DNA from: a phage
Length of the DNA: 64,000 bases
Reading direction: 5' to 3' (one strand)
Assembly: GCA_028130375.1 (NCBI GenBank)
Contig: GCA_028130375.1_3658.1
Of this stretch, positions 1 through 64,000 are shown one piece after another. Below the pieces are notes generated by a model that was given only the letters and a program-made list of their open reading frames with translations, made no database searches and was not told where the DNA came from. The translations under genes were made by a program, and so were the position numbers. Position 1 is the stretch's first letter; each line of letters starts with the position of its first letter.

Positions 1-112
1 GGTCAACGTCTAGCGTGACAGGTGTCACAATCTCCTGTCCCACTGTGATCGTTAGTCGTTCTAACTCAAGCTTCCAGGGACCTTGGAACGAGTCTCACTA
101 CTAACCTTTAAA

Positions 113-139
113 GCCCCGCTTCGGCGGGGTTTATTTTTA
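113..139 (+). terminator. Rho-independent terminator (stem ccccgc / gcgggg, ttcg loop, T-run)
   Basis: Perfect 6-bp GC stem with ttcg loop at 114-129 followed by tttatttttat; the same hairpin recurs at 26545-26560. Confidence 0.65.
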
Positions 140-147
140 TGCTCAGA

Positions 148-176
148 TTGACTATTGTTACAAAATTTGGTAAAAT
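148..176 (+). promoter_or_regulatory. sigma70-like promoter TTGACT-17-TAAAAT upstream of baseplate operon
   Basis: TTGACT at 148-153, 17-bp spacer, TAAAAT at 171-176, about 35 bp before the first CDS. Confidence 0.5.
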
Positions 177-209
177 ACCTTGTAGAGATTTTCATACCGG
201 AGGAGTGAC

Positions 210-1700
210 GTGGCTAAGTATGGATTGACAGAGGCTGGTTTCGTTATACCAACCCTAAATGACCTAATCGTTGAAACTAAGCAAAGCCTGATCCGTGCTT
301 TTGGCGAAAACTTCAACGTACAGAGTAACTCCGTTGCAGATAAGCTGACCACTATCTTCAACGAGCGAGAGTATCAACTTATTCTTATGGCAGCATCTGT
401 ATACGCATCACAGACGCTGTATGGGGCAGAAGGTATCTACCTAGATGAGCTTCTTGGAAGACAGGGTATTTACCGAAGAGGCCGTTCTAAATCATCAGGT
501 ACCTGCCAGTTGACAATCAACACAACTGTGCCGTACAATATGATTTATGATTCCAAAACTTATACGCTGGACAGTGGCAACTTTGTTCTTAGCAACGATG
601 TGCAAGTAGCAGGGAATCTTATTGCTCACAGAATAAATGCTCCAGACCTAAGGATTGGGAAATACAACTTCCAAATTACCAACCAGACAGATGGAAGTAT
701 CAAAACAAAAAGCCTGGTTTTAACAGATAAATCTCTGGACTCTTCTGATTTGCCAAGCTTTTACGGAGAGATTAAGCAATTCATTGTCGATAATACAACC
801 CTGTTGAACGACGATTTGATTCAGATCGATATGTTGACAGGAACGTTGTGGATAGGGTACAATTCGAATCTTGATCAAGTTGGACTTAACAGTAGGGTAG
901 ATTTCAGAGTATCCCCGATTGTAGGGGAAAGAACTATCACACTGGATGTTATCGCTAACGAGGCTGGTGAGCTGTCAAGAGAAGCAGAAACCGTGACAAC
1001 AATGTCACCTACTCCTAGTGGATTTATCAAGCTTACCAACCGAGAAAGATTCAATGAGGGCAGGGATGTTGAGAAAGACTCAGAGTATCGCTTAAGAGCT
1101 TCCAGCACAAAACAGTTAACATCTAAGGCTACCCGTCCTGCAATCCTTAGCGCTGTAAGCGAGGTGAAAGGTGTTGAGAAAGTGAGAGTGTTCTCCAACA
1201 ACACCGATAAAACTGATGCTAAAGGTATACCTCCTTACAAGTTCCAAGTGGTTGTGTTTGGTGGTGCAACAGAAGACATTTGCCAAGCACTTTACCAAAC
1301 TATAGCCTGTACGAACAGGACTTATGGTAATATTTTCTACGATGTCACTACATCTGACGGTCAAACTGAAAGAATTTATTACTCCAAGGCAAACACCTAC
1401 CGCCTAGATGTAAGAATTACCTACTCCGGTGCTGCGCTTTCTACAACCGAAAAAGATGCCATTATAGAGGCTCTTTTGCAGGTTGTTAACGGACTGGATG
1501 TTGCAGATACGTTGTATAATATCCAATTGGTAGGTGCTGCATCTGCTGCTGTGTCAATAGGTAGATTTAATAGGCTGGTAATTCAAGTTAAATCCGTAGG
1601 AGCTTCTGATGAAGCTTACACTACAAACGATATTGTTGCGAACATGACCGAGGTGTTTGACCTCGACGAAAGTAATATAACTTTCCAACAAACTATTTAA
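210..1700 (+). CDS. Baseplate J-like (wedge) protein
   Basis: 496-aa ORF heading a run of tail genes; N-terminal region resembles baseplate J / Mu gp47-type proteins from memory; no search done. Confidence 0.5.
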   Translation: MAKYGLTEAGFVIPTLNDLIVETKQSLIRAFGENFNVQSNSVADKLTTIFNEREYQLILMAASVYASQTLYGAEGIYLDELLGRQGIYRRGRSKSSGTCQLTINTTVPYNMIYDSKTYTLDSGNFVLSNDVQVAGNLIAHRINAPDLRIGKYNFQITNQTDGSIKTKSLVLTDKSLDSSDLPSFYGEIKQFIVDNTTLLNDDLIQIDMLTGTLWIGYNSNLDQVGLNSRVDFRVSPIVGERTITLDVIANEAGELSREAETVTTMSPTPSGFIKLTNRERFNEGRDVEKDSEYRLRASSTKQLTSKATRPAILSAVSEVKGVEKVRVFSNNTDKTDAKGIPPYKFQVVVFGGATEDICQALYQTIACTNRTYGNIFYDVTTSDGQTERIYYSKANTYRLDVRITYSGAALSTTEKDAIIEALLQVVNGLDVADTLYNIQLVGAASAAVSIGRFNRLVIQVKSVGASDEAYTTNDIVANMTEVFDLDESNITFQQTI

Positions 1701-1711
1701 GGCGGCGAGAT

Positions 1712-2398
1712 ATGGCAGAGATTAAGTCGGATGTTAATCACATCCACACTCTGCCAGATTTTGTTCAGGGAGGTCTTGACTACCTGCCTGGAGATTTTCT
1801 GGCTGAGAAGGTTAATTTAGTCACATTCTTAACCGTATACCTTAAAAGGTTGGAGGATGTTGATAAGATGCTGGTAGGTTTGGCTGAAGGAAGATTGCTT
1901 AACAATGCCAGCGGAAGATACCTTGACGAAGTTGGTAATCAACTTGGTATTCTTAGGAATGGACTTTCAGATGCTGATTTTCGTGCCACACTAATTATTC
2001 AGCAGGCCGCAGCATCAAGGGGCGGGACTCGCGAAGATGTCATCTCCACCTTGCGACAATTGTTCGGAAGAGACAATTTCGATACGTGGAAAGGAGACAA
2101 CTTCAGGTTTGACATAAATATTAGAAAAACTTGCTTTGACATATTGCAGTCTATCGATCAGATCTTAGATATGCTACCATTACCTTGTCATTTGCGTCTT
2201 ACAGAATCGCAAGGGCAAGCTTTTGGTTTTGAAGGGGACTCTACAGCTCTTGGCTTCGGATCAGTGTGGGAAGAAAACCAATTCGGAGTTGGTGGTCTGG
2301 CTACTTTGCTATATGTTCCTGACGTAAGACCTGATTGGGACACCACAACCATTTATTGTGAAAGTATTACAGTAAACGCAACTAGACAGGAGGGTTAA
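1712..2398 (+). CDS. Putative baseplate/tail protein (P2 gpI-like position)
   Basis: 228-aa ORF immediately after the baseplate J-like gene, 11-bp gap; assignment is positional. Confidence 0.35.
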   Translation: MAEIKSDVNHIHTLPDFVQGGLDYLPGDFLAEKVNLVTFLTVYLKRLEDVDKMLVGLAEGRLLNNASGRYLDEVGNQLGILRNGLSDADFRATLIIQQAAASRGGTREDVISTLRQLFGRDNFDTWKGDNFRFDINIRKTCFDILQSIDQILDMLPLPCHLRLTESQGQAFGFEGDSTALGFGSVWEENQFGVGGLATLLYVPDVRPDWDTTTIYCESITVNATRQEG

Positions 2399-4470
2399 TG
2401 GCAACAGCTGTTTTTAAACCTTACCGTGATTACTCTACAATGGCTGCACGGTTTCATTACCGAACAGTTCAGGATACTGCCGTTCCTGGTAGGGATTATG
2501 ATCATGTTGAGGGCGATGTAACTATCCCAGTTGGGGCAACCAGTATTGAGATCCCCGTGGAAATTGTTGACAAATTACCCAACAGGTTGCCAAGAAGCTT
2601 CTTTATGGAGTTTTCATCAAAATCTCAAGGGGTGATGATTGGAACACAAAGGGCGAAATGTACAATAGTTTCAGATGAGAATCTTGACAGGATATCTTGG
2701 GATACTATTGAGGAGAGAATGTTTCACCCAAGATATTGGGTTACAACCACTCAGCAGACTGAAAGTACCTGTATTGTTGCAGATAACAACTGTTGTATTA
2801 ACCGTTTAGTGTCAAGAACATATGGAGGTATGGCTGGGTGCATTTGGGAAACAGTTGACAAGTATGACCATTTCGGTATTGGGTTTGATGATCACTATGA
2901 GATGAGAAACACCAAGCTTTGGTTCAGAATGTCAATAACCAACGCCAGCAACTTCTCCACTCCTGAAAAGATGATTATGACTGTAGACCTTGTTGATGGC
3001 ACAATCATCTATGTTCCTTTAGCTCAATATGCTGTCAGCATCTCAGAGGATAAGAATGTTGCAGAAATTCATATTGATTTTGAGGACTGCGTCGGGATGG
3101 ACCAGAACAACAACATGATGGGTGTTGATCCTCGGCAGGTGAGAAGGATTTTAATACCGCTTATGCCTAAAGACTGGGTAAGTAATAGCACAGACCCGAG
3201 AACGGAAAATGTAGAGTGTGAGTTGCGCCTAGATCTGCTTCAGCCAGACACAGGCTGGAAAATGATGCAACTTAACAATATCCAGGTGAGAGAGCACGAT
3301 GTTGGGATCTGCACCGCATATGACGATATGTGGAACGTGTCTCCTTTAAGGGTGTTGAACAATATCAAGCGTCTGGGCTATACCGGAACCATAAACCATT
3401 ATGTTGGTATGAGTCATTATTATGACTACACATGGTCAGGAACCCAATGGTCTATAAACAGAACAGGAGCGCTAAACGCTGCAGCTTATAAATGGCATGA
3501 TGATTTTATGTACAATGCCAAACGACATAACTTCGACGTTATGCAATCTGTAAGTTTTGAGCTTTTCAGCGATGCCTGCCCGTTGGAATGGACCCAAAGA
3601 GACTGGAACGATAACTACGCTAAAACAGGGTATACACCTTGTAGCTACCTCCTGTCTCCAACCATTGAAGAGGGTATGAATTTCCTTACTGCAGTATTTA
3701 AGAATTTTGCATCAGCCGCTATGAGAAACAACCTGCCAGTGATTATGCAGGTTGGTGAACCGTGGTGGTGGTACAATACCGATACTCGTAGACCTTGTAT
3801 TTATGATTACCCTACAAAACAGGCGTTTTATGATGAGACAGGCGAGTATGCATTAGATATTGGGACTATTGACGATCCTAAAACTGGAGGTGTTTACGAT
3901 AAGTATGTAGCATTTTGTCGTGGTAAGCTTGGCGCTCGTATTGCGGCTATTTCAAAGGCAATAAAGGCACACGCTGCATCAGCTCAGATGACAGCTCTGC
4001 TGTTTTTCCCAACCATTATGGAAACCGAGCTTACGCAAAAGCTTAACCTTGCTGACCAATATAAAAAGGAAGCAGGTGCTCTTGATTTCTTCTGCACCGA
4101 GTGCTACGATTGGGTGATGCAGGGAGGTATTGAAAAGGCAAAAGAGTCTGTAAACATACCTATCGTTAAGTTAGGTTGGCAACCGTCTGAAATACAATAC
4201 CTTGCAGGGTTCGTTCCTAGTAAAGAGCTTGCTCCGGTATATGGTTACGACCCAACCAGGAATTACCAAGAATTTTTATGGAGATGTATTTGCGGAAACA
4301 TGGCAACTATAGAGTATAGATATCCTGAGGTAAAACAGTATGTGTGGGCATACCCGCAAGTAATGTCTGACAGCATCACTGTTACCGCTAGAGATTCTAC
4401 CGTGCTTCATATGGGGCAGGTTGCTCTGAAAGGGTATGTAGAAGATGTTGTCCCGCCAGACTTCTCATAA
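2398..4470 (+). CDS. Putative baseplate or tail-fibre structural protein
   Basis: 690-aa ORF, start overlaps upstream stop (ATGG), sits in the structural operon. Confidence 0.4.
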   Translation: MATAVFKPYRDYSTMAARFHYRTVQDTAVPGRDYDHVEGDVTIPVGATSIEIPVEIVDKLPNRLPRSFFMEFSSKSQGVMIGTQRAKCTIVSDENLDRISWDTIEERMFHPRYWVTTTQQTESTCIVADNNCCINRLVSRTYGGMAGCIWETVDKYDHFGIGFDDHYEMRNTKLWFRMSITNASNFSTPEKMIMTVDLVDGTIIYVPLAQYAVSISEDKNVAEIHIDFEDCVGMDQNNNMMGVDPRQVRRILIPLMPKDWVSNSTDPRTENVECELRLDLLQPDTGWKMMQLNNIQVREHDVGICTAYDDMWNVSPLRVLNNIKRLGYTGTINHYVGMSHYYDYTWSGTQWSINRTGALNAAAYKWHDDFMYNAKRHNFDVMQSVSFELFSDACPLEWTQRDWNDNYAKTGYTPCSYLLSPTIEEGMNFLTAVFKNFASAAMRNNLPVIMQVGEPWWWYNTDTRRPCIYDYPTKQAFYDETGEYALDIGTIDDPKTGGVYDKYVAFCRGKLGARIAAISKAIKAHAASAQMTALLFFPTIMETELTQKLNLADQYKKEAGALDFFCTECYDWVMQGGIEKAKESVNIPIVKLGWQPSEIQYLAGFVPSKELAPVYGYDPTRNYQEFLWRCICGNMATIEYRYPEVKQYVWAYPQVMSDSITVTARDSTVLHMGQVALKGYVEDVVPPDFS

Positions 4471-4482
4471 TCAGGAGATAAA

Positions 4483-5523
4483 ATGTCAAAACCTAGTTTT
4501 CCATTAGAGATTTGGGCAGAGGAGGATCAGGTTCTGCCTAACACCCACAGACAGAACAGGCTACGCCCGATTGATGATTTGTGGAGAAAAGGTTGGGATC
4601 TTGGTCAAAAGCCCTCATGTGAAGAACTTAACTATATTTTCAATATGCTCGGGACTTGGGCAAAATACATTGCTGACGAGCAGATCCCAGCTCAAGAAGG
4701 CCGTTATCTGGTACGTGATAATAACTTGAGCGATCTTTTGAACATTCCTGTTGCCCGTAGAAACCTTGGGATTATCACTAAGGAAGAGGCAGACGCCAGG
4801 TATGTAAAAGTTACAGGTGATACAATGACAGGCCCCTTGGGGTTGCAACGTATCAACTTTAAAGCTGCCGAGACAGATAAGGCTTGGATAGAGACAACTA
4901 TTGGCCCAGATAAGACAACCCTCGACTTTGGGTTAAGTGATAATACCGGGCCGTTTGATGATGGTGGTACATCTACAGTAGATGCGTTTCGTTGGAGATT
5001 CCAGCCAACTCAGCCGGATATTAATCCAGAGTTCACTTTGATGTACCTTAACGCGATCACGGCTAATCGTGCGCTGTTGAAAGTGGTAGGCAATGTTGAA
5101 GTTGTTGATAACATGAGGTGCAATAACCTTACTATCAGCAATACAGCAACATTCACCAACTGTAATGTGGCCAGTCAGTTGACGGCTGGGTCAGTATATG
5201 TTAATGGTGGTGCAAGTTGTGACAGTATGGTTGTAAGAAGCCAGCACTGTGTTGTCGGCAACAGAAATGTGGTGCGCTCCGTGAATGGAGTGACGGCTAA
5301 CGGTAACGGTGATGTAACGATCACTATCCCGCAGACAGGTGTGCAAGACATCAGAATCGGTGCAAGACTTGTGGACGGCGTTTCTGAATCTCCAATCCGC
5401 AACGGATACGTTGTCACAGGCTGGCATTTCGGTGACAAAAAAGAGATGCGTGGTTCAACCTACTGGGCAGGACCTTTACAAAAACTTGTAAATGGTCAAT
5501 GGATCACTGTTAATTATGCATAG
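4483..5523 (+). CDS. Tail fibre protein, copy 1
   Basis: 346 aa; conserved fibre-type N-terminus (PLEIWAEEDQV...W..G), followed directly by a Tfa-type chaperone gene; C-terminal 20 aa nearly identical to the 6538-7581 product. Confidence 0.55.
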   Translation: MSKPSFPLEIWAEEDQVLPNTHRQNRLRPIDDLWRKGWDLGQKPSCEELNYIFNMLGTWAKYIADEQIPAQEGRYLVRDNNLSDLLNIPVARRNLGIITKEEADARYVKVTGDTMTGPLGLQRINFKAAETDKAWIETTIGPDKTTLDFGLSDNTGPFDDGGTSTVDAFRWRFQPTQPDINPEFTLMYLNAITANRALLKVVGNVEVVDNMRCNNLTISNTATFTNCNVASQLTAGSVYVNGGASCDSMVVRSQHCVVGNRNVVRSVNGVTANGNGDVTITIPQTGVQDIRIGARLVDGVSESPIRNGYVVTGWHFGDKKEMRGSTYWAGPLQKLVNGQWITVNYA

Positions 5524-5537
5524 ATCGGAGGACTAGC

Positions 5538-6122
5538 ATGAAAATACTTCAAGAGTTTAAACTTTACCAACCGGGATCTGGCGAATACCACTCCAACAAG
5601 GAAACCAAGGAGCTGACCCCTCAAGAGGTCGAGGATTACACCGCATACACTGGGTATTTTTTACGTAATGATGATGGTGATTGGTATGTGCAGTCACGAA
5701 CATTACGACAAGAAAATCCAGGTTGTATCTTCCTACTTGTTGACGAGAAGGGAATTCTTAAGACATCTACAGAAGAACCTGATGCCTTATGGCCTGCTCC
5801 AGGTCTTCGTGTGGTTATCGCCAAAAAAGAAGAGGTACCAGAAAACATTATGCTTCACCACGACGCTTTGCGTTTAGTTGGTGATGAATTTGTCACAGAC
5901 AATGAATTCTTTGTTCAACAGGCAGAGGGTGTCATAGAGACAGAACTTGCTTGGGCTACTGCTAGAATTGGTGCCTATCAAGACATGATTGACCTTGAAT
6001 ATGATCTTACTGATGACCAGAAACGTAACATCAGAGATTTGAAAATGTACAGGGTAAAACTTCTTGAAATAGATACATCTAAAGCCCCTGACATTTTCTT
6101 CCCGGAGCGACCTACCCTCTAA
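5538..6122 (+). CDS. Tail fibre assembly chaperone (Tfa family)
   Basis: 194 aa; C-terminus RNIRDLKMYRVKLLEIDTSKAPDIFFPERP matches the characteristic Tfa motif (YR..L..vD.S.APDI.WP..P) of lambda Tfa / Mu U / P2 G. Confidence 0.7.
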   Translation: MKILQEFKLYQPGSGEYHSNKETKELTPQEVEDYTAYTGYFLRNDDGDWYVQSRTLRQENPGCIFLLVDEKGILKTSTEEPDALWPAPGLRVVIAKKEEVPENIMLHHDALRLVGDEFVTDNEFFVQQAEGVIETELAWATARIGAYQDMIDLEYDLTDDQKRNIRDLKMYRVKLLEIDTSKAPDIFFPERPTL

Positions 6123-6133
6123 GAGGAGGTGTT

Positions 6134-6448
6134 GTGGAGTTGGATTTGGCGGCATTGTACGGTATCTGCATGGGTACCGTTGTCCCGATCTGTGTATGGG
6201 CTTTCAACCAGTGGCACACCAAATGGAAAGGCATTTCCAAGAGGTTGGATGAGCTGGAGAAAGACCTCATCTTAGTGAAAAACAGTATGGTTACAAAAGA
6301 TAAACTTGATTCCGTTATAGAGACCCGGTTAAGCAAGCTAGAGGCCGATATTAACGACCTTAAGCAGGATGTCAGGACAGATGTCTCCGGCATCAGAGCC
6401 GATGTACAAAAGATTTTGCACATGCTCGTAGAGCATAGTAAAAGGTAA
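6134..6448 (+). CDS. Membrane-anchored coiled-coil protein
   Basis: 104 aa; N-terminal hydrophobic segment LAALYGICMGTVVPICVWAF then heptad-like charged region; GTG/TTG start just after RBS agaggagg. Confidence 0.4.
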   Translation: MELDLAALYGICMGTVVPICVWAFNQWHTKWKGISKRLDELEKDLILVKNSMVTKDKLDSVIETRLSKLEADINDLKQDVRTDVSGIRADVQKILHMLVEHSKR

Positions 6449-6457
6449 ACAAAGGTC

Positions 6458-6490
6458 AGAACGGAAAGGACTCCGTTCTTGCATTTTGTT
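6458..6490 (+). terminator. Putative terminator hairpin (weak T-run)
   Basis: Stem agaacgga / tccgttct (6458-6479) followed by T-rich tract; overlaps the next promoter. Confidence 0.4.
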
Positions 6491-6507
6491 CTCTAAAGTG
6501 TTAAAAT
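6479..6507 (+). promoter_or_regulatory. sigma70-like promoter TTGCAT-17-TAAAAT for second tail-fibre gene
   Basis: TTGCAT 6479-6484, 17-bp spacer, TAAAAT 6502-6507, about 30 bp before the 6538 start. Confidence 0.5.
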
Positions 6508-6537
6508 AGTCCTAAGGAATTTTCTCAGGAGAACGCG

Positions 6538-7581
6538 ATGACTAAACCAGTTATCCCTCTTGATATTTGGGCCAATCAGGATGTTGTGCTTGAAAATACA
6601 GGAGAGTTGAATAAGTCTCAACCAAAAAAAGAAGAGAGATTGAAAGGTTGGGATATGACACAAAGAGTGGCATGTGAAGTTGTTAACTTTGAACTTCACA
6701 TGCTTTCTGCGTGGTTAAAGCATCTAACAGAAGATGTTGTCCCAGGATGGGATAATAGATTCTTAAGGGTCACTAATAATCTAGCAGACGTTCCAGACAA
6801 AGCTGCTGCACGTCAAGTTCTCAATGTATACTCGCCTGAAGAAATGGACGATCTGTATGTTGACAAGTCTGGAGACATAATGACTCAGACTCAAACTTTA
6901 GGTCTTCAAAGAATCGAGTTTGCATCTGCGTCAACAGACAATGCGGCAATATATACCACCATAACTCCAGACAAGACGACGATGGATTTCTGGATTATGG
7001 ACAACATCGGTGGTGCTGACGGCACAGACCTTGATGATCCTTCTCACCAAATAGACGGGTTCCGTTGGAGATTTCAACCTTCTGGTGGGCAGCCTGTGTT
7101 TTCGGCTATGAAGCTCAATGCTATAACTGCCAACCGTGCAAGACTGGCTATCCAAGGAAATCTTGAATGCAACGATGCAAAAAGTTCCTCTGCAAATGCC
7201 AATGCGGTCACGATACCAAGAGCCACTGTTAACGGACAACAATCCTGCGGAAGCGCTCAAATAGGTGGAAGAGTTGATTGTAACGATGAAACAGTCAGGG
7301 GTCAATATGCAACAGTTGGTGGAAGAAACGTGGTCCGCAGGGTAAATGGTAACGGCGCAGACAGTAGTGGTAACCTTACTATCCCTATGCCCAGCAGAGG
7401 GGTTGATGATGTAAGGATAGCAAACCGTTTCAAAACCACCTACAGAGAGTCAAGAGTCTACCCTGGACATGTGATGTGCTCTGGTAACTACGCTTATAAA
7501 CACCCTTATCAAGGTGATTACTGGACAGGTGCTATCCAAAAACTTGTAAATGGTCAATGGATCACTATATCTTATGCTTAA
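6538..7581 (+). CDS. Tail fibre protein, copy 2 (paralog of 4483-5523)
   Basis: 347 aa; N-terminus PLDIWANQDVV and C-terminus YWTGAIQKLVNGQWITISYA parallel copy 1; central region divergent. Confidence 0.55.
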   Translation: MTKPVIPLDIWANQDVVLENTGELNKSQPKKEERLKGWDMTQRVACEVVNFELHMLSAWLKHLTEDVVPGWDNRFLRVTNNLADVPDKAAARQVLNVYSPEEMDDLYVDKSGDIMTQTQTLGLQRIEFASASTDNAAIYTTITPDKTTMDFWIMDNIGGADGTDLDDPSHQIDGFRWRFQPSGGQPVFSAMKLNAITANRARLAIQGNLECNDAKSSSANANAVTIPRATVNGQQSCGSAQIGGRVDCNDETVRGQYATVGGRNVVRRVNGNGADSSGNLTIPMPSRGVDDVRIANRFKTTYRESRVYPGHVMCSGNYAYKHPYQGDYWTGAIQKLVNGQWITISYA

Positions 7582-7592
7582 AAAGAGGGTAA

Positions 7593-7859
7593 ATGAAACT
7601 AACTCAGTTTTTATGGGGACTGGTTGCGGCATCTGATGACCCTACGAAAGTGTCCCAATCTAAGCTATGGTCTAACATAGGCATGGCGGTGATGACTGGG
7701 GTGTTTATTCATATGGGGTATAATGATACGCTACCTGAATGGTATGCGTGGATATACGCGCCTTCAGTAGCTTGCCCCCAGCTTATTAGCAAATTCATCT
7801 CGCTCCGGTGGGGTTGCCAGCACCCTGACCACGTTAAAAACGAAGAGCAAAAAGCTTAA
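7593..7859 (+). CDS. Hypothetical small protein, possibly membrane-associated
   Basis: 88 aa with hydrophobic segments (SNIGMAVMTGVFIHMGY); follows fibre copy 2. Confidence 0.35.
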   Translation: MKLTQFLWGLVAASDDPTKVSQSKLWSNIGMAVMTGVFIHMGYNDTLPEWYAWIYAPSVACPQLISKFISLRWGCQHPDHVKNEEQKA

Positions 7860-7868
7860 GGAGAAATC

Positions 7869-9614
7869 ATGGCGCAAGACATGACAAGCTTTGAGCAGGC
7901 GGTAGATCAAGTAATTGTTGATTCTGAACGTTTGCACTTGGTTGTCAACGGTAACGCTGTGGATGAAGTTGTCGTAGAGGATGGGACCACCATCCCTACG
8001 GTACGAAAAGCCATGCTTGACAACCTTTATTTTAAAACGCCACCGATCCCTTGGGCGTATGGTGCATCCACAACAGTTTTTAACCAGCTGTATGAGTTTA
8101 AAGGGGACACAGGCCCTCAGTGGTGGTACGCTCCCGCAGCATCAAAATCTAACCCGGTTAGAATGCCAGCAGATCCTTCACAATCTCCAAACTGGAGATT
8201 ATACACCGATTCTGCAGTAATGGCAAAATATTACGCAAAACTTAACAGCCCAAGGTTCGAAGGTGACCCGCGAGTACCTACACCTCCAATGGACGATAAG
8301 TCAGAGTCTATAGCAAACACAGAGTTTGTTGTTGACTATGTTGATAGCATATTTGAAGCCATGGAGGGGATGAAAGTTACTGTAGGGTCTTTGGTGGTAA
8401 AAGGTCTTACAGAACTCGCCAACACCATAGTTGGAGGCACCCTTACCTTACATGGGCCTGTTAATGGAGCAGATTCTACTGCACGCTTCAGGAACCTAAT
8501 CCTCACGGCAAATACTTCTACACTCACTTTTGCGTGGAGCGATCCTAAGCATGCAGACTGGAGAAGCACAGAGCTGCAACCTCATGAAGTGTCCACCCAC
8601 AGGATTATAGCTGACACTATAACTTCCGGGAAACCAGTGGCTAATAATAACGATGTGCATTTTGATGGTCTGGGTAATAACTTTTTTGACTACGTGTACA
8701 TTCGTGGTAATGCCATGAAGTCAGCAACCGAACCGACATTGCAGGTCGATGGGACCACCAGGGTTAAGAACCTTGAGGTGACAGGCACCGTTACAGGGAT
8801 AACCTACTCTGTAGATGGCACCATGATCTACCCTAGCTATATTGAAAGCACGGGTGACGCATTAATAAATGGTGATTTGGAGGTTGGCGGGTCTGTAGTT
8901 ATTCGAGGTACGGCCTCTATCCAAAACATAGCTCTGAATACCTTAAGAGTCAATGAGCGTGCAACTTTTGAAGGAGAAGGGCTTACAGCCAACAAAGGTG
9001 TAATTACCGAGCTGACAACAACCACTTTAACTGCAACAACTGCAAACTCTGAAAACTGCAACGTTACCCGCAACTTGCAGGTAAATGGAGATGTCAGTTT
9101 AAACGCAGCAGGGACTGGCACCACCTCTGTTCACAACCTTGAAATATCCGGCACGGTGACCGGATGGCTGCCAGACTTCTCTAATGTCAACTTTGTCTGT
9201 AATGGCATTAACTCCAGTGGTAAGATAACCACCTCTCAAGAAATTGAGGCTGGTAAAACCATCACTGCCCCTACTTTCCACGCAGGGAAGGTAGATTTCG
9301 ATTTAGAGGAGGTTGACGCGTCCAGTGGGACATGGACACCTAACGGGCAGGCCAGTATGTATGTTGTCCACGCTAAAGGGGATTTTACAATAGGGCAGTG
9401 GCCTGGGACATCAGCGGAAGATAAACCTTATCCGTTCACTGCGGTTATCTATGTAATTCAGGATGCTGTAGGTCACAACGTGACTTTGCACGATAAGTAT
9501 GCTATCCTGTCGGCAACACCTGTTATTAACAACAGGGCTAACAGTGTTACCTTGCTGCAATTAACGTATTGTGGTGTTGGTGATATCGTAGACGTAGTAA
9601 TTGCACAACGTTAA
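7869..9614 (+). CDS. Tail fibre / tail spike protein
   Basis: 581 aa, Thr/Gly/Asn-rich with repeated TGTVTG-type motifs typical of beta-structured fibre shafts. Confidence 0.5.
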   Translation: MAQDMTSFEQAVDQVIVDSERLHLVVNGNAVDEVVVEDGTTIPTVRKAMLDNLYFKTPPIPWAYGASTTVFNQLYEFKGDTGPQWWYAPAASKSNPVRMPADPSQSPNWRLYTDSAVMAKYYAKLNSPRFEGDPRVPTPPMDDKSESIANTEFVVDYVDSIFEAMEGMKVTVGSLVVKGLTELANTIVGGTLTLHGPVNGADSTARFRNLILTANTSTLTFAWSDPKHADWRSTELQPHEVSTHRIIADTITSGKPVANNNDVHFDGLGNNFFDYVYIRGNAMKSATEPTLQVDGTTRVKNLEVTGTVTGITYSVDGTMIYPSYIESTGDALINGDLEVGGSVVIRGTASIQNIALNTLRVNERATFEGEGLTANKGVITELTTTTLTATTANSENCNVTRNLQVNGDVSLNAAGTGTTSVHNLEISGTVTGWLPDFSNVNFVCNGINSSGKITTSQEIEAGKTITAPTFHAGKVDFDLEEVDASSGTWTPNGQASMYVVHAKGDFTIGQWPGTSAEDKPYPFTAVIYVIQDAVGHNVTLHDKYAILSATPVINNRANSVTLLQLTYCGVGDIVDVVIAQR

Positions 9615-9621
9615 TATATCT

Positions 9622-9648
9622 AACCGCTCCTGACGGGGCGGTTTTCTT
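9622..9648 (+). terminator. Putative rho-independent terminator
   Basis: Imperfect hairpin aaccgc..tgac..gcggtt followed by ttttc, just after the 9614 stop. Confidence 0.45.
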
Positions 9649-9662
9649 ATCTGGAGAACACA

Positions 9663-12600
9663 ATGCTTCCAATCCCTTTGCTAAAACTTGGTCGTCATTT
9701 CCTCGATAAGAGGGGTGGAATTAAGGAACTTGCTGTTCTGTCATACCCAATAGACAACAGTGATGGTACAAGCAACACAGTATCCTATGTAAATAGCTTA
9801 GCTATACTTTTTGATGATGGTCAGCTTAATATTACTGGCTATAACAAGTTCGGAGAGTGCCGCACTGGGGATCGTAGCCCTATAAACTATCCGAGCGAAA
9901 CAGCCTGGAATGTTGATCATGTGTGGAGAGCAGACCGCGCGTTTGTGATCCGGACTTTTGATAACCAGTTTTTCTACATCGGCTGCACTGCAGGTCTTAT
10001 CGGATCCACTGCGGCAGGCGGTAATGATGTTTGCGTAAACGAGTGGACACCACTCCCAGAGCAGATTGTTAAAGGATTGCACCTTGACACCCACCCAGAA
10101 CGCCTTATTGAGGTGATGGGCGGTATTAACAACACTGTCTGGGTTATTGCAGAGGCAGAAGGTACTGGCATACTTAACCTGTATGGATCTGGTAACAACA
10201 CCTACGGATCTTTGCATGTAGATAAAAATCAGCATGCAACCCCTGTAAAGATTGGTGAGACATCGGAAAATCCTGAAACAGGCCCTTGGAAAAACCCAAG
10301 CATCAACTGTGAGGTGCATGACAACTCTGTTATTTTCGGTGGTCCTAGGGGTTTCTGGATTGCTGGATACGACTTTCTGAGAAATAACAGTAGAAACGAC
10401 CTTGTTTGGCCTCCTGTGCAGGTTACTCGTAACGATTTGAGGGGCATTCCTGCAGATGAGGAGTGGAAAGGGTTTATGTGTGGTCCTAACGGGGCAGTAA
10501 TTGCTACACAGAGGATGCATAGACCCGATGACCAGCAGCTTGTTAACGTATTTTATGGTCAAAACATTTGGGGAGATGATACATGGCGGGAACTGAATAT
10601 CACCTACACCCATGAGGTAATGATGGCTCGTGGGTACGGCACAAGTGGCATTTTCTTCAATAATGGCACTAAGCAGTATCGTGGGTTCTCTCGCAACTTA
10701 TGTAATGATATTGGTGCACAATCTGCAAACAATAGTCCTAGGGCCGATTTTATCCACTATCAAGCTCTTGCTACAGCTAAATATGTTGAGCAACGCCTGC
10801 CAGTCAGCTGGACAGAGAGTGTTTATTTCCAAGGCATCCACAGAGAAGGTTTCTTAGGGACCTTTACTGTTGTTAATGGTAAACTTTGGTGGTCAGGTAT
10901 CCCAAGGGGAAGTTTTACAGGCTCTAATAACCTGTTTGGCGGCAGACTTAATAGTCAGGGGTTCACAGAGGTTCCTGAGAATTGGTATAAAAATGTCCCA
11001 GTAGACAGTTGGGGCGTTGATGATATTTTCGACGTTAATGGTGTTAGCAGTGTTAGCAATATCTACATTGGTGACACGGTCAAGATGAAATTGAAGCCTC
11101 AGCCAGAGGGAGCTACGTTCATCATTGACAAGATTGAACTGGTGAATGCTGCAGGTACGGTTGTTACAGATGCAAATTACCAATTCTCCACCAACTGGAA
11201 CCACGGCGGGGCCAACGAAGTTGTTGTTACCCAGTATAACAGAAATGTTAACAGACGTGGCCTGTACTCTGTAAAAATAACCTATCATGACAAGCATGGC
11301 ACAGGCAGAACTCACACGACAAGGACTTTGAACTGGAACACCATAGTTCCTGCGTATCCGTCCAACGGCAAGTGGCATACCGTTGGTAGAAACAAGCAGT
11401 TCCATGTTAACGATACTGTATACTTTGGGCTGAATGGGACCCAGCCTGCAGTAGAAGGGGATACATCGTATATGGTCAGACTCCACAGAATGGATGCTGG
11501 ATCAGTCACTTATGATGTGACCCAAGAGATCTACGATCAAAGACGCGCCACGTATGACAATATTGTGAAAACACAAGCCTTGTGGGAGTTCAATCCTAAT
11601 GGCAAGGGTGGTAAAATGTTGCAGATTAATGAGCAGAACGGAACGTCGTTGACTGTTCACGAACACCCAGACCCTTGGCCTGATCCTGGAAAACCTCACC
11701 CGGGAGCTCGTACACTGAAAATTGTCAGCCATGATGCAGGATATTTCGGAATACGCTGGGAAGCTACAGTAAGATATGTCGACGGGACAACAAACAACAT
11801 AGGGATTACACTTGGCGGCACTAGTGAAGATAACTCGCTGAAAATTGCCTACACGCCCAGAGGTATCTCTATTGATAATATGGATGTTGTTCGCAATGGT
11901 TACGGCGATGTGAATGTCAAAGTTACTCTTGGCGAACATCTTGGTGGGGAAAGGATCATCATGTATGCCTTTGATCATGATCCACGCACCAATGGAACTT
12001 ATGCAAATCAGGCATGGAGTTACCTGATAAATGCACCTGAGCCGAATACTAAAGAGTTCTACTATGGTATGAAGCGAGATGTGTGCAAGAAAACAGGAAC
12101 ACATGACTGGATTGCTATCTGCGTTAAAGATGAGCGCACAGCTTGGGATGAGCCTGTTAACAGATGGTTCATAGGTATTCCTACCAGAAGTGATAAGTAT
12201 GTCGCAGAATATATTGTATGCATGGGCGGTACCAACCTAAACATGTGTTGGAACGAAGATGTAAACAAATACTCTGATTATGACTATATGAGGGATTACT
12301 CTTGTAATTTGTGGTTTAACCAAACTACAGGTTACCCTCCAAGACAGGCGAGAGTAAACCCTGCAATCTTCACAGACACGCAGGTTTTCTTGACAAAACA
12401 GGCCAACGAGGTTCAGACCTTCAAGAATAAATACGATCCTAACAAGTGGTTCTACAACTGTTACGGCGCATTTTTCTGGGGACCTGGTGAGTTACCTGGT
12501 GGGGGATCTTGCTTGAATGAGGCAACTTACGCAAGTGACTACATCATGGGGCAGGTCAAGAAGTATAAGATAATCCCCGGTCCTGAGACTTTGGGCAATG

Positions 12601-15299
12601 CAGTTGACCCTTATATCATCATGACTGCACTGAGATCAAACATGGATGGGACATCCATGTCCATGCAAATTCCGGTAACAAACGGATACAAACGTGTTGT
12701 GATGATCATTAAGTGCGACCTGATAGGTAAACAAGTTCTTGCAGAAAACGGGACATCCACACATCCTTTTGAGATCGCTCTGCACTATCAGTTTGCTGAC
12801 TCACCTTTTGCAGGGGATAAGAGAATATCTGATACAGACGCACAGCGTTGTAAGAAAGTATTGTTGGGTGCAGGTTGGTGGTGGTATGAGTTTGATTTAA
12901 CAGACAAATTCACCGACACGTCTAAAGTTGTAACAGGACTTCGTCTAGACCTTGGCGAGAACATGCACAAAGCTGTTTGTGATGGCACCTATGGTGACCC
13001 TACAATATACCTAAAATATGTTTCTTTTGAGCATCCGGAAGATGTTGTCTACGGTCCAAAACTGAGATTGTTTGGCAGCTGGATTGCAAAAGATAGGGTA
13101 GGCATGGGTAAGAAGGTAAGAGGGTTCTTGGTTGATGCAGGAACAGAAGACATGCTGGTTAATGCAGTATGGCCTGAATTACCTGGGACTCAGTGGGACA
13201 ACTCAGCCAAATCTATAAACTGGTTTAACATTCATAGGGCCATGTGGACCACTAACTGCTACTTGTGGAGAGAGCTTAACGATCAGGCCTTTGGATTCAG
13301 CGATGGTAGAAGGATGGCGATCATTTGCTGGACAACACTGCAAAGATGTTATGACCATGACTATGAGATTGGGGGCAGGGCATGGAAAAATATCAGGGAT
13401 AGAATCATAACCAATTTTGCAGACGACAACGGTGGTGGAGCACATAACTTTGGCACAAGCCGACTCATCCATTTGAACGGATCCTCAGCCTACAAGAAAG
13501 AAGGTTACTCTGGGTCTATGATCGAGTGGGGTCTGGTGAAAGATGCTCGCGTATTGATGGGCCAGCAACTTGCTGCCGCAATAGGTCCCAGCGCAGTGCA
13601 GTCGGTTAAACCAGCGTGGTTCGATATTCCATTGTGGTCACCCGGAACACCGGGAACTGCTGCAATCAACCCTGCCACTGGGGATCTGGAAATCTCCTGG
13701 GAAGACCTGAAGCAGGTCGGTGGTTGGGACAAAACAGGGTATCAGGTTCAATGGTGGAGGGCTGACGGATCTTTAGCCGCTGATGAGTTTGTTAAGGACA
13801 ATTTCTACACTATGTCCTCTGCAAAAGCACAGCAATTATTTGGTCAGGCAACTCCGTCAACGATCACCATGTCTATGTGCTGTAAAGACAACAGGACTGG
13901 AGCTTTGGGGCCAAGGGTTGCTAAAGTTTTCTCAGGTATTAAATGGAATCTACCTGTCCAAAGTATTTCATGGAAGCAAATAGGTGATAACAAGCTGCTG
14001 GTTACCCCTGCCTGTCAGTTCAACGCAACTCTTAACGTTGATCCTGCTGTTGCGGCAAACTCAGCTAAAGCTTCTGACTTCTCTGTGTCTAACACTGCTA
14101 TGGCAGATGTGAGGAAGATTGACACGCTGAACGCCAGAATTACCTGTAAAAACACTTATGGCACATTCCAAATCATCAACAACTTCACAGATGCTGATTC
14201 TAAGGTAGTGAGGACAGCAAGCCAGACTCTGAGTTTAGGAACTCTGGCCTATGCGGCCCTGATCACCGAACAGTCGGCAACACTCCAAGGAGGTGGTGTA
14301 GGCAAGTCCATTACAACACCTGTGTGGAAGCCAAATGAGTGGGTTGTGTTTGATTTGACTGTGGACTTCTCCAGCGATAATAACTGGACATGGGTAAGGA
14401 ATTGTTTGTCACAGTTGATGGGCGGTCCAAGCTCCGTTAGTGATAGTCACGACTCTACTGACCCGAGTGTGTTCCAGGTAGGTAAAACTCACCCAGAGAC
14501 TGGAGAAACGTTGCCTGACAGGAAGTATGCTTTGGTTTGCATCTCTTACGGGAAGGCAGATGTCACCTTCTCAGGGACACACACTTATAACGGAACCTAC
14601 AACTTCTCAAGGAAGTATAGTCTCAAAGCAGGGAACATTATAGACGAGGTTGGTGTGCTGTATAATCCGGGCAACGGCATAGGGATTGTTGGTGGTAAAC
14701 TGCAGATGCAGGAACCTTCTATTACCCCTTCCAACGTATCCGGGATTAGAAAGACTTGGGAAAGTAGTAATACCAACATTGCAACAGTGGATGCCACCAC
14801 AGGACTGGTAACATTTAAAGCTACTGGGAATGTCACCATAAAGTTTGTAGTTACAGATGATGCAGGGCGCAAAACGTCTTCAACATCTTTTACTGTCAAA
14901 CAGATGGCACCACAGTGGAGAATGTGGATAGGTACAGCAACAAACGGGGCATACCCTAATCCGGCAGGTACTTCTGGTATGAAGACTTTCTCTACAAGCA
15001 AACCGATGGAGTACGGCAGCGGTCCTAAGGTAGGGCAGATGGTGTACTTTGGTGCGTATATTCCTGAAATTATAGGGCTTCCGAGAAGTCAGCTTCAGTT
15101 GCTGTTTGGGGCTGGTGTTGACGATCTTGCCACTTTCGGGTATAGCGACAACATCGAGGCTGCAAGGAGTTCAGGATGGGTAGGGTTCAGAATGGAGTCT
15201 GGAAAGGAAGGCAGGATTCTAGGGACAGCCTCTATAGGTGTTATGTTCCCTGGTGACCAGCAGTATCGTCTAGAAGCCTACGCAACCTTTTCTCGTTAA
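9663..15299 (+). CDS. Giant tail fibre / adhesin with Ig-like (Big_2-type) domain
   Basis: 1878-aa ORF at the end of the structural operon; C-terminal segment ITPSNVSGIRKTWESSNTNIATVDATTGLVTFKATGNVTIKFVVTDDAGRKTSSTSFTV resembles bacterial Ig-like group 2 domains. Confidence 0.55.
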   Translation: MLPIPLLKLGRHFLDKRGGIKELAVLSYPIDNSDGTSNTVSYVNSLAILFDDGQLNITGYNKFGECRTGDRSPINYPSETAWNVDHVWRADRAFVIRTFDNQFFYIGCTAGLIGSTAAGGNDVCVNEWTPLPEQIVKGLHLDTHPERLIEVMGGINNTVWVIAEAEGTGILNLYGSGNNTYGSLHVDKNQHATPVKIGETSENPETGPWKNPSINCEVHDNSVIFGGPRGFWIAGYDFLRNNSRNDLVWPPVQVTRNDLRGIPADEEWKGFMCGPNGAVIATQRMHRPDDQQLVNVFYGQNIWGDDTWRELNITYTHEVMMARGYGTSGIFFNNGTKQYRGFSRNLCNDIGAQSANNSPRADFIHYQALATAKYVEQRLPVSWTESVYFQGIHREGFLGTFTVVNGKLWWSGIPRGSFTGSNNLFGGRLNSQGFTEVPENWYKNVPVDSWGVDDIFDVNGVSSVSNIYIGDTVKMKLKPQPEGATFIIDKIELVNAAGTVVTDANYQFSTNWNHGGANEVVVTQYNRNVNRRGLYSVKITYHDKHGTGRTHTTRTLNWNTIVPAYPSNGKWHTVGRNKQFHVNDTVYFGLNGTQPAVEGDTSYMVRLHRMDAGSVTYDVTQEIYDQRRATYDNIVKTQALWEFNPNGKGGKMLQINEQNGTSLTVHEHPDPWPDPGKPHPGARTLKIVSHDAGYFGIRWEATVRYVDGTTNNIGITLGGTSEDNSLKIAYTPRGISIDNMDVVRNGYGDVNVKVTLGEHLGGERIIMYAFDHDPRTNGTYANQAWSYLINAPEPNTKEFYYGMKRDVCKKTGTHDWIAICVKDERTAWDEPVNRWFIGIPTRSDKYVAEYIVCMGGTNLNMCWNEDVNKYSDYDYMRDYSCNLWFNQTTGYPPRQARVNPAIFTDTQVFLTKQANEVQTFKNKYDPNKWFYNCYGAFFWGPGELPGGGSCLNEATYASDYIMGQVKKYKIIPGPETLGNAVDPYIIMTALRSNMDGTSMSMQIPVTNGYKRVVMIIKCDLIGKQVLAENGTSTHPFEIALHYQFADSPFAGDKRISDTDAQRCKKVLLGAGWWWYEFDLTDKFTDTSKVVTGLRLDLGENMHKAVCDGTYGDPTIYLKYVSFEHPEDVVYGPKLRLFGSWIAKDRVGMGKKVRGFLVDAGTEDMLVNAVWPELPGTQWDNSAKSINWFNIHRAMWTTNCYLWRELNDQAFGFSDGRRMAIICWTTLQRCYDHDYEIGGRAWKNIRDRIITNFADDNGGGAHNFGTSRLIHLNGSSAYKKEGYSGSMIEWGLVKDARVLMGQQLAAAIGPSAVQSVKPAWFDIPLWSPGTPGTAAINPATGDLEISWEDLKQVGGWDKTGYQVQWWRADGSLAADEFVKDNFYTMSSAKAQQLFGQATPSTITMSMCCKDNRTGALGPRVAKVFSGIKWNLPVQSISWKQIGDNKLLVTPACQFNATLNVDPAVAANSAKASDFSVSNTAMADVRKIDTLNARITCKNTYGTFQIINNFTDADSKVVRTASQTLSLGTLAYAALITEQSATLQGGGVGKSITTPVWKPNEWVVFDLTVDFSSDNNWTWVRNCLSQLMGGPSSVSDSHDSTDPSVFQVGKTHPETGETLPDRKYALVCISYGKADVTFSGTHTYNGTYNFSRKYSLKAGNIIDEVGVLYNPGNGIGIVGGKLQMQEPSITPSNVSGIRKTWESSNTNIATVDATTGLVTFKATGNVTIKFVVTDDAGRKTSSTSFTVKQMAPQWRMWIGTATNGAYPNPAGTSGMKTFSTSKPMEYGSGPKVGQMVYFGAYIPEIIGLPRSQLQLLFGAGVDDLATFGYSDNIEAARSSGWVGFRMESGKEGRILGTASIGVMFPGDQQYRLEAYATFSR

Positions 15300-15312
15300 C
15301 AAGGGGGTAAAT

Positions 15313-15342
15313 AAAAAGGGGCCAAACGGCCCCTTTCTTTTT
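15313..15342. terminator. Bidirectional rho-independent terminator between convergent genes
   Basis: A-run, stem ggggcc / ggcccc with aaac loop, then T-run; lies between + stop at 15299 and - stop at 15347. Confidence 0.7.
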
Positions 15343-15346
15343 ATAG

Positions 15347-15547
15347 TTAGTAATACTCCCAACATGCCCCATCTTCAGACGGCTTGACGCGCTTACCTTT
15401 ATGGTCAACATAGGTATAGCCACAACCTTCACAAATAGCAGGTGCTGCATAGCCTTCCTTCCACTGATCCTCAGTGATCAGACCTTCCAAATCTTTGCAG
15501 TCAAAGCCAAACAACTCTTCAGAGCAATCTTTACAAAAATCAGCCAT
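15347..15547 (-). CDS. Small Cys-rich zinc-ribbon-like protein
   Basis: 66 aa with CKDC...C...CEGC...C spacing. Confidence 0.45.
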   Translation of the reverse strand: MADFCKDCSEELFGFDCKDLEGLITEDQWKEGYAAPAICEGCGYTYVDHKGKRVKPSEDGACWEYY

Positions 15548-15550
15548 TTC

Positions 15551-16015
15551 TCAGTCCTCGCATTTAACAAATTTTTCTATAGATCCACCAAGCACAGCTT
15601 GTTGTTTGATGGCACTTTCTTCATCATAGTGGATAGACTTATGTTCCGTACCTCCAAACTTACCTGTGTGGAAGGTGTGCACCCAAATCTCTTTAGGAAG
15701 GGATTTATTCTCTTCCTCCACCAACTCCCACATACCCCACAAGTGATCTGTGATATCTCTGATGAAATATCCCTCGCCGAGGTTTGTATTCACACTGTAA
15801 GCTGATTCGTGATCTCCGCAAATATAACGGAAGGCAGTGTACTCTTTACCTGGTGTGAAGTGAGTATCCATTAGTATGGCTGTTAAAGAATAAGGGTCTC
15901 GAAAGCCCAAGAACTTTAGTTTAACAATTTCGACATTTACATCTGCAAGATTATCCATGACGATCTCCTCTGTTTGGTTGGTGAGAATTATATATAGATC
16001 TGGTGGTGGTGTCAA
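15551..16015 (-). CDS. Hypothetical protein
   Basis: 154-aa ORF; true start may be the internal Met at about 15958. Confidence 0.45.
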   Translation of the reverse strand: MTPPPDLYIILTNQTEEIVMDNLADVNVEIVKLKFLGFRDPYSLTAILMDTHFTPGKEYTAFRYICGDHESAYSVNTNLGEGYFIRDITDHLWGMWELVEEENKSLPKEIWVHTFHTGKFGGTEHKSIHYDEESAIKQQAVLGGSIEKFVKCED

Positions 16016-16215
16016 GCCTAATTTTAAGAGATCTGAGAGGGTATTTTATTCAGGAAGGCAATCGCACAGGGTGGAGAAATTTATGAAGGCACAGGCCTCG
16101 TTTGAGGCCTTAAATTCTATTATGACACTTTGACATAGCGCTCTGACAAAGCTGGGAAGCCAAAAGTAGTGCCTATACTACCATAGGCTATCCACCATTG
16201 GAGTTCATCGTGACA

Positions 16216-16500
16216 TCATTTTCCGATCAGGAAGGTGCTGGGATAGCGGGTCAGTATTTTGGCATAAGCTTTAGGATCTGCATCTTCTGGGATAATGATG
16301 CTTGGAATATCTTTGTTATGACCACAGCAGCAGTTTAGCGTTTTCAAACCTGCTGCCCACAAACTCATGATAGGCTTAGCCATACACTTATCAAGGCACA
16401 CACGTTTTTTGCCGTCACGAAGATTTTTAGGCACATCAACGATAACATTTGGATGCTTGGCACCTTTCACTTTCCAATTATAGGATTTACACTTGCACAT
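16216..16500 (-). CDS. Cys-rich hypothetical protein (CCCGH motif), possible metal-binding/nuclease-like
   Basis: 94 aa with C-x-C, C...C and CCCGHNK motif; family not recognised. Confidence 0.4.
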   Translation of the reverse strand: MCKCKSYNWKVKGAKHPNVIVDVPKNLRDGKKRVCLDKCMAKPIMSLWAAGLKTLNCCCGHNKDIPSIIIPEDADPKAYAKILTRYPSTFLIGK

Positions 16501-16554
16501 TTAATCAGTCTCCGTCTAGAAAGCCGCACTATACGTTTTTGAGGTATACTTTAC

Positions 16555-16721
16555 TTAAAGTCTTTATCACCTGCCACGATTGCATGAATCCACTCATTGT
16601 GATGCTCAATAGCGGTGAGATGTAACATGATGTAGTGATCGTCATTGCCAAACATGGTATGATAGGCTTTGGCAGCATTTTGATATAACTTCCACATCAG
16701 GTAATGATATCTTCGCCTCAT
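16555..16721 (-). CDS. Small hypothetical protein (55 aa)
   Basis: Unlisted short ORF on - strand with GGAG 8 nt upstream of ATG at 16719-16721, filling an otherwise empty 230-bp gap. Confidence 0.25.
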
Positions 16722-16726
16722 GGCTC

Positions 16727-17197
16727 TTACTCCGGTTCAGGATCTGGGTAATCTTCAATAATAAAGGGCCATCCGTTCCGCTTAGCCTCAGACTTATACT
16801 CAATCTCCTTCATTGCAAACTCTAACTGATTCTTAGCCGGAATACATGCCGGAGAATCATCAATCCAGATATCTGGGTAGATATCAAACTGCGCCAGGTA
16901 GGCTGCCTTCTGAACACCACCTGTGTAGAACACACCAACATCGAGCTCCTTGCGCCAATACTCAATGTCTACATTGTCTTGAGTAATGAATCGGAAAGTC
17001 ACAAGGTAGACTGTCCACCCCTCCTTCTTCAGATCCCTGATCAGGCTGGAGAAGATGAAAGGGCTCGCATTAAACGTTCCATCAAAGTCGATGGCAATGA
17101 TGTGCGTGCCGTGGCGAGTCTCATATGGATTGCTCGTGGTAAGATTGCTGTAATTAAAAGGGACTTCTTCCCCGCAGTAGCTGTAGTCCATATTCAC
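16727..17197 (-). CDS. HAD-superfamily phosphatase / nucleotidase-like protein
   Basis: 156 aa; motif I IIAIDFDGT (DxDGT) and C-terminal IWIDDS acidic motif typical of HAD hydrolases. Confidence 0.6.
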   Translation of the reverse strand: MNMDYSYCGEEVPFNYSNLTTSNPYETRHGTHIIAIDFDGTFNASPFIFSSLIRDLKKEGWTVYLVTFRFITQDNVDIEYWRKELDVGVFYTGGVQKAAYLAQFDIYPDIWIDDSPACIPAKNQLEFAMKEIEYKSEAKRNGWPFIIEDYPDPEPE

Positions 17198-17469
17198 ACC
17201 TTCTCGTTGATAAATTTACGGGCGGTTTGGTGAGTTGTTTCTGCTGTCTTCAGAATGATATTAATTTTATCGTCAAGATCATTCATCTCGGCAGTTAATT
17301 CAGGAATCTCTCCGGCATGCATGGTGAAATCATACATAGACATGCCCAAGATCTCATTGATGCGGCGGTTGCATTCTGCAGCACGCTGGTTCATTTTCCA
17401 AGCTAACACCAAAGCCTCCTGCGTAGCCTCTAGTGCAAAATCTAATACGTCGGCCTCTTCTTTCGTCAT
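17194..17469 (-). CDS. Hypothetical protein
   Basis: 91-aa ORF, start overlaps downstream gene by 4 bp. Confidence 0.45.
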   Translation of the reverse strand: MTKEEADVLDFALEATQEALVLAWKMNQRAAECNRRINEILGMSMYDFTMHAGEIPELTAEMNDLDDKINIILKTAETTHQTARKFINEKV

Positions 17470-17526
17470 CTTAGTCTCTCCTGTTGTATTGTTGGTAGGT
17501 GTATGAATACCTTATAACTCACCTTT

Positions 17527-18093
17527 TTATTCAAACTGCAATAGTAAGTCCACCACCGCGCTAGGTCTGTCAACAAATTCCCCAGGTCCACATGCCCACA
17601 GAGGGTATCCGTCTACATACCGCCAAATCCAACCTGCAGTGTGGAGTTCGAGCAGGGCAGTACCGTCCTTACTGTCAACCACTCTTTCCCACAGTGTCGG
17701 GCAGCGAAGCTTGAGGATCGGATCCCCTCCCTTATACCCATCCATGTAGATACCCATTGCAAAGTTCAGCATCATCTTTTTGTGCACTGATCTTTTACTG
17801 AGGGTACTCATCACTTCCTCTTTGTGAATGTTTGTAAGCTTCTCCTTGGCTACCCGCAGATCGTTGCAACCATTGTTCAGCAGATCTTCCAGACACTTGA
17901 TCCGAAGGTCGTGAATGTCTTTGTCGTGTACCGTTGGCACAGGGTCGTAGCGGTATAGCACTGTTGATACAAGGTTGCTCGGGTGTGGGTCTGACAGCAA
18001 CCCATAACCCCAATACTCTTCTGTATCTGAAAGGACAAGACACCCAATGTCTCTGTCAAGCTTTCCTGTGTTGTAAGCCACATTGACCGCCAT
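17527..18093 (-). CDS. Hypothetical protein
   Basis: 188-aa ORF, no recognisable motif. Confidence 0.5.
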   Translation of the reverse strand: MAVNVAYNTGKLDRDIGCLVLSDTEEYWGYGLLSDPHPSNLVSTVLYRYDPVPTVHDKDIHDLRIKCLEDLLNNGCNDLRVAKEKLTNIHKEEVMSTLSKRSVHKKMMLNFAMGIYMDGYKGGDPILKLRCPTLWERVVDSKDGTALLELHTAGWIWRYVDGYPLWACGPGEFVDRPSAVVDLLLQFE

Positions 18094-18095
18094 GA

Positions 18096-18341
18096 CTATA
18101 GCTCCACTAGCAAAGTGCTTTCAAAGTGCCGTTCATGCAAACCGTTGTAAGGGACCACTTCTACAACGCCATCACGGACATATGGGGCCATCATGGTGGT
18201 ATAATCTCCAAACGGGTTGGTATTGTCACTAACCACAACCACCTTCTGCCATTCCTTGGCAGAGTGCCAAATAGATCTGCACTTCATCAGGTGTTCGAGA
18301 GCTCCAGGTAAAATTTTGTTACGTTCTTTACGGGTCTTCAT
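18096..18341 (-). CDS. Hypothetical protein
   Basis: 81-aa ORF tightly packed between neighbours. Confidence 0.4.
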   Translation of the reverse strand: MKTRKERNKILPGALEHLMKCRSIWHSAKEWQKVVVVSDNTNPFGDYTTMMAPYVRDGVVEVVPYNGLHERHFESTLLVEL

Positions 18342-18787
18342 AACAGATATAGCTCCTTATGAAAGTGGTCTTTTAATTTCTCACTGAGAAACTTCTTGAT
18401 ACCTTCCTCTAAAGTGTTTTCGATGTAGTCCAGCTTAACTGCTTCGATGGACATATCATAGATTGCCAGCTCTAAGCTGTCAAGTCCCATCATAGCATGA
18501 ACCATAAGATTTTCATCTTCAGATACATTCAGGGGACTTCCTATAACATCTGGAGGCAGAATAGTTTCCCAATTATTCTGGGTGGTAGTTCTCCCGCCAT
18601 CTACTTTACGGCGCAGTTCGAATGTGTTCTTAGTGTAGAACACTTCATAAGAAACGATACGACTGTCACTCTCATAATAAACGAAGTTCAGGTAGGAGCC
18701 TAGCCGCAGTCGGCAAACTTCCACCCCAAACCATTGTTTCTTATAAGAATTCAGGCTAATGCTGTCGCATTCACGTTTGCTCAACAC
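18338..18787 (-). CDS. Hypothetical protein
   Basis: 149-aa ORF. Confidence 0.5.
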   Translation of the reverse strand: MLSKRECDSISLNSYKKQWFGVEVCRLRLGSYLNFVYYESDSRIVSYEVFYTKNTFELRRKVDGGRTTTQNNWETILPPDVIGSPLNVSEDENLMVHAMMGLDSLELAIYDMSIEAVKLDYIENTLEEGIKKFLSEKLKDHFHKELYLL

Positions 18788-18803
18788 GGCTATCTCCTTT
18801 TTG

Positions 18804-19037
18804 TTAATCTTCGTAAATCAGGATTTCTGCTTTAGGTTTTCGTGCTTTCAGGTCCAGCTCTATCCAGTGCACCATAGCTGTTTCAAGAAAAACAGCTTGG
18901 ATGCATCCGTCCTCAGCGTGCCCCACCAACATAACGAGATCTTCACCTTCGTCATCTGCATCACGAACATAAAGAATCTCTCCAGATTCGAAGTCTTTCA
19001 CAACCTGATTGCTAGATAATTTTCTAATTTTTGCCAT
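18804..19037 (-). CDS. Small paralogous protein, array member 4 (divergent)
   Basis: 77 aa; shares the G-x-V/I..V and I.ILGE/IEIL themes of the three upstream 87-aa genes. Confidence 0.45.
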   Translation of the reverse strand: MAKIRKLSSNQVVKDFESGEILYVRDADDEGEDLVMLVGHAEDGCIQAVFLETAMVHWIELDLKARKPKAEILIYED

Positions 19038-19038
19038 A

Positions 19039-19302
19039 TCAGAAACCCTCTAAAAAGCTCTTGTAGAAAACAATCTCAGTATCCACACCAGTCACAATCT
19101 TGTCGTTCCTGATTTCATCGGTAAGATAGGTGTCAAAACGCAGAACCTGTGTGGTGTTGTCACACATCCACTCAGCTGTGACCATTGCGAAAATCTTAGC
19201 ATCTTCATTATCTGGTGTGAATGTTACCACCTCACCGCACTTAAACTTTTCGATAGGCTGAGTGTTAGCTTTCGGTTCTGCGATAGTGATTTTTGTGGTC
19301 AT
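19039..19302 (-). CDS. Small paralogous protein, array member 3
   Basis: 87 aa; CGEVVTF...IVFY pattern parallels the neighbouring paralogs. Confidence 0.5.
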   Translation of the reverse strand: MTTKITIAEPKANTQPIEKFKCGEVVTFTPDNEDAKIFAMVTAEWMCDNTTQVLRFDTYLTDEIRNDKIVTGVDTEIVFYKSFLEGF

Positions 19303-19565
19303 TATTCTCCTCCTTCTTTTGAATAGCTTGTCTCTCCAAGGATGGTAATTTTGGTGTCAAGCTCTGTAACTTTCATGTTTGGCGGCAGATCGTACAACTC
19401 ATTATTTTCTAAATCGAACCCCCACACACAATGTTCTCCTGTTTTGACAATCATAACTATGTTTTGAATGCCGTCTCCGTCGCAACTTACCACGGTCCCA
19501 CACGGAAAACTGTCTGCACGCTTTTTGTTCTTCACCTTAGAATTGAATACAATGCTGGTAGCCAT
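19302..19565 (-). CDS. Small paralogous protein, array member 2
   Basis: 87 aa; MATSIVF..CGTVV...ITILGE; start and stop overlap its neighbours. Confidence 0.5.
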   Translation of the reverse strand: MATSIVFNSKVKNKKRADSFPCGTVVSCDGDGIQNIVMIVKTGEHCVWGFDLENNELYDLPPNMKVTELDTKITILGETSYSKEGGE

Positions 19566-19828
19566 TATTGTTCCTCCACCATAACTTCGCCAAGAATTTC
19601 TATGCAGGCATCCATTTCTGTAACAACCAAACTGTGAGGCAGTTCTACAAACACCTTTCTGAACAGGTCAAATACCCCAACATATATGTTTGCAGGATGT
19701 GATTTTACAACAAGTGCTGTATTCACATCCCCAAGTTCATCAACAAACATCACCACAGTGCCTGGAGCTACTGAGGACAGATACTTCTTAGTTTTACGGT
19801 TTGATGCAAATTTTAACTCTGTTGCCAT
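19565..19828 (-). CDS. Small paralogous protein, array member 1
   Basis: 87 aa; MATELKF..PGTVV...IEILGE. Confidence 0.5.
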   Translation of the reverse strand: MATELKFASNRKTKKYLSSVAPGTVVMFVDELGDVNTALVVKSHPANIYVGVFDLFRKVFVELPHSLVVTEMDACIEILGEVMVEEQ

Positions 19829-19843
19829 AAATAACCTCCTCTC

Positions 19844-21325
19844 TTACTTAGCGTACTCGATTAATTCCACAGTTTTCCCAAAGCTCGGGATATAATTTTT
19901 ATTATACCCCTCAGTGAGGACCCATAGAGTATCGTACTTTTTCCACTTGTTGTCAACAACCTTTTGTTCAAAGTTATGCTCAAAGTATAGGTCGGTCAGG
20001 ACGATGACATCTTTTGCATTAGGTATGTTGGCATCCAGATACTCGAACACGCAAGCAGCTGTTGTGCCCCATGTTGAGTGGACCTCATAGTTGACCATCT
20101 CGTCTATGTTGCCGCGAGTGTATACTTTAACCTCTCCAACCTCAGTTGACCAACAGAACATTGTAACCTTAAACTCTTTATACAGATTGCACAATCCGGT
20201 GATTTCATTGAACATTTTCTTTAAAGTTCTTTGAGAGATCGAGCCAGAAACGTCTAAAGCCACCACAATATCTATAGTGTTTTCCGGATTACGACCAGGA
20301 ACAATAACGTGCTGGTTCTTGTTTATAGCCCCAACTTTTCGCATTGTGCTGGTCAAAGACCCAGATCGGCGACCAGGTTTTCTGTAGGTCAGTTCGGCCT
20401 TTCTTTTAGACAACATACGTTGCTTAATGATGTCTATATAGTTGATTACAGGCTTACCTCTGTTCTTGACAAACTCACGCACCGCCTCAGGGCAACGGCC
20501 TCCGGACGCTTGCATTGCTGCCTCCAGCATATCACCAGAGTCCTGCATGGCCTGATCTTTATCAGATTGGCTGATTACAGGTTGTGGCTGATCATACCCC
20601 ATAGCCTTTCCAAGATTATCACTGGTGCCACCGTTCCCACTCATGTGATCATCGGTTTGTCGCTTATCACTTTGAGAGTTCTCACCTTTACCGTTCTTAC
20701 TTTTACCGTTATTCTGATCTCTTTGCTTATCAAGAACTGCATAAACGTTCTCAGCAATCCATCCATGAAACTTCATGTCGCAGTAGCAGCTGGCTAAGAA
20801 GCCAAAAGGCTTACCTTTCATGAACGTAGTGCTTTTCCCCTTCGGGAAGAAAACACAAGGAGGTTTGCTAAAGTCAACCACAAGGCCTGTGTTGATAACG
20901 TGATCACAAGCAATATTGAACAGTTCCGGCTCAAAGCTTTTACCACGGACTAGGTGATCACAGATAATATGCCCCACCTCATGTGACAGAAGGAAGGCCA
21001 CCTCTTTCACAGATTTTGGGGAATAGAAAACTTCAGCCATCTCAAACTGCTCGTCAGTTAGAGAAGCCTTAAGAATAGCCTTGCGTTCATCAGCCAATCC
21101 CATAATGAACTCAGGACTGTAATAGATGCGTTTATGGTCGGTTGCCATGGTGGAGCACCATGTGTGGTTTTCTACGAACTGCAACCCTGACAGTAGTGTG
21201 CCATAAAACGGCAACTTTTCAAGGAGATACATACGTGCAGCCTGCAACATTCTCAGGGCATCATCTTTCTGCGAGGCAATGATTTCTGAACTTCTGCTAT
21301 CCATTAAAACTCCAGAAGGGGCCAT
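19844..21325 (-). CDS. VWA-domain protein with N-terminal HExxH metallopeptidase-like domain
   Basis: 493 aa; HEVGH zinc-binding motif in the N-terminal half; MIDAS-type motif DVSGSIS within DIVVALDVSGSISQ in the C-terminal half. Confidence 0.75.
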   Translation of the reverse strand: MAPSGVLMDSRSSEIIASQKDDALRMLQAARMYLLEKLPFYGTLLSGLQFVENHTWCSTMATDHKRIYYSPEFIMGLADERKAILKASLTDEQFEMAEVFYSPKSVKEVAFLLSHEVGHIICDHLVRGKSFEPELFNIACDHVINTGLVVDFSKPPCVFFPKGKSTTFMKGKPFGFLASCYCDMKFHGWIAENVYAVLDKQRDQNNGKSKNGKGENSQSDKRQTDDHMSGNGGTSDNLGKAMGYDQPQPVISQSDKDQAMQDSGDMLEAAMQASGGRCPEAVREFVKNRGKPVINYIDIIKQRMLSKRKAELTYRKPGRRSGSLTSTMRKVGAINKNQHVIVPGRNPENTIDIVVALDVSGSISQRTLKKMFNEITGLCNLYKEFKVTMFCWSTEVGEVKVYTRGNIDEMVNYEVHSTWGTTAACVFEYLDANIPNAKDVIVLTDLYFEHNFEQKVVDNKWKKYDTLWVLTEGYNKNYIPSFGKTVELIEYAK

Positions 21326-21333
21326 TGGCCCCT
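21316..21333 (-). terminator. Hairpin terminator for the 21338-22381 gene
   Basis: aggggcc-att-ggcccct palindrome with T-run on the - strand, immediately downstream of the stop at 21338. Confidence 0.45.
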
Positions 21334-21337
21334 GTCA

Positions 21338-22381
21338 TTATTTAACGTGTTTGAAAATACCTGCCAACTCGGTCATTGTCATGCGGGTGGTCTTCATAAG
21401 ATCTGTCATAGCTTTCTCCATAATTGGAGATACTACCATAAAGTTTCCTTTAGTGAAACCTTTATTCCAGTCGGTCACCAACAGGGGTTTAAGTCCAGCT
21501 CCAAGACGTTCACCAGTTAAAGCACAGCATTTGCGAATATACGAACTCTTAAATTGGCTGAACGACAGATCAACTTTCATACCTACATCGTAGAACGTTT
21601 GACAATAGAAAGTGTAAGCTTTGGCAATCTCAACATCATCAGGTAGTGCAGGAACCTCTTCTGTAAGCCCCTCTTCGACCTCCTGAGTCTCTTTTTCCTC
21701 TTCATGCACCTGTTGCGTCATTTCTTCAATCTCTTCTGTGATAGGCTCGTTTACAATGTCGGAAATGTGCTTCTTGGGTGCACGATAAGTAACTTTAGAC
21801 ATCGGTAGCATATCTTCCTCCTCTTCTTCGTCAAAGAGTGCTAGTTTATCCTCTTCCGTTCCATATTGCAAGATGAAATCTTCAAAAGTATAATCACCTT
21901 TCAATTTCTCCATACGCTCTTCGCTCAGGTGGAGCATCATCTGCTGGACAATTTTTCGATCAGTTTCGTCTTTAATCAAGACTGCAGTCTTTTTATCTAC
22001 CAGACAGTCCTTTAGAGAGTTGCATCTCAATCCCACCACACAACAGTTATCAACCGCATAAGGACCTTCATCATCTATCCGCTCCAGGGATGGGTAGAAA
22101 GGATTCCCCAGCCCGTTTTCATCTGTGTGCATGTCAAAAGGTATAAGGGTATAGTCGCATACTCCATCTCCTAAAAGTTTTTTACCAAATAGGAGGTATT
22201 CTTCCCATGACAGGTCGAACTCTATATCTCGTTTCCGTGCGTTATTCTGTTTGCGTCTATATTTTTTGAGCAAGCGCTCTAACTCTTCTGGTGTATAATA
22301 TTTTTCAAGATTCATGAGTCGTCTCTCGTGCTCTGTAAGTGAAGAAATCGTATCAATTGTCTCAACAGATGTCAACATCAA
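21338..22381 (-). CDS. Hypothetical protein with two Cys-containing modules and an acidic linker; internal start candidate
   Basis: 347 aa; module ERIDDEGPYAVDNCCVVGLRCNSLK and a second CCALTGERLG...module; Glu-rich linker; internal RBS gaggagga + ATG (MSKVTYRA) lies in a 29-bp inverted repeat. Confidence 0.55.
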   Translation of the reverse strand: MMLTSVETIDTISSLTEHERRLMNLEKYYTPEELERLLKKYRRKQNNARKRDIEFDLSWEEYLLFGKKLLGDGVCDYTLIPFDMHTDENGLGNPFYPSLERIDDEGPYAVDNCCVVGLRCNSLKDCLVDKKTAVLIKDETDRKIVQQMMLHLSEERMEKLKGDYTFEDFILQYGTEEDKLALFDEEEEEDMLPMSKVTYRAPKKHISDIVNEPITEEIEEMTQQVHEEEKETQEVEEGLTEEVPALPDDVEIAKAYTFYCQTFYDVGMKVDLSFSQFKSSYIRKCCALTGERLGAGLKPLLVTDWNKGFTKGNFMVVSPIMEKAMTDLMKTTRMTMTELAGIFKHVK

Positions 22382-22388
22382 AAACGTG

Positions 22389-22417
22389 TTGACTTTACTC
22401 TAACTCCACAATATAGT
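22389..22417 (+). promoter_or_regulatory. sigma70-like promoter TTGACT-17-TATAGT in divergent intergenic region
   Basis: TTGACT 22389-22394, 17-bp spacer, TATAGT 22412-22417, about 40 bp before the 22458 start. Confidence 0.55.
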
Positions 22418-22457
22418 GCACCCATTCGAAAGAAAACTAACATAGGAGCACTTACTT

Positions 22458-23357
22458 ATGGCAAATCTTAACAGTTTTAGTACGCGGTGGAAACAGGACA
22501 TAACAACCAATCTTTCAGCTGGGGACATCCTTTCTGCAATTTACGAGGCTTTAGATGATAAAGCTACTTCAAAAGCGGTTTGTACCAACCCATTAATTCC
22601 TATAGTGATGAAGGTTATTGAGCGTAGATTGGTATCTGGGTCTGATAAGTGGACATATTTAGATAATGAAGGACACACCTATTCCAATGGGTATGTCGAT
22701 ATAAAAGTAGAATACGCGGTATCATACCGCCGGAGCGGTTCTGTAACTTTCAACTTCTCTGGAGGTTTTCGATCTCTGGCTACCTCACCTTTTGTTTCCT
22801 CAGAGGAGAAGTATGAGCTGCCATTTCTTTGGATGATGGCTAACGCGACAGGAAAAACCCCCGTTAGCATCCGAGTAAAATACAACTACAACGGATCTAG
22901 TAAGATCTATGCCGAAAGTGTCTCAGCAAGTTTTTATTTTGTGATGGGGGATGGAATCCTCAAACATATAAAGATGTGCGATATGCATGATGTTATAAAT
23001 GAAGTGACTGATAAGAATGTTCTAGTGAAAGACCTCAACAATTTTTATACACCTGGAGACTATTACGTCAGCCGTCCACTGTGCATCTTTAATGCCGCAC
23101 ACCCTCTAGGTGAGTATTTGATCGCCAATAGCGATATTGCCAATAACCGCTTCGAGGTAGCAAGAGTTCAGAATGAGGTATTGACATCTTGCAAGAGCGG
23201 TGATAAGTTTACCGAAGAAGAGATGGGTGTTTTAGAAATGATGGGATATAAGTGTAGCCTTTGGGTAGATGAGGTGTTTAATGATTGCATCTATGGACAG
23301 GATATTTACCCATTAAAGAAGTATACTGATACAAGTTTAATTTATGCGAGGGTTTGA
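22458..23357 (+). CDS. Hypothetical protein
   Basis: 299-aa ORF opening the + strand block. Confidence 0.55.
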   Translation: MANLNSFSTRWKQDITTNLSAGDILSAIYEALDDKATSKAVCTNPLIPIVMKVIERRLVSGSDKWTYLDNEGHTYSNGYVDIKVEYAVSYRRSGSVTFNFSGGFRSLATSPFVSSEEKYELPFLWMMANATGKTPVSIRVKYNYNGSSKIYAESVSASFYFVMGDGILKHIKMCDMHDVINEVTDKNVLVKDLNNFYTPGDYYVSRPLCIFNAAHPLGEYLIANSDIANNRFEVARVQNEVLTSCKSGDKFTEEEMGVLEMMGYKCSLWVDEVFNDCIYGQDIYPLKKYTDTSLIYARV

Positions 23358-23632
23358 CTATGATGAAGGCATGTGGTAATGTATATTACGTCGGTGAACA
23401 TGTTCAGGCAGACAGTGTGTGGAAATCTATTAAGTCCACCACTGACGATGCCTTTCTGAGTGGACTATGTTTCCCCAATCCGGGAGACATCCTCCCTCAT
23501 CCTGGAGATTTTGTTGTCAACAAGATGGACGGTTATACCGTGTGCCTGATGGTTGAAAAAATCTTTTTAGACACTAGACACAATCACCGTCTTGTGTTAA
23601 AATTTCAAGAATGTAAAATGACAATTGCCTAA
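23354..23632 (+). CDS. Hypothetical protein
   Basis: 92-aa ORF, start overlaps upstream stop. Confidence 0.45.
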   Translation: MTMMKACGNVYYVGEHVQADSVWKSIKSTTDDAFLSGLCFPNPGDILPHPGDFVVNKMDGYTVCLMVEKIFLDTRHNHRLVLKFQECKMTIA

Positions 23633-23645
23633 GGAGACCTTACCG

Positions 23646-24002
23646 ATGTCTAAAGTTACTTATCGTGCAGCTATTTACTGCAATGAACACCCAATCAATA
23701 ATGATGGTCACTGCCTTTTTAAAGAAAATCAATTGGGCTGTATTGTCCTCCCTGATGAAGGGGAAGGTTATCTGATTGCATTGACAGGGTTTGAACCTGA
23801 GGCTCTGGAAGCCAATCTGGACTACCTGGTAGAAGAGGGTGCTGCAGACCTGGTTGCCAATGGCCTCTCCATAAGCCTTGACGAAGTAGAGCGCTTCATG
23901 GGCAATTACCGTGTAGTGCGTGAGTTTACTATCGAGGTGGAAACTCCCGAGTGGGGTAGCCATGAAACTAATGCCGAAGAAAAAGAAGAGGAGGTAGAAT
24001 AA
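23646..24002 (+). CDS. Hypothetical acidic protein (starts MSKVTYRA)
   Basis: Start moved to ATG 23646, preceded by aaggagacc; the first 8 codons are identical at DNA level to an internal segment of the 21338-22381 gene. Confidence 0.5.
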   Translation: MSKVTYRAAIYCNEHPINNDGHCLFKENQLGCIVLPDEGEGYLIALTGFEPEALEANLDYLVEEGAADLVANGLSISLDEVERFMGNYRVVREFTIEVETPEWGSHETNAEEKEEEVE

Positions 24003-24259
24003 TGAAAGTGCAGATCTTGACTAATGCCGAGAAGATGTTTATTGAAGATACACCTTTTGAAGCTGGTGAGCTACAGTTCGTTTATTTTGTTGACTTAGAT
24101 AAGGTGTTTCCTGCACTGAATCTAGGTTTGGATGAAGTTCCTCATAAGGTTTTGTGCCAAGTTGTTCGTGCCTTGGCGGCAGAGGGGGAGTTCCACACCC
24201 TTCAAGATGTCCAGACCTACGGGTATCTTGAACTACAACGAGAAGAAGAGGTGGACTGA
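24002..24259 (+). CDS. Hypothetical protein
   Basis: 85-aa ORF, ATGA overlap with upstream gene. Confidence 0.45.
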   Translation: MKVQILTNAEKMFIEDTPFEAGELQFVYFVDLDKVFPALNLGLDEVPHKVLCQVVRALAAEGEFHTLQDVQTYGYLELQREEEVD

Positions 24260-24261
24260 TA

Positions 24262-24642
24262 ATGGCTCAGTGGAAGACAACAGTTGACCTTCATGATCAG
24301 TGGTTAGGACGCATCACTGAAGACGGGAAGCTAGTGGAGTGGGACAATAAGCATGTTAGCGAGTTGGCAAGTATTGTGGCTGGCAAGTTACGCTCCAAGT
24401 TCCCTGAACAACTGGATCCTGATAGTTCAAAGTTCGATCCTGAGTTAGAGGATGTTGTATACTACTTCGACACCGTTGATGACTACGACGCGTGGTTTGC
24501 AGCACGGGAGCTTTACCCACAAGGCTCTGCTATGCGCCAGATGGAAGAAGATTATCCTCCGTGTGAGCAATTCAATAGTGCAATGACTTGCCTCTATGAT
24601 TGGGCAGATAAGAACCTTGTCTGGATTCGGACTGCATTTTAG
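24262..24642 (+). CDS. Hypothetical protein
   Basis: 126-aa ORF. Confidence 0.5.
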   Translation: MAQWKTTVDLHDQWLGRITEDGKLVEWDNKHVSELASIVAGKLRSKFPEQLDPDSSKFDPELEDVVYYFDTVDDYDAWFAARELYPQGSAMRQMEEDYPPCEQFNSAMTCLYDWADKNLVWIRTAF

Positions 24643-24686
24643 TGGGCAGGAATGGCGGCAAGGATGCTGCTTAAGGAGTAGTAGAG

Positions 24687-24956
24687 ATGTTATACCAGCA
24701 ATATGAACTTCGTGCAGAAAAAGAGTTAAATTTTGACAAAGATATTCACAGATATTATTATGGGAAAGTTAGAGGGCAAGCAAGAAAGTGTACTCCAACA
24801 CTCTTTTATGCCAGCAGACGACTAGCGCCAGAAGAGGCAACAGCAGAAAGGGTTGCGTACAACTGGAGAGTCACGTATGATATTGACAGATTCGATGTGA
24901 TATCTGTTTTGGAAAACTTTGAAAACACTTACACACAAGTAGAGGACTTTTACTAA
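24687..24956 (+). CDS. Hypothetical protein
   Basis: 89-aa ORF. Confidence 0.45.
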   Translation: MLYQQYELRAEKELNFDKDIHRYYYGKVRGQARKCTPTLFYASRRLAPEEATAERVAYNWRVTYDIDRFDVISVLENFENTYTQVEDFY

Positions 24957-26140
24957 TGTCAAGAAACGTATTCGAAAGTGGTCAAATCACTGTCCGTGAG
25001 TTGCCAGCTATTATTCAGTTTGCCCAACGTCATAGCCGATCTGTCCTAATTTTGGGACCAATGGGTGTGGGTAAAAGCCAGGTGATGAAGCAGATCGCTG
25101 ATAATATGTTCGGTGAGCGAGATGACAACCTTGTTGACGTGCGACTGTCAGATAAAGATCCTGCCGACTTATCTGGGCTACCTATCCCTGTAGAAGCGGA
25201 TGGAACTACACGTACAGTGTTTGCAATTCCAGAATTTTGGCCTGCGGATCCTGACTGGAGCGGAATTATCTTTCTGGATGAGCTCACTCATGCAGATAAC
25301 TACCTGCAAAAGGTTGCAATGCAAATTATGCTTGACCACAAGTGCGGCACCTATGCATTCCCTAAGGGTTCTGTTTTTGTGGCTGCGGGTAACCGTTCTA
25401 CAGATGGTGCGGTTCTTTCGGCGCTCGAAGCCCCTCTGGCTAACCGTTTTATCATTGTAGAGGTTACAAGCAATGCAGAGGTGTTTATTGAGGACTACGC
25501 ATTCCTCAACGGGGTTCACTCCTCTGTAATTGGGTATCTGAAAAGAGTTCCATCAGCTATTGATAATTATGAGGCTATGGCTGAGATTAATTGTCCATCT
25601 TTTGCCACACCACGATCTTGGGTTGCTGCATCTGACATCTTGCACGATTTTGACAGCGGTATTATTTCTGACGCTATGGCCCGTGTTCTTCTACAAGGTG
25701 CTATTGGTCACACTGCAGCGGTAGAGATCTGGACTTACCACACCAAGAAACGTAATTTACCGGAAATCGGTCGGATTATGGCAGGTGGCTGCAAAGAATA
25801 CGTAGGTCCTAAGCAGCCAGACATTTTGTGGATTCTTGGATCTGAAGGTTGTATCGCTATTCGCAATATGATGGAAAATGCAAGTATCTCAGACGAAGAT
25901 CTTGTCAGCTGCGTGGCAAACTTCCTCGATTTCCTTTGGGAAAACTTCAAGGACGAGAACCGAGATTTTGTATTCTCAGTCTTTATGGCGATGATGAAAC
26001 CTAATGCCTTAGGAAATGCCTTGCTTATCGGTAAAGGGCGTGACAAGATTGTTGCTCAGCTGATCAAAGCATACCCAAACCTGATGAAGATTGTAAAAGA
26101 GTTTGGTGAAGAGTTTAGCGCCATTTTGGCTAAAGCTTAA
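24956..26140 (+). CDS. AAA+ ATPase, MoxR/CobS-like
   Basis: 394 aa; Walker A GPMGVGKS, Walker B IIFLDELTHA, sensor-like AAGNRS. Confidence 0.8.
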   Translation: MSRNVFESGQITVRELPAIIQFAQRHSRSVLILGPMGVGKSQVMKQIADNMFGERDDNLVDVRLSDKDPADLSGLPIPVEADGTTRTVFAIPEFWPADPDWSGIIFLDELTHADNYLQKVAMQIMLDHKCGTYAFPKGSVFVAAGNRSTDGAVLSALEAPLANRFIIVEVTSNAEVFIEDYAFLNGVHSSVIGYLKRVPSAIDNYEAMAEINCPSFATPRSWVAASDILHDFDSGIISDAMARVLLQGAIGHTAAVEIWTYHTKKRNLPEIGRIMAGGCKEYVGPKQPDILWILGSEGCIAIRNMMENASISDEDLVSCVANFLDFLWENFKDENRDFVFSVFMAMMKPNALGNALLIGKGRDKIVAQLIKAYPNLMKIVKEFGEEFSAILAKA

Positions 26141-26150
26141 GGGGGGTTGT

Positions 26151-26531
26151 ATGGCTAAAGTAGGTAAGCGGGGAAACTACCTGGTGGTATTGACCGAGGA
26201 GCCGGAGAAGGAGTACGAATGCAGCTCCACTTGCGTGATCGATATCCGAGAAAAAGATGTAGATGAAGTCTGGTTTAAAATATTGGACGCTTGCGATAGC
26301 AGTGATTATTTCTTCATTTATGTCAACGATAAGGCTGGATTCTTCCATGACGACGGAGAGTTGCCGTATGAAATCTATGAACTTGTAGAGGCTTGCCATC
26401 GTGGAGATGCGGAGTTGTTTGGCCTACGGCTGAAAAGCGGTAAATTCTTCTATCAAGATGAGTGCATGAATCTTCATAACTTTGTAGAGGGAACTTGCAA
26501 CGATGGAGAGATTTTGGCACACTACGATTAA
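26151..26531 (+). CDS. Hypothetical protein
   Basis: ORF trimmed to ATG 26151 after RBS aagggggg; 126 aa. Confidence 0.45.
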   Translation: MAKVGKRGNYLVVLTEEPEKEYECSSTCVIDIREKDVDEVWFKILDACDSSDYFFIYVNDKAGFFHDDGELPYEIYELVEACHRGDAELFGLRLKSGKFFYQDECMNLHNFVEGTCNDGEILAHYD

Positions 26532-26543
26532 TTTCTAAGACCT

Positions 26544-26570
26544 CCCCCGCTTCGGCGGGGATTTTCTATT
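26544..26570 (+). terminator. Rho-independent terminator (ccccgc-ttcg-gcgggg + T-run)
   Basis: Same hairpin as at 114-129, followed by attttctattt. Confidence 0.65.
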
Positions 26571-26580
26571 TGGAGTCATT

Positions 26581-27081
26581 GTGAAAATTAAGATCTTTGC
26601 TATTATTTTGAGCGCACTTTTATCGCTGCCTGTTGTTGCAGCACCAAAACAAAAAGTATATCATACTTGCAAGCCATCAGATACTAAGGAAAACATTCTG
26701 GCATGCAATATCTACAGGGAAGCTAGAGGAGATGGCACGATGGGTATGCTGGCATCTGGGTTTGCCACACTAAACAGGAAATCCCACCCTAAATACCCAG
26801 ACACTATAAGAAAGATTGTCTACCAACCTAACCAGTTTTCGTGGACAAACCACGGCAAAACTTTTAAGGTGACAGAAAAAGATTCATGGGATCACGCTAA
26901 AAGTCTTGCAAAGATGCTTCTAAAGGTCTATAATAACAACCATGTTGCATACATGGCTATGGACATAACAGGTGGAGCAACACACTACCATACAACCAAA
27001 GTACGACCGAAATGGGCAAAAAAGATGCAGAGGACAGCTCAATTCGGGAGCCATATCTACTACAAGGAGCGCAATAAATGA
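26581..27081 (+). CDS. SleB-family cell-wall hydrolase with N-terminal signal peptide
   Basis: 166 aa; signal-like MKIKIFAIILSALLSLPVVAAP; NIYREARGDG...TLNRKSHPKYPDTIRKIVYQPNQFSW closely parallels the SleB catalytic core as I recall it. Confidence 0.8.
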   Translation: MKIKIFAIILSALLSLPVVAAPKQKVYHTCKPSDTKENILACNIYREARGDGTMGMLASGFATLNRKSHPKYPDTIRKIVYQPNQFSWTNHGKTFKVTEKDSWDHAKSLAKMLLKVYNNNHVAYMAMDITGGATHYHTTKVRPKWAKKMQRTAQFGSHIYYKERNK

Positions 27082-29060
27082 TTGTAAACAGTAATGAAAC
27101 TAAAGCAGTGCTGACCGGAAATATGGAGGTCACCAGGGGCTCAATTTCTCTGAACAAAGAGACTTTTGGGCTAATCATTAAAGGGATTTACGAAGATAAG
27201 GTGCTGGCAAGCTGCCGTGAACCAATCTTCAATGCTGTGGACTCCCATGTTGAGTCTGGACGGGGTGATGTACCGATCATCATTCACTCTCCTACAGACC
27301 TTGAACCATACTTCTTTGTGCAGGACGTTGGATTGGGCATGTCAGAAGAGATGGTCCGCAACACTTTCATGAATCTCGGGGAGTCAACCAAGCGCAACAG
27401 CAACGCTCTGGTAGGTAATAAAGGTGTAGGTTCAAAGGCCCCGTTCAGCATGGTGGACACTTTCGATGTGATTAGTGTGCACAACGGTGTTGAAAGCACA
27501 TATCTATTGTTCTTGGATCAGGGTATCCCAAACGTTACCAAGATCCGCGAGCGGAAGACTGAAGAGCACAACGGGGTAAAAGTTCAGTTCCATGTTAAGA
27601 AAGAGCATGTTCTGAAATATCGCACTGCTATTGCGTCATGCCTACGCTATGCAAAGTTTCCGTTTACCGTTACCGACCCTATGACCAGTAAGATGCTGGA
27701 AGGTGACAAGGTTGAGGCGCAGTATCGCTACGAGAAAGATGGTTGGAAAATGACTATCCTGAAAGGTTATACCAGTTCTGATGAGAGCCGTGTTGTGATG
27801 GGTCACCAACCTTACCGCTCTAAGTTCCTGGAGACATTGACCGATTACCCTGCAATCTGCGTGGAAATTCCTATTGGGGATTGCAATATTAACCCTGGGC
27901 GTGAATGGACCATAGAGGGCCATGACGACGGTGGATTCCAGGATCGCCTGGAGGCCTTTGTCAAAGAAGGTATACGTCTTCGCGGGGCAGAAGTTGTTGC
28001 AGAACTGGAGACGGCAAAAACCTCCGCAGAAGCACGTGAAATGATGAAGAATAGTGGGGTGTTCGGACACATCTTCGGCAAAAACTTTATGTGGAACCGT
28101 TGGGAAGAAACAGGACTTGGAGACTTAGGCGATTGTGAAATTTTCGCTGGCGGCTTAAATAAAGGCCGCATAGGCTATGCTCGTTATGGAAAGTCAGAGT
28201 TCTTACGGGGAGTCTATTTAGTATTTAACGACGGAGACGGCAAATATAACCGAAATAAGTGTAACTACTTAAGCGAGATCACCGGACGCAACGTTTTCTA
28301 TTGCCGTAACACGGATCTGGTGGAAGAGTTTAAAGAAGCGGCACACCACCCGTTCTTTGCAGATACGGTCAAATTGTTATCAGAGCTCCCTCGCCGACCT
28401 GTCAAGAAAGGTGAAACAAAAACTCGTTATGAGCCAGGCTATTGGGTTAAAAAACTTGAGAAGGATGGTTACTTCCGCCGTGAGCGTATTACTAAGGCAG
28501 AGTTCCGGAAGATTAAACACTGCATCCCTTATGAGGGTGATATCCAACGTGGAAGTTGTTGGCTGGGGCAGATGAGTAACATCTACCAGCAAGATTATGA
28601 CCGTGTACGTGCGGCACTTCAGATTCCTGAAGGTGAAGATCTGTATCTGGTATCTGAATCTCGTCTGCTTTGGACTGATCCTGATTGCCAGTATGTTACA
28701 GAGAAGAATGTGGAGCACCTGTTGAAAGAGGATGCTTGGAAATTCTTACTGACCCGTGCAGCAAATGAAACTTCTTATGACAGCCTGTATAGACAATTAG
28801 GGAAAATTATTCCCATGCAAGATTTTGGAAATTATCGGCCACATTTCCACAAGTGGGAAGGTAACACCACGTGGAAGCACAGTGAGCTAAATCATCGTGC
28901 CAAAATCTTAATCGCCAACCGAGTTAAATGCGGGAAGGCCTATATTGCAAGATTGGAAAAGAAATACCCACTTTTGAAGCATGTAGGCTTGAAATATTGG
29001 GACACCCCTGCTATGATTGAATACCGTGAGCTGATTGATACAAAGAATAACACCAAATAA
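27078..29060 (+). CDS. rIIA: rIIA-like protein (GHKL ATPase fold)
   Basis: 660 aa; N-box EPIFNAVDSH, G1 QDVGLGM, G2 GNKGVGSKAPF; immediately upstream of an rIIB homolog. Confidence 0.85.
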   Translation: MIVNSNETKAVLTGNMEVTRGSISLNKETFGLIIKGIYEDKVLASCREPIFNAVDSHVESGRGDVPIIIHSPTDLEPYFFVQDVGLGMSEEMVRNTFMNLGESTKRNSNALVGNKGVGSKAPFSMVDTFDVISVHNGVESTYLLFLDQGIPNVTKIRERKTEEHNGVKVQFHVKKEHVLKYRTAIASCLRYAKFPFTVTDPMTSKMLEGDKVEAQYRYEKDGWKMTILKGYTSSDESRVVMGHQPYRSKFLETLTDYPAICVEIPIGDCNINPGREWTIEGHDDGGFQDRLEAFVKEGIRLRGAEVVAELETAKTSAEAREMMKNSGVFGHIFGKNFMWNRWEETGLGDLGDCEIFAGGLNKGRIGYARYGKSEFLRGVYLVFNDGDGKYNRNKCNYLSEITGRNVFYCRNTDLVEEFKEAAHHPFFADTVKLLSELPRRPVKKGETKTRYEPGYWVKKLEKDGYFRRERITKAEFRKIKHCIPYEGDIQRGSCWLGQMSNIYQQDYDRVRAALQIPEGEDLYLVSESRLLWTDPDCQYVTEKNVEHLLKEDAWKFLLTRAANETSYDSLYRQLGKIIPMQDFGNYRPHFHKWEGNTTWKHSELNHRAKILIANRVKCGKAYIARLEKKYPLLKHVGLKYWDTPAMIEYRELIDTKNNTK

Positions 29061-29070
29061 GGAGACAGTT

Positions 29071-30276
29071 ATGATTTTCATCTACGAACACTTCAAAACT
29101 CGTAAAGAAGCACGCGACCGCCGTGCAGAACTTGAGAAGAAGGGTTTCACATGTGCCATTGAGAAAGGCGACACAACCTGGACACTGGCAGTTGGTGCCC
29201 CAGAGTTGTTCGATCCTGACCGTGACAGCGTCTGCTACACCCGTGAGGATTTTGAAACCCGCGAAGAGGCCCGTTTATTTCGATACGGTCTGGAAGATAA
29301 CGGTAAGTACGCTATGATCTTAGATTTAGGCGAAGGTTCCGTTAAACGTTGGGGCGTGGTATACCCACTGTGTGTTGTTCACGGTGTGGGGTTCACTGGG
29401 GTAGCAATCAAGTCAGAAGAACCTTTAGTAGAAGTCAAAGATCCGGTGCTGGAGGTGGTGAGCAGTGTGTCTCAGCAACAGACTCGAAGCATCGAGCCTT
29501 TGGTAGTTATTTGTGGGGAACTCCTCCAGATCACCTGCAACGAAGGCATTTTTGAAATTCGCCGCAGCGAAAGTGAGGAAGTTTACCAGAAAGTCTTCGA
29601 CCATATCTCTGTTCAGGAATATGATGAGGCAATTGGTGAAATCCTTGTCTGGCTGGAACGCAAGAATGAGTTCACCACACTTGCAGACAACCTGATCATG
29701 AAAGATGGTAAGCTCTACTACTACGGTGTAGAGATGCGATCCACCATTGCAAAGAAAATTGAGAAAGATTATGCAGATGGAACACTGGATGACCGCTATG
29801 TGAAATTCCTCGTTCGCCTGCTACGCAATCCTTCTGCAAAATCTGTAAACATGCTCTACGATTTTATGCAGGCCAACGATATCCAGATTGCAGAAGATGG
29901 TCGAATCATTTGCTACAAAGGGGTTCAGTTTAACGGCAGCAAGTGGGTGGATTGGCACAGTGGTAAAGTTCCACAATACCAGGGTGCTTTTGTATCCATG
30001 CCTCGTAACTTTGTAGAGGATGATCCGGAAGCTGCGTGCTCCTATGGCTTACACTGCGCCAGCAAAGAGTATGCAAAGAGCTACGGCACTGTAATGACTG
30101 TTATGGTTGATCCTGCAGATGTGGTTAGTGTGCCATACCAACACAATAGCGCTAAGTGCCGTGCATGCCGCTATGAGATTGTAGTAGCTCCGGAAGCACG
30201 CAAAGATGGAGACCCTATTGAATATGTAGTTGATCGTGACGGTAACACTATCGACATTCTTTACGAGGAGGCGTAA
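29071..30276 (+). CDS. rIIB: rIIB-like protein
   Basis: Start moved to ATG 29071 after RBS ggagaca; C-terminal region matches T4 rIIB as recalled from memory (shared NPS.KSV..L.DF, MPR, CS.GLH..SK.Y, DVVS.P, AK.R.C.YE). Confidence 0.85.
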   Translation: MIFIYEHFKTRKEARDRRAELEKKGFTCAIEKGDTTWTLAVGAPELFDPDRDSVCYTREDFETREEARLFRYGLEDNGKYAMILDLGEGSVKRWGVVYPLCVVHGVGFTGVAIKSEEPLVEVKDPVLEVVSSVSQQQTRSIEPLVVICGELLQITCNEGIFEIRRSESEEVYQKVFDHISVQEYDEAIGEILVWLERKNEFTTLADNLIMKDGKLYYYGVEMRSTIAKKIEKDYADGTLDDRYVKFLVRLLRNPSAKSVNMLYDFMQANDIQIAEDGRIICYKGVQFNGSKWVDWHSGKVPQYQGAFVSMPRNFVEDDPEAACSYGLHCASKEYAKSYGTVMTVMVDPADVVSVPYQHNSAKCRACRYEIVVAPEARKDGDPIEYVVDRDGNTIDILYEEA

Positions 30277-31646
30277 TGGAAAAAGGGCAGTATGATGTAG
30301 GCACAGATGCTGCCCTCGTTGCAATCATGAGCGGTGAGAATGTCTTCGTTTCAGGACCCGCAGGTTGTGGGAAGACGTACCTCATCAACATGATCCAGTC
30401 AATGTATGGGGACTCTTGCATAACGGTTGCCCCGACAGGGGTAGCCGCTTTAAACGTTAATGGAGCAACAGCACACCGAACCTTCGATCTTGCAGCAGGT
30501 GTGAGCATGGAGTCAGACTGGACCGCAATAAGGGCAAAAACAGCAAAGCCTTTGAAAAGCAAGGCATTTACCATCCTAATTATCGATGAAATCTCTATGA
30601 TCCGCGCTGATAAGTTTATAGAGATGGATAGGAAACTCCGCTTCCTTCGAAAAAACGACAAACCTTTCGGAGGCATACAGGTCATATTGTTTGGCGATTT
30701 TTACCAGGCACCTCCTGTTGTCTCTTCTATGGAGAAGGAAGCCTATTTCAACTTCTACCATACGGACCTGTGTTGCTATACCGAATCTTGGAAAGAGCTT
30801 GACCTCCACAACATAGCCCTAATAGATCAGTTCCGACAGGAGTCTATTCGATTTGCCACAATGCTCAACTGTGTTCGTGAGGGTCGTCGCATAAAAGAGG
30901 TTGTAGCAGAACTTAATGCTCGCTGTTACAAAGGTGGTGTACCAACAGATGCTCTCACAATTTGCGCCACCAACAAACAAGCAGAGGAAGTGAACAGAAG
31001 GTTCTATGATGCCATCAACGCCCCAGAGAAGGTATACACTGGTGAAATGAAGGGTAAGTTTCCCTCCACCCTGCCAGTTGAGCAGGAGATGAAGTTGAAA
31101 ATTGGCATGAAAGTTATGATAACCGCCAACGATGTTGACCCGACGCACAAAGTACCTTATTATGTTAACGGAACACGTGCCACAATTGTTAAATTTAAGA
31201 ACAAGGCGGTGGTGGTAGAGCTTGAAGATGGAACACAGGTTGACATAGAGCAGAGGTTGTGGGAGAATAACGAGTATAAGCCATCTCAGAGATACAACAT
31301 TGCAGAAAGGAAGATGGAGAAGTTTATAGAGAGGGTAGTGATTGGGTCATACAAGCAACTTCCTCTGAAATCTGGGTACGCCGTAACATCTCATAAAAGT
31401 CAAGGACTTACGCTAGATTGTTACAACCTAGACCTTGGAAAGAACGGAGCTTTCTCTCCTGGGATGACGTATGTTGCTTTGAGTCGGGTTAAGACAATAC
31501 AAGGAATAAACCTGTTGCGTCCACTAAGAGAAGTTGACATTATTGTTGACCCGCGAGTCGTAGAGTTTTACAATACAACATTCCCTGACTTAGACAAAAT
31601 TGTCAGGAAAGATTTTGAAACCAGAGCCGAAGAGGGGGACGTATGA
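30276..31646 (+). CDS. SF1B DNA helicase, Dda/RecD/Pif1-like
   Basis: 456 aa; Walker A GPAGCGKTY, motif Ia TVAPTGVAA, motif II LIIDEISM, motif III GDFYQAPPV, motifs V/VI TSHKSQGLT and YVALSRVK. Confidence 0.85.
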   Translation: MEKGQYDVGTDAALVAIMSGENVFVSGPAGCGKTYLINMIQSMYGDSCITVAPTGVAALNVNGATAHRTFDLAAGVSMESDWTAIRAKTAKPLKSKAFTILIIDEISMIRADKFIEMDRKLRFLRKNDKPFGGIQVILFGDFYQAPPVVSSMEKEAYFNFYHTDLCCYTESWKELDLHNIALIDQFRQESIRFATMLNCVREGRRIKEVVAELNARCYKGGVPTDALTICATNKQAEEVNRRFYDAINAPEKVYTGEMKGKFPSTLPVEQEMKLKIGMKVMITANDVDPTHKVPYYVNGTRATIVKFKNKAVVVELEDGTQVDIEQRLWENNEYKPSQRYNIAERKMEKFIERVVIGSYKQLPLKSGYAVTSHKSQGLTLDCYNLDLGKNGAFSPGMTYVALSRVKTIQGINLLRPLREVDIIVDPRVVEFYNTTFPDLDKIVRKDFETRAEEGDV

Positions 31647-31984
31647 GTTTGTGGAGAAATATAGTTAACTACGTGTGTGGCAATCCAACTCCTGAAGAGA
31701 AGGATGTTGTGATTCACGATTTTACTAAAAGATCCCGTGAAAAAGATCTACTGTTAACAAAGGTGACTGATAAAGACCCTGCAGCAGGGGACTGGGCAGG
31801 TTTTGCGTTTACATTGGACAAATACACCTTTAACAAAGGTGACTACCTTGTTGTGGATTTTAACGAAGACATTGAGGGTGCTGAACCTTACTATCAGACC
31901 CTTATTGTTGCAGGGTGTGTTAATCTATCTGCAGGTATGCACAGTTTGATTCTTTTTGAGCTTGACTCTGAAGACCTTGAGTAG
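31643..31984 (+). CDS. Hypothetical protein
   Basis: 113-aa ORF, ATGA overlap with helicase stop. Confidence 0.45.
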   Translation: MSLWRNIVNYVCGNPTPEEKDVVIHDFTKRSREKDLLLTKVTDKDPAAGDWAGFAFTLDKYTFNKGDYLVVDFNEDIEGAEPYYQTLIVAGCVNLSAGMHSLILFELDSEDLE

Positions 31985-32045
31985 TAAGATGTGAGTATAA
32001 AGGGGAGGCCTCCTCCCCACAAAAAACTAAGGAGAGCACCAAACG

Positions 32046-33371
32046 ATGAGCAAAACCAAATTAGAACTTACCTGGATAGGTAAAAACGAGCGCAAAAAGT
32101 TAGAGCCCCACATTTTGTTAGAAGATTCTAGCAAATCTTACCACAGCCAGAAAGTGACCGAAAACGATATTTTTGATAATAAACTGATTTTTGGAGATAA
32201 CTTATTAGCATTGAAGGCGCTAGAGCAAGAGTATGCAGGCAAAGTGAAGTGTGTTTACATAGACCCACCATTCAATACCGGGAGGGCTTTTGAGCATTAC
32301 GATGATAGCCTGGAGCATTCCATTTGGCTGGGCTTAATGAGGGATAGGTTAGAAATAATTCGTAATCTTCTAAGTGATGATGGGGTAATATTCGTTCACT
32401 TAGATGATTGCGAAATGGCGTATTTAAAAGTTTTGATGGACGAGATTTTTGGTCGTGCAAATCAGTTAAATACCATATCGATGACCACAAATTCCCCTTC
32501 GGGATTTAAGGCAACAGGAGCCACAGTTTTCTCCACAGCAAACTTTTTGCTTGTATATGCAAAAGATCGCACCCAGAAACCGCTTAACAAAATCTATATA
32601 CCTAAAGGGTATGATACAGGATATAACAAATACCTATTAAACCCGGATGACCATTATAAAAATTGGACGTGGTGCGGTATTGCCGATGCGTTTGCAAAGG
32701 CCAATGGCTATAAAGATGCAAAAGAAGCCAAGAAAAAACTGCCTGATACATTCGATGATGAATTAGCACAATTCGCAATTGATAATGCAGAACGTGTATT
32801 TCAATCTGTTGCAATTGGTGGTGGTGCTAAAATAAAGAGAAAAGAAACTATCGAGAAGTCAAAGAAAGATAGGGATAAGGTTTATGTACATCCAAATGAG
32901 GATGTTGAAGGATTTTATATCGCAAATGGTAGGCAAATGGTCTTTTACTCCAATAGGCTTTTGGAAATTGACGGTGAGATGCAACCTGCGGAACTAATAA
33001 CTGATGTTTGGACAGACATTAGTTGGAATGGAATAGCAAATGAAGGCGGCGTTAGTTTCAAAAATGGGAAAAAACCAGAAGCGCTTTTGAAGCGGATTTT
33101 CGAAATGTGCACGCGAGAAGGCGATTTGGTATTGGATTCATTCGGTGGTTCTGGAACTACTGCTGCTGTAGCTCATAAGATGAAAAGACGCTGGATCTCA
33201 ATCGAGCTAGGTGATCATTGTCATACCCATATTATTCCGCGCTTGGAAAAAGTGATCGATGGCGAAGATCAAGGTGGTATTTCTAAGTCTGTAAACTGGC
33301 AAGGTGGTGGTGGCTTCCGTTATTACAAACTTGCCCCGGCCTTAGTTGCGAAAGATAAGTCTGATCAATAA
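32046..33371 (+). CDS. DNA methyltransferase, amino-MTase type (N6-adenine or N4-cytosine), beta-class order
   Basis: 441 aa; catalytic motif IV VYIDPPFNTG precedes AdoMet motif I DSFGGSGTTAAVA. Confidence 0.75.
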   Translation: MSKTKLELTWIGKNERKKLEPHILLEDSSKSYHSQKVTENDIFDNKLIFGDNLLALKALEQEYAGKVKCVYIDPPFNTGRAFEHYDDSLEHSIWLGLMRDRLEIIRNLLSDDGVIFVHLDDCEMAYLKVLMDEIFGRANQLNTISMTTNSPSGFKATGATVFSTANFLLVYAKDRTQKPLNKIYIPKGYDTGYNKYLLNPDDHYKNWTWCGIADAFAKANGYKDAKEAKKKLPDTFDDELAQFAIDNAERVFQSVAIGGGAKIKRKETIEKSKKDRDKVYVHPNEDVEGFYIANGRQMVFYSNRLLEIDGEMQPAELITDVWTDISWNGIANEGGVSFKNGKKPEALLKRIFEMCTREGDLVLDSFGGSGTTAAVAHKMKRRWISIELGDHCHTHIIPRLEKVIDGEDQGGISKSVNWQGGGGFRYYKLAPALVAKDKSDQ

Positions 33372-33375
33372 AGAG

Positions 33376-33690
33376 TACAATCAAATGATGAAACGTTATA
33401 AACCATACACTTTTGAAATCGATTTCGAACTTGACGATATGTTCACTGTGGAAGCTCAGGCAGTTGTCCAGTTGCCAGACCCAGAGTGTCGTGATTCTGA
33501 TGTTGACTATTATGGATTTAGACAGATCACTGATGTGCATGTTTACCACAACGGTGAAGAGGTGGACTTCCACAAACTGCCAAACGATATGCGCCACTCA
33601 ATTTACAAACGTGCAGCCCGTGAACTAGAGTCCTATCTTGATGCAGCGACGACAGCAGCTGCATTTGCCGAAGAAGTGGGAGGTTTCTGA
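33376..33690 (+). CDS. Hypothetical protein
   Basis: ORF trimmed to ATG 33376 to avoid overlap with the MTase; about 104 aa. Confidence 0.4.
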   Translation, partial: YNQMMKRYKPYTFEIDFELDDMFTVEAQAVVQLPDPECRDSDVDYYGFRQITDVHVYHNGEEVDFHKLPNDMRHSIYKRAARELESYLDAATTAAAFAEEVGGF

Positions 33691-34085
33691 TGATTACAGA
33701 TGTGAAGATTGTCCAATACCACTTAACCAAGTTGGAAGATGCTGAGAAAGAGCTTGCAGAAGTTCTGAATAGTGGATATACTTTGCTATCATGCGCCTGC
33801 TCAGACACCTACGCTGTGTGGACACTTATCAGGAAGGAAGAGCCTGCAGGGATCTTGGTGCCAAACCCTAAGATTATTAGTGAGGTGGATGACTACCCCC
33901 AGGACGGCCTGCCAGAAGGCTGGGAAGTATGGGAAGGTGGTGAAAACCCTGCACCAGGTAAGTGGGTAAAATACAAACTACGTAGTGGTGCACAGTACGC
34001 TGACTACTCTGATGACCTAGACTGGAGTCATTCTTCACCAGGATCATCTGCAAGTTCATATGATATCGTTGCTTTTCAGGAATAA
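33690..34085 (+). CDS. Hypothetical protein
   Basis: 131-aa ORF. Confidence 0.45.
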   Translation: MITDVKIVQYHLTKLEDAEKELAEVLNSGYTLLSCACSDTYAVWTLIRKEEPAGILVPNPKIISEVDDYPQDGLPEGWEVWEGGENPAPGKWVKYKLRSGAQYADYSDDLDWSHSSPGSSASSYDIVAFQE

Positions 34086-34097
34086 GGAGAGGGTGTT

Positions 34098-34580
34098 ATG
34101 TCAGATTTTATGTGGAAAGTAGGCTATGCCACTCCTGAAATGTGCGAGGCTTGCTTTGTGAAAATAGGCCGCGAGGATATCGACAAAGTGATCCTTAAGT
34201 TTCGTGATGTGGCTGTGATCGGCAACCGAGTGCTTAAGCACTTAAAGAATCTGAAGCTCACTAAAAAGAAGTTCTTCGGGCTTTTCGAAGAGAAAGTTGA
34301 TGCTTGGACCCATTGCATTCAGGAAGCTAAATCTCACTACAGTGCTATCGTTACTCCAGAACGGGTAGCTAAGATGGAAGGATTCATTAACAGCACAGAA
34401 TTTGAGTGTCTGAAAGCTGCACTCGATAGTTATCCGAAATGCCTTAAGCACTTGGACAAGTATGCAGAAAAGGATGGGGAAATGTATCTAACCCTGGACG
34501 CATATTATGAGATGCAAGAAATTTTAAATTTAGATTTGACATTGGTATCCACCGAGTATACAATAGGTATCCGGGTTTAA
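34098..34580 (+). CDS. Hypothetical protein
   Basis: 160-aa ORF with RBS ggagagggtg. Confidence 0.5.
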   Translation: MSDFMWKVGYATPEMCEACFVKIGREDIDKVILKFRDVAVIGNRVLKHLKNLKLTKKKFFGLFEEKVDAWTHCIQEAKSHYSAIVTPERVAKMEGFINSTEFECLKAALDSYPKCLKHLDKYAEKDGEMYLTLDAYYEMQEILNLDLTLVSTEYTIGIRV

Positions 34581-34586
34581 CACTAG

Positions 34587-34614
34587 GCCCTGCCCGAAAG
34601 GGTGGGGCTTTTTG
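34587..34614 (+). terminator. Rho-independent terminator (gccctgcccgaaagggtggggc + T-run)
   Basis: GC hairpin with gaaa loop then ttttt; identical 22-bp hairpin at 44754-44775. Confidence 0.65.
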
Positions 34615-34631
34615 CATTAGGAGACAGCAAA

Positions 34632-35396
34632 TTGAAATTTATCTACAAAGAACACTACCACAAAGGTGTTGTGTGGAGTCTATTTGACGGGTCTGGTGGT
34701 GCAGTCATTGACTGGGCAAAAGCTGGGTACCTGTGCCTGTGCTTTAATGCAGAAGGCGCTGATCACGGCAGTTATGCAGAGGTGATCACCGATCATCCCA
34801 ACATTCACTATGTGGACTATTGGATTGACCCGTGGTTCCCTCAGGAAACTTTTTGCATGTATCCGGCTCCAGATTTTATTCTTGCATTTCCTCCGTGCAC
34901 GCATTTAGCGGTATCAGGTGCTGCACATTTTAAGAAAAAGCTGGCTAAGGACCCCATGATCCAAATTAATGCTGTAAAGGATGCTCGGGTTGCGGAAGAG
35001 CTGGGAGAGATTTACGATTGCCCGTGGCATGTAGAGAATCCTGTGGGTGTTATGTCCACACTGTGGCGCAAACCTGATTACCGTTTTCACCCTTCGGATT
35101 ATGGCGGGTATTTACCGGAAGATGATGTAAACCCATGGTTTCCTGAATTTATAGCTCCACGTGATGCCTATCCAAAAATAACTTGCGGCTGGATAGGTAA
35201 TGGATTTATAATCCCAGCCACAAAACCTGTCCCGCAAATAGTTGACGCGGTTAGCGGGTATTCCATGCAACACGCCAAGCTGGGTGGAAAGAGTGCAAGA
35301 ACGAAGATGATTCGAAGCCTCACACCACGTGGCTGGGCAAAAGCCGTATTCCTAGCAAACGAGCCTGTAGTAAGGAGCAGAATTAATGGGAAGTAA
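34632..35396 (+). CDS. Divergent C5-cytosine methyltransferase-like protein
   Basis: Start placed at TTG 34632, 7 nt after aggaga; motif I-like LFDGSGGA, PC-motif-like AFPPCTHLAVSG, ENV-like HVENPVG; short and atypical (PCT rather than PCQ). Confidence 0.5.
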   Translation: MKFIYKEHYHKGVVWSLFDGSGGAVIDWAKAGYLCLCFNAEGADHGSYAEVITDHPNIHYVDYWIDPWFPQETFCMYPAPDFILAFPPCTHLAVSGAAHFKKKLAKDPMIQINAVKDARVAEELGEIYDCPWHVENPVGVMSTLWRKPDYRFHPSDYGGYLPEDDVNPWFPEFIAPRDAYPKITCGWIGNGFIIPATKPVPQIVDAVSGYSMQHAKLGGKSARTKMIRSLTPRGWAKAVFLANEPVVRSRINGK

Positions 35397-37464
35397 ATTT
35401 ATGGCATCTGCATACAACCGTTTCGGTGAGCCAAACCCGAAAGCAACTAAGTATAAAAGTGGGGGAAGTGTGAAACGAGACTATCGTGATGAAAAAGAAG
35501 TTGAAACTGTAGAGACTGTTTTAGAAAATACTAAAATTGTCCCTGTCCCACAACAAAATATCGGTCTGATGGCTGCACAATATTTTGGTGTGCGATCAGC
35601 ATTGTCACAAGAAGACGGTGTGACAGTCACTGCAACATATTTCCCATATTACGACCGCTACGGAAATCTGTCCGGTTTCAAAAAGCGTGACTGGACTATT
35701 CCTAAAGAACAAAGGGGCCACTTCTCCGTTGTTGGCATCGTAAAGGCCAACTCCCAGATGTTTGGTCAAAAGCTGTGTGCATCTTCCAACAACCGTAAGC
35801 AGATTAACGTTTGTGAGGGAGAAGGTGATGTTATTGCAGCATGGCAGGCTGCATATCAGATACAAGTAAAAGGGATTCTCACCAACGCTAAAGCCCCGGC
35901 AAAGGTGAAGCAGTGGGCTAAAGAGGTCCAGGACGGGATCGACGCAGTTATCAACGGTGGTGATCTGGCAGGAAAACCCTGCCTGCCTTTTGTTGGAATT
36001 AACTGTGGATGTGCAAACGCAGTAGATACTTTTGCAAACAATGAGAAGTTTATCCGTAGCTATGGAACAGTTGTACTGGCAATGGATAACGATGCAGCTA
36101 ACGAGGTAGAGAAGCAAAAACACGTCATTAAAGGTGTTGAGGCCACGCACAATATCGCAGCATTTTTGATGGCTGATAACGTTTACCACGTAGAATACCC
36201 TGGTGAAGTAAATGACCCTGACGGGGTAAAAGATATCCGTGACATGCTGAAGGCTAAAAAGCTGGAAGATATTGTCAACATGTTCCGGCATCCTGTTAAA
36301 TATGTGCCTGATGCTGTGTCGGATTTAGAAGACTTCTCTATCGAGTCTTTGCGGAAAAAGACTTCCAACGGGGTAGATATCAGCGCAGAGTTCCCAAAAC
36401 TGCAAAAAATGCTAAAAGGCTTGCACAAAGGGACACTCGTAATGCTTACAGGGCCATCAGGGGGCGGTAAAACAACTGTAGCTAAAAAACTGGAACATTG
36501 TATTGCAAGATACCTAATGGACCCGACATGCCCGAAGGCTGATGACTATGAAGAGGATGATCGTCTATGTATGATCCATCTTGAGGAGGACCCAGAGGAA
36601 GCAATTAACTCCTTGTATGCAAACCAGTTAGGGTTTGATGTTAAAGAGTTTGTTGAAGATCCTAGCCAGTTTTTAACTGATCAAGAACACGCAGAGATTC
36701 ACCAATCATGGGCAAAAGCTGGAAAAATCAAAGTGTTCAAACATTTCGGGTCTATTCCGGTGGATGAGTTGATTACCAAGCTTAAGCAAATGGTTTGCCT
36801 GTACCATTGCCGTTATATTGTGCTGGATCACCTGTCCATGGTAATTTCAGGGCTTAATGTTAAGGATGAGCGAAAAGAACTGGACATGGCTATGACTCAG
36901 CTGGCTGCGTTTTGTAAGCAGTTTAACGTGTTTATCTTGGTGATCGCTCACCTCAAACGTACAGAGATTGTGCCTCCTAAGGACAAGGATGGTAACCCGT
37001 TACCTTTCTGGTATCCTGTGCGAAAAGAGAATTTGCGAGGATCGGCGGGGCTTGAACAGTTGAGTTGGGTAGTCATAGGTGTCGAGGCCGAAGAAATGGT
37101 GGATCGTTCTCGTGGACGTGTCCGTCTGGTAGGTCTTAAAAACCGTCCAGCAAAAACTCTAGGTATTGCTGACACTTTGGTTATGGACCCGCACACAGGT
37201 AAGTTCCATGATGCCAGTAATTGGTACTGGGACAAAGAAATGCAAATGTTTACAGACGGAGAAGGTGGGGAGGTTGTTTGGAGACCTCAAGCTATGTTTG
37301 AGGATCAGGAGCATGCAGTTGTAGAAACACCTATGGGCAAGGTTGTGGCTGATAAGGTTGTAACTCCTACTGTTAAGCCTGTTGACACGCAGGAAGACCT
37401 CCAGTACGATGATCCATCCTCTGACCAGGTCCCTGGTTTTGAGGATGATGAAACGCCTTTTTAA
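35386..37464 (+). CDS. Primase-helicase (TOPRIM primase + DnaB-like helicase, T7 gp4-like)
   Basis: 692 aa; TOPRIM CEGEGD and MDNDAAN; Walker A GPSGGGKTT, Walker B-like IVLDH; acidic C-terminus ending DDETPF. Confidence 0.8.
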   Translation: MGSKFMASAYNRFGEPNPKATKYKSGGSVKRDYRDEKEVETVETVLENTKIVPVPQQNIGLMAAQYFGVRSALSQEDGVTVTATYFPYYDRYGNLSGFKKRDWTIPKEQRGHFSVVGIVKANSQMFGQKLCASSNNRKQINVCEGEGDVIAAWQAAYQIQVKGILTNAKAPAKVKQWAKEVQDGIDAVINGGDLAGKPCLPFVGINCGCANAVDTFANNEKFIRSYGTVVLAMDNDAANEVEKQKHVIKGVEATHNIAAFLMADNVYHVEYPGEVNDPDGVKDIRDMLKAKKLEDIVNMFRHPVKYVPDAVSDLEDFSIESLRKKTSNGVDISAEFPKLQKMLKGLHKGTLVMLTGPSGGGKTTVAKKLEHCIARYLMDPTCPKADDYEEDDRLCMIHLEEDPEEAINSLYANQLGFDVKEFVEDPSQFLTDQEHAEIHQSWAKAGKIKVFKHFGSIPVDELITKLKQMVCLYHCRYIVLDHLSMVISGLNVKDERKELDMAMTQLAAFCKQFNVFILVIAHLKRTEIVPPKDKDGNPLPFWYPVRKENLRGSAGLEQLSWVVIGVEAEEMVDRSRGRVRLVGLKNRPAKTLGIADTLVMDPHTGKFHDASNWYWDKEMQMFTDGEGGEVVWRPQAMFEDQEHAVVETPMGKVVADKVVTPTVKPVDTQEDLQYDDPSSDQVPGFEDDETPF

Positions 37465-37522
37465 TGTTTAACAAAGAGTGGGAGGGGTAGTACAACCGCC
37501 TCCCCTTTAAGGAGAACTGTAT

Positions 37523-40300
37523 ATGAGCATGTGGTCGTTCGATTTTGAGTCATCCGGTTTGCTGGAAGACCCAGATCTTTATTATCACTGCGGTCTGTTT
37601 AAAGAGCTGAATAAGAACCGTTTTATGCTGTTCCTTCCTCTAAATGACCGCACACACTACTCCGAGGAGGATATGGAGAAGGCTAAGAACTTTATTCTGG
37701 CAAAGAAAACTCTTTATAAAGATTTTGAAGTTCGCATAGCAGATTTTTCGGAGTTGGAAGGTTGGCTCACAGGCAATTCCGACTGGTCACCAACAGCTTT
37801 GAACTGCCATAACTGCTACAGTTATGACTTTATGCTGATGGAAAGATTATCCGGTATTCATTTTGATATGTTCCGTGATCCTAAATGCATGGGGACTATC
37901 AACGACCACCAGGTTAACCTGTTTGATACGTTGGCGATGAGCCGAATCTTATGGCCTGATCGCCCTTTACCAAAAGGTTGTCCTGACTCCGTATTCAACC
38001 CGGTTACTAAGAAAATGCAGCCTGTTGGTCCTCACGGCCTTATGGCATGGGGCTACGCCCTTGGTAACCAGAAAGTTCAAATTGATGACTGGCGCGATCT
38101 TCCGTTGTGGAAGTATGTGGATCGTGTATTCGAGGACGTTATCATCCAGGAGCTGCTCTGGAAAGAGCTGGTAGCGGAATCAAAAGGTGTATTCTACGGC
38201 AAATCTGACATGCAGAACTTTATGTACGATCCTGCCAAAGAGAAGCCGAAAGGGTTCAAGAAGATCACCTGGAAGAACGCATTGCGCCGGGGTATGCTGC
38301 AACACTTCCTGATGGAGCTGCAGGCCCGTCAGGGTGTGTATTTTGACATAGATGGAGCTATTGCTTTACGTGACCGTTGCGATGCGTGGATGAAAGAAAT
38401 CGCTGATCGTGTTGAACCGCAACTACCTTTAAAAGAGCTGTCAATGTCTCAGCGGCCCAAGTTCCCTGAAAAGCCGTTTAACCAAGATGGGACAATCTCC
38501 AATAATGGTTGGAAATGGTTAAAAGATAAGCTTGGCTATCCTGTAGATATGAGCGCTTTAGAGTTCAAAGCCCCGCCTAAGCGAGCATTTACCTCTACAG
38601 GAGATGTCAGTAAGATGGGGATAAAATGGTGTGAAGAGATGGGCTGCAAAGACCCCGATAAGATGGCTGATTTCTTGAGAGGCTATATTAAGGGCACCTC
38701 CACACCACAACCTTTACCTAAAGAGCTAATGGATCAGGCAATAAGTGATCTACAGCAGAAGCGAATGCCGGACTGCAAGATACCTATGAAAATCAGCAAC
38801 CAGGACGACATTAAGCGATACCTGATCAGTGCTGGTTGGCTTCCAACAATGTGGAGAACTAAGGATGTAACTAAAGACAGCAAGAAGAAAGCTCTACCTG
38901 ATGCAGATGTTGATGCACGAGTATATGCATATATGGACGAGCTTTTAGAGTCAGAGTATTGTGACCTGATTATCAACTTCTGGAACAAAACTGATGCTAA
39001 GTTCCAGACAACCGTGCACAAGTTCCGAAGCTTTCCTAACTCCGAAAGGATTAAAAAGGAAGTATTCGGGAAAATACGTAGAAAAGCTAGGGCACTTATT
39101 ACTTCTCCGCAACTGAAAGATACGTTTGGACACCTATGCCCTAATCTTGAAAAATTGAACGGAGAGATGGCTAAAGATATCGTCTTGTGGTTATCATTGC
39201 GAAACCGCAGATCGGTCCTTGATCCAATCAAGGAGGATAAGGTTGATACTGGTCTTCTTAATCACCCACGTTTGAAGATTGACCATAAGCTTCCTGCTAA
39301 AAGTTCTGGATTAACAAACACTTCCCGACAGAAACACAGTATTTGTGCAAACATGCCTAAACCATCTCCTAAAGTGGTTATGGGTAAAGAGATGCGTAGT
39401 CTGTGGGGTGTTCCTCCAGGATACTTTGAGATCGGTATTGACGGGTCCAACTTAGAGCAGCTTATCGGGGCTTGGGGTGCCTTTGAGTTCGACAACGGCC
39501 TGTATTACGATGTTGTAAGTAACGGGGACGCACACCAAAACAATGCTGAGGCATATACAAAAGTAGCAGGTAGAGAGGTGTCTCGTAACGACGGTAAACC
39601 TATCACGTATGGGGTTATGTATGGGGCACAAAAAGATAAAGTTGCAGATATGCTGGACATCTCTCCAGAGTTGGGACAAAGGGTAATCGATGCACTCTGG
39701 GATGCCAACCCTGGTCTTAAGGGGCGTAAAGAAGATCTGGAGAAATTCTGGGAAGCAACGGGTAAGAAGTTTATCTACTCTTTTGATGGTCATGCTATCT
39801 GGACCCGATCTAAACACTCTTTACTTAATGCATACCAACAAAATGGCGGTGCATCGTTGTGTGATTTAGTTGGGATACTCATGCACCACCAAATGGTGAA
39901 GCGTGGGTGGTACGATGAAGGTGTCCGTCGTATTATTTATTACCATGACGAATATCAGCTTCAAGTCCCTGACACACCGAAGTATAAGACTGTGTACACC
40001 TTCGACACAATTGAAGAACTGGAAGCATTTAAGGCAGAACAGGAGGCCAAACTTCATGTGTTCGACGGTCATAAGTACAAAAAGGCACGCAAAGATGAGG
40101 ACGGAAACGAAGTAGTTGACAGGGACGGAAACACGGTGTACGATCCTATCCTGAACGATGACGGAAAGCTTGAGCTTATCTGGAGCCCTGTGGGTGAAAT
40201 GGTGGTGCATTGCTTCTGGCAAGCTTCTAAAATGATGGGAGTCCCGTTCCAGATCACAGGTGAATACCTGTGTGGTCGTAATTGGGGTGATTGTCACTAA
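37523..40300 (+). CDS. DNA polymerase, family A, with 3'-5' exonuclease domain
   Basis: 925 aa; Exo I FDFESSG; motif A-like IGIDGSNLEQL, motif B-like RNDGKPITYGVMYG, motif C YYHDEYQL. Confidence 0.9.
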   Translation: MSMWSFDFESSGLLEDPDLYYHCGLFKELNKNRFMLFLPLNDRTHYSEEDMEKAKNFILAKKTLYKDFEVRIADFSELEGWLTGNSDWSPTALNCHNCYSYDFMLMERLSGIHFDMFRDPKCMGTINDHQVNLFDTLAMSRILWPDRPLPKGCPDSVFNPVTKKMQPVGPHGLMAWGYALGNQKVQIDDWRDLPLWKYVDRVFEDVIIQELLWKELVAESKGVFYGKSDMQNFMYDPAKEKPKGFKKITWKNALRRGMLQHFLMELQARQGVYFDIDGAIALRDRCDAWMKEIADRVEPQLPLKELSMSQRPKFPEKPFNQDGTISNNGWKWLKDKLGYPVDMSALEFKAPPKRAFTSTGDVSKMGIKWCEEMGCKDPDKMADFLRGYIKGTSTPQPLPKELMDQAISDLQQKRMPDCKIPMKISNQDDIKRYLISAGWLPTMWRTKDVTKDSKKKALPDADVDARVYAYMDELLESEYCDLIINFWNKTDAKFQTTVHKFRSFPNSERIKKEVFGKIRRKARALITSPQLKDTFGHLCPNLEKLNGEMAKDIVLWLSLRNRRSVLDPIKEDKVDTGLLNHPRLKIDHKLPAKSSGLTNTSRQKHSICANMPKPSPKVVMGKEMRSLWGVPPGYFEIGIDGSNLEQLIGAWGAFEFDNGLYYDVVSNGDAHQNNAEAYTKVAGREVSRNDGKPITYGVMYGAQKDKVADMLDISPELGQRVIDALWDANPGLKGRKEDLEKFWEATGKKFIYSFDGHAIWTRSKHSLLNAYQQNGGASLCDLVGILMHHQMVKRGWYDEGVRRIIYYHDEYQLQVPDTPKYKTVYTFDTIEELEAFKAEQEAKLHVFDGHKYKKARKDEDGNEVVDRDGNTVYDPILNDDGKLELIWSPVGEMVVHCFWQASKMMGVPFQITGEYLCGRNWGDCH

Positions 40301-40349
40301 TGTAAACTATCAACACATGGAAGTGTTGTTGAGCAAAGAGGAGACTTTT

Positions 40350-40667
40350 ATGGTAGTAGAACCAACAAAAACATTTACATCCATGACTATCCCTGTTATT
40401 ATGCAGGTGGAGTGTGTTCAGGTATCTCAAGTGTGGCCAGGCACTAAAATCCCAACAGGGCCTGATTTCTTTCAGGTTGGGAAAGTGTACAATGTCTGGA
40501 AGGCACCAGATTGTCACCCTTTCATTAAAGAGAAGGCACCAAATTGCTACCCTTTCATCAAAGATGACCGTGGAATGCTGTGGTATCTTGGAAATGATTT
40601 GACACTGCACCTTGGGAATGCTATTATTGCAGTATTCAGACTTAACAAGAAGGAGACTGATCAATGA
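40350..40667 (+). CDS. Hypothetical small protein
   Basis: ORF trimmed to ATG 40350 after gaggag; contains internal tandem repeat HPFIKEKAPNCYPFIKDD. Confidence 0.35.
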   Translation: MVVEPTKTFTSMTIPVIMQVECVQVSQVWPGTKIPTGPDFFQVGKVYNVWKAPDCHPFIKEKAPNCYPFIKDDRGMLWYLGNDLTLHLGNAIIAVFRLNKKETDQ

Positions 40668-40891
40668 CGACTTTGGTTAAAGCTACCTTTGTAGAAGAAA
40701 AGATGACAGACCTGTCATTCTTTAAAGAAGGAAAGACCTACGAGGTTTATTACGATAAAGCTCGTGCAAACAAGATGATTAAAGACGAGGAAGGGATTGC
40801 CTGGTTTATCTCCCATCTGGCAAACGGTGAGTATCATATCTACGGAACCACCCTGCTTGCCAAGTTTGTAGCTGTTGAAGAGGACCTATGA
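40664..40891 (+). CDS. Hypothetical small protein
   Basis: 75-aa ORF, ATGA overlap. Confidence 0.4.
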   Translation: MTTLVKATFVEEKMTDLSFFKEGKTYEVYYDKARANKMIKDEEGIAWFISHLANGEYHIYGTTLLAKFVAVEEDL

Positions 40892-41082
40892 AAGTAAAGT
40901 ATCTGGCTGAGGGTATGAGTAGGTATTTCACCCTTGGTGAAGAATATTGGCCCTTTACAAGCAACGGCGATGTCTACGTGAAAGATAATTTCGGCACGCC
41001 GTGGTTTCTGCACCCTAATGGGCTGGGATACTCCATTTACTGCGGTGCAGTGAACAACACAACACTTGCAGAGTTTGTATAG
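40888..41082 (+). CDS. Hypothetical small protein
   Basis: 64-aa ORF, ATGA overlap. Confidence 0.4.
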   Translation: MKVKYLAEGMSRYFTLGEEYWPFTSNGDVYVKDNFGTPWFLHPNGLGYSIYCGAVNNTTLAEFV

Positions 41083-41092
41083 AGGAGGTAGA

Positions 41093-41464
41093 ATGTTAGT
41101 AAAAGGTACCCACACAGTCAAACAACGTATTGAAGTTGAGATTGATGACTGCGAGCTGAAGCATATTTTACGGTCATGCTCCAACGTTTTGCTCCTTAGC
41201 ATTCTTCAGGAGCGAGCAGAGAACGAGTTCTTAAATGCACTGGCAGGCCGTCCTGGTGACTTCTGTGTGCGTAAGCGTGGTGACAACAAGTCATGGCTGT
41301 GGGAAATCGATGCCGACTGGGATTACCACAAAAATGAGGGTATAGATGAGCCTATTCGTGAATTGACAGACAAAGAGGTTCAGATGTACAATGAAGTTTG
41401 TCATTGGGCAACACGCCAACAAATTTACCTCGACCCTGTGTGGTTGATTGAAAATAGTCATTGA
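41093..41464 (+). CDS. Hypothetical protein
   Basis: ORF trimmed to ATG 41093 after gaggaggtaga. Confidence 0.45.
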   Translation: MLVKGTHTVKQRIEVEIDDCELKHILRSCSNVLLLSILQERAENEFLNALAGRPGDFCVRKRGDNKSWLWEIDADWDYHKNEGIDEPIRELTDKEVQMYNEVCHWATRQQIYLDPVWLIENSH

Positions 41465-41540
41465 CAAGAAGTAAGATTAGATATAAGATGCTTCACACAA
41501 ACAGAGCGTTGATTGTTTAACACTTAAGGAGACCGCTAAG

Positions 41541-41795
41541 ATGAAAATTACTTTGAAGCCAGAATGCGTTGCAAATGACCGAGCTTTTAAAGATTGCACA
41601 GTCGGTGCAATTTATGAAGCAGAGTTTTGTGAGAACCCTCTGGTAAAAGCCCTTCTGGAAGAAGGGGCCCCTTTATCACAAGAAGAGATCGATGAGCTGG
41701 AAAACTCAGCACAGTGCCTTACCTTTAAAGATGACGAAGGAGACTCTGTCTGGTGCACTGTTAATGAAGTAGTTTTTGTAAAACCTGAACATTAA
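41541..41795 (+). CDS. Small Cys-containing protein, paralog A
   Basis: 84 aa; KPECVANDRAFKDCT...DDEGDSVWCTVNEV parallels the next gene. Confidence 0.45.
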   Translation: MKITLKPECVANDRAFKDCTVGAIYEAEFCENPLVKALLEEGAPLSQEEIDELENSAQCLTFKDDEGDSVWCTVNEVVFVKPEH

Positions 41796-41798
41796 TAC

Positions 41799-41827
41799 TT
41801 GACAACAGTGATGGGGCCTAATATAAT
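41799..41827 (+). promoter_or_regulatory. Consensus sigma70 promoter TTGACA-17-TATAAT
   Basis: TTGACA 41799-41804, 17-bp spacer, TATAAT 41822-41827; about 30 bp before ATG 41859. Confidence 0.6.
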
Positions 41828-41858
41828 GGCCCTATCAAAACGAAAGGGGACCACAGCA

Positions 41859-42119
41859 ATGACCAAACAATATCAACGAATTAAAGCCAAGGTTAAGCCA
41901 GACTATCTGGAGAAGGACTCTGCTTTTCGGGACTGCACAGCCGACAAAGTTTACACAGGGACTGTCCTGTTGAACGATAAACTTGAAGTAGATGTGCTGG
42001 GTAAAGAGGCCGTTATCGAGGATGACAACGGTGACTGTGTTTTCTGCACCACACGGGAGCTAGAAGTCTTAGAATACTTCGGTGAAATCTTCAACTCCTT
42101 AGACGACGAGGAAGCGTGA
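41859..42119 (+). CDS. Small Cys-containing protein, paralog B
   Basis: Start moved to ATG 41859 downstream of the promoter and RBS aaagggga; KPDYLEKDSAFRDCT...DDNGDCVFCTTREL. Confidence 0.45.
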   Translation: MTKQYQRIKAKVKPDYLEKDSAFRDCTADKVYTGTVLLNDKLEVDVLGKEAVIEDDNGDCVFCTTRELEVLEYFGEIFNSLDDEEA

Positions 42120-42508
42120 TGAAAAATATTTGGGATATTGGTATCTTTGAAGCCTCTAAGCTTGACGGTGCTGATGGGGTGATTATGGTGTCTGATGGCA
42201 AGGCAACACTAACTTCAGGAGATATCATCTATGCCTTGGACGAGCTGGCGCTTCTGAAATCTACCGGTAACACTTTAGAGGAGCGTCTTCAAGGCTTCGC
42301 CTTCAAAGAAGGCACAAATACCGCCATGATGTGCACCACACGGACAGTCCAGGTTGGTAACGGTGTCTATATGATCATTGCTGTGTGTCCTAAATTCAGC
42401 AACGTCAACAAAGATGATGCTGACGCTGTCAACGATGTGGTTGTTCTCTTCGTGGGTGACGCTATGGCAGACCTGATGAATGCAGGAGAAGCGGCAAATG
42501 AAGACTGA
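42116..42508 (+). CDS. Hypothetical protein
   Basis: 130-aa ORF. Confidence 0.45.
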   Translation: MMKNIWDIGIFEASKLDGADGVIMVSDGKATLTSGDIIYALDELALLKSTGNTLEERLQGFAFKEGTNTAMMCTTRTVQVGNGVYMIIAVCPKFSNVNKDDADAVNDVVVLFVGDAMADLMNAGEAANED

Positions 42509-42800
42509 AAACATTACCCCAGCAGGGTTCTTAAAAGTATACCGTGAACTGCTATATACTACAGAGGACAGTGTTCTAGAGTATCCAGAATATCTTTTGC
42601 TGTATAAGTATCTACAGGAAGCTGGTGAAAATCTGCCAGTTAGTGCAGAAGGCGGTCCGAACTGGGTATACAGCGCATGGAGAAAGGTTGACATTCTCCC
42701 AGATCCAGGTAAAGATATGGTAGTTTGGCAGCTTATCAACAACATCGGGATTCCAATCTTTGATGAAGCTGTTAAAATCTATTTTGAACTTAACGATTAA
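42498..42800 (+). CDS. Hypothetical protein
   Basis: ORF trimmed to ATG 42498. Confidence 0.4.
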   Translation: MKTENITPAGFLKVYRELLYTTEDSVLEYPEYLLLYKYLQEAGENLPVSAEGGPNWVYSAWRKVDILPDPGKDMVVWQLINNIGIPIFDEAVKIYFELND

Positions 42801-42817
42801 TATCAGGAGACCTTAAG

Positions 42818-43063
42818 ATGACTGAAGTAGTTGCTCGCGCAGGACAGAAAGTACGTTGTGTTGAAGTAGGTTTTGGTGGCAAAGGGTGTCAAAACTTGAC
42901 TCAAGGTAAGGAATACGCTGTTATTTCTGGTGGTGGCGACGAAAGTATCGTGTTCGAGGGTCACATCCTGGATGCTGAAAACTTTGAAATCTTTGACGAC
43001 GATGGGGATCCGATCACCTGCCTGCTGGACGGGAATTGGGGAACTTTTGAAGTGATTGGCTAA
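42818..43063 (+). CDS. Hypothetical small protein
   Basis: 81 aa, RBS aggagacc. Confidence 0.45.
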   Translation: MTEVVARAGQKVRCVEVGFGGKGCQNLTQGKEYAVISGGGDESIVFEGHILDAENFEIFDDDGDPITCLLDGNWGTFEVIG

Positions 43064-43146
43064 CAAATATCTATTGTAATTTGCAGAAGGGGATGCTAAA
43101 ATAGTGTCTCCTTCTATGTTGTTCAAATAAAATCGGAGATTCCATA

Positions 43147-43512
43147 ATGGAACAAATGAACGATCAAACGTCGGTTGCAATGAACGAGCAAGAACAACCT
43201 CAAGAATTTTTCTTAGGGTTAAGTAAAGATCAAGTGTCTCTTTTGCTAGTGCTTTCTTCTTTCATGGGAAGACTTCAGGAGCTCACACAACAACCGGAGG
43301 CTGAACAATTATTTCAGGCTCTGCGCGAAGAAGAAAAATATCGTCGTTTGGACTATGCCTTAGGTTGGGTAGCTCAACAACGAGATATGCTGATGGCTCT
43401 CTCTGGGACCACAAGTTTTGCAATGGGCCTGTTGGCTCAAGTTCAGGACAAATTAATTCAGGCAGGGTTTGCACACACGGCAAACACTAACGAAGAACAA
43501 GGAGACAAATAA
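43147..43512 (+). CDS. Hypothetical protein
   Basis: 121-aa ORF directly upstream of SSB. Confidence 0.45.
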   Translation: MEQMNDQTSVAMNEQEQPQEFFLGLSKDQVSLLLVLSSFMGRLQELTQQPEAEQLFQALREEEKYRRLDYALGWVAQQRDMLMALSGTTSFAMGLLAQVQDKLIQAGFAHTANTNEEQGDK

Positions 43513-44738
43513 TGAGCGTTATTCAACAATTCGCTAACCCGATGAATCCGCGTGAAACTGTTTTACTGGCTCACGGCATGATTAAACGTGTCAGCATCAA
43601 GCCTATCAAAGGTGCTGATCCTACAACAGGTATTAAAACCACTGTGTGGCAAGGTAAGAAAATTGAATCCAGCCACACCATCTCTTTACTGATTTCTGAA
43701 CTGGATTCCTCTGATAACCTGCTTCAAGGTGGTGAAGAAGTTTGGATCAGTATGGGTGATAAGCTGCTTAAACCTGGTCATCAAGACTCTGTCTCTGTTA
43801 AAATTGATGACAAGTGGGAAACCGTAACGCCGGGATGGATCGTAAATATCCCTTTGAAGGCAAACGAGCATAACGGTAAGACCTATTACAAAGGCTCACT
43901 AGCTAAGATGGTCAAGCTGGGTGCAGGAGAGGCTCCAGCAGCGACCCAGCAGCAAAAACAGCAACAAGGTGCACAATCACAAGGCCAGAAGCAGAAACCT
44001 CAGCAGAATGCCAATCAGGACGTTTTACGCATCTATGGCGATGTGACTCAGATTGTTGGCAACGTGGTTACTGTTAATGACCACAAGATTGGCGAAGGTG
44101 CCATGGTTGTCACTGATGAGCAGCTTAAAGACCTGGTGGTAGGTGGTCGTGTTGCAGCCATTGTTGACAAAGACACCGGAAACATTATCAGTGGTTTCAA
44201 AGCCTATCCACCTAAGGCAGAGAACGGCACCCAAGGCTCTGGTGGCAAGCGTAAATCCTCTTACGACCCTATTGGTGTGGAGACGGGACATAGCATCAAT
44301 GCGTTGCAAATCATCCTAGATCGCGGGTTTAAGGTGGACGACCCACTAAGCGTGGCTAAAACACTGCACGTAGTCACCGTTGAGCTTAAGAAAGAGTATG
44401 CTCAAGCCACCAACCGAACTGAGGATGAAGTAGGTGCCAGTGTCGGTAATGCGGTGTTGAACGCTTGTCGCCGTATTGACAAGAAAACGAAAGTTGATGA
44501 TTTTGCAGCGGCAATTACTGCAGAAGCAAAAGATGTCTTGACTAATCTGGCTGAGCCGTTGTACGATTGGATCAAGAACGGTGCTGGGTCAACTGACCAT
44601 CAAGAACCTCAGGCTGCCAAACAGGAAGCAGCTCCACAGCAAAACACTGTAGACGCTCCTCCTGTAAATGATGAGGAAGATGACCCAATGGATCAGAATC
44701 CAGCACAGTACGCCTTTGATGATGACATCCCTTTTTAA
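43512..44738 (+). CDS. ssb: Single-stranded DNA-binding protein
   Basis: 408 aa; Gln/Gly-rich linker and acidic C-terminus ending DDDIPF, as in E. coli SSB; located in the replication module. Confidence 0.6.
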   Translation: MSVIQQFANPMNPRETVLLAHGMIKRVSIKPIKGADPTTGIKTTVWQGKKIESSHTISLLISELDSSDNLLQGGEEVWISMGDKLLKPGHQDSVSVKIDDKWETVTPGWIVNIPLKANEHNGKTYYKGSLAKMVKLGAGEAPAATQQQKQQQGAQSQGQKQKPQQNANQDVLRIYGDVTQIVGNVVTVNDHKIGEGAMVVTDEQLKDLVVGGRVAAIVDKDTGNIISGFKAYPPKAENGTQGSGGKRKSSYDPIGVETGHSINALQIILDRGFKVDDPLSVAKTLHVVTVELKKEYAQATNRTEDEVGASVGNAVLNACRRIDKKTKVDDFAAAITAEAKDVLTNLAEPLYDWIKNGAGSTDHQEPQAAKQEAAPQQNTVDAPPVNDEEDDPMDQNPAQYAFDDDIPF

Positions 44739-44753
44739 CAATTAGTTAACATA

Positions 44754-44782
44754 GCCCTGCCCGAAAGGGTGGGGCATTTTTG
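44754..44782 (+). terminator. Rho-independent terminator (identical hairpin to 34587-34608)
   Basis: gccctgcccgaaagggtggggc followed by attttt. Confidence 0.65.
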
Positions 44783-44800
44783 TATAATGAGATCTGAAAA

Positions 44801-45217
44801 ATGACATTAGAAGATATCATTGTTAAACCTGAGAACTATGACCAATACAATCTGTCAACTCAATCTGTAGACCTCGGATGCGCCACAGTCAGTGCATGGC
44901 TGGTTAACGGAAAAGAGCTGGATAAATGCTTAGAAGCTCACATGTCTATTAACAAGTTTCTGGATGAAAATACTCACTGGCTTGAAGGTGCAGGCGTATA
45001 TGCTTCATGGTTGGAGAGTATGGGATTCGACTACCAATCTGAAGAGGGGTGGTGGAGCTATTTAGCTATCTGCCCAGAGACGCTGCAATGCTTCATGAAA
45101 TATTCTGAAGATTTGGAGTACCGGGCGGTGGTTGATAGTGCTATTGCCCGTTATAGCCGTAAACCTTTTTCCCACGACATTAAAACTGTGGAAGAATTTG
45201 TTGAAGTTTTCTGTTGA
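44801..45217 (+). CDS. Hypothetical protein
   Basis: 138-aa ORF. Confidence 0.45.
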   Translation: MTLEDIIVKPENYDQYNLSTQSVDLGCATVSAWLVNGKELDKCLEAHMSINKFLDENTHWLEGAGVYASWLESMGFDYQSEEGWWSYLAICPETLQCFMKYSEDLEYRAVVDSAIARYSRKPFSHDIKTVEEFVEVFC

Positions 45218-45313
45218 CACAAGTTGAAAGGTGTGCAATTATAACTTCATAGAACGGGAGGACGTGATGAACGAAGAAAACTGGGATGTATAACTAACAG
45301 GAGGCCACTGCCC

Positions 45314-45511
45314 ATGATTTATCGAATCCGTGTAAGAGAAGATGCACCAGGCTGTTACTTTGACTGGCGTGGGTGGTGGTTTCTCCACCCGATGGATGGA
45401 CTCACAGATAGAATGCTGGATGCTGCCCTTTATACAGATACCGACATAGAATATAATCTCTATCTGAAGGACGGTATAGATAACGGTCTATTTGAAGCAA
45501 TTCCTGTGTAA
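45314..45511 (+). CDS. Hypothetical small protein
   Basis: 65 aa, RBS aggagg. Confidence 0.4.
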   Translation: MIYRIRVREDAPGCYFDWRGWWFLHPMDGLTDRMLDAALYTDTDIEYNLYLKDGIDNGLFEAIPV

Positions 45512-45579
45512 GAGACTGTGATAGCCATGTTTTATGATCTTCCTGTAGCACCACCACCTGTTGAACCCGGAGAACTAAG

Positions 45580-46005
45580 ATGACCTATGAAATGCCAAAA
45601 CTGATTCGTGACGATGCCCAAAACGCCCACACCTTTATCATGGGCAAACGCATGGATATTATTTGTCATAAAGATTTCTGGGAAGGGAGTTACTTCACAG
45701 AGTATTTTGGTAAACTGGACAATGGTCTGCTGATCCAGCTCTACACCGATGCGGAAAACAACATTCACTGGGAGTTCGAAACTGAAGATATCCATAAACT
45801 TTTCACCTTCCTCGGTATTAAGGTTGAGGCCAAGTTTGAAGAAGGTGAGTGCGACGATTGTGGATTCTATGAGGTAACAGATTTCTATCTCCCGAGTGGT
45901 GAGAACCTTTACTATGAAAGCCACTTCGGTAACTCCAATATGCCACAGTGCTGGACTGAGTTTTTTGAAATTGCGGAAGAGGAGCTGGCATACCGTGATT
46001 ATTGA
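45580..46005 (+). CDS. Hypothetical protein
   Basis: 141 aa, RBS ggagaa. Confidence 0.45.
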   Translation: MTYEMPKLIRDDAQNAHTFIMGKRMDIICHKDFWEGSYFTEYFGKLDNGLLIQLYTDAENNIHWEFETEDIHKLFTFLGIKVEAKFEEGECDDCGFYEVTDFYLPSGENLYYESHFGNSNMPQCWTEFFEIAEEELAYRDY

Positions 46006-46453
46006 TACTGTAGAGGGGGATTTAATCTCCCTTTTTAAGAGCGGTGCTGGTCACCTGATCCACGGTTGCAACTGCTTCCACACAATGGGCAAGGGGATAG
46101 CAAAACAGATCGCCCGTGAGTTCCCTCAAGCACTGGCAGCTGACAAAGAGACCAGACATGGTTGCCTAAGTAAACTGGGCGCGTTCTCAAGATGGGAGCA
46201 CTTATCTCCGATAGGTATTGTCTACGGAATAAATCTGTATACTCAGTTCTACCCAGGGCCTAATGCTGAATATTTCTCAATCCTGAAAGGCTTTGAGCGA
46301 GTCAATGAGGTATTCGAGGGATCGACTTTACCATTCTACATCCCTAAGATCGGGTGCGGCATAGGCGGTTTGAAGTGGGAACACGTAGAGGACGTTATTA
46401 ACCTTGCCACTTTCGACATAGATATTGTCGTGGTGGAGTACAAAAAGTGTTGA
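45993..46453 (+). CDS. Macro-domain (ADP-ribose binding/hydrolase-like) protein
   Basis: GTG start after gaggag; GDL...HLIHGCNC...MGKGIAKQI and FYIPKIGCGIGGLK resemble the macro-domain signature segments. Confidence 0.55.
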
Positions 46454-46705
46454 CGACAATCTTCTGAGGTGATATAGTTTCCACAACAACTAAGAGAGGA
46501 GAGCACTGTGGAGACTAAAATCTTAATTCTTGCTGTGGTAGATACAACCGAAGGAGCTATATTCGAATCTGCAGGAGGGTATTTCTACCTACCATACGGA
46601 AAAAGAACTTCCGAGCCAAGTAAAGATTCAATCCTCAAAGTGTTCCCGTGTGCTTTCTGGCTGGAGATTTTGGTATAAGATTGCAGAGGATTTGGGAGAG
46701 AATTA

Positions 46706-46899
46706 TGAGAAACAAGAAAGAACTTTACTCTGGTGAGTGGATCAACGATCAACAGGTGGGAGAGGTAACCTGCTTCCGATGTTTTACCAGGTACAATCTT
46801 AAAACTGCACCAAAAAGTGTTCCAAAGACTGACGGTTATTACATAAAAGAACCTCATTGCCCAAAATGTAAATGCCGATTGTACTGGAGCAATCTGTAA
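46706..46899 (+). CDS. Small zinc-ribbon protein
   Basis: Start ATG 46706 after gggagaga; CFRC...CPKCKC. Confidence 0.4.
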
Positions 46900-46903
46900 G
46901 AGG

Positions 46904-46931
46904 TTGACATCTGAAAACTGCAGTGTATAAT
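46904..46931 (+). promoter_or_regulatory. Consensus sigma70 promoter TTGACA-16-TATAAT
   Basis: TTGACA 46904-46909 and TATAAT 46926-46931. Confidence 0.55.
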
Positions 46932-46962
46932 ATACGCATAAACTAACAGAGAGCGATGTATT

Positions 46963-47154
46963 ATGGTAATTTTTAACCGGGATGGTATCATAGTTAGACA
47001 GCACCCGTTCCTTGAATACTATCAAATTGAGCAATGGTGCTACGGGGATTGCAGTCACTCCTATGGACAAAGTTGGGGGTATCGCACAGTTTTTGAATCA
47101 ACAGATCTTGACAAAGTAAGACAGAAAGTTTTAGAACTTCTTAACAACAAGTGA
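46963..47154 (+). CDS. Hypothetical small protein
   Basis: 63-aa ORF downstream of the promoter. Confidence 0.35.
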   Translation: MVIFNRDGIIVRQHPFLEYYQIEQWCYGDCSHSYGQSWGYRTVFESTDLDKVRQKVLELLNNK

Positions 47155-47164
47155 GTATCGTGCC

Positions 47165-47497
47165 ATGGTAACATTGGAAAGACGTAAAGCTATCGCCGCC
47201 ACACTGGCAGACATCTTTTGGGATTGCAACTTAAAAGATACCCGATATTGTGGCGCATCTGTAGATGTATTATTCCCACGGCCCACCATTGTTGCAATGG
47301 GCAACCTGCTCGATGTGGTATATGGAGCATGGGACAAGGAAGGTGGATTCTATATCTGGCAACCTGACTACGGGACCTGGAAAGAGGTTAGTGGTTCTGC
47401 GGACTTCACTCCTGCAGAGGCTAAAATGGATGGCTGGAAAATCTATGTCGGTAACGACATGGAACTGAAAGGCGAAATTGTTTACTGGTTACCTTAA
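47165..47497 (+). CDS. Hypothetical protein
   Basis: 110-aa ORF. Confidence 0.45.
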   Translation: MVTLERRKAIAATLADIFWDCNLKDTRYCGASVDVLFPRPTIVAMGNLLDVVYGAWDKEGGFYIWQPDYGTWKEVSGSADFTPAEAKMDGWKIYVGNDMELKGEIVYWLP

Positions 47498-47517
47498 GAA
47501 AGTGCAGGAGATAAAGT

Positions 47518-47763
47518 ATGAACAAAGGGTGGACATTTGTAGACGGCGTTAAAAACATGCCTCTAGGAAAGTATATTGTAGCCATGGCAGATGAGAATGG
47601 CAAGGTGGATTTCGGAGTTTGCGAGGTTGTTCTTGCAGGATCTGGTGACTATGCTCACAAAACTGGGATAATTAACGGTCATTTCTACTTTGATTACAAC
47701 CCTGTTGTGGCGTATATGGCTATGCCAGAGTTAGAGCTCTCAAAGGAGGGTGCAGATGTTTAA
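47518..47763 (+). CDS. Hypothetical protein
   Basis: 81 aa, RBS aggaga. Confidence 0.45.
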   Translation: MNKGWTFVDGVKNMPLGKYIVAMADENGKVDFGVCEVVLAGSGDYAHKTGIINGHFYFDYNPVVAYMAMPELELSKEGADV

Positions 47764-47953
47764 GCTTAAATCTGCATGGAACATCGCTGTGGGGGACGAG
47801 ATCCGTATCCCAGGTGGAAAGACCATTATGAAGATATCTCGTATCGAGTACGAAGGTGATCGTGTATTTCATATCTTTGCAGAGGATGGTCGAGAAATTT
47901 ATATACAGGCAGGCTCTCACATCTATATTCGTAAGAAAGGGGACGACAAATGA
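47750..47953 (+). CDS. Hypothetical small protein
   Basis: 67 aa, overlaps neighbours. Confidence 0.4.
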   Translation: MQMFKLKSAWNIAVGDEIRIPGGKTIMKISRIEYEGDRVFHIFAEDGREIYIQAGSHIYIRKKGDDK

Positions 47954-48279
47954 CAGAGATCATCATTTCAACTGCAGGGTATGTGTTCCTGACAATCATT
48001 GCACTGACCATTCTGGTTGTGGTATATGGAATTGTTATTCTCCCTATTCTTGAGACAATTAGTTTGTGTCGGTGTTGGAGAAAGGCTTACGGTCCACAGC
48101 CGTGGAAGGACTGGCCCCACCTTGTGCACATAGCGTTCTCTTATGCTTATGATCACGCCAGCAGTGCATGCATAACCGGGTATCACGCCCACAACTGGAG
48201 CTGGGAAGGGTTGAGGAAATGGAATGTTACAAAGACCATACCTCTCCGCATGTACAAACCTAAAAACAAAGACAGCTGA
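47950..48279 (+). CDS. Putative membrane protein
   Basis: 109 aa; N-terminal hydrophobic stretch YVFLTIIALTILVVVYGIVILPIL. Confidence 0.45.
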   Translation: MTEIIISTAGYVFLTIIALTILVVVYGIVILPILETISLCRCWRKAYGPQPWKDWPHLVHIAFSYAYDHASSACITGYHAHNWSWEGLRKWNVTKTIPLRMYKPKNKDS

Positions 48280-48589
48280 TACTTGAAAATTCCTGGCATA
48301 TCAAGTGTAAGGAGGATTTCTAAAATGGATTTCCTCCTTTTGATATTTCACCGGGTTAGATATTTTAAAATTCTTAGAAAATCAGAAAATGGATCGAAAA
48401 CTAAAATGGATTTTTCAGAGCAGGCGCGACAAACCGAATCACTCATCCTATCGTTTGCACCATATTCCAGTCCACCATTACAGATTTCCCGCACATGCTT
48501 ACATCCTTCTACTGGAACTTCCTCCACTTACCCTTGACCTTTTATGGTAATAATCTAACCACTATCTTGAGGTTGCGGTACAGCTTTCC

Positions 48590-48770
48590 GGGTACTCGAT
48601 CTGTTTTTCGTTTCAAAGATTGAATTTTCTTAAAATTTTTCTCGATAAATTTCTCAGTACTCGATCTGTTTTTCGTTTTCTGAATCGGATTTTCTGGAAA
48701 TCGTTCCGGAGCTCGACCTGAAATTTTTGGGAACGAAATCGATTTTTCGTTTTCAGAAATGGATTTTTAA
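48590..48770. repeat. AT-rich direct repeats (tactcgatctgtttttcgttt x2 plus degenerate copy)
   Basis: Exact 21-bp repeat at about 48591-48611 and 48655-48675; related cgatttttcgttttc near 48740; aaatggattt motif recurs 4 times in 48320-48760. Confidence 0.6.
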
Positions 48771-48881
48771 AATTTCTATATGGGAATATTTTATGGGATA
48801 CTGTTTTATAGGAAATTGTTACGGAGGGTAATTAGCACGCTAATTAAATTTATTAAATGCGAGGAGTTCTCATTTAGAATT

Positions 48882-48900
48882 TTGAATGATAATCATTCTC
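48882..48900. promoter_or_regulatory. Fur-box-like operator (15/19 match to GATAATGATAATCATTATC)
   Basis: ttgaatgataatcattctc. Confidence 0.45.
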
Positions 48901-49016
48901 GTTTGCAGAATAACGGGCACCCCCGGTGATTGTCTCCCGGCCCCTGTTGCCCCGGCTTGTTATTATAGTATCACACAGGACAAAGAAGGCAAGGATTTTT
49001 TGCATAAATTTTTAAA

Positions 49017-49035
49017 TGATAATGATAACCGTTCT
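49017..49035. promoter_or_regulatory. Fur-box-like operator (16/19 match)
   Basis: gataatgataaccgttctc; followed, like the first copy, by a GC-rich about 35-bp element. Confidence 0.45.
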
Positions 49036-49055
49036 CATTTTATGCAGCGCCCATC

Positions 49056-49090
49056 CCCGGTGGTTATCTCCCCCGTCACCGGTGCCTGCC
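49056..49090. repeat. GC-rich dispersed element (inverted copy at 58031-58066, partial copy at 48918-48945)
   Basis: ccggtggttatctcccccgtcaccggtgcctgccg versus reverse complement of 58031-58066 (about 31/35 identical). Confidence 0.55.
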
Positions 49091-49529
49091 GTCCTTTCGA
49101 TAGGTATATTGTGCCACCTGGCGGGGCCGCTGTCAACACCTTTCAAAAAAAATTATAACCAGGTGCGCCCACTGCCAGGACCTGGCGGGGCCAGTCTGGC
49201 AGGGGAGAGTGAAAGCTTGCAAACCTGGTAGGGCTATGCTATAGGGTAGGCAACAACTGGAGAGGAGGTACAAAAATGAAAGGTAATATGATCCCCTGGA
49301 AAATGTAGCGACTAATGACGCTGAGGCTATCGCCATGGTTGAAAAGGCTATGGCGGGAGCGTTGGAACATAAAGAAGAGTACGAAAAAATGGTGGTTAAC
49401 CTGGCGGGGGCGGCAGGTGGATTCTATCATAAAAATAATTTAAAATAGTCGTTGACAACAAGGTTAATCATGGTATTATTACCCTACAAGGTGAACAACA
49501 CCGCACTAACCAGTAAAGAGGATAAATTT

Positions 49530-49727
49530 ATGAACGCATACGGGATCAAAGTACGTCGCAACACTCGCCAGGTGGTCACCAATCAAGTGATTTGCCGGGT
49601 GGATGTAACCATCAACAACGGGCAAGGCCTTTATAAATTTCGTCGCGGTCATAGCTATACCCTGCAACAGCTTAATCGTTGCGCCCTGACAAAAGGTCAG
49701 ATCAACCACTGGTTTAATAAAAAATAA
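49530..49727 (+). CDS. Hypothetical small protein (first gene of small-gene cluster)
   Basis: ATG 49530 after aaagaggataaa; upstream TTGACA at 49463-49468. Confidence 0.35.
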   Translation: MNAYGIKVRRNTRQVVTNQVICRVDVTINNGQGLYKFRRGHSYTLQQLNRCALTKGQINHWFNKK

Positions 49728-49791
49728 GTATTGACATATAGTCCGACACCAAATACACTAAAAGCACAAAAGACACTAAGAGGATAAAATC

Positions 49792-50190
49792 ATGAAAACC
49801 ACTACCTTTAATTTTGATAATGCAGACTTTTCTTTTTCTGATGTCAAGAACTGCCGCCGTGATCGTGGATTTTACAAGGCTTATAATCTGGTGGGCCTGG
49901 ACGATGACAATAATTTGCACGAAGTAGCTGAGATCCGGTATTATGCCGCCGCCAGCGGGAACACTTACTACTGCGTTTTTTGGATACACGACAACAAGAA
50001 CAATAAGTACGGCTATACTGGCGGCAAGGCGAGCGGTCACGGTTATGATAAAGCTAACGCAGCACTTGAGAGCGCATTAAATGCTATGGGGATCACTGCC
50101 GACGGCTGGATCTACGAAGAAGAGTTTTTGTCGGCACTTGCTGACCACCTAGGCTATAAAAAGCACATTGTAACATGCGCCCACGAATAA
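49792..50190 (+). CDS. Hypothetical protein
   Basis: 132 aa; preceded by TTGACA..TACACT promoter and conserved UTR aagaggataaaatcATG. Confidence 0.5.
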   Translation: MKTTTFNFDNADFSFSDVKNCRRDRGFYKAYNLVGLDDDNNLHEVAEIRYYAAASGNTYYCVFWIHDNKNNKYGYTGGKASGHGYDKANAALESALNAMGITADGWIYEEEFLSALADHLGYKKHIVTCAHE

Positions 50191-50272
50191 AAATCATTGA
50201 CACGCTGCAAAATTTAAGTAAACTAGACACAAAAGGCGGGAATGTTTCCCGCCAGCACAAAGGAAAAAGATC

Positions 50273-50677
50273 ATGAATAAGAACGTACGCCGCATCATGA
50301 ACGAGTTGGCAAACGATGAAAAAATTATTGACATGCATTTGATCAACATTTGCCGCCGTTGTGTAACATATAACAACCGCGCCGCAAAAGCGCGTGAGAT
50401 GAACGCAAAAGGCACCTTAAAGCCATTCCAGGTGGTGGTAAAGGCCATTAAAGATGTAACTAATACGGCAAACCAGGTACAGGGGAACACCAACGAGAGT
50501 ACCAATATTGATCCAGCTTACATCATGAAACGGATCCGGACCTGCAAGAACAAAGAGCAAGTGTATAATGTCATAGACTGGTTGGATTCTATGGGCGATG
50601 TGGTTTACAATAGGTTTTCTGCAGCTATCGAGATCCAGCTTGACAGGTTGGACGGTAAAGTACTGAAAACTTACTAA
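50273..50677 (+). CDS. Hypothetical protein
   Basis: 134 aa; cassette TTGACA-16-TAAACT, hairpin ggcgggaatgtttcccgcc, SD, ATG. Confidence 0.5.
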   Translation: MNKNVRRIMNELANDEKIIDMHLINICRRCVTYNNRAAKAREMNAKGTLKPFQVVVKAIKDVTNTANQVQGNTNESTNIDPAYIMKRIRTCKNKEQVYNVIDWLDSMGDVVYNRFSAAIEIQLDRLDGKVLKTY

Positions 50678-50678
50678 G

Positions 50679-50725
50679 TTTATTTTTAGATGGCCTTGAC
50701 TTCAGGGCCATCAATAAAGTAAACT
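50679..50725 (+). repeat. Promoter-bearing stem-loop repeat, copy 1
   Basis: ttatttttagatggccttgacttcagggccatcaataaagtaaact; 7-bp stem gatggcc / ggccatc with TTGACT in the loop, TAAACT downstream. Confidence 0.65.
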
Positions 50726-50757
50726 AATCTCAACTAAGCGAAAAAGGGGGCTTTAAG

Positions 50758-50877
50758 ATGAGCACTACACGCCAATACACAAAGGTAACTATTATCGTTT
50801 GCGTTGTCGGTTACATCCTGGCGCAAATGTTAATGAGTAGCGCTAACAGTTTTGCAAAATTTTTCTTAAATTTTTAA
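50758..50877 (+). CDS. Tiny hydrophobic peptide (39 aa)
   Basis: Unlisted short ORF after the repeat; RBS aaaaaggggg; sequence MSTTRQYTKVTIIVCVVGYILAQMLMSSANSFAKFFLNF. Confidence 0.3.
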   Translation: MSTTRQYTKVTIIVCVVGYILAQMLMSSANSFAKFFLNF

Positions 50878-50956
50878 TTGACAAACTGACTTAGATCGAT
50901 ATACTTAAACACGTAAACGGGAAAACTTCCCAGAGCACACAAAAGGAGAAAACACC

Positions 50957-51298
50957 ATGACTACTATGACCGCCGCAGAAAAAGCTATGCAGATCGCCGC
51001 GCTGAAAAAACAGATCGCAGACCTTGAGAACAAGATCGATAACTTTGAAATCGACGAGGACAAGTACGACGAAAACTATGATGAATGGTTAGACGAGATC
51101 TACGGCGAAATTATGATCGGAAACATTTCTTTTCTTCCGTCGCGTATCCTCAAGGAGCTAGATCCTATCGCTTACCGCTGCGGATTTGGCGACTACATCG
51201 ACAGCCTGGATATTGAGGACGATGAAGAATACCAGGAACTACAGACAGAGTTAGAAGAAGCAAAAGAAGAGCTTGCGGAGCTGGAAGAAAACGAGTAA
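50957..51298 (+). CDS. Hypothetical acidic protein
   Basis: 113 aa, Asp/Glu-rich C-terminus; cassette TTGACA-16-TATACT + hairpin + aaaaggagaaaacaccATG. Confidence 0.5.
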   Translation: MTTMTAAEKAMQIAALKKQIADLENKIDNFEIDEDKYDENYDEWLDEIYGEIMIGNISFLPSRILKELDPIAYRCGFGDYIDSLDIEDDEEYQELQTELEEAKEELAELEENE

Positions 51299-51300
51299 GA

Positions 51301-51346
51301 TTATTTTTAGATGGCCTTGACTTCAGGGCCATCAATAAAGTAAACT
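51301..51346 (+). repeat. Promoter-bearing stem-loop repeat, copy 2
   Basis: Identical to copy 1 over about 46 bp, directly after the 51298 stop. Confidence 0.65.
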
Positions 51347-51387
51347 TTATACTGTTAACACTGAACTAATTCAGAGGAGTTAAAACC

Positions 51388-51633
51388 ATGGCAGCACTAA
51401 TCACCAAATATTATGCCCCTACCAACACCAAAAGCGCCCGTATCATGGTAAAAGGCTTCGGACGTAAAAAGGTTTACACCTGGGATTATGCCTTAGACAC
51501 GGAAGACAACTACACCAACGCGATGACCGATTTTATTAATGATCTGAACACGCGGATCTTGACAAATTATAAAATTACCGATATTGCCTATATAGGGGAA
51601 GGCGGGATCTGTTTTGTCGGTATCGTCAAATAA
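51388..51633 (+). CDS. Hypothetical protein
   Basis: 81 aa with RBS gaggag. Confidence 0.5.
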   Translation: MAALITKYYAPTNTKSARIMVKGFGRKKVYTWDYALDTEDNYTNAMTDFINDLNTRILTNYKITDIAYIGEGGICFVGIVK

Positions 51634-51709
51634 GCTGTTTTTTCGGTGGTCCTGGTAGCAGGGCCATCTATAAAGATAGTTTATCAACACAATGAAAGGA
51701 GAAAGTAAC

Positions 51710-52063
51710 ATGATCAGCGGGGCAAGTTTTATTATTGGCGCTATTGCTACGGCTTTAATTGTAAACAAGATCCAATCCAAAAACGAAAAAGAGAGCAACG
51801 CGCTTACAGAATACCCATTTTGGGTATTCAACGACAATGAAGACTACATTATCAAGTACAAGGATGAGAAAGGGGACCAGGTAACACCGAGACCGATCCC
51901 AGCTTACAAGATGCAAGAAACATTATACCGCTTAAAGGCTGGCGGCGCAAAAATCGTAGACTTTTGGGGATATGATTGCAAGGATCAGGAGACTATAAAA
52001 CGTCGTATCCGGGCGATTCAGGCAAATATTGAGATCAGTAAAGGGGGCGTTTATGAAAATTAA
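51710..52063 (+). CDS. Putative membrane protein
   Basis: ATG 51710 after aaaggagaaagtaac; N-terminal TM-like ISGASFIIGAIATALIV. Confidence 0.45.
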   Translation: MISGASFIIGAIATALIVNKIQSKNEKESNALTEYPFWVFNDNEDYIIKYKDEKGDQVTPRPIPAYKMQETLYRLKAGGAKIVDFWGYDCKDQETIKRRIRAIQANIEISKGGVYEN

Positions 52064-52250
52064 TTTCGAAAAAATTGTAAAGCGCCCCCACGATTCCGAA
52101 GAGCTGCCGGAACGCCGCCAGCGTAACAATAAACTGAATAAACCGAAAAGGTTCGGGAAGATCTGGAGAAATCACTATGATCGCAAATTACCGAGCCTGC
52201 TTTTGGAACGTGAACGACAGGCGGAACGATACCGCCACAAAGACAAATAG
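52053..52250 (+). CDS. Small highly basic protein
   Basis: About 65 aa rich in Arg/Lys (KRPHDSEELPERRQRNNKLNKPKRFGK); followed by a terminator hairpin at about 52268-52297. Confidence 0.4.
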   Translation: MKINFEKIVKRPHDSEELPERRQRNNKLNKPKRFGKIWRNHYDRKLPSLLLERERQAERYRHKDK

Positions 52251-52495
52251 CAACCAACGCCCCGCCATTGTGAGGGGCTTTTTATTTCTATCCCGCCGAT
52301 AGCGCCCCTGGTTGGCCCTACAAGCGCCATAAAGGCCCCTACCTATGCAATCCCCTTTCTTAACCTGAAAACAGCGTCTAGGGCCGTTTTATGGCGTTAA
52401 AAATATTATTGACAGTGATTCTATTTAAAGCTTGACACCTTGGGATAGTCCGGATATACTAACCACATCAAAGCAAGAAGGAAGGAGTAAACGCC

Positions 52496-52756
52496 ATGCG
52501 TAAATTAAAAAATTTTGATAAAGTCGATGTTGTCCTGAATAATTTTTACTACTGCAATAATAAAGCCGTTTGGTGGCGTGATAGTTCCACCGATAAAGTT
52601 AAAGCGCGCTTTCTCCAAGGGCACTGGCAAGGCCGTCCAGTGATTAAAATCCTGGGGCAATTGGTAGCGTTTAAAAATTGCCGCCGTGTTGATGACGTTG
52701 AAGAGATTCTAAACATTTTACGCCACAATAATTTAAAAAATAGTGTTGACAAGTAA
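52496..52756 (+). CDS. Hypothetical protein
   Basis: 86 aa; cassette TTGACA-17-TATACT upstream. Confidence 0.5.
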   Translation: MRKLKNFDKVDVVLNNFYYCNNKAVWWRDSSTDKVKARFLQGHWQGRPVIKILGQLVAFKNCRRVDDVEEILNILRHNNLKNSVDK

Positions 52757-52830
52757 GTCTCAATAAGTATACTTAAACACACAGGCGGGAAGTTTTCCCG
52801 CCACTAACAAAGAAAATAGGAGAAAATATC

Positions 52831-53454
52831 ATGACCACCGTTAACATTACTACAGGTTACAATTTATCTTTCGACGTGCTGACCGGCGAACAAAAAGAAA
52901 AAGCTGTTGAAATGGTCCGCGAAAGAGAAGAACACAGCGGGGATAACTTTTTTGCAGAAAGTGTAATTGAGTACTATAAAGAATATGTTTTTCCAGAGTA
53001 TGGCCTTGAAGATACCGAAATACATTGGTCCGGCTTTTGGTGTCAAGGCGACGGCGCATCAATTAGCGCTGAAAATGTAAACTTAGAAAAATTCTTGCGT
53101 AAGGTTAAAGCGCTTACAAAATTCCGCTTAATTAGACACTTGTTCGGCACAATGCATGATGGCGAACTGTCAGCCAGCGTTGAACGTATCCCGTTTAGCC
53201 ATTATCATCACGAAAACACAATAGGCGGGTGCATCGATACCAATTGGCTAGACCTGACCACCAAGCAAGAGGATAAAGTTGAAGAGCTGGAAGAGCTGAT
53301 CACCGAGACGGTACGGGAGTTATCCCGCAAGGTTTACGTAGACCTGGAGCAAGCCTATCTTGAACAATTCACCACCGAAAACCTGATCGGCCTTATCGAG
53401 GCCAATGATTGGCGGTTTGATGTGGATGAATATGGCGAGATGACTTTTTCATAA
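52831..53454 (+). CDS. Hypothetical protein
   Basis: 207 aa; cassette TTGACA-16-TATACT, hairpin ggcgggaagttttcccgcc, aaataggagaaaatatcATG. Confidence 0.55.
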   Translation: MTTVNITTGYNLSFDVLTGEQKEKAVEMVREREEHSGDNFFAESVIEYYKEYVFPEYGLEDTEIHWSGFWCQGDGASISAENVNLEKFLRKVKALTKFRLIRHLFGTMHDGELSASVERIPFSHYHHENTIGGCIDTNWLDLTTKQEDKVEELEELITETVRELSRKVYVDLEQAYLEQFTTENLIGLIEANDWRFDVDEYGEMTFS

Positions 53455-53542
53455 ATAAAGTGTTGCAATAACCTAAAAACCTGCTATATTAGAACTCAAG
53501 GGGCAAGAAGTTTGCCCCACACAAAACAAAGAGGAAAACATC

Positions 53543-53923
53543 ATGAAAAGCACCACTAAAGCCATTGACACCGTTATGTTTAACCTGGTTACCTTTCGCG
53601 AGGATATGAAAGATCTTCCACGTGAAACAGTGCGCGATCACATTGAAAACTATCGCAAACTAATCAAAGAGTTGCCTTTAAAACGTGACCAGTACGCGGC
53701 TAACGCTATGCTTAACGCTATGATCAAGAAAATGATCCAGTGTGATTTGACTTTAGCTTATGATTATGCAGGTGGTCGTTTTGCAGTATACAATCAGCCC
53801 GTGCCCGGTATGAGCACCACCGAAGAATTGCACGCGTTAAATCTGAAACAAGATGTATGGGATAACATGCCCCGCGTGGTGGTGTGGGCAGAAAGCGGAA
53901 AGATTTACGGCGATAATTTTTAA
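53543..53923 (+). CDS. Hypothetical protein
   Basis: 126 aa; upstream hairpin ggggcaagaagtttgcccc and aaagaggaaaacatcATG. Confidence 0.5.
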   Translation: MKSTTKAIDTVMFNLVTFREDMKDLPRETVRDHIENYRKLIKELPLKRDQYAANAMLNAMIKKMIQCDLTLAYDYAGGRFAVYNQPVPGMSTTEELHALNLKQDVWDNMPRVVVWAESGKIYGDNF

Positions 53924-53987
53924 TCAGGTAACAGGCGGCATATTTGCCGCCTTATTGTTAAACAGAACTGCAAAAGAGGTACATAGA

Positions 53988-54359
53988 ATGGAATTTATTA
54001 TTTTGGCTGTAGTAGTTGCCTTGTTCAACGCCTGGATAGCTGGCAAAATAGGTAGATCCGCTTTTCTATGGTTTGTTATATCTATTTTCCTGGGAGTGGT
54101 TGCAACCATTGTACTAGTTATCCTTGCAATTGTTGACAAGGATAATAATAAGAAGGGTAAAGTATTTTCCGACCTGTATGACGCCCAAACTTTTGTTAAC
54201 GCCTATTATAGTGATCTTCCGGTCTCCTTGCGCTGCAGCCTGGCGCAACAAGTTTTTGATGAGGCTAAAACCAGAGATCAAGCCCATGAGATATGTTTAA
54301 CTGAGGCGGATCGCCTATTTGAGAGGAATAGAAAATATGTGGGCCAACCGTTTAAATAA
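53988..54359 (+). CDS. Putative membrane protein (2 TM)
   Basis: ATG 53988 after aaagaggtacatagA; MEFIILAVVVALFNAWIAGKIG and FLWFVISIFLGVVATIVLVILAIV. Confidence 0.45.
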   Translation: MEFIILAVVVALFNAWIAGKIGRSAFLWFVISIFLGVVATIVLVILAIVDKDNNKKGKVFSDLYDAQTFVNAYYSDLPVSLRCSLAQQVFDEAKTRDQAHEICLTEADRLFERNRKYVGQPFK

Positions 54360-54582
54360 TGCCACGTTAATTAATCCCTTTAGTGAAGATTTGAAGCCAG
54401 CCGCCTGGCGTGACGGATTCAATAACGAACGCTTTATTTTCAGGCCTGATCTTGAGGAATTTTATAACAATGGATCGAACAACAGCGGAGATAATTTTTC
54501 TTGTGGTGTGTGTCGTGATGGTACTCCTGGGGGCCATTGTAAACCACGTCACTACTACCAGGAGGAAAGGGGGAGACGATGA
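54337..54582 (+). CDS. Hypothetical small protein
   Basis: ATG 54337 after gagaggaa; overlaps an alternative-frame ORF, so it is uncertain. Confidence 0.3.
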   Translation: MWANRLNNATLINPFSEDLKPAAWRDGFNNERFIFRPDLEEFYNNGSNNSGDNFSCGVCRDGTPGGHCKPRHYYQEERGRR

Positions 54583-54837
54583 CAACCAAGGATAAGCCAT
54601 GCACCGATAAGGTGCGCCGCGTTATGGTATGGCTTGAGATTATCGCCCTTGAAATATTGCTAGGAGTAGGGATGTACTTTATCGCTGTAAGTAACTAGGA
54701 ACGGCCCCCGATCATGGGGGCCTATCTTTTTAAAAAATTTTTCTTCCGTGGTGTTGCAATCCGGTCCGGAATGTGGATAATAACAATCAACGGGGAGCTA
54801 ATCCCCACCACCACAAAAACCAGAAAGGAGAAACAAA

Positions 54838-55038
54838 ATGAGCAACAATATCCGCGTTATTAACTTCAAAAAAGAAGAAAAAATTGCCGTGCTGATTGAC
54901 GGTCAAGAAATCTTCAAGGGCGACTATGAAGATCATCAAACGGCGATTAGTATCACTCGCGTGATTGGTTACCATAATTTTTACCCCCAAGGCGCTGAGG
55001 CAGCGGTTAAACGAATCAAAGAGATTGTAGGCCTGTAA
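54838..55038 (+). CDS. Hypothetical small protein
   Basis: 66 aa; promoter TTGCAA..GATAAT, hairpin ggggagctaatcccc, aaaggagaaacaaaATG. Confidence 0.5.
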   Translation: MSNNIRVINFKKEEKIAVLIDGQEIFKGDYEDHQTAISITRVIGYHNFYPQGAEAAVKRIKEIVGL

Positions 55039-55041
55039 AAT

Positions 55042-55085
55042 TTATTTTTAGATGGCCTTGACTCCAGGGCCATCAATAAAGTAAA
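55042..55085 (+). repeat. Promoter-bearing stem-loop repeat, copy 3
   Basis: Same element with one substitution in the loop (ttgactcc vs ttgacttc). Confidence 0.65.
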
Positions 55086-55131
55086 TTTAAACCCTGTTAA
55101 AATACCACACAGTTAACAAGGAGTGATAGAC

Positions 55132-55431
55132 ATGTTTATCCAGGCTAATAATCTTTATTTCTTTGATGGTCAGATCGTAGATGGTGTGGAAGTGGAGATC
55201 ACCGGGTGCCCTGGCGGTCAGGCTATGACTTTTCGGAATAATGCCTTTGATGATTCTCATATCGTTATGAGAATGGAAGTTACGAAGCTGGACGACAAGA
55301 AAACACTTATTGACTATTCTGTGAAAGATCATCCAGACTACCGCATGATCCATGGCGATTTGTGCATTGTTGACCGTGACAAGGTGGGCGGCATTGTGAT
55401 CGCTATTGTGAACGATGTTTTCTCAAACTAA
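55132..55431 (+). CDS. Hypothetical protein
   Basis: ATG 55132 after aaggag. Confidence 0.5.
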   Translation: MFIQANNLYFFDGQIVDGVEVEITGCPGGQAMTFRNNAFDDSHIVMRMEVTKLDDKKTLIDYSVKDHPDYRMIHGDLCIVDRDKVGGIVIAIVNDVFSN

Positions 55432-55448
55432 TTTCAGCAGGCGATTTT

Positions 55449-55799
55449 ATGAAAGTCAAACTATATTACCTTAATGAGCTTAACCCCCTTGCCCAGGTCC
55501 GCGCCCTAGCTAATACCTTGATTTGTGAGAAATCTGTATATTGTGTTGAGCTTAACGCCATGCGTGAACGTCTCAAAGGTGGTTACTTTGACATCCATGC
55601 TGCAATCAACGGCCTGAATATAGAATTTATACGCTTACGTAACAGCCGCCGGAATCTGGCAAGAATGGAACAAGATCCGGCCCACCTTCGTAAGCTGGTT
55701 ATTGAAAATCATCTGATGTTTAATGCCGAGGGTGATTATTACCATTTTCACCGCAAACGCTGGTACCGTGGCGGCAATACAGGCAAGAATGCAAAATAA
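55449..55799 (+). CDS. Hypothetical protein
   Basis: 116 aa; followed by terminator hairpin aggctatgc-aat-cgcatagcct at about 55836-55866. Confidence 0.5.
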   Translation: MKVKLYYLNELNPLAQVRALANTLICEKSVYCVELNAMRERLKGGYFDIHAAINGLNIEFIRLRNSRRNLARMEQDPAHLRKLVIENHLMFNAEGDYYHFHRKRWYRGGNTGKNAK

Positions 55800-56001
55800 G
55801 GCCCCAGGCAGGGCCTACAGCGACCTAAACACTAGCAGGCTATGCAATCGCATAGCCTTTATTGTTTTGACGTTACAACGGCCCTAAGGTGCTTAAAAAA
55901 AAATTTTAAATAAAGGCTTGCATCAAGTCGAACAATATGGATAATAAGAGGTGTAGGGAGGTGATGCCTCCAATCATTAACAAAAACAGGAGTTAAAGAA
56001 T

Positions 56002-56286
56002 ATGGCTATTGTTACCGCTGGCGATGTAGTAAAAATGGAAGCGAAGTATTTAAAAGCTGGTATGCATATCATCCGCAATGATCTTGAACTGGTCCTCACT
56101 ATGGTTGATTATAACCCTGGTCAAGATTATCCAAGTGTTGACTACTTTTTTGAGTATGTCGATGAAGAGCTAAAAGAGGATGAGGCCTACTGCGGAGAAT
56201 TCTGCAACTACTTTTGCCCTGACGAGGTTGTAAAAGTTATCTACCAACCTGGCGTACCTTTCCCGCTACACGCTATCAATAAATAA
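56002..56286 (+). CDS. Hypothetical protein
   Basis: 94 aa; promoter TTGCAT-17-(G)ATAAT at about 55919-55950. Confidence 0.5.
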   Translation: MAIVTAGDVVKMEAKYLKAGMHIIRNDLELVLTMVDYNPGQDYPSVDYFFEYVDEELKEDEAYCGEFCNYFCPDEVVKVIYQPGVPFPLHAINK

Positions 56287-56341
56287 ACCCGGCGGGGCCG
56301 AAAAGGCCCCCAATTATGAAAATAAAGAGAGGTAAATCATC

Positions 56342-56575
56342 ATGATGGAACAAATTAAACGCACTGAGGCTATTAATGGCAATGTGATCTATTTTGTCAG
56401 CAAAAACGAAAAAGGCGTACCCTATGCGGCGGTAACAGTACAACCTGACGGCGATTATTGGTTTACTGTGTACGGCGCTTATTCTTTTGGGCGTCCAGTG
56501 CATGATAAAATTTTGAAAGTAGCGAACCCTACCGGGAAGAATATCACAGCAGAAAAATTTTTTGAAAATAGTTGA
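56342..56575 (+). CDS. Hypothetical protein
   Basis: 77 aa, RBS agagaggtaaa. Confidence 0.5.
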   Translation: MMEQIKRTEAINGNVIYFVSKNEKGVPYAAVTVQPDGDYWFTVYGAYSFGRPVHDKILKVANPTGKNITAEKFFENS

Positions 56576-56650
56576 CATGACCATATAAGACTGTAATATA
56601 TAAATCAAAGGGGGCAACAAGCCCCACCAACCACAAAGAGGATAAAAATC

Positions 56651-56830
56651 ATGGCTATTATTGCAAAGACTGAGATCGTAGGCTTAGATTCTATTCTCCT
56701 CGCATATGAGGAAGCTATAGAAATGTATGTGGTTTCCTATGGTGAGTATATCCGTGAATATAAATCTATTGATCTGGCTTTTGAATGTTATATTCGCCAG
56801 GTTAATAAAGCGTACGATGATTATCGTTAA
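56651..56830 (+). CDS. Small hypothetical protein (59 aa)
   Basis: Unlisted short ORF with full cassette TTGACA..TAATAT, hairpin, acaaagaggataaaaatcATG. Confidence 0.35.
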   Translation: MAIIAKTEIVGLDSILLAYEEAIEMYVVSYGEYIREYKSIDLAFECYIRQVNKAYDDYR

Positions 56831-57035
56831 AATAGTTTGACAACAAACAACCATCTAACAAAGCATAATACATAAGGTGGTAGAATGATCCGCCACCCGG
56901 AACAAAGAAGAGGTAAACACCATGAAACAAAAATTAATTGATGCTGTGATCCTGGTTATTGCCCTGGGTATTGGCCTGATTGCAACCATGGCTAATATGA
57001 TCTTGTCTTCCAACGGTATCTGGTGAGGTTGGCAA

Positions 57036-57251
57036 ATGATCACTAACAAAACAGGCAAAACAGAATTTTTACGCAACTTACAGATCGGCAAGCCTGAGAT
57101 CTGGTATTGCACTAAAACACCACGTGACGAAATGAAAGACTTCACCGCCACGTTGCAACGGGTAAAGATATCCATCACGCAGAAAAAGGCCTTATTAGTG
57201 GTGGAAGGTGAGATCCCCCAAACCGTTGTTATAGTTGAGCGTACAGCATAG
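57036..57251 (+). CDS. Hypothetical protein
   Basis: 71-aa ORF. Confidence 0.4.
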   Translation: MITNKTGKTEFLRNLQIGKPEIWYCTKTPRDEMKDFTATLQRVKISITQKKALLVVEGEIPQTVVIVERTA

Positions 57252-57342
57252 TTTAATTTATACCGATACCCGAAAATTAACCAACAAAGCATAAACAGGC
57301 GGTTACCGCCGCCTTAAACGTAGCAGAAAGAGGATAGACACA

Positions 57343-57627
57343 ATGAAAAAGATGATCGCAGTGGTTGCCCTGGTTGTTGGACTTAATGCGCCTGTAATGG
57401 CTAAAGAGCTGGCAAAAGAGGTTAATCTAACGGATATTCATGCCGTCAATAAAATCGGGGTTACTTATCGCTTATGCCTTGCCGCTAAAACTTTCCAGGA
57501 CGGCACGACAGAGTACTACGGATTCGAGGGTATCCGGTGCGGTGAGCTTGCTCGCGACCTTAAGGAAGATCCAGACCTGGAAGATCTGCCCATCACCGTA
57601 AACGGTAAAGCTTACGTAAACCGTTAA
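57343..57627 (+). CDS. Small secreted/periplasmic protein (signal peptide)
   Basis: 94 aa; MKKMIAVVALVVGLNAPVMAKE looks like a Sec signal; RBS agaaagagga. Confidence 0.5.
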   Translation: MKKMIAVVALVVGLNAPVMAKELAKEVNLTDIHAVNKIGVTYRLCLAAKTFQDGTTEYYGFEGIRCGELARDLKEDPDLEDLPITVNGKAYVNR

Positions 57628-57779
57628 CCATGAGAAAGATAATCATCACCTTGGGGATTGTGGCGGGATCGCTGGCGCTCTTTCCCCTTATGGTTAGGTA
57701 TGTGCTGATCAGTATTGTCCTGGTAGTCAGTGATCTATTGGAAACGGTTGGCACCTTGTTTTAAAGAGCGATAAAAAAA

Positions 57780-57971
57780 ATGAATGTCGAACAAGTTAGA
57801 AAGGTATTGGCGGTACTGCGTTATCATAATCATAGAAAGGTCATAGACGATCCTGATTATGTCGATTCAAACCTGGAAGAGGATACACTACAAGCCATAA
57901 GTAACATGCAAGAATTGCTAAAGCGCATGACAGAGAAAAACCGACCGGACTACATAGGCGAAAAAATATAA
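57780..57971 (+). CDS. Hypothetical small protein
   Basis: 63 aa; followed by hairpin aaaacagg..cctgtttt + T-run at about 57986-58015. Confidence 0.4.
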   Translation: MNVEQVRKVLAVLRYHNHRKVIDDPDYVDSNLEEDTLQAISNMQELLKRMTEKNRPDYIGEKI

Positions 57972-58030
57972 TATTTATAAACTACAAAACAGGGCTTGCA
58001 ATGGTCCTGTTTTTTGTTATACTTATTCCA

Positions 58031-58066
58031 CGGCAGGCACCTGGCGACGGGGGAGACAATCACCGG
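58031..58066. repeat. GC-rich dispersed element, inverted copy
   Basis: Reverse complement matches 49056-49090. Confidence 0.55.
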
Positions 58067-58181
58067 GCCTGCCTGTCATATAAGAACTATAAAAACCGTT
58101 GACATCTGCCATGGGGTGGGGTAACATTTATCTTGAAGGGGCAAAAGTGCCCACACAACAACCAGGAGAGAGGAAAACATT

Positions 58182-58454
58182 ATGTCAAGCTGGATTAATC
58201 AAGAAGTCGAATCACGTTTTAATGCTATATGGGATCTCATCGAAAAAGAGGACGGAACATCAAGCCCCTACCTCAACAATTTGGAATTCCATTTTGTGGA
58301 AGCGATGAACGCAGAACATGATCACGAAGGTGGCGCGGATGAGTTCGCTAAAGGTTATGGCTTTAACAATGCCAACGAAATGATCGAGGCGGTAGTACTC
58401 CAGGCTGAGGAAGATTATCAATTAAAAACGCTTGAATTCTGCCGCCGTAAGTAA
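58182..58454 (+). CDS. Hypothetical acidic protein
   Basis: 90 aa; promoter TTGACA-17-TAACAT at about 58086-58114. Confidence 0.5.
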   Translation: MSSWINQEVESRFNAIWDLIEKEDGTSSPYLNNLEFHFVEAMNAEHDHEGGADEFAKGYGFNNANEMIEAVVLQAEEDYQLKTLEFCRRK

Positions 58455-58514
58455 TAAGATAATGACACGGGCCAAAAGGCCCACTAATCAGAACCACACA
58501 AAGAGAGAAAGAAA

Positions 58515-58733
58515 ATGACAACCCGTAAAATTAAAGTTGTTTGCATTGAATCGACTGGGGGCGCTTTTGTAGTTGGTCAGGAATATAATGCGGTTTTAAT
58601 GGGTACGGATTGGAAGGTTAAAGGCCTTAATGGTTACGAGTACGGCACTACTTGCGGCTTGCGTGGTCGAATCGGATACGTGAGTTTAGACAATAAAGAA
58701 AAATTTGTTTTCGACACCCTTGTGAGTAAATAG
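58515..58733 (+). CDS. Hypothetical small protein
   Basis: 72-aa ORF. Confidence 0.45.
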   Translation: MTTRKIKVVCIESTGGAFVVGQEYNAVLMGTDWKVKGLNGYEYGTTCGLRGRIGYVSLDNKEKFVFDTLVSK

Positions 58734-58810
58734 CATGAATTGCTAAAGACTGATCTGCGAACTGCTGTATTATCAACTAATCAAAACGAACCACATAAAG
58801 AGTAAACATC

Positions 58811-59074
58811 ATGAAACGTCTGGATCAGCTTAAATTAGTTCAGTACATGGCCTACAGAATTCTTGAAGTCCAAAAAGGTAGCAAAAAAGAGGTTTGCGAG
58901 AAAGCTTATAAGATCTTTACCCGCAAAAAAGATGACTGGATGCTGCGCCAGACCAAAAAGGCTGACATCTTGGGGTACCTGGAAGAAGAGATCCGCCTTG
59001 AAGAGCAAGAAGAGATCCGCCGTAGTGAGGCAGATTATCAGGCAGCTTGGGAAAGCTGGATGAGTAACAAATAA
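58811..59074 (+). CDS. Hypothetical protein
   Basis: 87-aa ORF. Confidence 0.5.
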   Translation: MKRLDQLKLVQYMAYRILEVQKGSKKEVCEKAYKIFTRKKDDWMLRQTKKADILGYLEEEIRLEEQEEIRRSEADYQAAWESWMSNK

Positions 59075-59217
59075 TACAACAAGTTACGGTCAGGGGGTAA
59101 TAAAGCCCCTTGATCACATAAAAATTATGCTATCCCTGGTTGACAGGGATCGGCAGTTTTGCTATATTCTTTTTTGAAGGGAAGTTGTAAGAAAATTAAC
59201 TAAGAGGTAAAAACACC

Positions 59218-59637
59218 ATGAACATTAAATCTAATAATCCGGCATATAGCTTTGATAACGCTTTTTGTCACGGTCCGGCGGCGAAAGGATTCGAAATCGA
59301 TGGTAAACTAATTATTGTCAATGTTGACGGGGAAGAGGTTGCAGTATATCCGGTGGCAGACGTAAAAAGTCGTTTACAATGCCGCATGGATGTTACCGCC
59401 TACCAGCTTGATCCGGTCCGCATAGTTGCCCTGGTCCTGGAAGGAGAAATTAAAGCCATGCACCATAGCAACAGGTTTATTGGTGACGCTCAGGATAATA
59501 TGAAAGTATGCCGCCATAAAGTTAATGAAGTGCTTAAAGAGTACGGCTATAAAGATCTTATGATCAAACGTGAGGAAAAATTCCGCTACCGTAACGACCT
59601 GGCAAATCGGATTTTTGAAATATACGAATCATTATAA
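59218..59637 (+). CDS. Hypothetical protein (last gene of cluster)
   Basis: 139 aa; promoter TTGACA-17-TATATT at about 59141-59169; terminator hairpin aaggggcttaggcccctt + T-run at 59655-59680. Confidence 0.5.
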   Translation: MNIKSNNPAYSFDNAFCHGPAAKGFEIDGKLIIVNVDGEEVAVYPVADVKSRLQCRMDVTAYQLDPVRIVALVLEGEIKAMHHSNRFIGDAQDNMKVCRHKVNEVLKEYGYKDLMIKREEKFRYRNDLANRIFEIYESL

Positions 59638-60298
59638 TTTTTAACTGAATTATCAAGGGGCTTAGGCCCCTTTCTTTTTGTCTGCTCTTCCCCCCTACCA
59701 TAAACGGCCCTACCTGGCAAGTGGAATAATTGACGAGCCATCAATCCCACACACTGTACAAATATACATGTAAAATAGCTATTGCATAACCTTTCATTGT
59801 GTGGTAGCGGTGCTATTTTTTACCCGTTTTCCTTCCAAAATTGCACGTAATGCAGTTATTGCACAAAATTTAACCTGATGCACATCTTCAATATCTTGTC
59901 AACAACTAAAAATCTTTATAAGTCATACACTTACACAAACCAAAGAGCGTGTTCTACGTGAAAAATCGAGTATAACTATAGCCGCCAGATCTCAGAATTT
60001 ACGTACGCTCGCCATTCTATAGCCTGCTAAGCATTTATTCCAACCATAGAATAACGGAATAGTCAATACCTGCATAAAATAATTATTCGTGTAAACTGCA
60101 TAACATAAATCAGCTTAGGTGTCAACATTTTTCGTAAACAGTCTGAAATTATCACGGTGAGTTATCATAAACAGAGAAATCTTTAGTCGTCTAATGTTTA
60201 CTGTACGTTACTATACTAACTGAAATCATTAGATGACTAATAGAAAGATAAGAAATAATTAACAATACAATTATTTTATCTGTAACAATAAGGCAACT

Positions 60299-60530
60299 AT
60301 GCAAACGAATGGCATGGCGCGACGGAGTCGCGACATAATATAAAAGCAGTAACCATCACCCCCGTGATAGTTTGTCTGCAAACTATTAATCAGATCATAG
60401 TTGCCTTGTATTTAGTTAATCATGACATAACAAGCAAGGCAACTATAGATCTTCTAATAGTTGCCCTGCTTTTATATTATGTCATAGATTATTAACTTGC
60501 TAATAGTTATCATGCAAACGAATGGCATGG
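60299..60530. repeat. Nested inverted/direct repeat block (GGCAACTAT arms; 20-bp direct repeat atgcaaacgaatggcatggc)
   Basis: ggcaactat at about 60292 and 60437 with reverse complement atagttgcc at about 60399 and 60458; exact 20-bp direct repeat at 60299-60318 and 60511-60530. Confidence 0.6.
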
Positions 60531-60533
60531 CTT

Positions 60534-60608
60534 ATCATTTCCATGTAAACTGTCAAGGTGTAAACTATCCAGGCGTAAACAGTCTATGCGGGAACAATCT
60601 ATACGTGA
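60534..60608. repeat. Iteron-like tandem array (5 copies, period about 15 bp, core GTAAAC-W-GTC)
   Basis: gtaaactgtcaagg / gtaaactatccagg / gtaaacagtctatg / gaacaatctatacg / gtgaacagtgaaac; further GTAAACAG copies near 60100, 60136, 60907, 61676. Confidence 0.6.
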
Positions 60609-61254
60609 ACAGTGAAACATGAAATAATAACAGTCGTTATTGTTCCATATTGTGTCATAGTATGTCACCATTATGTCTAAAGTGTCTAAGGTGTCAGACA
60701 AGTTTTTCTCCTCTTTGTCAAGTGCTGCATGAAAAATTTACAATCTTGTATGGTAGCATTTTTGCGGCCATGTTTACATTCAGCGATGTATGTATAAGCC
60801 TTGTTGTGTGGGCGTTTAGACGTCTAGACGGTTGGAAGTCCACAGGTCAATATCTAATCTATCGGCTGCTAACTATATCCCACACAAATAGTAATAAATA
60901 TAATTGTTATATGCGTAAACAGTAACTCATGTTATCAATCCCTGTATGTATCGCCAGTGGTGCGCATAATGGGTATTATGTTAAATTGCCCGTAATGATA
61001 ACAGTTCTCACAATGATAGGTATTCTCATTCATCCACACAAAATAGGTTGCAAATGTTGTGCCACTGTGTGAACGGCCTGGCCTATTAATTTCTCTCACT
61101 GCCTCGATATTTGAGAATTGTTATAAGAATGAGAAGTATTCCCATTCCGTCCGCCTGGCAGCGCTCCTGTAGGTCCTGCAAGGACTCTAGCTGAAAGCTA
61201 GACCCTTCGGGCCTCCCTGTAGGTCAGGTCAAAATCGTGGCAGAACTGAGCCTG

Positions 61255-61470
61255 TTCAGATATTTCTGGCTGACTCTTCAGGTCTGTGTGGGAAAAGCCA
61301 ACCTCTCCGGCGGGGCAGGGGGAGGTCAATTAAAAAATTTACGTGGTGTATGAAGCGCTCTTCAGGTAAGGCAGGTATTATGGGATGAAACCCTCTTCAG
61401 GCAATGATATTTGTGGGTGTGATATTTGCTGGAAAGCCAGATATGACGGGACTCCCGGCGGGGCAGGGGT
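61255..61470. repeat. GC-rich direct repeats (CTCTTCAGG several copies; cYccggcggggcagggg x2)
   Basis: ctcttcagg at about 61275, 61349, 61393 (again near 61805); ccggcggggcagggg at 61307-61321 and 61455-61469. Confidence 0.55.
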
Positions 61471-62165
61471 AGTACAGACAGGGAAAATATGAGAATGTAG
61501 TTGGGGAAATTGATCAGACAGGTAGAGTATGGAATATGTTACAAGTATGTTAAATATGGAGGTTGAATATCTGTAGGATTTGTGTGTAAAATCAAAGACT
61601 TAAGGGGTGTTGTGGTATTTTCTATAAATAATTCAAGTTTAATAGGCAATATTTGTCTCTATCCGCTTTGTGTGGTAAACAGATTCAGATTAGATTGGTT
61701 TACAAGTGTATACATAATATACAAATTAAAGATACAAGAAACCCCCCTCCCCCCTTCGGCTACCATTCACCTTTTCCTCTGACTGGTACTTAAACACTTA
61801 TTCAGACTCTTCAGGTTATCACCCATATATCATATGGCAGTGACTGGTGTCCTCCGGCCCCTCTTTCGTCACCCGTCCGCTTCGCCATGCTAATGCCATA
61901 GCTAATGGTTCGGTTGTTCACCCTGTTCACTCAGGTGTATCTCTATACCCCTTCAAACCGAAGAGAACAGAAAACCCGAATTACTCGGTAAAAGAAAAGA
62001 GAAGAACTTAATTTTATCAGGATAGGCAAGAATGTCAAGGCATGACTGCTCACTAAACAAGCAAACAGTCATGTGTGGGAGGTAAGTGATTGTGGTGGTA
62101 GGAAATTTAGTTGAAAGATGTGTTATAGGTGCTTCCAGCACTTTAGCCGGGCAGCTAATTGTGTG

Positions 62166-62381
62166 TCAGTCCAGCGGTTCATCCTCTACTTCACTGAAAT
62201 CAATGTTCATGGTCTCTTCCCAACCATCGATCTCAGCACAAGAGTGGAGTTCTTTAGGGTTTACTCCCAAAGCCTCAGCAACAGAGTCTATATTTAACAC
62301 CTCTGGCAGGTATGATTCATCGAATTCAAGGTAAATCAGGCCACGAGTGTTGTCAGCTCCACCAAATATCTCTATCTTCAT
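62166..62381 (-). CDS. Hypothetical acidic small protein
   Basis: 71-aa ORF on - strand. Confidence 0.4.
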   Translation of the reverse strand: MKIEIFGGADNTRGLIYLEFDESYLPEVLNIDSVAEALGVNPKELHSCAEIDGWEETMNIDFSEVEDEPLD

Positions 62382-62502
62382 AAAATCTCCTCTGGGAATG
62401 AAAGTGTGAACAGGGTTTTATACGTTCTAATGCACAGGAATTATACACGTTTGCCTCTTCAGGCCATGCTTTAGCATGAGGAACCTGTGTGGGCTCGGTG
62501 CT

Positions 62503-62715
62503 TCATAGTCTACCACCTCTGAACTCTTCGTGCTCAGGCATAATAGAGAACCAGATATCTACGATGTCCTCCCACGTCAGGTCATCAGCCTCAGGATCTG
62601 TCTGGGACGAAGATGAAGAGTCCTCAGAATCTAAGTTTTCCTCTTTAACTGGCTCATCCAAGGGACATATGGTCACTCCTTCGGATGTCTCTTCAGATGC
62701 ATGTGTGTTGATCAT
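62503..62715 (-). CDS. Hypothetical acidic small protein
   Basis: 70-aa ORF; an overlapping + strand ORF also exists so strand is uncertain; - strand chosen to match neighbours. Confidence 0.3.
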   Translation of the reverse strand: MINTHASEETSEGVTICPLDEPVKEENLDSEDSSSSSQTDPEADDLTWEDIVDIWFSIMPEHEEFRGGRL

Positions 62716-63075
62716 GTTCCACCCGTGAGTATTCCGGCAACAGCCGCTATGGAAGTAATGATCATCAGGATCACCACTAAAACTTCAGACAATGTTCTCA
62801 TTGTGTATTCCATATTCTCCAAACTGTGTGTGGATACTATCACGGGAGCGGTAATGTGTCAACAGAAACGCCGCGAGGGTTTGGTTAAAATCCGAGCGTA
62901 TGGTGATTTGGGTCAAAACGGACGTGCGTTCTCGCTACGCTCGAAAGAGAGATTTGTTTGTAGGAAGCTCTTAAACGCTCTGTAATGAGATTATCTGTCC
63001 AAGGTATGCAATCGTGCACCAGATAAAGAAAAGGACGCCACAGAGCGTCCTAGGTGTCTTAAATTTGATATTTTG

Positions 63076-63375
63076 CTATACCCATGAGGGCTTATCAAGG
63101 TTGGAGTAGCTGAAAGGTGTCAAAAGGTGACTGTCAAAATCTCTCAAACTATCTAAATCTTTTTCCTCGTCCTGACACCATCTGTGCCTACATTTATTGT
63201 TGTAGTGCATAGAATGCATAGCGTTCTGCAATTTAACAGGCACAAGTGATTCAGGAGTAGATAGTATTGTTGGGTATGCCAGAACCACCTCAAACAGTGG
63301 AAACACATCGAAACTAAAGTCTACCTCTGCAGAGGTTGATGGCATGTAAGAGTATTTAGCCGCCTTTGTAGACAT
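63076..63375 (-). CDS. Hypothetical protein
   Basis: Start moved to ATG at 63375 after gaggtgg; about 99 aa. Confidence 0.45.
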   Translation of the reverse strand: MSTKAAKYSYMPSTSAEVDFSFDVFPLFEVVLAYPTILSTPESLVPVKLQNAMHSMHYNNKCRHRWCQDEEKDLDSLRDFDSHLLTPFSYSNLDKPSWV

Positions 63376-63383
63376 AATCCACC

Positions 63384-63710
63384 TCACACAGGTTTGATAA
63401 TACCTTTACCGAATAACTCTTCGTATCTAATCTTATCCGGATCCCACTCCTGGATAATTTCGAAGACAATATCCAACCCTGGGATAATCACTTCTCCAGT
63501 GTCGAGCTTAGCAAGAACAAAACCGGAAGGTTGAATGGTTTCCCAGTTGCGCCGATTGGAATAGAAGACCTCGAAAATATCGCCGACCTTTATCTGTTGA
63601 TCAAGATGTTCAAGATTCTCTTTCATATAGACGCAGCGGATTTTTCGTGCAGGCCATAGACCACCTGCATCACGTTCATTTAGCTCTTTTACAGTGATTG
63701 GTATACCCAT
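63384..63710 (-). CDS. Hypothetical protein
   Basis: 108-aa ORF. Confidence 0.5.
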   Translation of the reverse strand: MGIPITVKELNERDAGGLWPARKIRCVYMKENLEHLDQQIKVGDIFEVFYSNRRNWETIQPSGFVLAKLDTGEVIIPGLDIVFEIIQEWDPDKIRYEELFGKGIIKPV

Positions 63711-63733
63711 CTCAAATCTCCTTCATAGATAGT

Positions 63734-63763
63734 AAAAAGAGGGGCCCAAGCCCCTCTCTTTGT
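63734..63763 (-). terminator. Terminator hairpin (agaggggc-ccaa-gcccctct)
   Basis: Perfect 8-bp GC stem flanked by A/T runs, downstream of a - strand gene ending at about 63766. Confidence 0.55.
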
Positions 63764-63765
63764 CA

Positions 63766-64000
63766 TTATTCTACAGAGCGTTTGAACAGAATGTCTGCCT
63801 CAGACATGTGCTCAACCTCTTCTTCGATTTTAGCGCGACGTTTTTCAGCCTCATAGCGAATATCGAACTCGGTAGCCACCAGAGATTTGATGAATTTAGG
63901 AGAATACAGGTGATCCTGCTTCTCAACGAGAATGATATCCTTAATGGCATCTTTCAGATCTTTAATCTGAAGTTGGAGTTCTACCAGTTCTTCGATTGTT
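63766..64000 (-). CDS. Hypothetical protein, C-terminal fragment (continues beyond window)
   Basis: Open - strand frame across the window edge, hand-translated as ...TIEELVELQLQIKDLKDAIKDIILVEKQDHLYSPKFIKSLVATEFDIRYEAEKRRAKIEEEVEHMSEADILFKRSVE-stop. Confidence 0.4.
   Translation of the reverse strand, partial: TIEELVELQLQIKDLKDAIKDIILVEKQDHLYSPKFIKSLVATEFDIRYEAEKRRAKIEEEVEHMSEADILFKRSVE

Follow-up and report, generated by a model that had tools for sequence, protein, structure and literature searches.

Genes for small single-helix membrane peptides in an rV5-like phage of Escherichia coli

The 64,000-nucleotide stretch of phage DNA analyzed here (the window) harbors four short genes, p1–p4, for hydrophobic peptides of 34–44 residues with a single transmembrane (TM) helix, and a candidate fifth gene, p5. 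The preferred reading, to which a probability of about 0.5 is assigned, is that these are accessory genes for inner-membrane peptides that modulate membrane proteins. That p1–p4 are real genes is very probable, and p5 is also rather likely to be one. An earlier note on this DNA listed the four open reading frames (ORFs) and suggested a part in host takeover or lysis timing; the former is plausible, and the latter is unsupported because the genes lie among small genes with consensus sigma-70 promoters, a long way from those for the lysin and the putative holin.

The window is 92–95% identical to the Vequintavirus genomes FFH2, rV5_ev and Bas55, which identifies its source as an rV5-like E. coli myovirus. 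Small ORFan genes surround the peptide ORFs, and sigma-70 promoters of the consensus type occur among them (promoter scan; PMC3606486). Since these promoters are of the host type, the peptides are likely to be made early in infection. The four ORFs start with ATG on the + strand, at the positions and with the lengths that had been reported: p1 (50758–50877, 39 aa), p2 (54579–54698, 39 aa), p3 (56922–57026, 34 aa) and p4 (57630–57764, 44 aa). They correspond to rV5 ORF193, ORF181, ORF173 and ORF170 (gp188, gp176, gp168 and gp165) in position and order, with 73–100% identity and only allelic differences. The novelty implied by the earlier note is therefore mistaken, as Table S3 of the 2013 rV5 paper (PMC3606486) gives each of the four as 'membrane protein, 1 TMD'. 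The description 'unlisted' is true of an ORF track with a 60-aa cutoff but not of the annotations of rV5, FV3, JeffSchatz, A51.2 and others, where they are coding sequences. All four match PHROG families full length (phrog_16391, E = 4e-31; phrog_13629, E = 2e-32; phrog_14631, E = 9e-23; and phrog_16005, E = 6e-27, respectively), in the category of unknown function. The sole new item is the probable fifth gene, p5, which is almost never annotated and lies inside a neighboring ORF.

Coding capacity is indicated by purifying selection in the claimed frames. Pooled pairwise counts over ∼10–22 closely related, recombining genomes, with a codon bootstrap that leaves phylogenetic non-independence in place, gave in-frame pN/pS ratios of 0.17 for p1 (CI 0.08–0.32), 0.24 for p2, 0.33 for p3 (CI 0.17–0.74) and a moderate 0.42 for p4 (CI 0.27–0.65), with all upper limits below 1, as opposed to about 0.7–3.8 off-frame. 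Parsimony-inferred changes in the peptide ORFs are concentrated at codon position 3, strongly in p1 (P = 1e-5) and not significantly in p3 (P = 0.13). The ORFs are conserved in relatives: tblastn detected p1 in 113 phage records, p2 in 119 and p4 in 162, the last including Phapecoctavirus, and p4 also occurs in 39 protein clusters. A literature search found no reports on expression, translation or localization of these peptides.

Hydrophobic micro-ORFs are enriched in this region. On the + strand of positions 49500–59500, 5 of the 21 ATG-initiated ORFs of 30–59 aa are as hydrophobic as these peptides, four of them with a Shine–Dalgarno (SD) duplex of −6 kcal/mol or stronger; the − strand holds two, neither with an SD. 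One hundred shuffles of the sequence yielded a mean of 0.05, so that the observed enrichment is ∼100-fold. The p1, p2 and p3 genes each have their own strong SD: AAGGGGG for p1 (50744–50750; duplex with the 16S 3′ end, −10.7 kcal/mol), AGGAGGAAAGGGGGAG for p2 (54560–54575; −10.7 kcal/mol) and AAGAGGT for p3 (56908–56914; −7.1 kcal/mol). The ribosome-binding strings quoted earlier for p2 and p3 are found in the sequence. The accepted neighboring genes mostly fall between −5.6 and −9.1 kcal/mol, with a few weaker, and other ATGs average −2.4 kcal/mol. The p4 gene was rightly described as having a weak site, as it has no SD (+0.6 kcal/mol) and its ATG lies 2 nt past the upstream stop; its translation is most probably coupled to that of the preceding gene, which encodes a 94-aa secreted protein.

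Further sequence elements flank p1. Just upstream lies a 51-nt intergenic hairpin element (50675–50725), the first of four copies found, with an RNA fold of −25 kcal/mol (z = −6.6); this copy includes a promoter-like site, TTGACT-N18-TAAACT. Immediately past the p1 stop is a near-consensus sigma-70 promoter, TTGACA-16-TATACT (50878–50905; 11/12 matches), annotated in rV5 as P192.

The p2 gene closes a transcription unit that is opened by the gene for a 123-aa two-TM protein (53988–54359; rV5 ORF183; pN/pS 0.06), upstream of which lies a terminator-like hairpin (53933–53952). In the BASEL annotation this protein is named 'putative holin'; Pfam and PHROG searches gave no holin family match. The unit continues with an annotated 81-aa ORF (54337–54582; rV5 ORF182), whose stop overlaps the p2 start (ATGA), and ends with an intrinsic terminator 5 nt past the p2 stop (54703–54732; 8-bp GC stem and T-run), the best terminator-like site in the scan. 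A terminator after p2 is also annotated in Murica.

Co-transcription of p5 and p2 with a protein carrying that name is what speaks for holin, antiholin or pinholin-like lysis-timing factors, a reading that is nevertheless very unlikely. The rV5 lysin gp89 and the putative holin gp129, the only one proposed, are encoded in a separate transcription unit (PMC3606486), and the closest annotated cell-wall hydrolase lies ∼24 kb or more upstream of the peptide genes. Neither the peptides nor the two-TM protein has a holin Pfam or PHROG lysis match, and the promoters are of the early sigma-70 type. At 34–44 aa, the peptides are shorter than characterized holins, which usually have two to three TM domains and a charged C-terminus according to the rV5 paper (PMC3606486). 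Moreover, the deposited rV5_ev146 genome (131.9 kb) has no counterpart of window positions 52201–58057 and thus misses four of the five peptide genes.

The candidate p5 gene (54470–54595, + strand) encodes a 41-aa TM peptide, MDRTTAEIIFLVVCVVMVLLGAIVNHVTTTRRKGGDDDNQG, in the +1 frame over the 3′ third of the 81-aa ORF, and its last 17 nt are shared with the start of p2. Selection switches frame where the two overlap: the 81-aa frame has a pN/pS of 0.33 for 54337–54468 and 1.08 for 54469–54578, whereas the p5 frame is at 0.47 (CI 0.26–0.88). Only the first ∼44 codons of the 81-aa ORF thus look constrained in their own frame, and the position of its stop differs among relatives, giving 73 or 81 aa. 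The p5 frame is open and its ATG conserved in all 22 aligned relatives, with coverage of at least 80% in 118 records (tblastn); it has no PHROG match and is annotated only in phage Gotham and in two JGI calls.

It is possible, at less than even odds, that p5 is not an independent gene, and that either a +1 frameshift takes place here or the open frame and its weak signal arose by chance. The element GAGGA (54454–54458; −6.2 kcal/mol) could serve as a p5 SD with a long spacing of 12 nt or as an SD-like stimulator before a TTT-T slip site (54460–54463), in which case the first ∼42 residues of the 81-aa ORF would be fused to the p5 TM segment. The SD-like GAGGAA precedes the slip site, and an SD-like element placed 2 nt before a slippery TTT-T is reminiscent of prfB. 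Other off-frame ORFs are likewise open in these close relatives, the p5 hydrophobic core is weakly constrained (pN/pS 0.69), and its third-position enrichment is modest (P = 0.046). Against these points, the p5 frame is unconstrained upstream of the conserved ATG (pN/pS 1.35), the A-site codon of the slip site, TAT, differs from those of known +1 sites in being neither rare nor a stop, and all eight other conserved off-frame ORFs have ratios that are above 1 or undefined, as compared with 0.46 for p5.

The p3 and p4 genes are each packed against a partner. A 71-aa gene (57036–57251; rV5 ORF172; phrog_5988; pN/pS 0.09) always lies 9 nt downstream of p3, and the pair is kept across Vequintavirus, Phapecoctavirus and Justusliebigvirus. 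The p3 peptide occurs as two alleles of the same length that are 55% identical overall and have a common C-terminal ATMANMILSS(N/H)GIG; the final residue is W in the window and G in every relative. The rV5 annotation starts the gene at an ATG farther upstream, which in the window lies in another frame. The p4 gene follows the 94-aa gene (57343–57627; rV5 ORF171), whose product has a signal-peptide-like N-terminus and two Cys; its AF2 model (pLDDT 79) gave no informative fold match. Phapecoctavirus ESCO37 has this pair as well. The p4 gene is missing from the Murica lineage, LL12, JLBYU08 and MiataMamis, and is fused in V18. As p3 and p4 come and go among relatives, the peptide genes are dispensable extras.

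The tight 9-nt and 2-nt gaps, as seen in coupling, would also suit spacers or upstream ORFs that tune downstream genes, with the peptides non-functional or mere annotation noise. This is scarcely credible, since a pure spacer would not show the constraint found in p2, whose helix has a pN/pS of 0.09 with normal synonymous divergence (codons 17–39; pS 0.20), or in p3, which stays hydrophobic through 28 replacements and keeps length and motif in such divergent alleles.

Hydropathy points to a TM segment in every peptide of the set. The best 19-residue segments of p1–p4 have mean Kyte–Doolittle values of 2.0–2.4 (usual threshold, 1.6), and p5 has the highest at 3.0. Predicted insertion energies of p1 and p2 are marginal, at about +1.6 to +2.1 kcal/mol on the Hessa scale. 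AF2 models p4 as a single helix spanning residues 2–43 (pLDDT 93). The p2 peptide consists of a basic N-terminal tail (pN/pS 0.59) followed by the TM helix, which hardly varies and holds two Glu (WLEIIALEILLGVGMYFIAV). The p4 core is similarly more constrained than its tail (codons 21–36, 0.25; tail, 1.09), and in p3 and p4 nearly every replacement within the hydrophobic segment is another hydrophobic residue. The description of these as genuinely coded, single-helix hydrophobic peptides is thus borne out.

Under the preferred reading, the peptides would be made early in infection and inserted into the inner membrane, where helix–helix contacts within the bilayer with larger host or phage membrane proteins may tentatively be proposed. 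This mechanism is suggested by the constraint on membrane-embedded residues, above all in p2, whose soluble tail varies freely; it is drawn by analogy, as Pfam/NCBIfam and other homology searches gave no homology of the peptides to any characterized protein. Candidate phage partners would be the co-transcribed two-TM protein and the secreted 94-aa protein. The partners would be modulated during takeover and no lysis holes would be formed.

The same membrane location could serve superinfection exclusion, in which early inner-membrane or periplasmic peptides, especially p4 with its 94-aa neighbor, block DNA injection by later phages in the manner of T4 Imm and Sp. Early-type promoters, the predicted membrane or periplasmic location, conservation of the secreted-protein and p4 pair across two subfamilies, and variable presence among relatives, as expected of competition genes, agree with this; neither sequence nor fold comparison gave a link to Imm, Sp or another known exclusion protein, and the data do not separate exclusion from other membrane-targeted functions. 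It is considered unlikely. Toxin-like host shut-off, in which oligomers leak protons or ions like the type I toxins Hok, TisB and Ldr and cause early metabolic arrest, is quite improbable. The peptides resemble these toxins in size, hydrophobicity and topology, and the two nearly invariant Glu of the p2 helix could line a pore, but no NCBIfam/Pfam toxin family is matched, lytic phage replication depends on an energized membrane, and co-conserved gene partners such as those of p3 and p4 would be unneeded.

Comparison with known systems places the peptides near several classes of small membrane proteins. Holins, pinholins and type I toxins (Hok, Ldr and TisB) are likewise small hydrophobic membrane peptides, from which the rV5 peptides differ in matching none of the families, in lying away from the lysis genes and in having early-type promoters. 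T4 Imm (83 aa) and Sp (97 aa), which a lytic myovirus makes early and can do without in the laboratory, are small proteins of the inner membrane or periplasm; they are larger than the rV5 peptides and share no sequence or fold similarity with them. Gp11 of the Staphylococcus aureus phage ΦNM1 offers a precedent, as a small membrane protein made from an early gene that stops the host cell from dividing (PMC11237401). The likeness lies in a small membrane protein among phage early genes acting on host membrane-associated proteins; with no sequence relationship and another type of host, it is a functional analogy only. In bacteria, small membrane proteins with regulatory roles, such as AcrZ, MgtS, MgrB and MgtR, work through intramembrane contacts with a larger membrane protein. 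The rV5 peptides are phage-encoded and have no NCBIfam/Pfam match to such families, but share with them a single TM helix, a length of 30–50 aa and tiny soluble tails, and the constraint pattern of p2 fits.

Four short open reading frames (ORFs) on the plus strand, p1 (50758-50877, 39 aa), p2 (54579-54698, 39 aa), p3 (56922-57026, 34 aa) and p4 (57630-57764, 44 aa), encode hydrophobic peptides. They had been proposed in an earlier note as unlisted micro-ORFs, and all four are present exactly as described there, together with the ribosome-binding strings that it quoted. Each peptide contains a 19-residue segment with a Kyte-Doolittle (KD) value of 2.0-2.4, in agreement with the proposal of single-transmembrane (TM) peptides. 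The surrounding region (50000-58500) aligns over its full length with rV5-like E. coli myoviruses of the genus Vequintavirus (FFH2, rV5_ev168, JeffSchatz/Bas55 and others) at 92-95% identity. On the JeffSchatz map, tail-fibre genes are followed by a minus-strand block and then by a long plus-strand run that includes rIIA/rIIB, helicase, primase and DNA polymerase and ends in several dozen small hypothetical genes; p1-p4 sit in the small-gene block that closes a run of this type.

The equivalents of p1, p2, p3 and p4 in the rV5 annotation are ORF193, ORF181, ORF173 and ORF170, with which the four are colinear, position and neighbours agreeing across rV5, FV3, JeffSchatz and A51.2. All are entered in rV5 Table S3 as 'membrane protein, 1 TMD' (PMC3606486). 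CDSs for p1-p4 are carried by FV3, JeffSchatz, A51.2 (under the label 'putative membrane protein'), LL12, Mangalyan and others, and many NCBI and UniRef accessions hold the exact sequences. Essentially the whole profile is covered in the matches of p1 to phrog_16391 (E = 4e-31), p2 to phrog_13629 (E = 2e-32), p3 to phrog_14631 (E = 9e-23) and p4 to phrog_16005 (E = 6e-27). All four ORFs were therefore already known, having been recorded by the rV5 annotators in 2013. Because they are annotated in relatives and databases, 'unlisted' holds only with respect to the 60-aa cutoff of the ORF track, and the finding as stated is ordinary, since it contains nothing beyond the 2013 record; the additions made here are solely quantitative evidence of selection and a candidate fifth gene, p5. 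The rV5 ORF173 is annotated from an upstream ATG, which would make p3 46 aa long. That reading was discarded: in the window the upstream ATG falls in another frame, and the extension lacks conservation.

Several lines of sequence evidence indicate that p1-p4 are real membrane-peptide genes. The energies of the Shine-Dalgarno (SD):anti-SD duplex are -10.7 kcal/mol for p1 and p2 and -7.1 kcal/mol for p3, equal to or exceeding those of accepted neighbouring genes (mostly -5.6 to -9.1), with a mean of -2.4 at other ATGs of the region. p4, whose ribosome-binding site the note rightly described as weak, has no SD (duplex energy +0.6); its ATG begins 2 nt past the stop codon of the upstream gene, and p4 is likely translated by coupling to that gene. 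Five of 21 plus-strand ATG-initiated ORFs of 30-59 aa in 49500-59500 are as hydrophobic as p1-p4, against an average of 0.05 in 100 shuffles, an excess that is not explained by chance; the minus strand of the same interval contains no hydrophobic ORF of this length with an SD.

Selection was measured as Nei-Gojobori pN/pS, pooled over pairs and bootstrapped by codon, using ~10-22 relatives anchored to the window by blastn. The resulting values, to be read with the caveat that these genomes are closely related and recombine and that pairwise pooling over-counts shared changes, are 0.17 for p1 (95% CI 0.08-0.32), 0.24 for p2 (0.10-0.52), 0.33 for p3 (0.17-0.74) and 0.42 for p4 (0.27-0.65). Both off-frames of each ORF yield ~0.7-3.8, and neighbouring accepted genes yield 0.06-0.20. 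Tree-aware parsimony counts reveal enrichment of third-position changes in p1 (P = 1e-5), p2 (P = 0.004) and p4 (P = 0.001); the enrichment in p3, with only 10 sequences, is not significant (P = 0.13). That p1-p4 are non-functional spacer ORFs is very unlikely. The ORFs recur in relatives: by tblastn, p1 is present in 113 phage records, p2 in 119 and p4 in 162, where Phapecoctavirus is represented at 70-77% identity, and p3 occurs as two alleles. With p3 as query, a full HMMER search across 1.84 billion representatives returned one cluster; p3 was also looked for by DNA search and by local tblastn. Scans of metagenomes and of IMG/VR yielded only five loci each.

Constraint is distributed unevenly within the peptides. 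The p2 helix (codons 17-39, WLEIIALEILLGVGMYFIAV), which contains two glutamates, has a pN/pS of 0.09 at a pS of 0.20, a normal synonymous divergence, and the basic N-terminal tail has a value of 0.59 and an in-frame indel. Similarly, the core of p4 (codons 21-36) yields 0.25 and its last eight residues 1.09, the latter occurring in two alternative versions; the C-termini seen among relatives read LLETVGT[LW]F or VLYINSLF. Distinct replacements in the hydrophobic segment remain non-polar in 26 of 28 cases in p3 (P = 1e-4) and 21 of 25 in p4 (P = 0.015), where ~60% is expected for random non-synonymous changes. The AF2 model of p4 is one unbroken helix spanning residues 2-43 (pLDDT 93). Taken together, the constraint in p2 and p4, the non-polar replacements in p3 and p4 and the p4 helix suggest that the membrane-embedded residues are the functional part, most clearly in p2. 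The two p3 alleles (MKQKLIDAV... and MLEKIFTVV...) are 55% identical and of the same length and have the C-terminus ATMANMILSS(N/H)GIG in common. The p3 of the window ends in ...NGIW (57021-57023), as opposed to ...GIG in every relative examined, a difference of one codon that is otherwise present in one Logan assembly contig only. Paralogy among the peptide families was considered and is unsupported, with hhalign probabilities of 6% for p3 and p5, 1.3% for p3 and p1 and 0.6% for p5 and p1.

A systematic scan of small plus-strand ORFs that are intact in relatives returned, beyond the known genes, p5 (54470-54595, +), a 41-aa peptide (MDRTTAEIIFLVVCVVMVLLGAIVNHVTTTRRKGGDDDNQG) whose hydropathy (KD 3.0) exceeds that of the other four. 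In the +1 frame it overlaps the final third of ORF 54337-54582 (+), annotated as 81 aa and homologous to rV5 ORF182. In the annotated frame, pN/pS is 0.33 upstream of ~54470 and 1.08 (CI 0.59-2.28) downstream; in the p5 frame it is 1.35 upstream and 0.47 (CI 0.26-0.88) downstream. Purifying selection thus appears to switch from one frame to the other at ~54470. The stop codon of the annotated ORF shifts among relatives, giving 73 or 81 aa. The ATG and frame of p5 are intact in 22 of 22 aligned sequences, and 118 records contain tblastn matches that cover at least 80% of it. For each of the eight other conserved off-frame ORFs, pN/pS is >1 or undefined. The third-position test for p5 is marginal (P = 0.046), its helix core alone yields 0.69, and its SD (GAGGA) lies 12 nt from the ATG. 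Gotham, in which the 81-aa ORF is left out, is the only one of the GenBank phages seen to have p5 annotated, and two JGI calls also include it; no PHROG matches, and the exact sequence is absent from a collection of 15 billion proteins. It is rather likely that p5 is a real coding element, and probable that it is an overlooked candidate membrane-peptide gene, new here. Alternatively, a +1 frameshift at TTT-T (54460-54463), which stands just after the SD-like element GAGGA, could fuse the two frames. The frame switch suggests that, in roughly 120 deposited genomes, the homologues of rV5 ORF182 are wrongly modelled at the 3' end and conceal another membrane peptide.

[quoted passage not shown] Terminator-like hairpins at 53933-53952 and 54703-54722 bound a unit comprising the gene for a 123-aa 2-TM protein (53988-54359, +), the ORF 54337-54582 and p2, the last gene of the unit (53988-54698). 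The 2-TM protein, rV5 ORF183, is entered as '1-2 TMD' in rV5 Table S3 (PMC3606486). Its gene, heading the unit with p5 and p2, is the most constrained of the block (pN/pS 0.06). A 71-aa gene always lies 9 nt after p3, and in Phapecoctavirus ESCO37 and Justusliebigvirus alia the second p3 allele occurs, unannotated, 5' of the same gene; Certrevirus CR3 lacks this allele. The gene always found ahead of p4 encodes a protein of 94 aa with two cysteines and an N-terminus resembling a signal peptide. Both pairs, p3 with the 71-aa gene and the 94-aa gene with p4, are kept in Phapecoctavirus.

A stereotyped, A-rich initiation-region motif (AAGAGGAAAACAYCATGA) is common to many genes of the block, and p3 uses it like its full-size neighbours. 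In a repeat search the motif was recovered as the direct-repeat families D2 and D4, at 49779-49800, 50937-50960, 52811-52834, 53523-53551, 56902-56930, 58169-58190, 58791-58814 and 59198-59221. The repeated intergenic element D1 (51 nt, +), identified from repeats and folding, has four copies (50675-50725, 51296-51346, 51631-51681 and 55037-55087), each beginning at or within a base of a gene's stop codon. The predicted fold of D1 is an interrupted hairpin of ~20 bp, with energies of -21 to -27 kcal/mol and z about -6.5; it is retained in the third copy at 69% identity. The hairpin's loop and 3' flank contain TTGACT-N18-TAAACT. Because no T-run follows the stem on either strand, D1 is not a canonical intrinsic terminator; it may instead serve to process or stabilise RNA, or act as a promoter module. 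A further hydrophobic micro-ORF of 33 aa (MEYTMRTLSEVLVVILMIITSIAAVAGILTGGT) lies on the minus strand at 62712-62813 with the SD GGAGAA; an ATGA overlap joins its stop to the start of a gene for a 70-aa acidic protein (62715-62503), and the micro-ORF is 100% conserved in rV5_ev146.

Since the presence of the peptide genes varies between relatives, p1-p4 are accessory genes. Murica, LL12, JLBYU08 and MiataMamis have no p4, V18 has it fused to the following gene, and the whole p3-p4 segment is replaced in JEP1. The deposited genome of rV5_ev146 (LR699804.1, 131.9 kb) is without 52201-58057 of the window, 5.9 kb that hold p5, p2, p3, p4 and ~18 other small genes, which indicates that the block is dispensable. 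A second rV5_ev146 deletion, of 510 bp (50260-50769), leaves the body of p1 joined to an ORF that lies upstream in another frame. The p3-p4 neighbourhood (~56577-57772) is a mosaic hot spot in JEP1, NHEP1 and other relatives, with the two p3 alleles, genes added 5' of p3 in some phages, the JEP1 replacement and the two p4 C-termini. Approximately 20 GenBank 'Campylobacter phage' records (MG0656xx, host Campylobacter jejuni) share 92-94% identity here with E. coli rV5-like and phAPEC8-like phages, and their host labels look doubtful.

Searches of Pfam, NCBIfam and PHROGs assign no function to the peptides or to 10 neighbouring genes; the PHROG families of p1-p4 and the 2-TM protein are categorized as 'unknown function', and the 94-aa secreted partner of p4 has no informative fold match. 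Literature searches turned up no transcriptomic, Ribo-seq or functional work on these genes. Members of the p4 family match Pfam DUF7396 (46 aa) end to end at 12-18 bits (E = 0.004-0.2; gathering threshold 27 bits), and the window's own p4 does not match it. The 'DUF3096' label that UniRef gives to a single p4 relative was not reproduced, only the sub-threshold DUF7396 match being recovered.

The roles suggested in the note were lysis timing and host takeover. Control of lysis by p1-p4 is highly improbable: the lysin gp89 and proposed holin gp129 of rV5 lie in another transcription unit (PMC3606486), the closest annotated cell-wall hydrolase is ~24 kb or more upstream, the local promoters are of sigma-70 consensus, and neither p1-p4 nor the 2-TM protein has a Pfam holin match (E <= 1) or a PHROG in the 'lysis' category. 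The BASEL label 'putative holin' on the 2-TM protein has no holin-family match behind it. Toxin-like depolarisation of the membrane is quite improbable, as no type I toxin family of NCBIfam or Pfam (Hok/Gef, Ldr, Ibs, TisB, ShoB, DinQ, ZorO) matches at E <= 1; p4 gave sub-threshold lipoprotein-signal noise only. As to RNA antitoxins, an Rfam scan of 49000-60000 returned nothing above noise. Superinfection exclusion, the role of T4 Imm and Sp, is unlikely, given that the peptides have no sequence or fold similarity to either protein. Host takeover is plausible. The preferred reading, with a probability of about 0.4, is that p1-p4 are early accessory peptides that would act within the bilayer by binding larger membrane proteins. 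A more elaborate version, which is rather doubtful, holds that p5 is translated independently, being misannotated genus-wide as the tail of the 81-aa ORF, and that an intramembrane 'toolkit' is formed by the unit of the 2-TM protein, ORF 54337, p5 and p2 together with p1, p3 and p4. Each peptide would then dock on a specific host inner-membrane protein in early infection, p2 through its two nearly invariant buried glutamates.

As well-supported conserved small membrane proteins of a phage group that is used for biocontrol and lies within the BASEL collection (Bas48-59), p1-p4 lend themselves to inexpensive experiments on expression, partners and deletion. The proposed intramembrane action is modelled on the regulatory small membrane proteins of bacteria, and may also be likened to that of Gp11 of phage ΦNM1 (PMC11237401).

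Follow-up and report, generated by a model that had tools for sequence, protein, structure and literature searches.

A gene-poor, repeat-rich region of an rV5-like coliphage probably represents the Vequintavirus genome terminus with a 459-bp direct terminal repeat

The 2.5-kb interval at positions 59640-62160 of the phage DNA analyzed here (64 kb in total, hereafter the window) raises the question of what purpose is served by a long piece of DNA that is poor in genes and rich in ordered repeats. Judged by its sequence, the window derives from a Vequintavirus, an rV5-like E. coli myophage, and the region matched 122 Vequintavirus records with 86-98% identity. It corresponds to the "non-coding" box of the 2013 rV5 map, which lies between the convergent genes 163 and 164. 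The original prediction held that both flanking gene blocks read towards the region, which should not be a simple promoter region; the flanking genes indeed point inwards, in agreement with the rV5 paper, and we judged the latter conclusion correct. We propose that the region probably is the genome-terminus and concatemer-junction region of Vequintavirus, with a 459-bp direct terminal repeat (DTR) at both virion ends. It is a known kind of feature that has been reported already for close relatives and not a new system.

Gene content and the terminal repeat

The region is poor in genes, as had been predicted: open reading frames (ORFs) of at least 80 amino acids fill 14% of positions 59640-62160 compared to 89% of the remaining window, and both of the longest ORF-free stretches of the 64 kb fall inside it. 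The statement that no convincing ORF is present also withstood closer inspection. Of the 28 ORFs with 30 or more amino acids, none was gene-like or showed an excess of substitutions at third codon positions, and most were disrupted in most of 16 relatives. The neighboring gene at 62166-62381 on the minus strand, which served as a control, was intact in 16 of 16 relatives, with 4, 2, and 18 variable columns at the three codon positions. A search for missed protein-coding genes among the 28 ORFs by intactness and third-position bias revealed none resembling this control. Annotations of related genomes contain differing and mutually inconsistent small ORFs at this place, or none at all. All of the repeats listed in the original prediction were recovered with minor corrections of coordinates; 37 direct and 18 inverted pairs of exact 10-mer repeats were counted in the region, compared to 9.9 ± 11.2 and 5.2 ± 3.5 in other 2.5-kb windows. 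The features are compiled in Table 1.

Table 1 Features of the gene-poor region, with positions in the window
Position	Strand	Feature	Detail or basis
59655..59682	+	Intrinsic terminator, hairpin AAGGGGCTTAGGCCCCTT and T-run	Terminator scan
59683..60282	.	Conserved AT-rich non-coding "left arm", 33-39% G+C	Composition, 17-phage alignment
60299..60531	.	Nested inverted-repeat block between exact 20-bp direct repeats	Repeat search
60332..60483	.	Imperfect palindrome, ~150 bp	Arms, folding z-scores
60432..60480	+	Terminator-like hairpin in the palindrome block: 15-bp arms, 10-nt loop, then TTTTATATT	Repeat search
60544..60618	+	15-16-bp iteron tandem array, core GT(A/G)AAYNRT (GTAAACAGT)	Tandem Repeats Finder
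60638..60696	+	TGTC(A) repeat array, 9-11-bp period	Five copies: 60653, 60663, 60674, 60683, 60692
60697..61155	.	Direct terminal repeat (DTR), 459 bp, assigned by homology	Repeats of Gotham, EdH4, and YN3; record ends; conservation
60715..60744	+	Predicted sigma-70-like promoter, TTGTCA-18-TACAAT	10/12 matches
61156..61236	+	Variable segment adjoining the right terminus, starts TGGCAGCGCTCCTGTAGGTC	Conservation 0.3-0.55
61272..61472	+	Two-copy module CTCTTCAGG ... TGTGGG ... GAAAGCCA ... CCGGCGGGGCAGGGG, plus a third CTCTTCAGG	Repeat search
61480..61640	-	Segment of extreme G/C asymmetry	Plus strand G 24-30%, C 4-6%
61742..61754	.	C6TC6 tract (G6AG6 on the minus strand)	Length varies between relatives
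61750..62004	-	Nearly invariant block, 255 bp	Directly downstream of the minus-strand promoter
62011..62038	-	Predicted strong sigma-70-type promoter, TTGACA-16-TGnTAAAAT	11/12 matches plus TG

A packaging site or genome end had been among the suggested functions, and this suggestion is supported by a published 459-bp repeat that maps to 60697-61155 and by independent records that start or end at both of its boundaries. Terminal repeats of 459 bp were published for phage Gotham, together with the authors' statement that a single start sequence was found for all virions (PMC7471380), and Korf et al. described terminal redundancies of 458 bp in EdH4 and HdK5 (PMC6563267). In the Gotham record, the repeat is annotated as a 459-bp repeat_region at both ends, and it aligns to the window with 95% identity. 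The EdH4 and YN3 records likewise carry the DTR at both ends with the same boundaries as Gotham. The presence of the same sequence at both ends of the virion DNA is thus documented for the relatives Gotham, EdH4, and YN3 (458-459 bp); for the phage of the window itself, we infer from homology (95-97% identity) that 60697-61155 forms both virion genome ends. The repeat begins with GACAAGTTTTTCTCC on the left and finishes with ...CCATTCCGTCCGCC on the right.

Additional records are cut at one or the other boundary. Those of Aya and ECP2303 are cut at 60696|60697, right after ...TGTCA, and that of Pr121LW begins at the first DTR base (the same cut), while four bov records have 61155 as their first and 61156 as their last position (cut 61155|61156). 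The CM1 record contains a perfect tandem duplication that ends exactly at 61155, and two tandem copies are what is expected if a DTR-genome-DTR molecule is re-circularized. This duplication measures 523 bp and begins about 62 bp to the left of 60697, ahead of the TGTCA array; the left boundary may differ between phages, or the CM1 record may be an assembly artefact. In the window and in most records, a single DTR copy lies between two unique arms. The boundaries are also evident in an alignment of 17 genomes, in which the mean column conservation is 0.24-0.31 just outside the DTR (60600-60679 and 61160-61199) and 0.90-1.00 inside. The promoter predicted within the repeat lies 19-48 bp from the left terminus and is directed inwards from that end; both of its hexamers are kept in 17 of 17 relatives, two of which show a 1-nt indel in the spacer.

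Arrays, palindrome, and conserved arms

The left boundary is adjoined by two repeat arrays. Directly at the cut lie the TGTC-period repeats, which had been claimed at 60645-60700 and are confirmed by the five starts in Table 1. The palindrome TGTC-A-GACA spans the cut, and its left half is the last repeat unit. Sequence and length of these arrays vary from phage to phage, and all 17 relatives as well as the divergent L022 end with ...TGTCA|GACAAG. The second array consists of five iteron units in the window (four strict and one degenerate), with 15-bp tandem iterons across 60544-60613. Between 1 and 9 strict-motif copies are present in 17 relatives, in which the motif and the spacing of 15-16 bp are kept. 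The array is present in L022 too, and it is the least conserved segment of the region in the 17-phage alignment. Conserved iteron cores are additionally scattered over both arms and the DTR itself (14 compared to 3.5 expected). We propose that the iteron array might serve as a binding array for a packaging protein (the small terminase) or, alternatively, for a replication initiator.

On the right side, the DTR is followed by hypervariable DNA with CTCCTGTAGGTC repeats in variable copy number. The motif CCTGTAGGTC is doubled (61166 and 61216) around a hairpin-rich insert of 50 bp that occurs in some relatives only, and the equivalent of 61130-61260 measures 81-149 nt among 17 relatives with differing inserts. 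The G-rich (plus strand) module at 61272-61472 is conserved across 17 relatives and also in L022, where 68 nt are inserted behind the first of the two copies. Repeats had been claimed at 61255-61470; CTCTTCAGG occurs four times (61274, 61358, 61393, and 61807) compared to 0.2 expected, and CCGGCGGGGCAGGGG was found twice (61307 and 61455). The module might provide sites for protein binding on this other side of the junction.

Further to the left, the intrinsic terminator closes the plus-strand gene block that ends at 59637, and terminators are annotated at the matching place in Alma, Murica, and Gotham. The left arm is the unique DNA of the virion just inside the right-end terminal repeat. It contains isolated, fully conserved iteron cores (GTAAAC at 60091 and 60134, GTTTAC at 60196) and TGTCA at 60120. 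Between 48 and 80% of its columns are invariant among 17 phages, its identity to L022, the most divergent relative, is 78-98%, and no coding signal was detected at 59683-60282.

Between the left arm and the iterons lies the inverted-repeat block. The exact 20-bp direct repeat is confirmed at 60299-60318 and 60512-60531, the second coordinate being corrected by one base, and the nested inverted repeats claimed at 60290-60470 were found as described. Four of the six GGCAACTAT copies of the window are located here in alternating orientation (60292+, 60405-, 60438+, and 60465-). The palindrome has perfect outer arms of 18 bp (60332-60349 and 60466-60483), inner arms formed by GGCAACTAT and ATAGTTGCC, and a small ATCAC-CCCC-GTGAT hairpin. 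The description of the region as highly structured held for about 240 bp only (60310-60550), with folding z-scores of -5 to -8 on both strands and -9.0 as DNA; elsewhere, folding was no better than that of shuffled sequence. The palindrome yielded the same values (sliding-window z-scores of -5 to -8 on both strands, DNA fold z of -9.0), and none of 200 shuffles folded equally well. It could form a cruciform or a hairpin according to these folding predictions and is a candidate for blocking transcription in both directions and/or for a hairpin intermediate during duplication of the terminal repeat. At the place corresponding to its terminator-like hairpin, a terminator is annotated in Alma and Murica. 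The block was found in 118 records with 83-100% identity. In FV3, one copy of the direct repeat is kept and everything between the two copies is missing, which argues against an essential role of the palindrome unless it is a sequencing artefact.

The right arm carries the minus-strand promoter, which is directed leftwards to the DTR with a predicted start near 62004. Its score equals that of the promoter annotated by the rV5 authors upstream of ORF164. The -10 hexamer is invariant in 22 sequences and the -35 hexamer is altered in one of them (CM1); in L022, both hexamers are kept, with changes in the spacer and a 2-nt insertion. A 361-bp query covering most of the nearly invariant block and the promoter region (61760-62120) was 96.1-100% identical in 118 records and aligned over its full length in 30 of the 30 records listed. 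Within the 255-nt block, the most divergent relative has just 2 changes compared to far more in the adjacent gene, and the few substitutions show no codon periodicity. The minus-strand RNA of the block has a folding z-score of -2.3 and the plus strand one of 0.0. The block is a candidate non-coding transcript (about 265 nt including the G tract), R-loop-forming element or other cis-acting element. Its low-coordinate edge is the C6TC6 tract, which had been predicted as a poly-C tract at 61742-61756 and is confirmed at 61742-61754. Between this tract and the repeat module, the G/C ratio reaches 8.0, the highest in the window, and the skew changes sign at about 61670. The minus-strand RNA of this asymmetric segment would be C-rich, G-poor, and nearly unstructured (minimum free energy of about -3.5 kcal/mol per 120 nt), so that the segment resembles a Rho-loading (rut) site and a role of Rho may be inferred. 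Most of the non-coding DNA of the region is better conserved towards L022 than the neighboring genes. Packaging and termination do not obviously explain this level of conservation, which suggests further functions.

Alternative explanations and a packaging-junction model

Could the region contain a pac site for headful packaging, so that the DNA is circularly permuted and terminally redundant and the 459-bp "repeat" of some records is an artefact of assembly or interpretation? The rV5 paper describes the genome as circularly permuted, PhageTerm classified four bov phages as "circular permutated", a Vequintavirus paper from 2026 reported headful packaging with partial permutation for BpE1AUH using the same program, and most deposited records have arbitrary start points. 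However, DTRs are routinely collapsed by short-read assemblers, which gives rise to circular-looking genomes (PMC10438801). Moreover, three groups arrived independently at the same repeat of 458-459 bp, deposited at both ends and with identical boundaries, and records of further groups are cut at one or the other boundary. A single pac site predicts one sharp end only, whereas conservation breaks abruptly at both boundaries and two sharp boundaries, 459 bp apart, serve as record ends. We therefore regard headful packaging from this region as very unlikely. We consider it even more improbable that the region is a mere termination buffer of decayed gene remnants between convergent operons with no role in DNA ends. 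The convergent flanking genes, the intrinsic terminator at 59655, the terminator-like hairpin at 60432, and rut-like segments poor in G or C, the most extreme in the window, are in line with such a buffer. It leaves unexplained, however, the terminal repeat and the record ends, the variable arrays that preserve their motifs, and the conservation of non-coding DNA above that of neighboring genes. In addition, the other convergent junction of rV5 (genes 26/27) is described with bidirectional terminators only.

A replication origin within or coinciding with the region appears rather unlikely to us, and two versions can be envisaged. In one, a phage initiator would bind the GTAAACAGT array beside the AT-rich left arm, a notion favored by the tandem 15-16-bp iterons at 60544-60618, the low G+C content of 33-35% at 59950-60550, and the excess of conserved iteron cores on both arms and in the DTR. 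In the other, the promoter at 62038-62011 would drive a G-rich transcript ending at G6AG6 (61754-61742) before an AT-rich stretch, and this RNA would prime DNA synthesis. In T7, promoters near the ends act as secondary origins, and the origins of T4 and ColE1 use R-loops derived from promoters; G clusters stabilize such hybrids. The second version is consistent with the conservation of the promoter hexamers while the spacer diverges in L022, with the nearly invariant block between promoter and G tract, and with the switch in skew at about 61670, although the rV5 authors found that skew changes simply track the direction of transcription. Of the hallmarks of an iteron origin, tandem repeats are present, but iterons constant in number and order, a neighboring initiator gene, and clustered boxes for host factors were not found. 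Iteron numbers of 1-9 among phages that are about 90-95% identical are unusual for an origin, and the array directly adjoins the terminus cut. DnaA boxes form no cluster (a single match in the region and 3 across the whole window compared to 8.8 expected), and IHF matches amount to one in the region with no enrichment in the window. In the related records inspected, the genes annotated within a few kb to the left and right encode small hypothetical proteins and include no initiator gene. Furthermore, firing towards a genome end 1 kb away would need circular or concatemeric templates. The proposal that the region encodes one or several non-coding RNAs is improbable to a similar degree. The best candidate is a minus-strand RNA of about 265 nt, from about 62004 to about 61740, transcribed from host-type promoters in DNA adjoining a genome end. 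Its promoter combines 11 of 12 matches with an extended -10 element and is conserved as real promoters are; conservation within the neighborhood is highest in the transcribed block, which ends exactly at the poly-G/C tract, lacks coding periodicity, and folds on the minus strand (z-score of -2.3 compared to 0 on the plus strand) with a helix closing the 5' and 3' ends followed by a U-rich tail. However, with slightly longer ends, the z-score is just -1.35, the few substitutions in the local hairpin at 61896-61908 are uncompensated upon inspection by eye, and the variation is too small for a test of covariation. No transcript data were found for any Vequintavirus. An Rfam search of the region gave no match at the gathering score and no family even at E-values up to 5, where two matches were at chance level, and ARAGORN detected no tRNA gene. 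The predicted locus of structured non-coding RNAs thus received no direct support, as significant folding is confined to a palindrome that is symmetric at the DNA level; the nearly invariant block next to the promoter is the remaining RNA candidate.

For the packaging junction that we favor, we propose the following model. The virion DNA would be linear, with the DTR occurring once in concatemers and in collapsed assemblies such as the window. In the concatemer, the DTR would follow the final unique DNA of one genome (59640-60696) and precede the initial unique DNA of the next (61156-62160). By analogy to the T7 small terminase, which recognizes pacB, the terminase would recognize the arrays to both sides, namely the GTAAACAGT iterons together with the TGTCA repeats and, across the DTR, the CTCCTGTAGGTC and CTCTTCAGG repeats. 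It would then cut at two fixed sites, each beside the center of a short palindrome (TGTCA|GACA and GCC|TGGC); these palindromes have arms of 3-4 bp, and the right-hand one is broken in Mangalyan. Nick-primed or hairpin-primed synthesis would duplicate the single repeat copy to give two per packaged genome, and the palindrome, located 215-365 bp beyond the repeat, might supply the hairpin for this step. After infection, the repeats would allow concatemers to form by annealing or recombination and thereby solve the end-replication problem. The rest of the 2.5 kb may insulate the junction from both convergent transcription units by means of the intrinsic terminator at 59655, the palindrome/terminator block, and the rut-like segments poor in G or C, and it carries the two conserved host-type promoters predicted here.

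We additionally considered that, on top of serving as the packaging junction, the region harbors in its two conserved non-coding arms an undescribed end-proximal control module, which we regard as speculative and improbable. One component would be the nearly invariant transcript of about 265 nt, driven by a host promoter and ending in the G6AG6 cluster, either as an early non-coding RNA from end-adjacent DNA or as an R-loop replication primer. A G-rich unit on the other strand would face it, and both would meet at the skew switch near 61670. The palindrome would be the third component, acting as a hairpin that primes terminal-repeat duplication. If this holds true, transcription, the priming of replication, and the duplication of the ends would be linked at the termini of a large myovirus, with the host polymerase in the part that T7 gives to its own.

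Relation to known systems and implications

The termini of Gotham and of EdH4/HdK5 are the same element, with 95% identity, the same position between the same convergent genes, and the same two boundaries. The respective papers (PMC7471380; PMC6563267) give only the length of the repeat and not its position in the rV5 "non-coding" box, the arrays, the palindrome, the promoters or the conservation pattern. In T7-type concatemers, a single repeat copy is present and the second is synthesized (PMC10438801); the small terminase of T7 recognizes PacB and the large subunit cuts at PacC (PMC9860248), and a hairpin intermediate has been observed (PMC4281155). As in the T7/T3 junction, a short DTR occurs once per junction, and we propose by analogy that fixed cuts on both sides, a recognition site outside the repeat, a separate cut site, synthesis of the second copy, and a hairpin intermediate may be shared as well. 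Arrays of short imperfect repeats reportedly adjoin the T7 repeat on both sides, and promoters near both ends and an inverted repeat left of the junction are said to exist (Dunn and Studier 1983; Chung, Nardone and Hinkle 1990). In contrast to the 40-kb podoviruses T7 and T3, the phage studied here is a 137-kb myovirus without sequence similarity to them; it lacks a phage RNA polymerase and has promoters of the host sigma-70 type, its genes point to the ends instead of all rightwards, and 1 kb of conserved non-coding DNA is found on each side.

Resemblance is also seen to other systems. Terminase sites composed of repeated short motifs at the cut comprise the pac hexamers of P1, the R sites of lambda cosB, and the pacL/pacR boxes of SPP1. 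As in these, several copies of motifs of 5-16 bp lie beside the cleavage site with helical-repeat spacing, and the TGTCA period of about 10 bp would put the sites on one face of the helix. Those phages have cohesive or headful-permuted ends and not a fixed short DTR as proposed here, and the copy number of the arrays varies widely among near-identical phages. Iteron origins (lambda ori, P1 oriR, iteron plasmids) share tandem direct repeats of about 15-19 bp near AT-rich DNA; the region differs from them in its 1-9 iterons, the lack of an annotated initiator nearby and of a DnaA-box cluster, and an array that runs into the cut. The injection-stop (first-step-transfer) region of T5, which halts DNA entry, is non-coding with direct and inverted repeats near the genome end, about 10 kb inside a 10-kb repeat. 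Here, too, gene-free DNA dense in repeats and palindromes is tied to the terminal repeat of a large virulent coliphage, but there is no sign of a two-step injection and no sequence similarity.

rV5-like phages belong to the E. coli phages that are isolated most often, and they are candidates for use in therapy and biocontrol. In GenBank, many of the records begin at arbitrary points, and several papers call the genomes circularly permuted. Locating the DTR in the old "non-coding" box provides a natural genome start for the genus, and the terminus region accounts for a gap of 2.5 kb in which gene callers place spurious ORFs. For engineers, it indicates the cis-acting DNA to retain for packaging. 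To our knowledge, the formation of short fixed terminal repeats has been studied almost only in T7-like podoviruses. Overall, the anatomy described here offers a testable model of short fixed terminal repeats in a large myovirus, built on variable arrays that keep their motifs on either side of the repeat, short palindromes at the cut sites, a large palindrome nearby, and host-type promoters that are conserved.

Genome ends of related phages

By blastn, the 2.5-kb region at 59640-62160 matches 122 phage records at 86-98% identity, all of them from Vequintavirus, a genus of rV5-like E. coli myophages, and several related records begin or stop within it in a distant-mode BLAST search. The original prediction had named a packaging site or genome end among its candidates, and this is what the relatives point to, as their record ends and terminal repeats fall at 60697 and 61155. 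In Gotham, a repeat_region of 459 bp is annotated at each end; its copies do not differ from one another and match window 60697-61155, hereafter the direct terminal repeat (DTR), at 95% identity. Among vequintaviruses, Korf et al. described terminal redundancies of 458 bp for EdH4 and HdK5; for a phAPEC8-like relative, they gave a repeat of 328 bp (PMC6563267). The published repeats of Gotham and EdH4/HdK5 are the same element as the DTR studied here. The repeat stands at both record ends in EdH4 and YN3 as well; a cos site was rejected on account of this presence at both ends. The records of Aya and ECP2303 are cut right after ...TGTCA (60696|60697), Pr121LW begins on the first DTR base, and four further relatives (the bov records) start at 61155 and end at 61156.

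We additionally found a perfect 523-bp tandem duplication in CM1 (MK962749; locus 1602-2647), the right edge of which is exactly window 61155. This is the pattern expected from a re-circularised DTR-genome-DTR sequence. The left edge lies ~62 bp outside the left DTR boundary, before the TGTCA array; CM1 contains either a longer terminal repeat or an assembly construct. In I29 (ON286975; locus 1933-3072), a 546-bp duplication is joined via a 60-nt fold-back at window ~61531, that is, a sequence followed by its own reverse complement, and is most likely an assembly artefact. An exact-pattern scan returned two IMG/VR contigs and two in JGI/ENA metagenomes, neither ending at a terminus.

Short-read assemblers usually collapse DTRs and leave them mid-contig (PMC10438801), and this window is in that collapsed state. 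We infer the termini of this particular phage by homology, and its virion DNA should start with GACAAGTTTT and end in ...CCGTCCGCC. The comparisons are confined to one genus because neither the region nor its flanking genes gave a remoter homologue: distant-mode blastn of the region matched Vequintavirus alone, and matches of the flanking gene in tblastn were confined to the same genus. Among the 122 matching records, 19 are named 'Campylobacter phage' with C. jejuni as host (MG0656xx, e.g. MG065690). A135, the sole one inspected, carries the tag UNVERIFIED and is placed in Vequintavirus; the C. jejuni labels probably reflect contamination or mislabelling.

Gene content of the region

At the homologous stretch, rV5 is without an annotated feature between ORF164 and ORF163. 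The map in the rV5 paper (2013) shows a grey box labelled 'non-coding' where genes 163 and 164 converge, and bidirectional terminators expected at this junction were not found. The gap was thus already known, the box having been drawn with no function assigned. In our window, the last gene before the region (59218-59637, + strand) is the 139-aa homologue of rV5 ORF164, for which Murica's annotators noted a 'Rel homology domain'. It is missing in FV3, HMD-6, Alma, and APCEc02, where an upstream 87-aa gene adjoins the non-coding region.

The region had been singled out as full of repeats and devoid of convincing ORFs, and both descriptions hold. ORFs with 80 aa or more occupy 14% of it compared to 89% of the remaining window, and the two longest ORF-free stretches of the 64-kb window both lie inside. 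Exact 10-mer pairs number 37 direct and 18 inverted, compared to 9.9 ± 11.2 and 5.2 ± 3.5 in other 2.5-kb windows. The individual elements listed at the time are all present in the sequence, with corrections of one base only. The description as highly structured applies to 60310-60550; in the rest of the region, folding did not bear it out.

No conserved coding genes were found to fill the region, since none of its ORFs of at least 30 aa is gene-like across 16 relatives. In the 17-genome alignment (window plus 16 relatives), not one of these 28 ORFs shows an excess of third-position substitutions, and most contain stops or frameshifts in the majority of relatives. A control gene (62166-62381, - strand) has 4/2/18 variable columns by codon position and is intact in 16/16 relatives. 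Two specific candidates, a 91-aa ORF recorded once as 'putative membrane protein' and the ORFs within the invariant block on the right (Table), were rejected by the same coding test against the 16 relatives. Small ORF calls in this stretch are inconsistent among annotators of related genomes, some of whom call none. A suggested locus of structured non-coding RNAs found no direct backing: a tRNA/tmRNA scan of the whole window returned nothing, and Rfam returned nothing credible at the gathering score in the window or at E-values up to 5 in the region. A Pfam scan of ten large ORFs from the window revealed no terminase gene.

Anatomy around the two cuts

Conservation in the alignment of the window with 16 relatives (17 phages) shifts abruptly at both DTR boundaries (Table), which supports these boundaries independently of the record ends. 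The variable flanks are not random sequence. In the left flank, a conserved box, the second copy of a 20-bp direct repeat, is followed by a GT(A/G)AAYNRT iteron array with 15-16-bp spacing, the strict motif of which occurs in 1-9 copies depending on the phage. A second, TGTCA-like array has a ~10-bp period and varies in sequence and length among phages. It ends in ...TGTCA|GACAAGTTTTTCTCC in 17/17 phages and in L022, an IMG/VR contig and the most divergent relative available, and this constant junction puts the left cut beside the midpoint of a palindrome, TGTC-A-GACA. On the right, the cut adjoins the centre of GCC-T-GGC (CCGTCCGCC|TGGCAGC). The right flank, a segment of 81-149 nt across phages, contains one or two copies of the motif CTCCTGTAGGTC, and the inserts between copies differ. 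Additional fully conserved copies of the iteron core lie inside the DTR and on both arms, i.e. the non-coding DNA on either side of it (14 compared to 3.5 expected). Most of the non-coding region is 90-100% identical in L022, compared to 70-85% for the genes right of the region.

Features in and around the direct terminal repeat (window coordinates)
Feature	Position	Strand	Properties
Palindrome block	60332-60483		nested, imperfect, ~150 bp
Just left of DTR	60600-60679		mean conservation ~0.25
DTR	60697-61155		62-95% of columns invariant
Second conserved sigma-70-like promoter	19-48 bp inside DTR left end		reads inwards
Just right of DTR	61160-61239		mean conservation 0.31-0.55
G-rich segment	61480-61640		+ strand G 24-30%, C 4-6%
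C-rich segment	61700-61800		+ strand C up to 35%, G 9%
C6TC6 tract	61742-61754		length varies
Invariant block	61750-62004		nearly invariant
Sigma-70-type promoter	62038-62011	-	reads towards DTR; 11/12 + TG

In the palindrome block, outer arms that pair perfectly over 18 bp are combined with inner GGCAACTAT arms and a small GC hairpin. Folding z-scores are -9.0 for the DNA and -5 to -8 for the RNA of both strands, which indicates that the symmetry belongs to the DNA and is not strand-specific; nothing else stood out in sliding-window folding of both strands. A hairpin with T-run inside the block is the annotated terminator in Alma and Murica. The exact 20-bp direct repeat flanks the block, and FV3 (NC_019517) lacks the whole of it relative to window 60319-60511 while keeping one repeat copy, precisely as would be expected from recombination between the 20-bp repeats. 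Since the block was found in 118 other records, FV3 represents either a rare natural deletion or a sequencing (cloning/assembly) artefact of the long palindrome. Hairpin modules are also gained and lost within the block: most relatives, and not the window, have a 48-nt insert after 60487 with three small GC-rich hairpins (AAACACCCGAAGGGGTGACCAAAGGTCACCTGGCATAGCCAGTGAAAG), and near 60428 another insert, of 33 nt, is found in rV5, LL12, and A135.

Within the 5 kb scanned, a score of 11/12 with a TG extension was reached by two promoter-like sites, one being that annotated by the rV5 authors upstream of ORF164. In the other, on the right arm, the -10 hexamer is invariant in 22 sequences and the -35 hexamer is changed in one only; L022 retains both hexamers, with spacer changes and a 2-nt insertion. 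Downstream of this promoter lies the invariant block. A 361-bp query (61760-62120) comprising most of the block and the promoter region is 96.1-100% identical in 118 records and matches at full length in all 30 records among the matches listed. Over the 255-nt block, 2 changes separate L022 from the window, and divergence is far greater in the adjacent gene. The C6TC6 tract marks the exact end of the block; we take this tract to resemble the CSBII element of human mitochondrial DNA and regard the resemblance as a lead. The few substitutions in the block show no codon periodicity, and stem changes in one local hairpin (61896-61908) are uncompensated as judged by eye. As - strand RNA, the block shows a modest gain in folding over shuffled sequence (z = -2.3, or -1.35 when the ends are extended), and its + strand shows none. 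RNAalifold gave a plausible closing helix for the block and no covariation.

Nowhere else in the window is G/C strand asymmetry as extreme as in two segments that adjoin the invariant block (Table), and the skew switches sign at ~61670, within an AT-rich spacer of lower conservation that separates two conserved blocks. Read as - strand RNA, the G-rich segment is rich in C and poor in G, with essentially no structure (~-3.5 kcal/mol per 120 nt); the C-rich segment has the equivalent C-rich, G-poor property for + strand RNA. By their composition, these segments read as putative facing Rho-loading sites or two convergent non-coding transcription units. CsrA-type GGA enrichment of the G-rich segment was rejected, since the ~11 copies counted by eye are about the base-composition expectation. 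The window's second most extreme G-over-C asymmetry (ratio 6.5 in 80 nt) is located outside the region at ~23201-23300.

DnaA boxes, IHF sites, and Chi are absent or not enriched, the first two as judged over the window. The sole DnaA-box consensus match of the region (61583-61591, - strand) overlaps its sole IHF consensus match (61590-61602, + strand). There are 33 copies of the heptamer TGTGTGG/CCACACA in the 64 kb, compared to an expectation of ~8 for a random heptamer if both strands are counted; 8 of the copies lie in the region (example sites in the window: 53517-53523, 55105-55111, 58151-58157, 58494-58500, 62486-62492, and 62827-62833). On the sense strand, CCACACA often follows a terminator hairpin and precedes the ribosome-binding site, with 15-25 nt to the start codon; this position suggests that the phage group uses it as a motif of the 5'-UTR, of promoter starts, or of RNA processing. 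A literature search for Vequintavirus transcriptomes yielded nothing usable.

Packaging and alternative functions

Our analysis shows the position and boundaries of the DTR, the anatomy of the arrays, and the lack of genes. We consider it likely that the termini lie at this region and that the arrays serve packaging. Among the alternatives, a replication origin, either iteron-type or promoter/R-loop-type, could coexist with packaging and is in our view rather unlikely, given the variation of iteron number among phages, the lack of DnaA-box enrichment, and the absence of an annotated initiator gene within a few kb on either side in the related records inspected. The strong conservation of the invariant block makes one think of a non-coding RNA, a plausible reading to which we assign a similarly low probability, as neither Rfam nor covariation nor expression data lend it support. 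Three papers state headful packaging with permutation; this fits poorly with a pair of sharp boundaries that independent groups have used and that reappear in the conservation map, and we regard it as quite improbable. Least probable of all is a pure terminator buffer, which would leave the repeat, the arrays, and the conservation unexplained.

For packaging at a DTR, the following steps are modelled on T7-type phages. The concatemer would contain one DTR copy between unique right-end and left-end DNA. The small terminase may bind the repeat arrays and the large subunit may cut at two fixed sites, similarly to T7, where the former, gp18, recognises PacB and the latter cuts at PacC (PMC9860248). 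The second DTR copy would be made by nick-primed or hairpin-primed synthesis; a second repeat copy is synthesised in T7-type packaging (PMC10438801), and a hairpin intermediate has been observed in T7 (PMC4281155). The large palindrome outside the DTR would be a natural candidate for the hairpin in DTR duplication. After infection, replicated molecules would be joined into concatemers via the repeats, and terminators, palindrome, and rut-like segments may hold the two convergent transcription units off the junction.

The DTR junction can be likened to the T7/T3 concatemer junction. From the work of Dunn and Studier in 1983 and of Chung, Nardone and Hinkle in 1990, the T7 repeat is reportedly flanked on each side by arrays of short repeats, with promoters close to the two genome ends and an inverted repeat to the left of its junction. 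In contrast to T7, the promoters here are host-type and not phage-type, the genes point towards the ends, ~1 kb of conserved non-coding DNA lies on each side, and array copy number varies largely.

Overall, the terminal repeat of the genus Vequintavirus is already published. What is new is its placement in the old 'non-coding' box of rV5, the anatomy around both cuts, and the observation that the non-coding DNA flanking the DTR appears, from sequence comparison, to be under unusually strong constraint.

Follow-up and report, generated by a model that had tools for sequence, protein, structure and literature searches.

The DNA analysed here, referred to as the window, is a 64,000-nucleotide stretch of a phage genome. 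It contains a stretch of about 2.5 kb that has no credible open reading frames and that holds a short tandem array. The stretch is bounded by the last gene on the plus strand (59218-59637), which is the counterpart of rV5 ORF164, and by the first gene on the minus strand (62166-62381). The two flanking gene clusters converge on this non-coding region. The 2.6 kb around the array matched 122 phage records at 90-99% identity, and nearly all of these were Escherichia Vequintavirus. By sequence, the window comes from an rV5-like Vequintavirus, a phage of E. coli. Vequintaviruses are rV5-like myoviruses with genomes of ~137 kb. On the published map of rV5, the 2.5-kb stretch that holds the array is drawn as a grey box with the label 'non-coding'. 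The rV5 authors did not find the bidirectional terminator that they had expected in this box, and their search for the replication origin by skew analysis did not reveal one (PMC3606486).

The whole window had no match in Rfam at gathering thresholds, the only match in the non-coding region was at chance level (E = 0.38), and no tRNAs were found. These results rule out a known RNA family as the identity of the array. None of the nine neighbouring proteins had a Pfam domain above threshold, and PHROGs assigned the two proteins nearest the array to families without known function. Two sets of database labels came up in the comparison. Nineteen GenBank records (MG0656xx) carry the label 'Campylobacter phage' and share 92-96% identity with this region of the E. 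coli vequintavirus; at least one of the set is flagged UNVERIFIED (A135). The host labels of these records are probably wrong. Likewise, an E. coli 'plasmid' in PLSDB (CP057073.1; 137,565 bp) matches the array region and is vequintavirus-sized. It is presumably a phage genome, present as a carrier state or as contamination, that was filed as a plasmid.

The array had been noticed in a first-pass annotation as five head-to-tail 15-bp repeats at 60534-60608. Both a reading of the sequence and Tandem Repeats Finder, which called 60544-60584 and 60578-60613 with a period of 15, bear out the five repeats, but the bounds shift, and the array proper extends from 60545 to 60619 (Table 1). A genome-wide count of the motif confirmed that its local enrichment is real. 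GTAAACWGTC occurs three times in the window where 0.33 are expected, each time inside the non-coding region, and four of the five copies of GTAAACAG in the window are found there. The looser form GTRAACWRT has 10 copies in the window, six of which lie in the 2.5-kb non-coding region, all on the plus strand (binomial P = 7e-7). A similar count was made in a 137-kb composite genome, which consists of the window and the remainder of rV5. Six of its 16 copies lie in the non-coding region (P = 3e-7), and the array is the sole cluster of at least three loose cores within 80 bp. Single copies of the motif had been listed nearby as well. Those at 60134, 60915 and 61675 are exact GTAAACAG on the plus strand. 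The copy placed at about 60100 turned out to be GTAAACTG at 60091, and the one at about 60167 is ATAAACAG, which is not conserved in relatives.

Table 1. Coordinates of the features in and around the non-coding region. Positions are those of the window; a dot marks features without strand.
Feature	Position	Strand	Remarks
Lone motif copy GTAAACAGTC	60134-60143	+	GTAAAC unchanged in 22/22 genomes
AT-rich stretch	60180-60290	.	GC 0.24-0.30; 91-99% conserved
Second copy of the 20-nt anchor ATGCAAACGAATGGCATGGC	60512-60531	+	first copy at 60299-60318
Array of five head-to-tail 15-bp units	60545-60619	+	core GTRAAYWRT(C); from sequence reading and Tandem Repeats Finder
Array unit 1, GTAAACTGTCaaggt	60545	+	
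Array unit 2, GTAAACTATCcaggc	60560	+	
Array unit 3, GTAAACAGTCtatgc	60575	+	
Array unit 4, GGGAACAATCtatac	60590	+	
Array unit 5, GTGAACAGTGaaaca	60605	+	
Degenerate sixth array unit	60620-60634	+	
Five RTGTCW repeats	60652-60696	+	spacing 9-11 bp; starts at 60652, 60662, 60673, 60682 and 60691
459-bp direct terminal repeat (physical genome ends)	60697-61155	.	placed by homology to EdH4 and Gotham
Promoter-like element TTGTCA-18 nt-TACAAT	60715-60744	+	18 nt inside the left end of the terminal repeat; reads inward
Lone motif copy GTAAACAGT	60915-60923	+	inside the terminal repeat; GTAAAC unchanged in 22/22 genomes
Two copies of CCTGTAGGTC, 50 bp apart	61166-61225	+	just outside the right boundary of the terminal repeat
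Copies of CTCTTCAGG	61274, 61358, 61393, 61807, 62455	+	
Lone motif copy GTAAACAG	61675-61682	+	right of the terminal repeat; GTAAAC in 15/22 genomes

Beyond this phage group, the repeats were searched for in several collections. A scan of IMG/VR for three phased cores returned only the same vequintavirus contig, and the other matches were unrelated coding or satellite repeats. E. coli genomes contained no match to the array repeats, and the one match among plasmids was CP057073.1, a 137.5-kb vequintavirus genome. In other words, the array does not belong to a plasmid iteron family and has no satellite mimic. Two candidate explanations for the sequence were rejected. The 15-bp period is not a coding repeat of five residues, because the 16-bp units and the variable copy number of relatives break the reading frame. 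A hairpin at 60621-60646, between the array and the RTGTCW repeats, had a folding energy no better than that of shuffled sequences (z = -1.3).

Several GenBank records of the genus begin or end inside the non-coding region, and the published virion ends of EdH4, HdK5 and Gotham are direct terminal repeats of 458/459 bp. The first and last 459 bp are identical within each of the EdH4 and Gotham records. When the 40-mers at their boundaries were compared with the window at 60697-60736 and 61116-61155, EdH4 matched exactly and Gotham had one mismatch. By homology, the direct terminal repeat of this phage would span 60697-61155, and the DNA would be cut at 60696|60697 on the left and at 61155|61156 on the right, with the vertical bar marking the cut. 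The array is located 78-152 bp outside the left boundary. The gap between the two is filled by the RTGTCW repeats, for which Tandem Repeats Finder reported periods of 10 and 9. Since the last of these repeats ends exactly at the cut (GTGTCA|GACAAG), the repeats reiterate the cut-site motif.

The boundary sequences themselves are conserved. The left boundary reads RTGTCA|GACAAG in all 22 genomes compared, and the right boundary, read as the reverse complement, is GCTGCCA|GGCGGAC in 20 of the 22. The bases just outside the two boundaries are related in inverted orientation, with TGTCA|G on the left and TGCCA|G, as the reverse complement, on the right. The comparison extends to the Klebsiella phage KPP-1 (genus Mydovirus), in which PhageTerm identified a 514-bp terminal repeat (116,316-116,829) that was called T7-type (PMC9862379). 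The KPP-1 boundaries, at 2016|2017 and 2530|2531 of the compared segment, align at homologous positions. They read GGTGCTA|GACGGAC and, as the reverse complement, ATTGCTA|AACACAA, so that both are TGCTA|R. Across these sequences, the outer motif at both boundaries is TGYYA|R and co-varies by genus, that is, between Vequintavirus and the Mydovirus KPP-1. The inverted outer motif may be a nick-site motif of the terminase, and two symmetric terminase nicks would leave such a TGYYA|R pair behind.

The non-coding region was aligned across 22 genomes and was found to be 79-99% identical to the window except in two hypervariable patches. Both patches are located directly outside the terminal repeat. 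The first (60550-60699) has an identity of 32-56% and many gaps. The second (61175-61224) is a 50-bp gain or loss between the copies of CCTGTAGGTC, and these 50 bp are missing in ~45% of relatives. In 21 relatives, the terminal repeat measures 457-460 bp, and the distance between conserved anchors spanning the array region ranges from 348 to 700 bp. Where the array is present, it consists of 2 to 11 units at a spacing of 15-16 bp. Its start lies exactly 13 nt past the second anchor copy in 21 of the 22 genomes. The exception is phage V18, in which the array is absent (0 units) and the TGTC repeats and the cut site are kept. The V18 record may represent a deletion variant or a misassembly.

The units differ in how their positions are conserved. 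Among 74 distinct units, the information content is 1.0-1.6 bits at core positions 1, 2, 4, 5, 6, 8 and 9, as compared to 0.04-0.4 bits at spacer positions 10-15. The 74 units were chosen on the core, but the strictly 15-bp-phased units of the window itself give the same contrast between core and spacer. At the isolated copy at 60915, position 7 varies, which is within the degeneracy of the motif itself. KPP-1 has no GTAAAC array and has one GTAAACTGTC ~170 bp outside the homologous boundary. Two divergent relatives from IMG/VR, L003 and L005, have tandem repeats with a period of 11-12 bp in the homologous part of their non-coding regions. The repeat sequences differ from that of the array (GTATGCCTA in L003 and CATAGTGTRCA in L005). 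In L003, GAAACTATC and GGAAACAGTC motifs are kept ~120-170 bp upstream of the boundary of the terminal repeat, where the boundaries in L003 and L005 are guesses based on partial similarity.

Two other elements were observed in the comparison. Within the 213-bp block between the anchor copies (60319-60531) there are a perfect inverted repeat of 18 bp (60332 / 60466) and AAGGCAACTAT, which is present four times and alternates in orientation. Phage FV3 is without this block and has a single anchor copy, so the block is either dispensable or was deleted between direct repeats. Inside the terminal repeat, ~40 bp from the right boundary, a GATATTTGAGAAT stretch (61108-61120) is kept in L003 and L005 and is found as GATATTTTG in KPP-1. 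Apart from this stretch, the terminal repeat is not alignable with L003.

What does the array do? The first-pass annotation had described it as a binding array, specifically as iterons for a replication initiator or as sites for a phage regulator. The general part of this description holds: the array looks like a set of sites for a sequence-specific DNA-binding protein, because the core is conserved and the spacers are free, phase and orientation are fixed, and isolated copies with an unchanged GTAAAC are found in all 22 genomes. The initiator part fares less well. The tandem repeats in one orientation agree with it, but their spacing, their copy number, their position beside the virion end and the lack of DnaA boxes and of an initiator gene in the window do not, and it is not the best-supported reading. 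The array is more likely to be part of a DNA-packaging or end-cutting signal than a set of origin iterons. The favoured model, which may well be correct but is still tentative, is that the array is a recognition array for the terminase or for end processing in a phage whose short direct terminal repeats are of the T7 type.

In the replicated concatemers, the order of elements would be the anchor, the GTAAAC array, the five RTGTCW repeats, a cut, the 459-bp terminal repeat and a second cut. We infer that a phage protein binds the reiterated GTRAAYWRT sites and thereby serves packaging, and the likeliest candidate would be a putative small terminase subunit or an accessory end-processing factor. 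Its binding would position a nuclease on the adjacent RTGTCW repeats. The top strand would be cut after TGTCA at 60696|60697, and the bottom strand after TGCCA, the related motif in inverted orientation, at 61155|61156. DNA synthesis would subsequently duplicate the terminal repeat, in the way assumed for T7 and T3. Support for such a role in packaging comes from the short distance between the array and the boundary and from the continuation of the array into repeats of the cut-site motif. It also comes from the restriction of hypervariability to two patches outside the boundaries while the length of the terminal repeat is constant, and from the core/spacer contrast in the 74 units and in the phased units of the window. 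The inverted relation of the motifs outside the two boundaries, and their co-variation by genus in KPP-1, point the same way. Finally, the same anatomy is present in T7, and short tandem repeats are present in L003 and L005.

The resemblance to T7 is one of arrangement. Dunn and Studier reportedly described in 1983 that short-repeat arrays of T7, called SRL and SRR, flank its 160-bp terminal repeat. In the T7 record, the 160-bp terminal repeat is followed at once by ~11 CCTAAAG heptamers at a spacing of 12-13 bp, from 175 to 332, and looser copies of CCTAAAG are found left of the right-hand repeat. In both phages, there is a short exact direct terminal repeat with fixed ends, which in the vequintavirus case is a conclusion from homology. 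Immediately internal to the terminal repeat, a 7-10 bp motif recurs in one orientation, and its spacing does not correspond to whole helical turns (12-13 bp in T7 and 15-16 bp in the array). The terminal repeat itself also contains copies of the motif, three in T7 and one for the array motif. However, there is no sequence similarity, and T7 is a podovirus whereas the array belongs to a 137-kb myovirus. In T7, both flanks carry arrays of one motif (SRL, which is tight, and SRR, which is looser), but the array here has no counterpart on the other flank. To the right of the terminal repeat, there are a single motif copy at 61675 and the unrelated repeats CCTGTAGGTC and CTCTTCAGG. Unlike T7, this phage has a second repeat, with a 10-bp period and built of the cut-site motif, between the array and the cut. 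The function of SRL and SRR is not firmly established.

Other packaging sites offer further parallels. The pacB site of T3 and T7, which is required for packaging, is on the same side of the terminal repeat as the array: it belongs to the right end of the genome and, in the concatemer junction, immediately precedes the repeat. Terminase sites built of repeats beside the cut are known from lambda cosB (R1-R3), the pac hexamers of P1, and pacL and pacR of SPP1. Like the array, these sites consist of short motifs that are reiterated within ~150 bp of the cleavage site, on one or both sides. Unlike this phage, lambda, P1 and SPP1 have cos ends or package by the headful mechanism and do not have short direct terminal repeats. 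Binding of the small terminase has been demonstrated for the cosB and pac sites, and the array would be a putative counterpart without sequence relation. In sum of its features, the array looks like T7 SRL/SRR or a site of the cosB/pac type, and it lacks the both-flank arrangement of SRL/SRR and several features of iterons.

Several observations argue against the packaging model. The copy number of 2 to 11 indicates a loose constraint, and the lack of the array in V18 means that it is not strictly essential, unless the V18 record is misassembled. KPP-1 has the same terminal-repeat boundary and no array, and the sequence to the right of the terminal repeat likewise has no comparable array. The isolated copies (60134, 60915 and 61675) are up to 560 bp from either cut, which fits poorly with a role in cut positioning only. 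Furthermore, a period of 15-16 bp places successive sites on opposite faces of the helix. A search for the small terminase subunit in this phage group did not identify one: the genes upstream of the large-subunit gene in rV5, ORF66 and ORF67, were ruled out as candidates because they encode spanins. One recent report inferred headful packaging for a vequintavirus. A broader and rather speculative proposal is that the array and the reiterated cut motif constitute a modular, fast-diverging determinant of packaging specificity in large myoviruses with T7-type repeats, perhaps doubling as a start for late rolling-circle replication, for which ICP1 gives a precedent of the kind suggested. The hypervariability of the flanks would then reflect selection, for example against cross-packaging or satellite hijacking, and not mere slippage.

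Could the array be a replication origin? According to this explanation, which appears unlikely, a phage or host initiator binds the units as iterons and opens the AT-rich stretch at 60180-60290, and the site could serve as a late rolling-circle origin coupled to packaging. The array does consist of tandem repeats in the same orientation with a conserved core. Known iteron origins such as P1 oriR, F oriS, pSC101, R6K gamma and lambda ori likewise have tandem direct repeats in one orientation and an AT-rich region nearby. The AT-richness that had been claimed for 60180-60290 is real, with a GC content of 0.24 at 60200-60299 as compared to ~0.44 for the window. The stretch is conserved and contains a 22-nt imperfect inverted repeat (60183-60204 / 60219-60240). 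It is possibly an unwinding element, if an origin is present. However, it is 250-350 bp upstream of the array, and the 213-bp dispensable block, absent in FV3, lies in between.

The organization of the repeats also differs from that of iterons. Classical iterons are spaced ~21-22 bp apart, near whole helical turns, whereas the period of 15-16 bp in the array corresponds to ~1.5 helical turns. The copy number is not fixed and ranges from 0 to 11 among near-identical genomes, and the array abuts the virion end and merges into repeats of the cut-site motif. DnaA boxes beside iterons are common, although not universal. The non-coding region of the window has no cluster of them; no strict DnaA box was found there, and there is one relaxed box at 61583. 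L003 offers a point in favour of an origin, because three perfect DnaA boxes (TGTGGATAA) are present within 40 bp of its non-coding region (5845-5884). No Rep or O-like initiator was detected next to the region, either among the nine neighbours by Pfam or for the two nearest by PHROGs, and similar repeats were absent from plasmids and E. coli genomes apart from the vequintavirus record CP057073.1. Replisomes of the T7 type start from transcripts and not from iterons. The rV5 paper names no initiator, and the proteins it lists are limited to a polymerase of the PolA type, a primase-helicase resembling T7 gp4 and a PIF1 helicase (PMC3606486).

An origin at this location would be in keeping with the unsuccessful search for one by the rV5 authors and with findings in phage ICP1. 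The terminus of ICP1 is located in a 1.3-kb ORF-free gap between gp1 and gp2, and a late rolling-circle origin lies beside this terminus. PhageTerm peaks were observed at 431 (+) and 891 (-), which are 460 bp apart, and the phage was called headful (pac) (PMC7145576). The ICP1 DNA polymerase is among the closest homologues of the rV5 polymerase (PMC3606486). ICP1 resembles the phage studied here in being a large myovirus with its terminus in a long ORF-free gap, and the distance between its peaks is close to the 459 bp of the terminal repeat. Unlike this phage, it was called a headful packager, and no clear sequence homology was established between the two. No tandem array was found in the ICP1 gap (record 1-1600). 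Instead of packaging by the headful mechanism, ICP1 may carry a short direct terminal repeat.

Another explanation, which seems improbable, is that the units are operators of a phage transcription regulator that controls promoter-like elements, either the plus-strand element at 60715-60744 or the minus-strand elements of the TGACA type at 60639-60697. The region contains 16 promoter-like sites where 9.4 are expected, several of them within 100-170 bp of the array, and the scattered copies at 60134, 60915 and 61675 would suit a regulator with multiple sites. The TTGTCA...TTTACAA sequence of the element at 60715-60744 is conserved as far as KPP-1, in which both the -35 hexamer and the TTTACAA stretch are found. 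However, the final base of its -10 hexamer can be T, A or G, and such variability is unusual in sigma-70 promoters. Since the gene clusters on either side converge on the region, neither promoter candidate is followed by a gene in its own orientation. Direct repeats at a spacing of 15-16 bp and in variable number are atypical operators, and no DNA-binding domain was found in the nine neighbouring proteins.

It is equally doubtful that the array is a tolerated minisatellite without a sequence-specific function of its own, generated by replication slippage or imprecise end repair near a recombination-prone end. The array does occupy a hypervariable patch, of which there are just two, each immediately beyond a boundary of the terminal repeat. 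Its copy number varies between 0 and 11 with loss in V18, and on the other flank the patch simply reflects 50 bp gained or lost between direct repeats. However, spacers differ within one array while the core is kept, which indicates that the units are not recent copies of whole units. The phase of the array is fixed at 13 nt past the anchor, GTAAAC is invariant at 60134 and 60915 in 22 of 22 genomes, and the related motifs GAAACTATC and GGAAACAGTC are found at the same relative place in the divergent L003.

The terminal repeats of the genus have already been published, and a description of the adjoining array and the reiterated cut motif was not found in the literature searched. Vequintaviruses are often isolated from many sources and are components of cocktails for therapy and biocontrol. 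The array beside the physical genome end provides a testable candidate for a cis-acting packaging signal within the 'non-coding' box, together with a likely cut-site motif, TGYYA|R, that is inverted at both boundaries. If this proves true, it would help in genome engineering and rebooting, in the assessment of transduction risk, and in the orientation and annotation of the deposited genomes, which number more than 100 and mostly start at an arbitrary position. The array also shows that T7 is not alone in having repeat arrays beside its terminal repeat, since a large myovirus unrelated to it has one as well. A link between packaging and late replication is possible.

Additional elements were noticed in and near the same non-coding region. 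The strongest sigma-70-like site of the region is on the minus strand at 62011-62038 (TTGACA-16 nt-TAAAAT, extended TG, 11/12 matches). It reads leftward into non-coding DNA, is conserved in most relatives, and is followed by a terminator-like hairpin at 61988-61976. The site and the hairpin may mark a small transcript. An 18-nt repeat, CCGGCGGGGCAGGGG(G/T)AG, is present at 61307-61324 and 61455-61472 and contains the KOPS consensus GGGCAGGG. An 87-aa neighbour is labelled 'DNA translocase FtsK' in some records; a connection with the KOPS-like GGGCAGGG repeats was rejected because Pfam detected no FtsK domain in the protein and the excess of the motif is weak, with 10 copies of GGGNAGGG in the window where 5 are expected. 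A more abundant repeat is CTCTTCAGG, with six copies in the window where 0.43 are expected, five of them on the plus strand and just right of the terminal repeat. It is often followed by GTGTGGG within 3-25 nt and recurs in L003 and KPP-1. Elsewhere in the composite genome, CTCTTCAGG corresponds to in-frame Pro-Glu-Glu codons.
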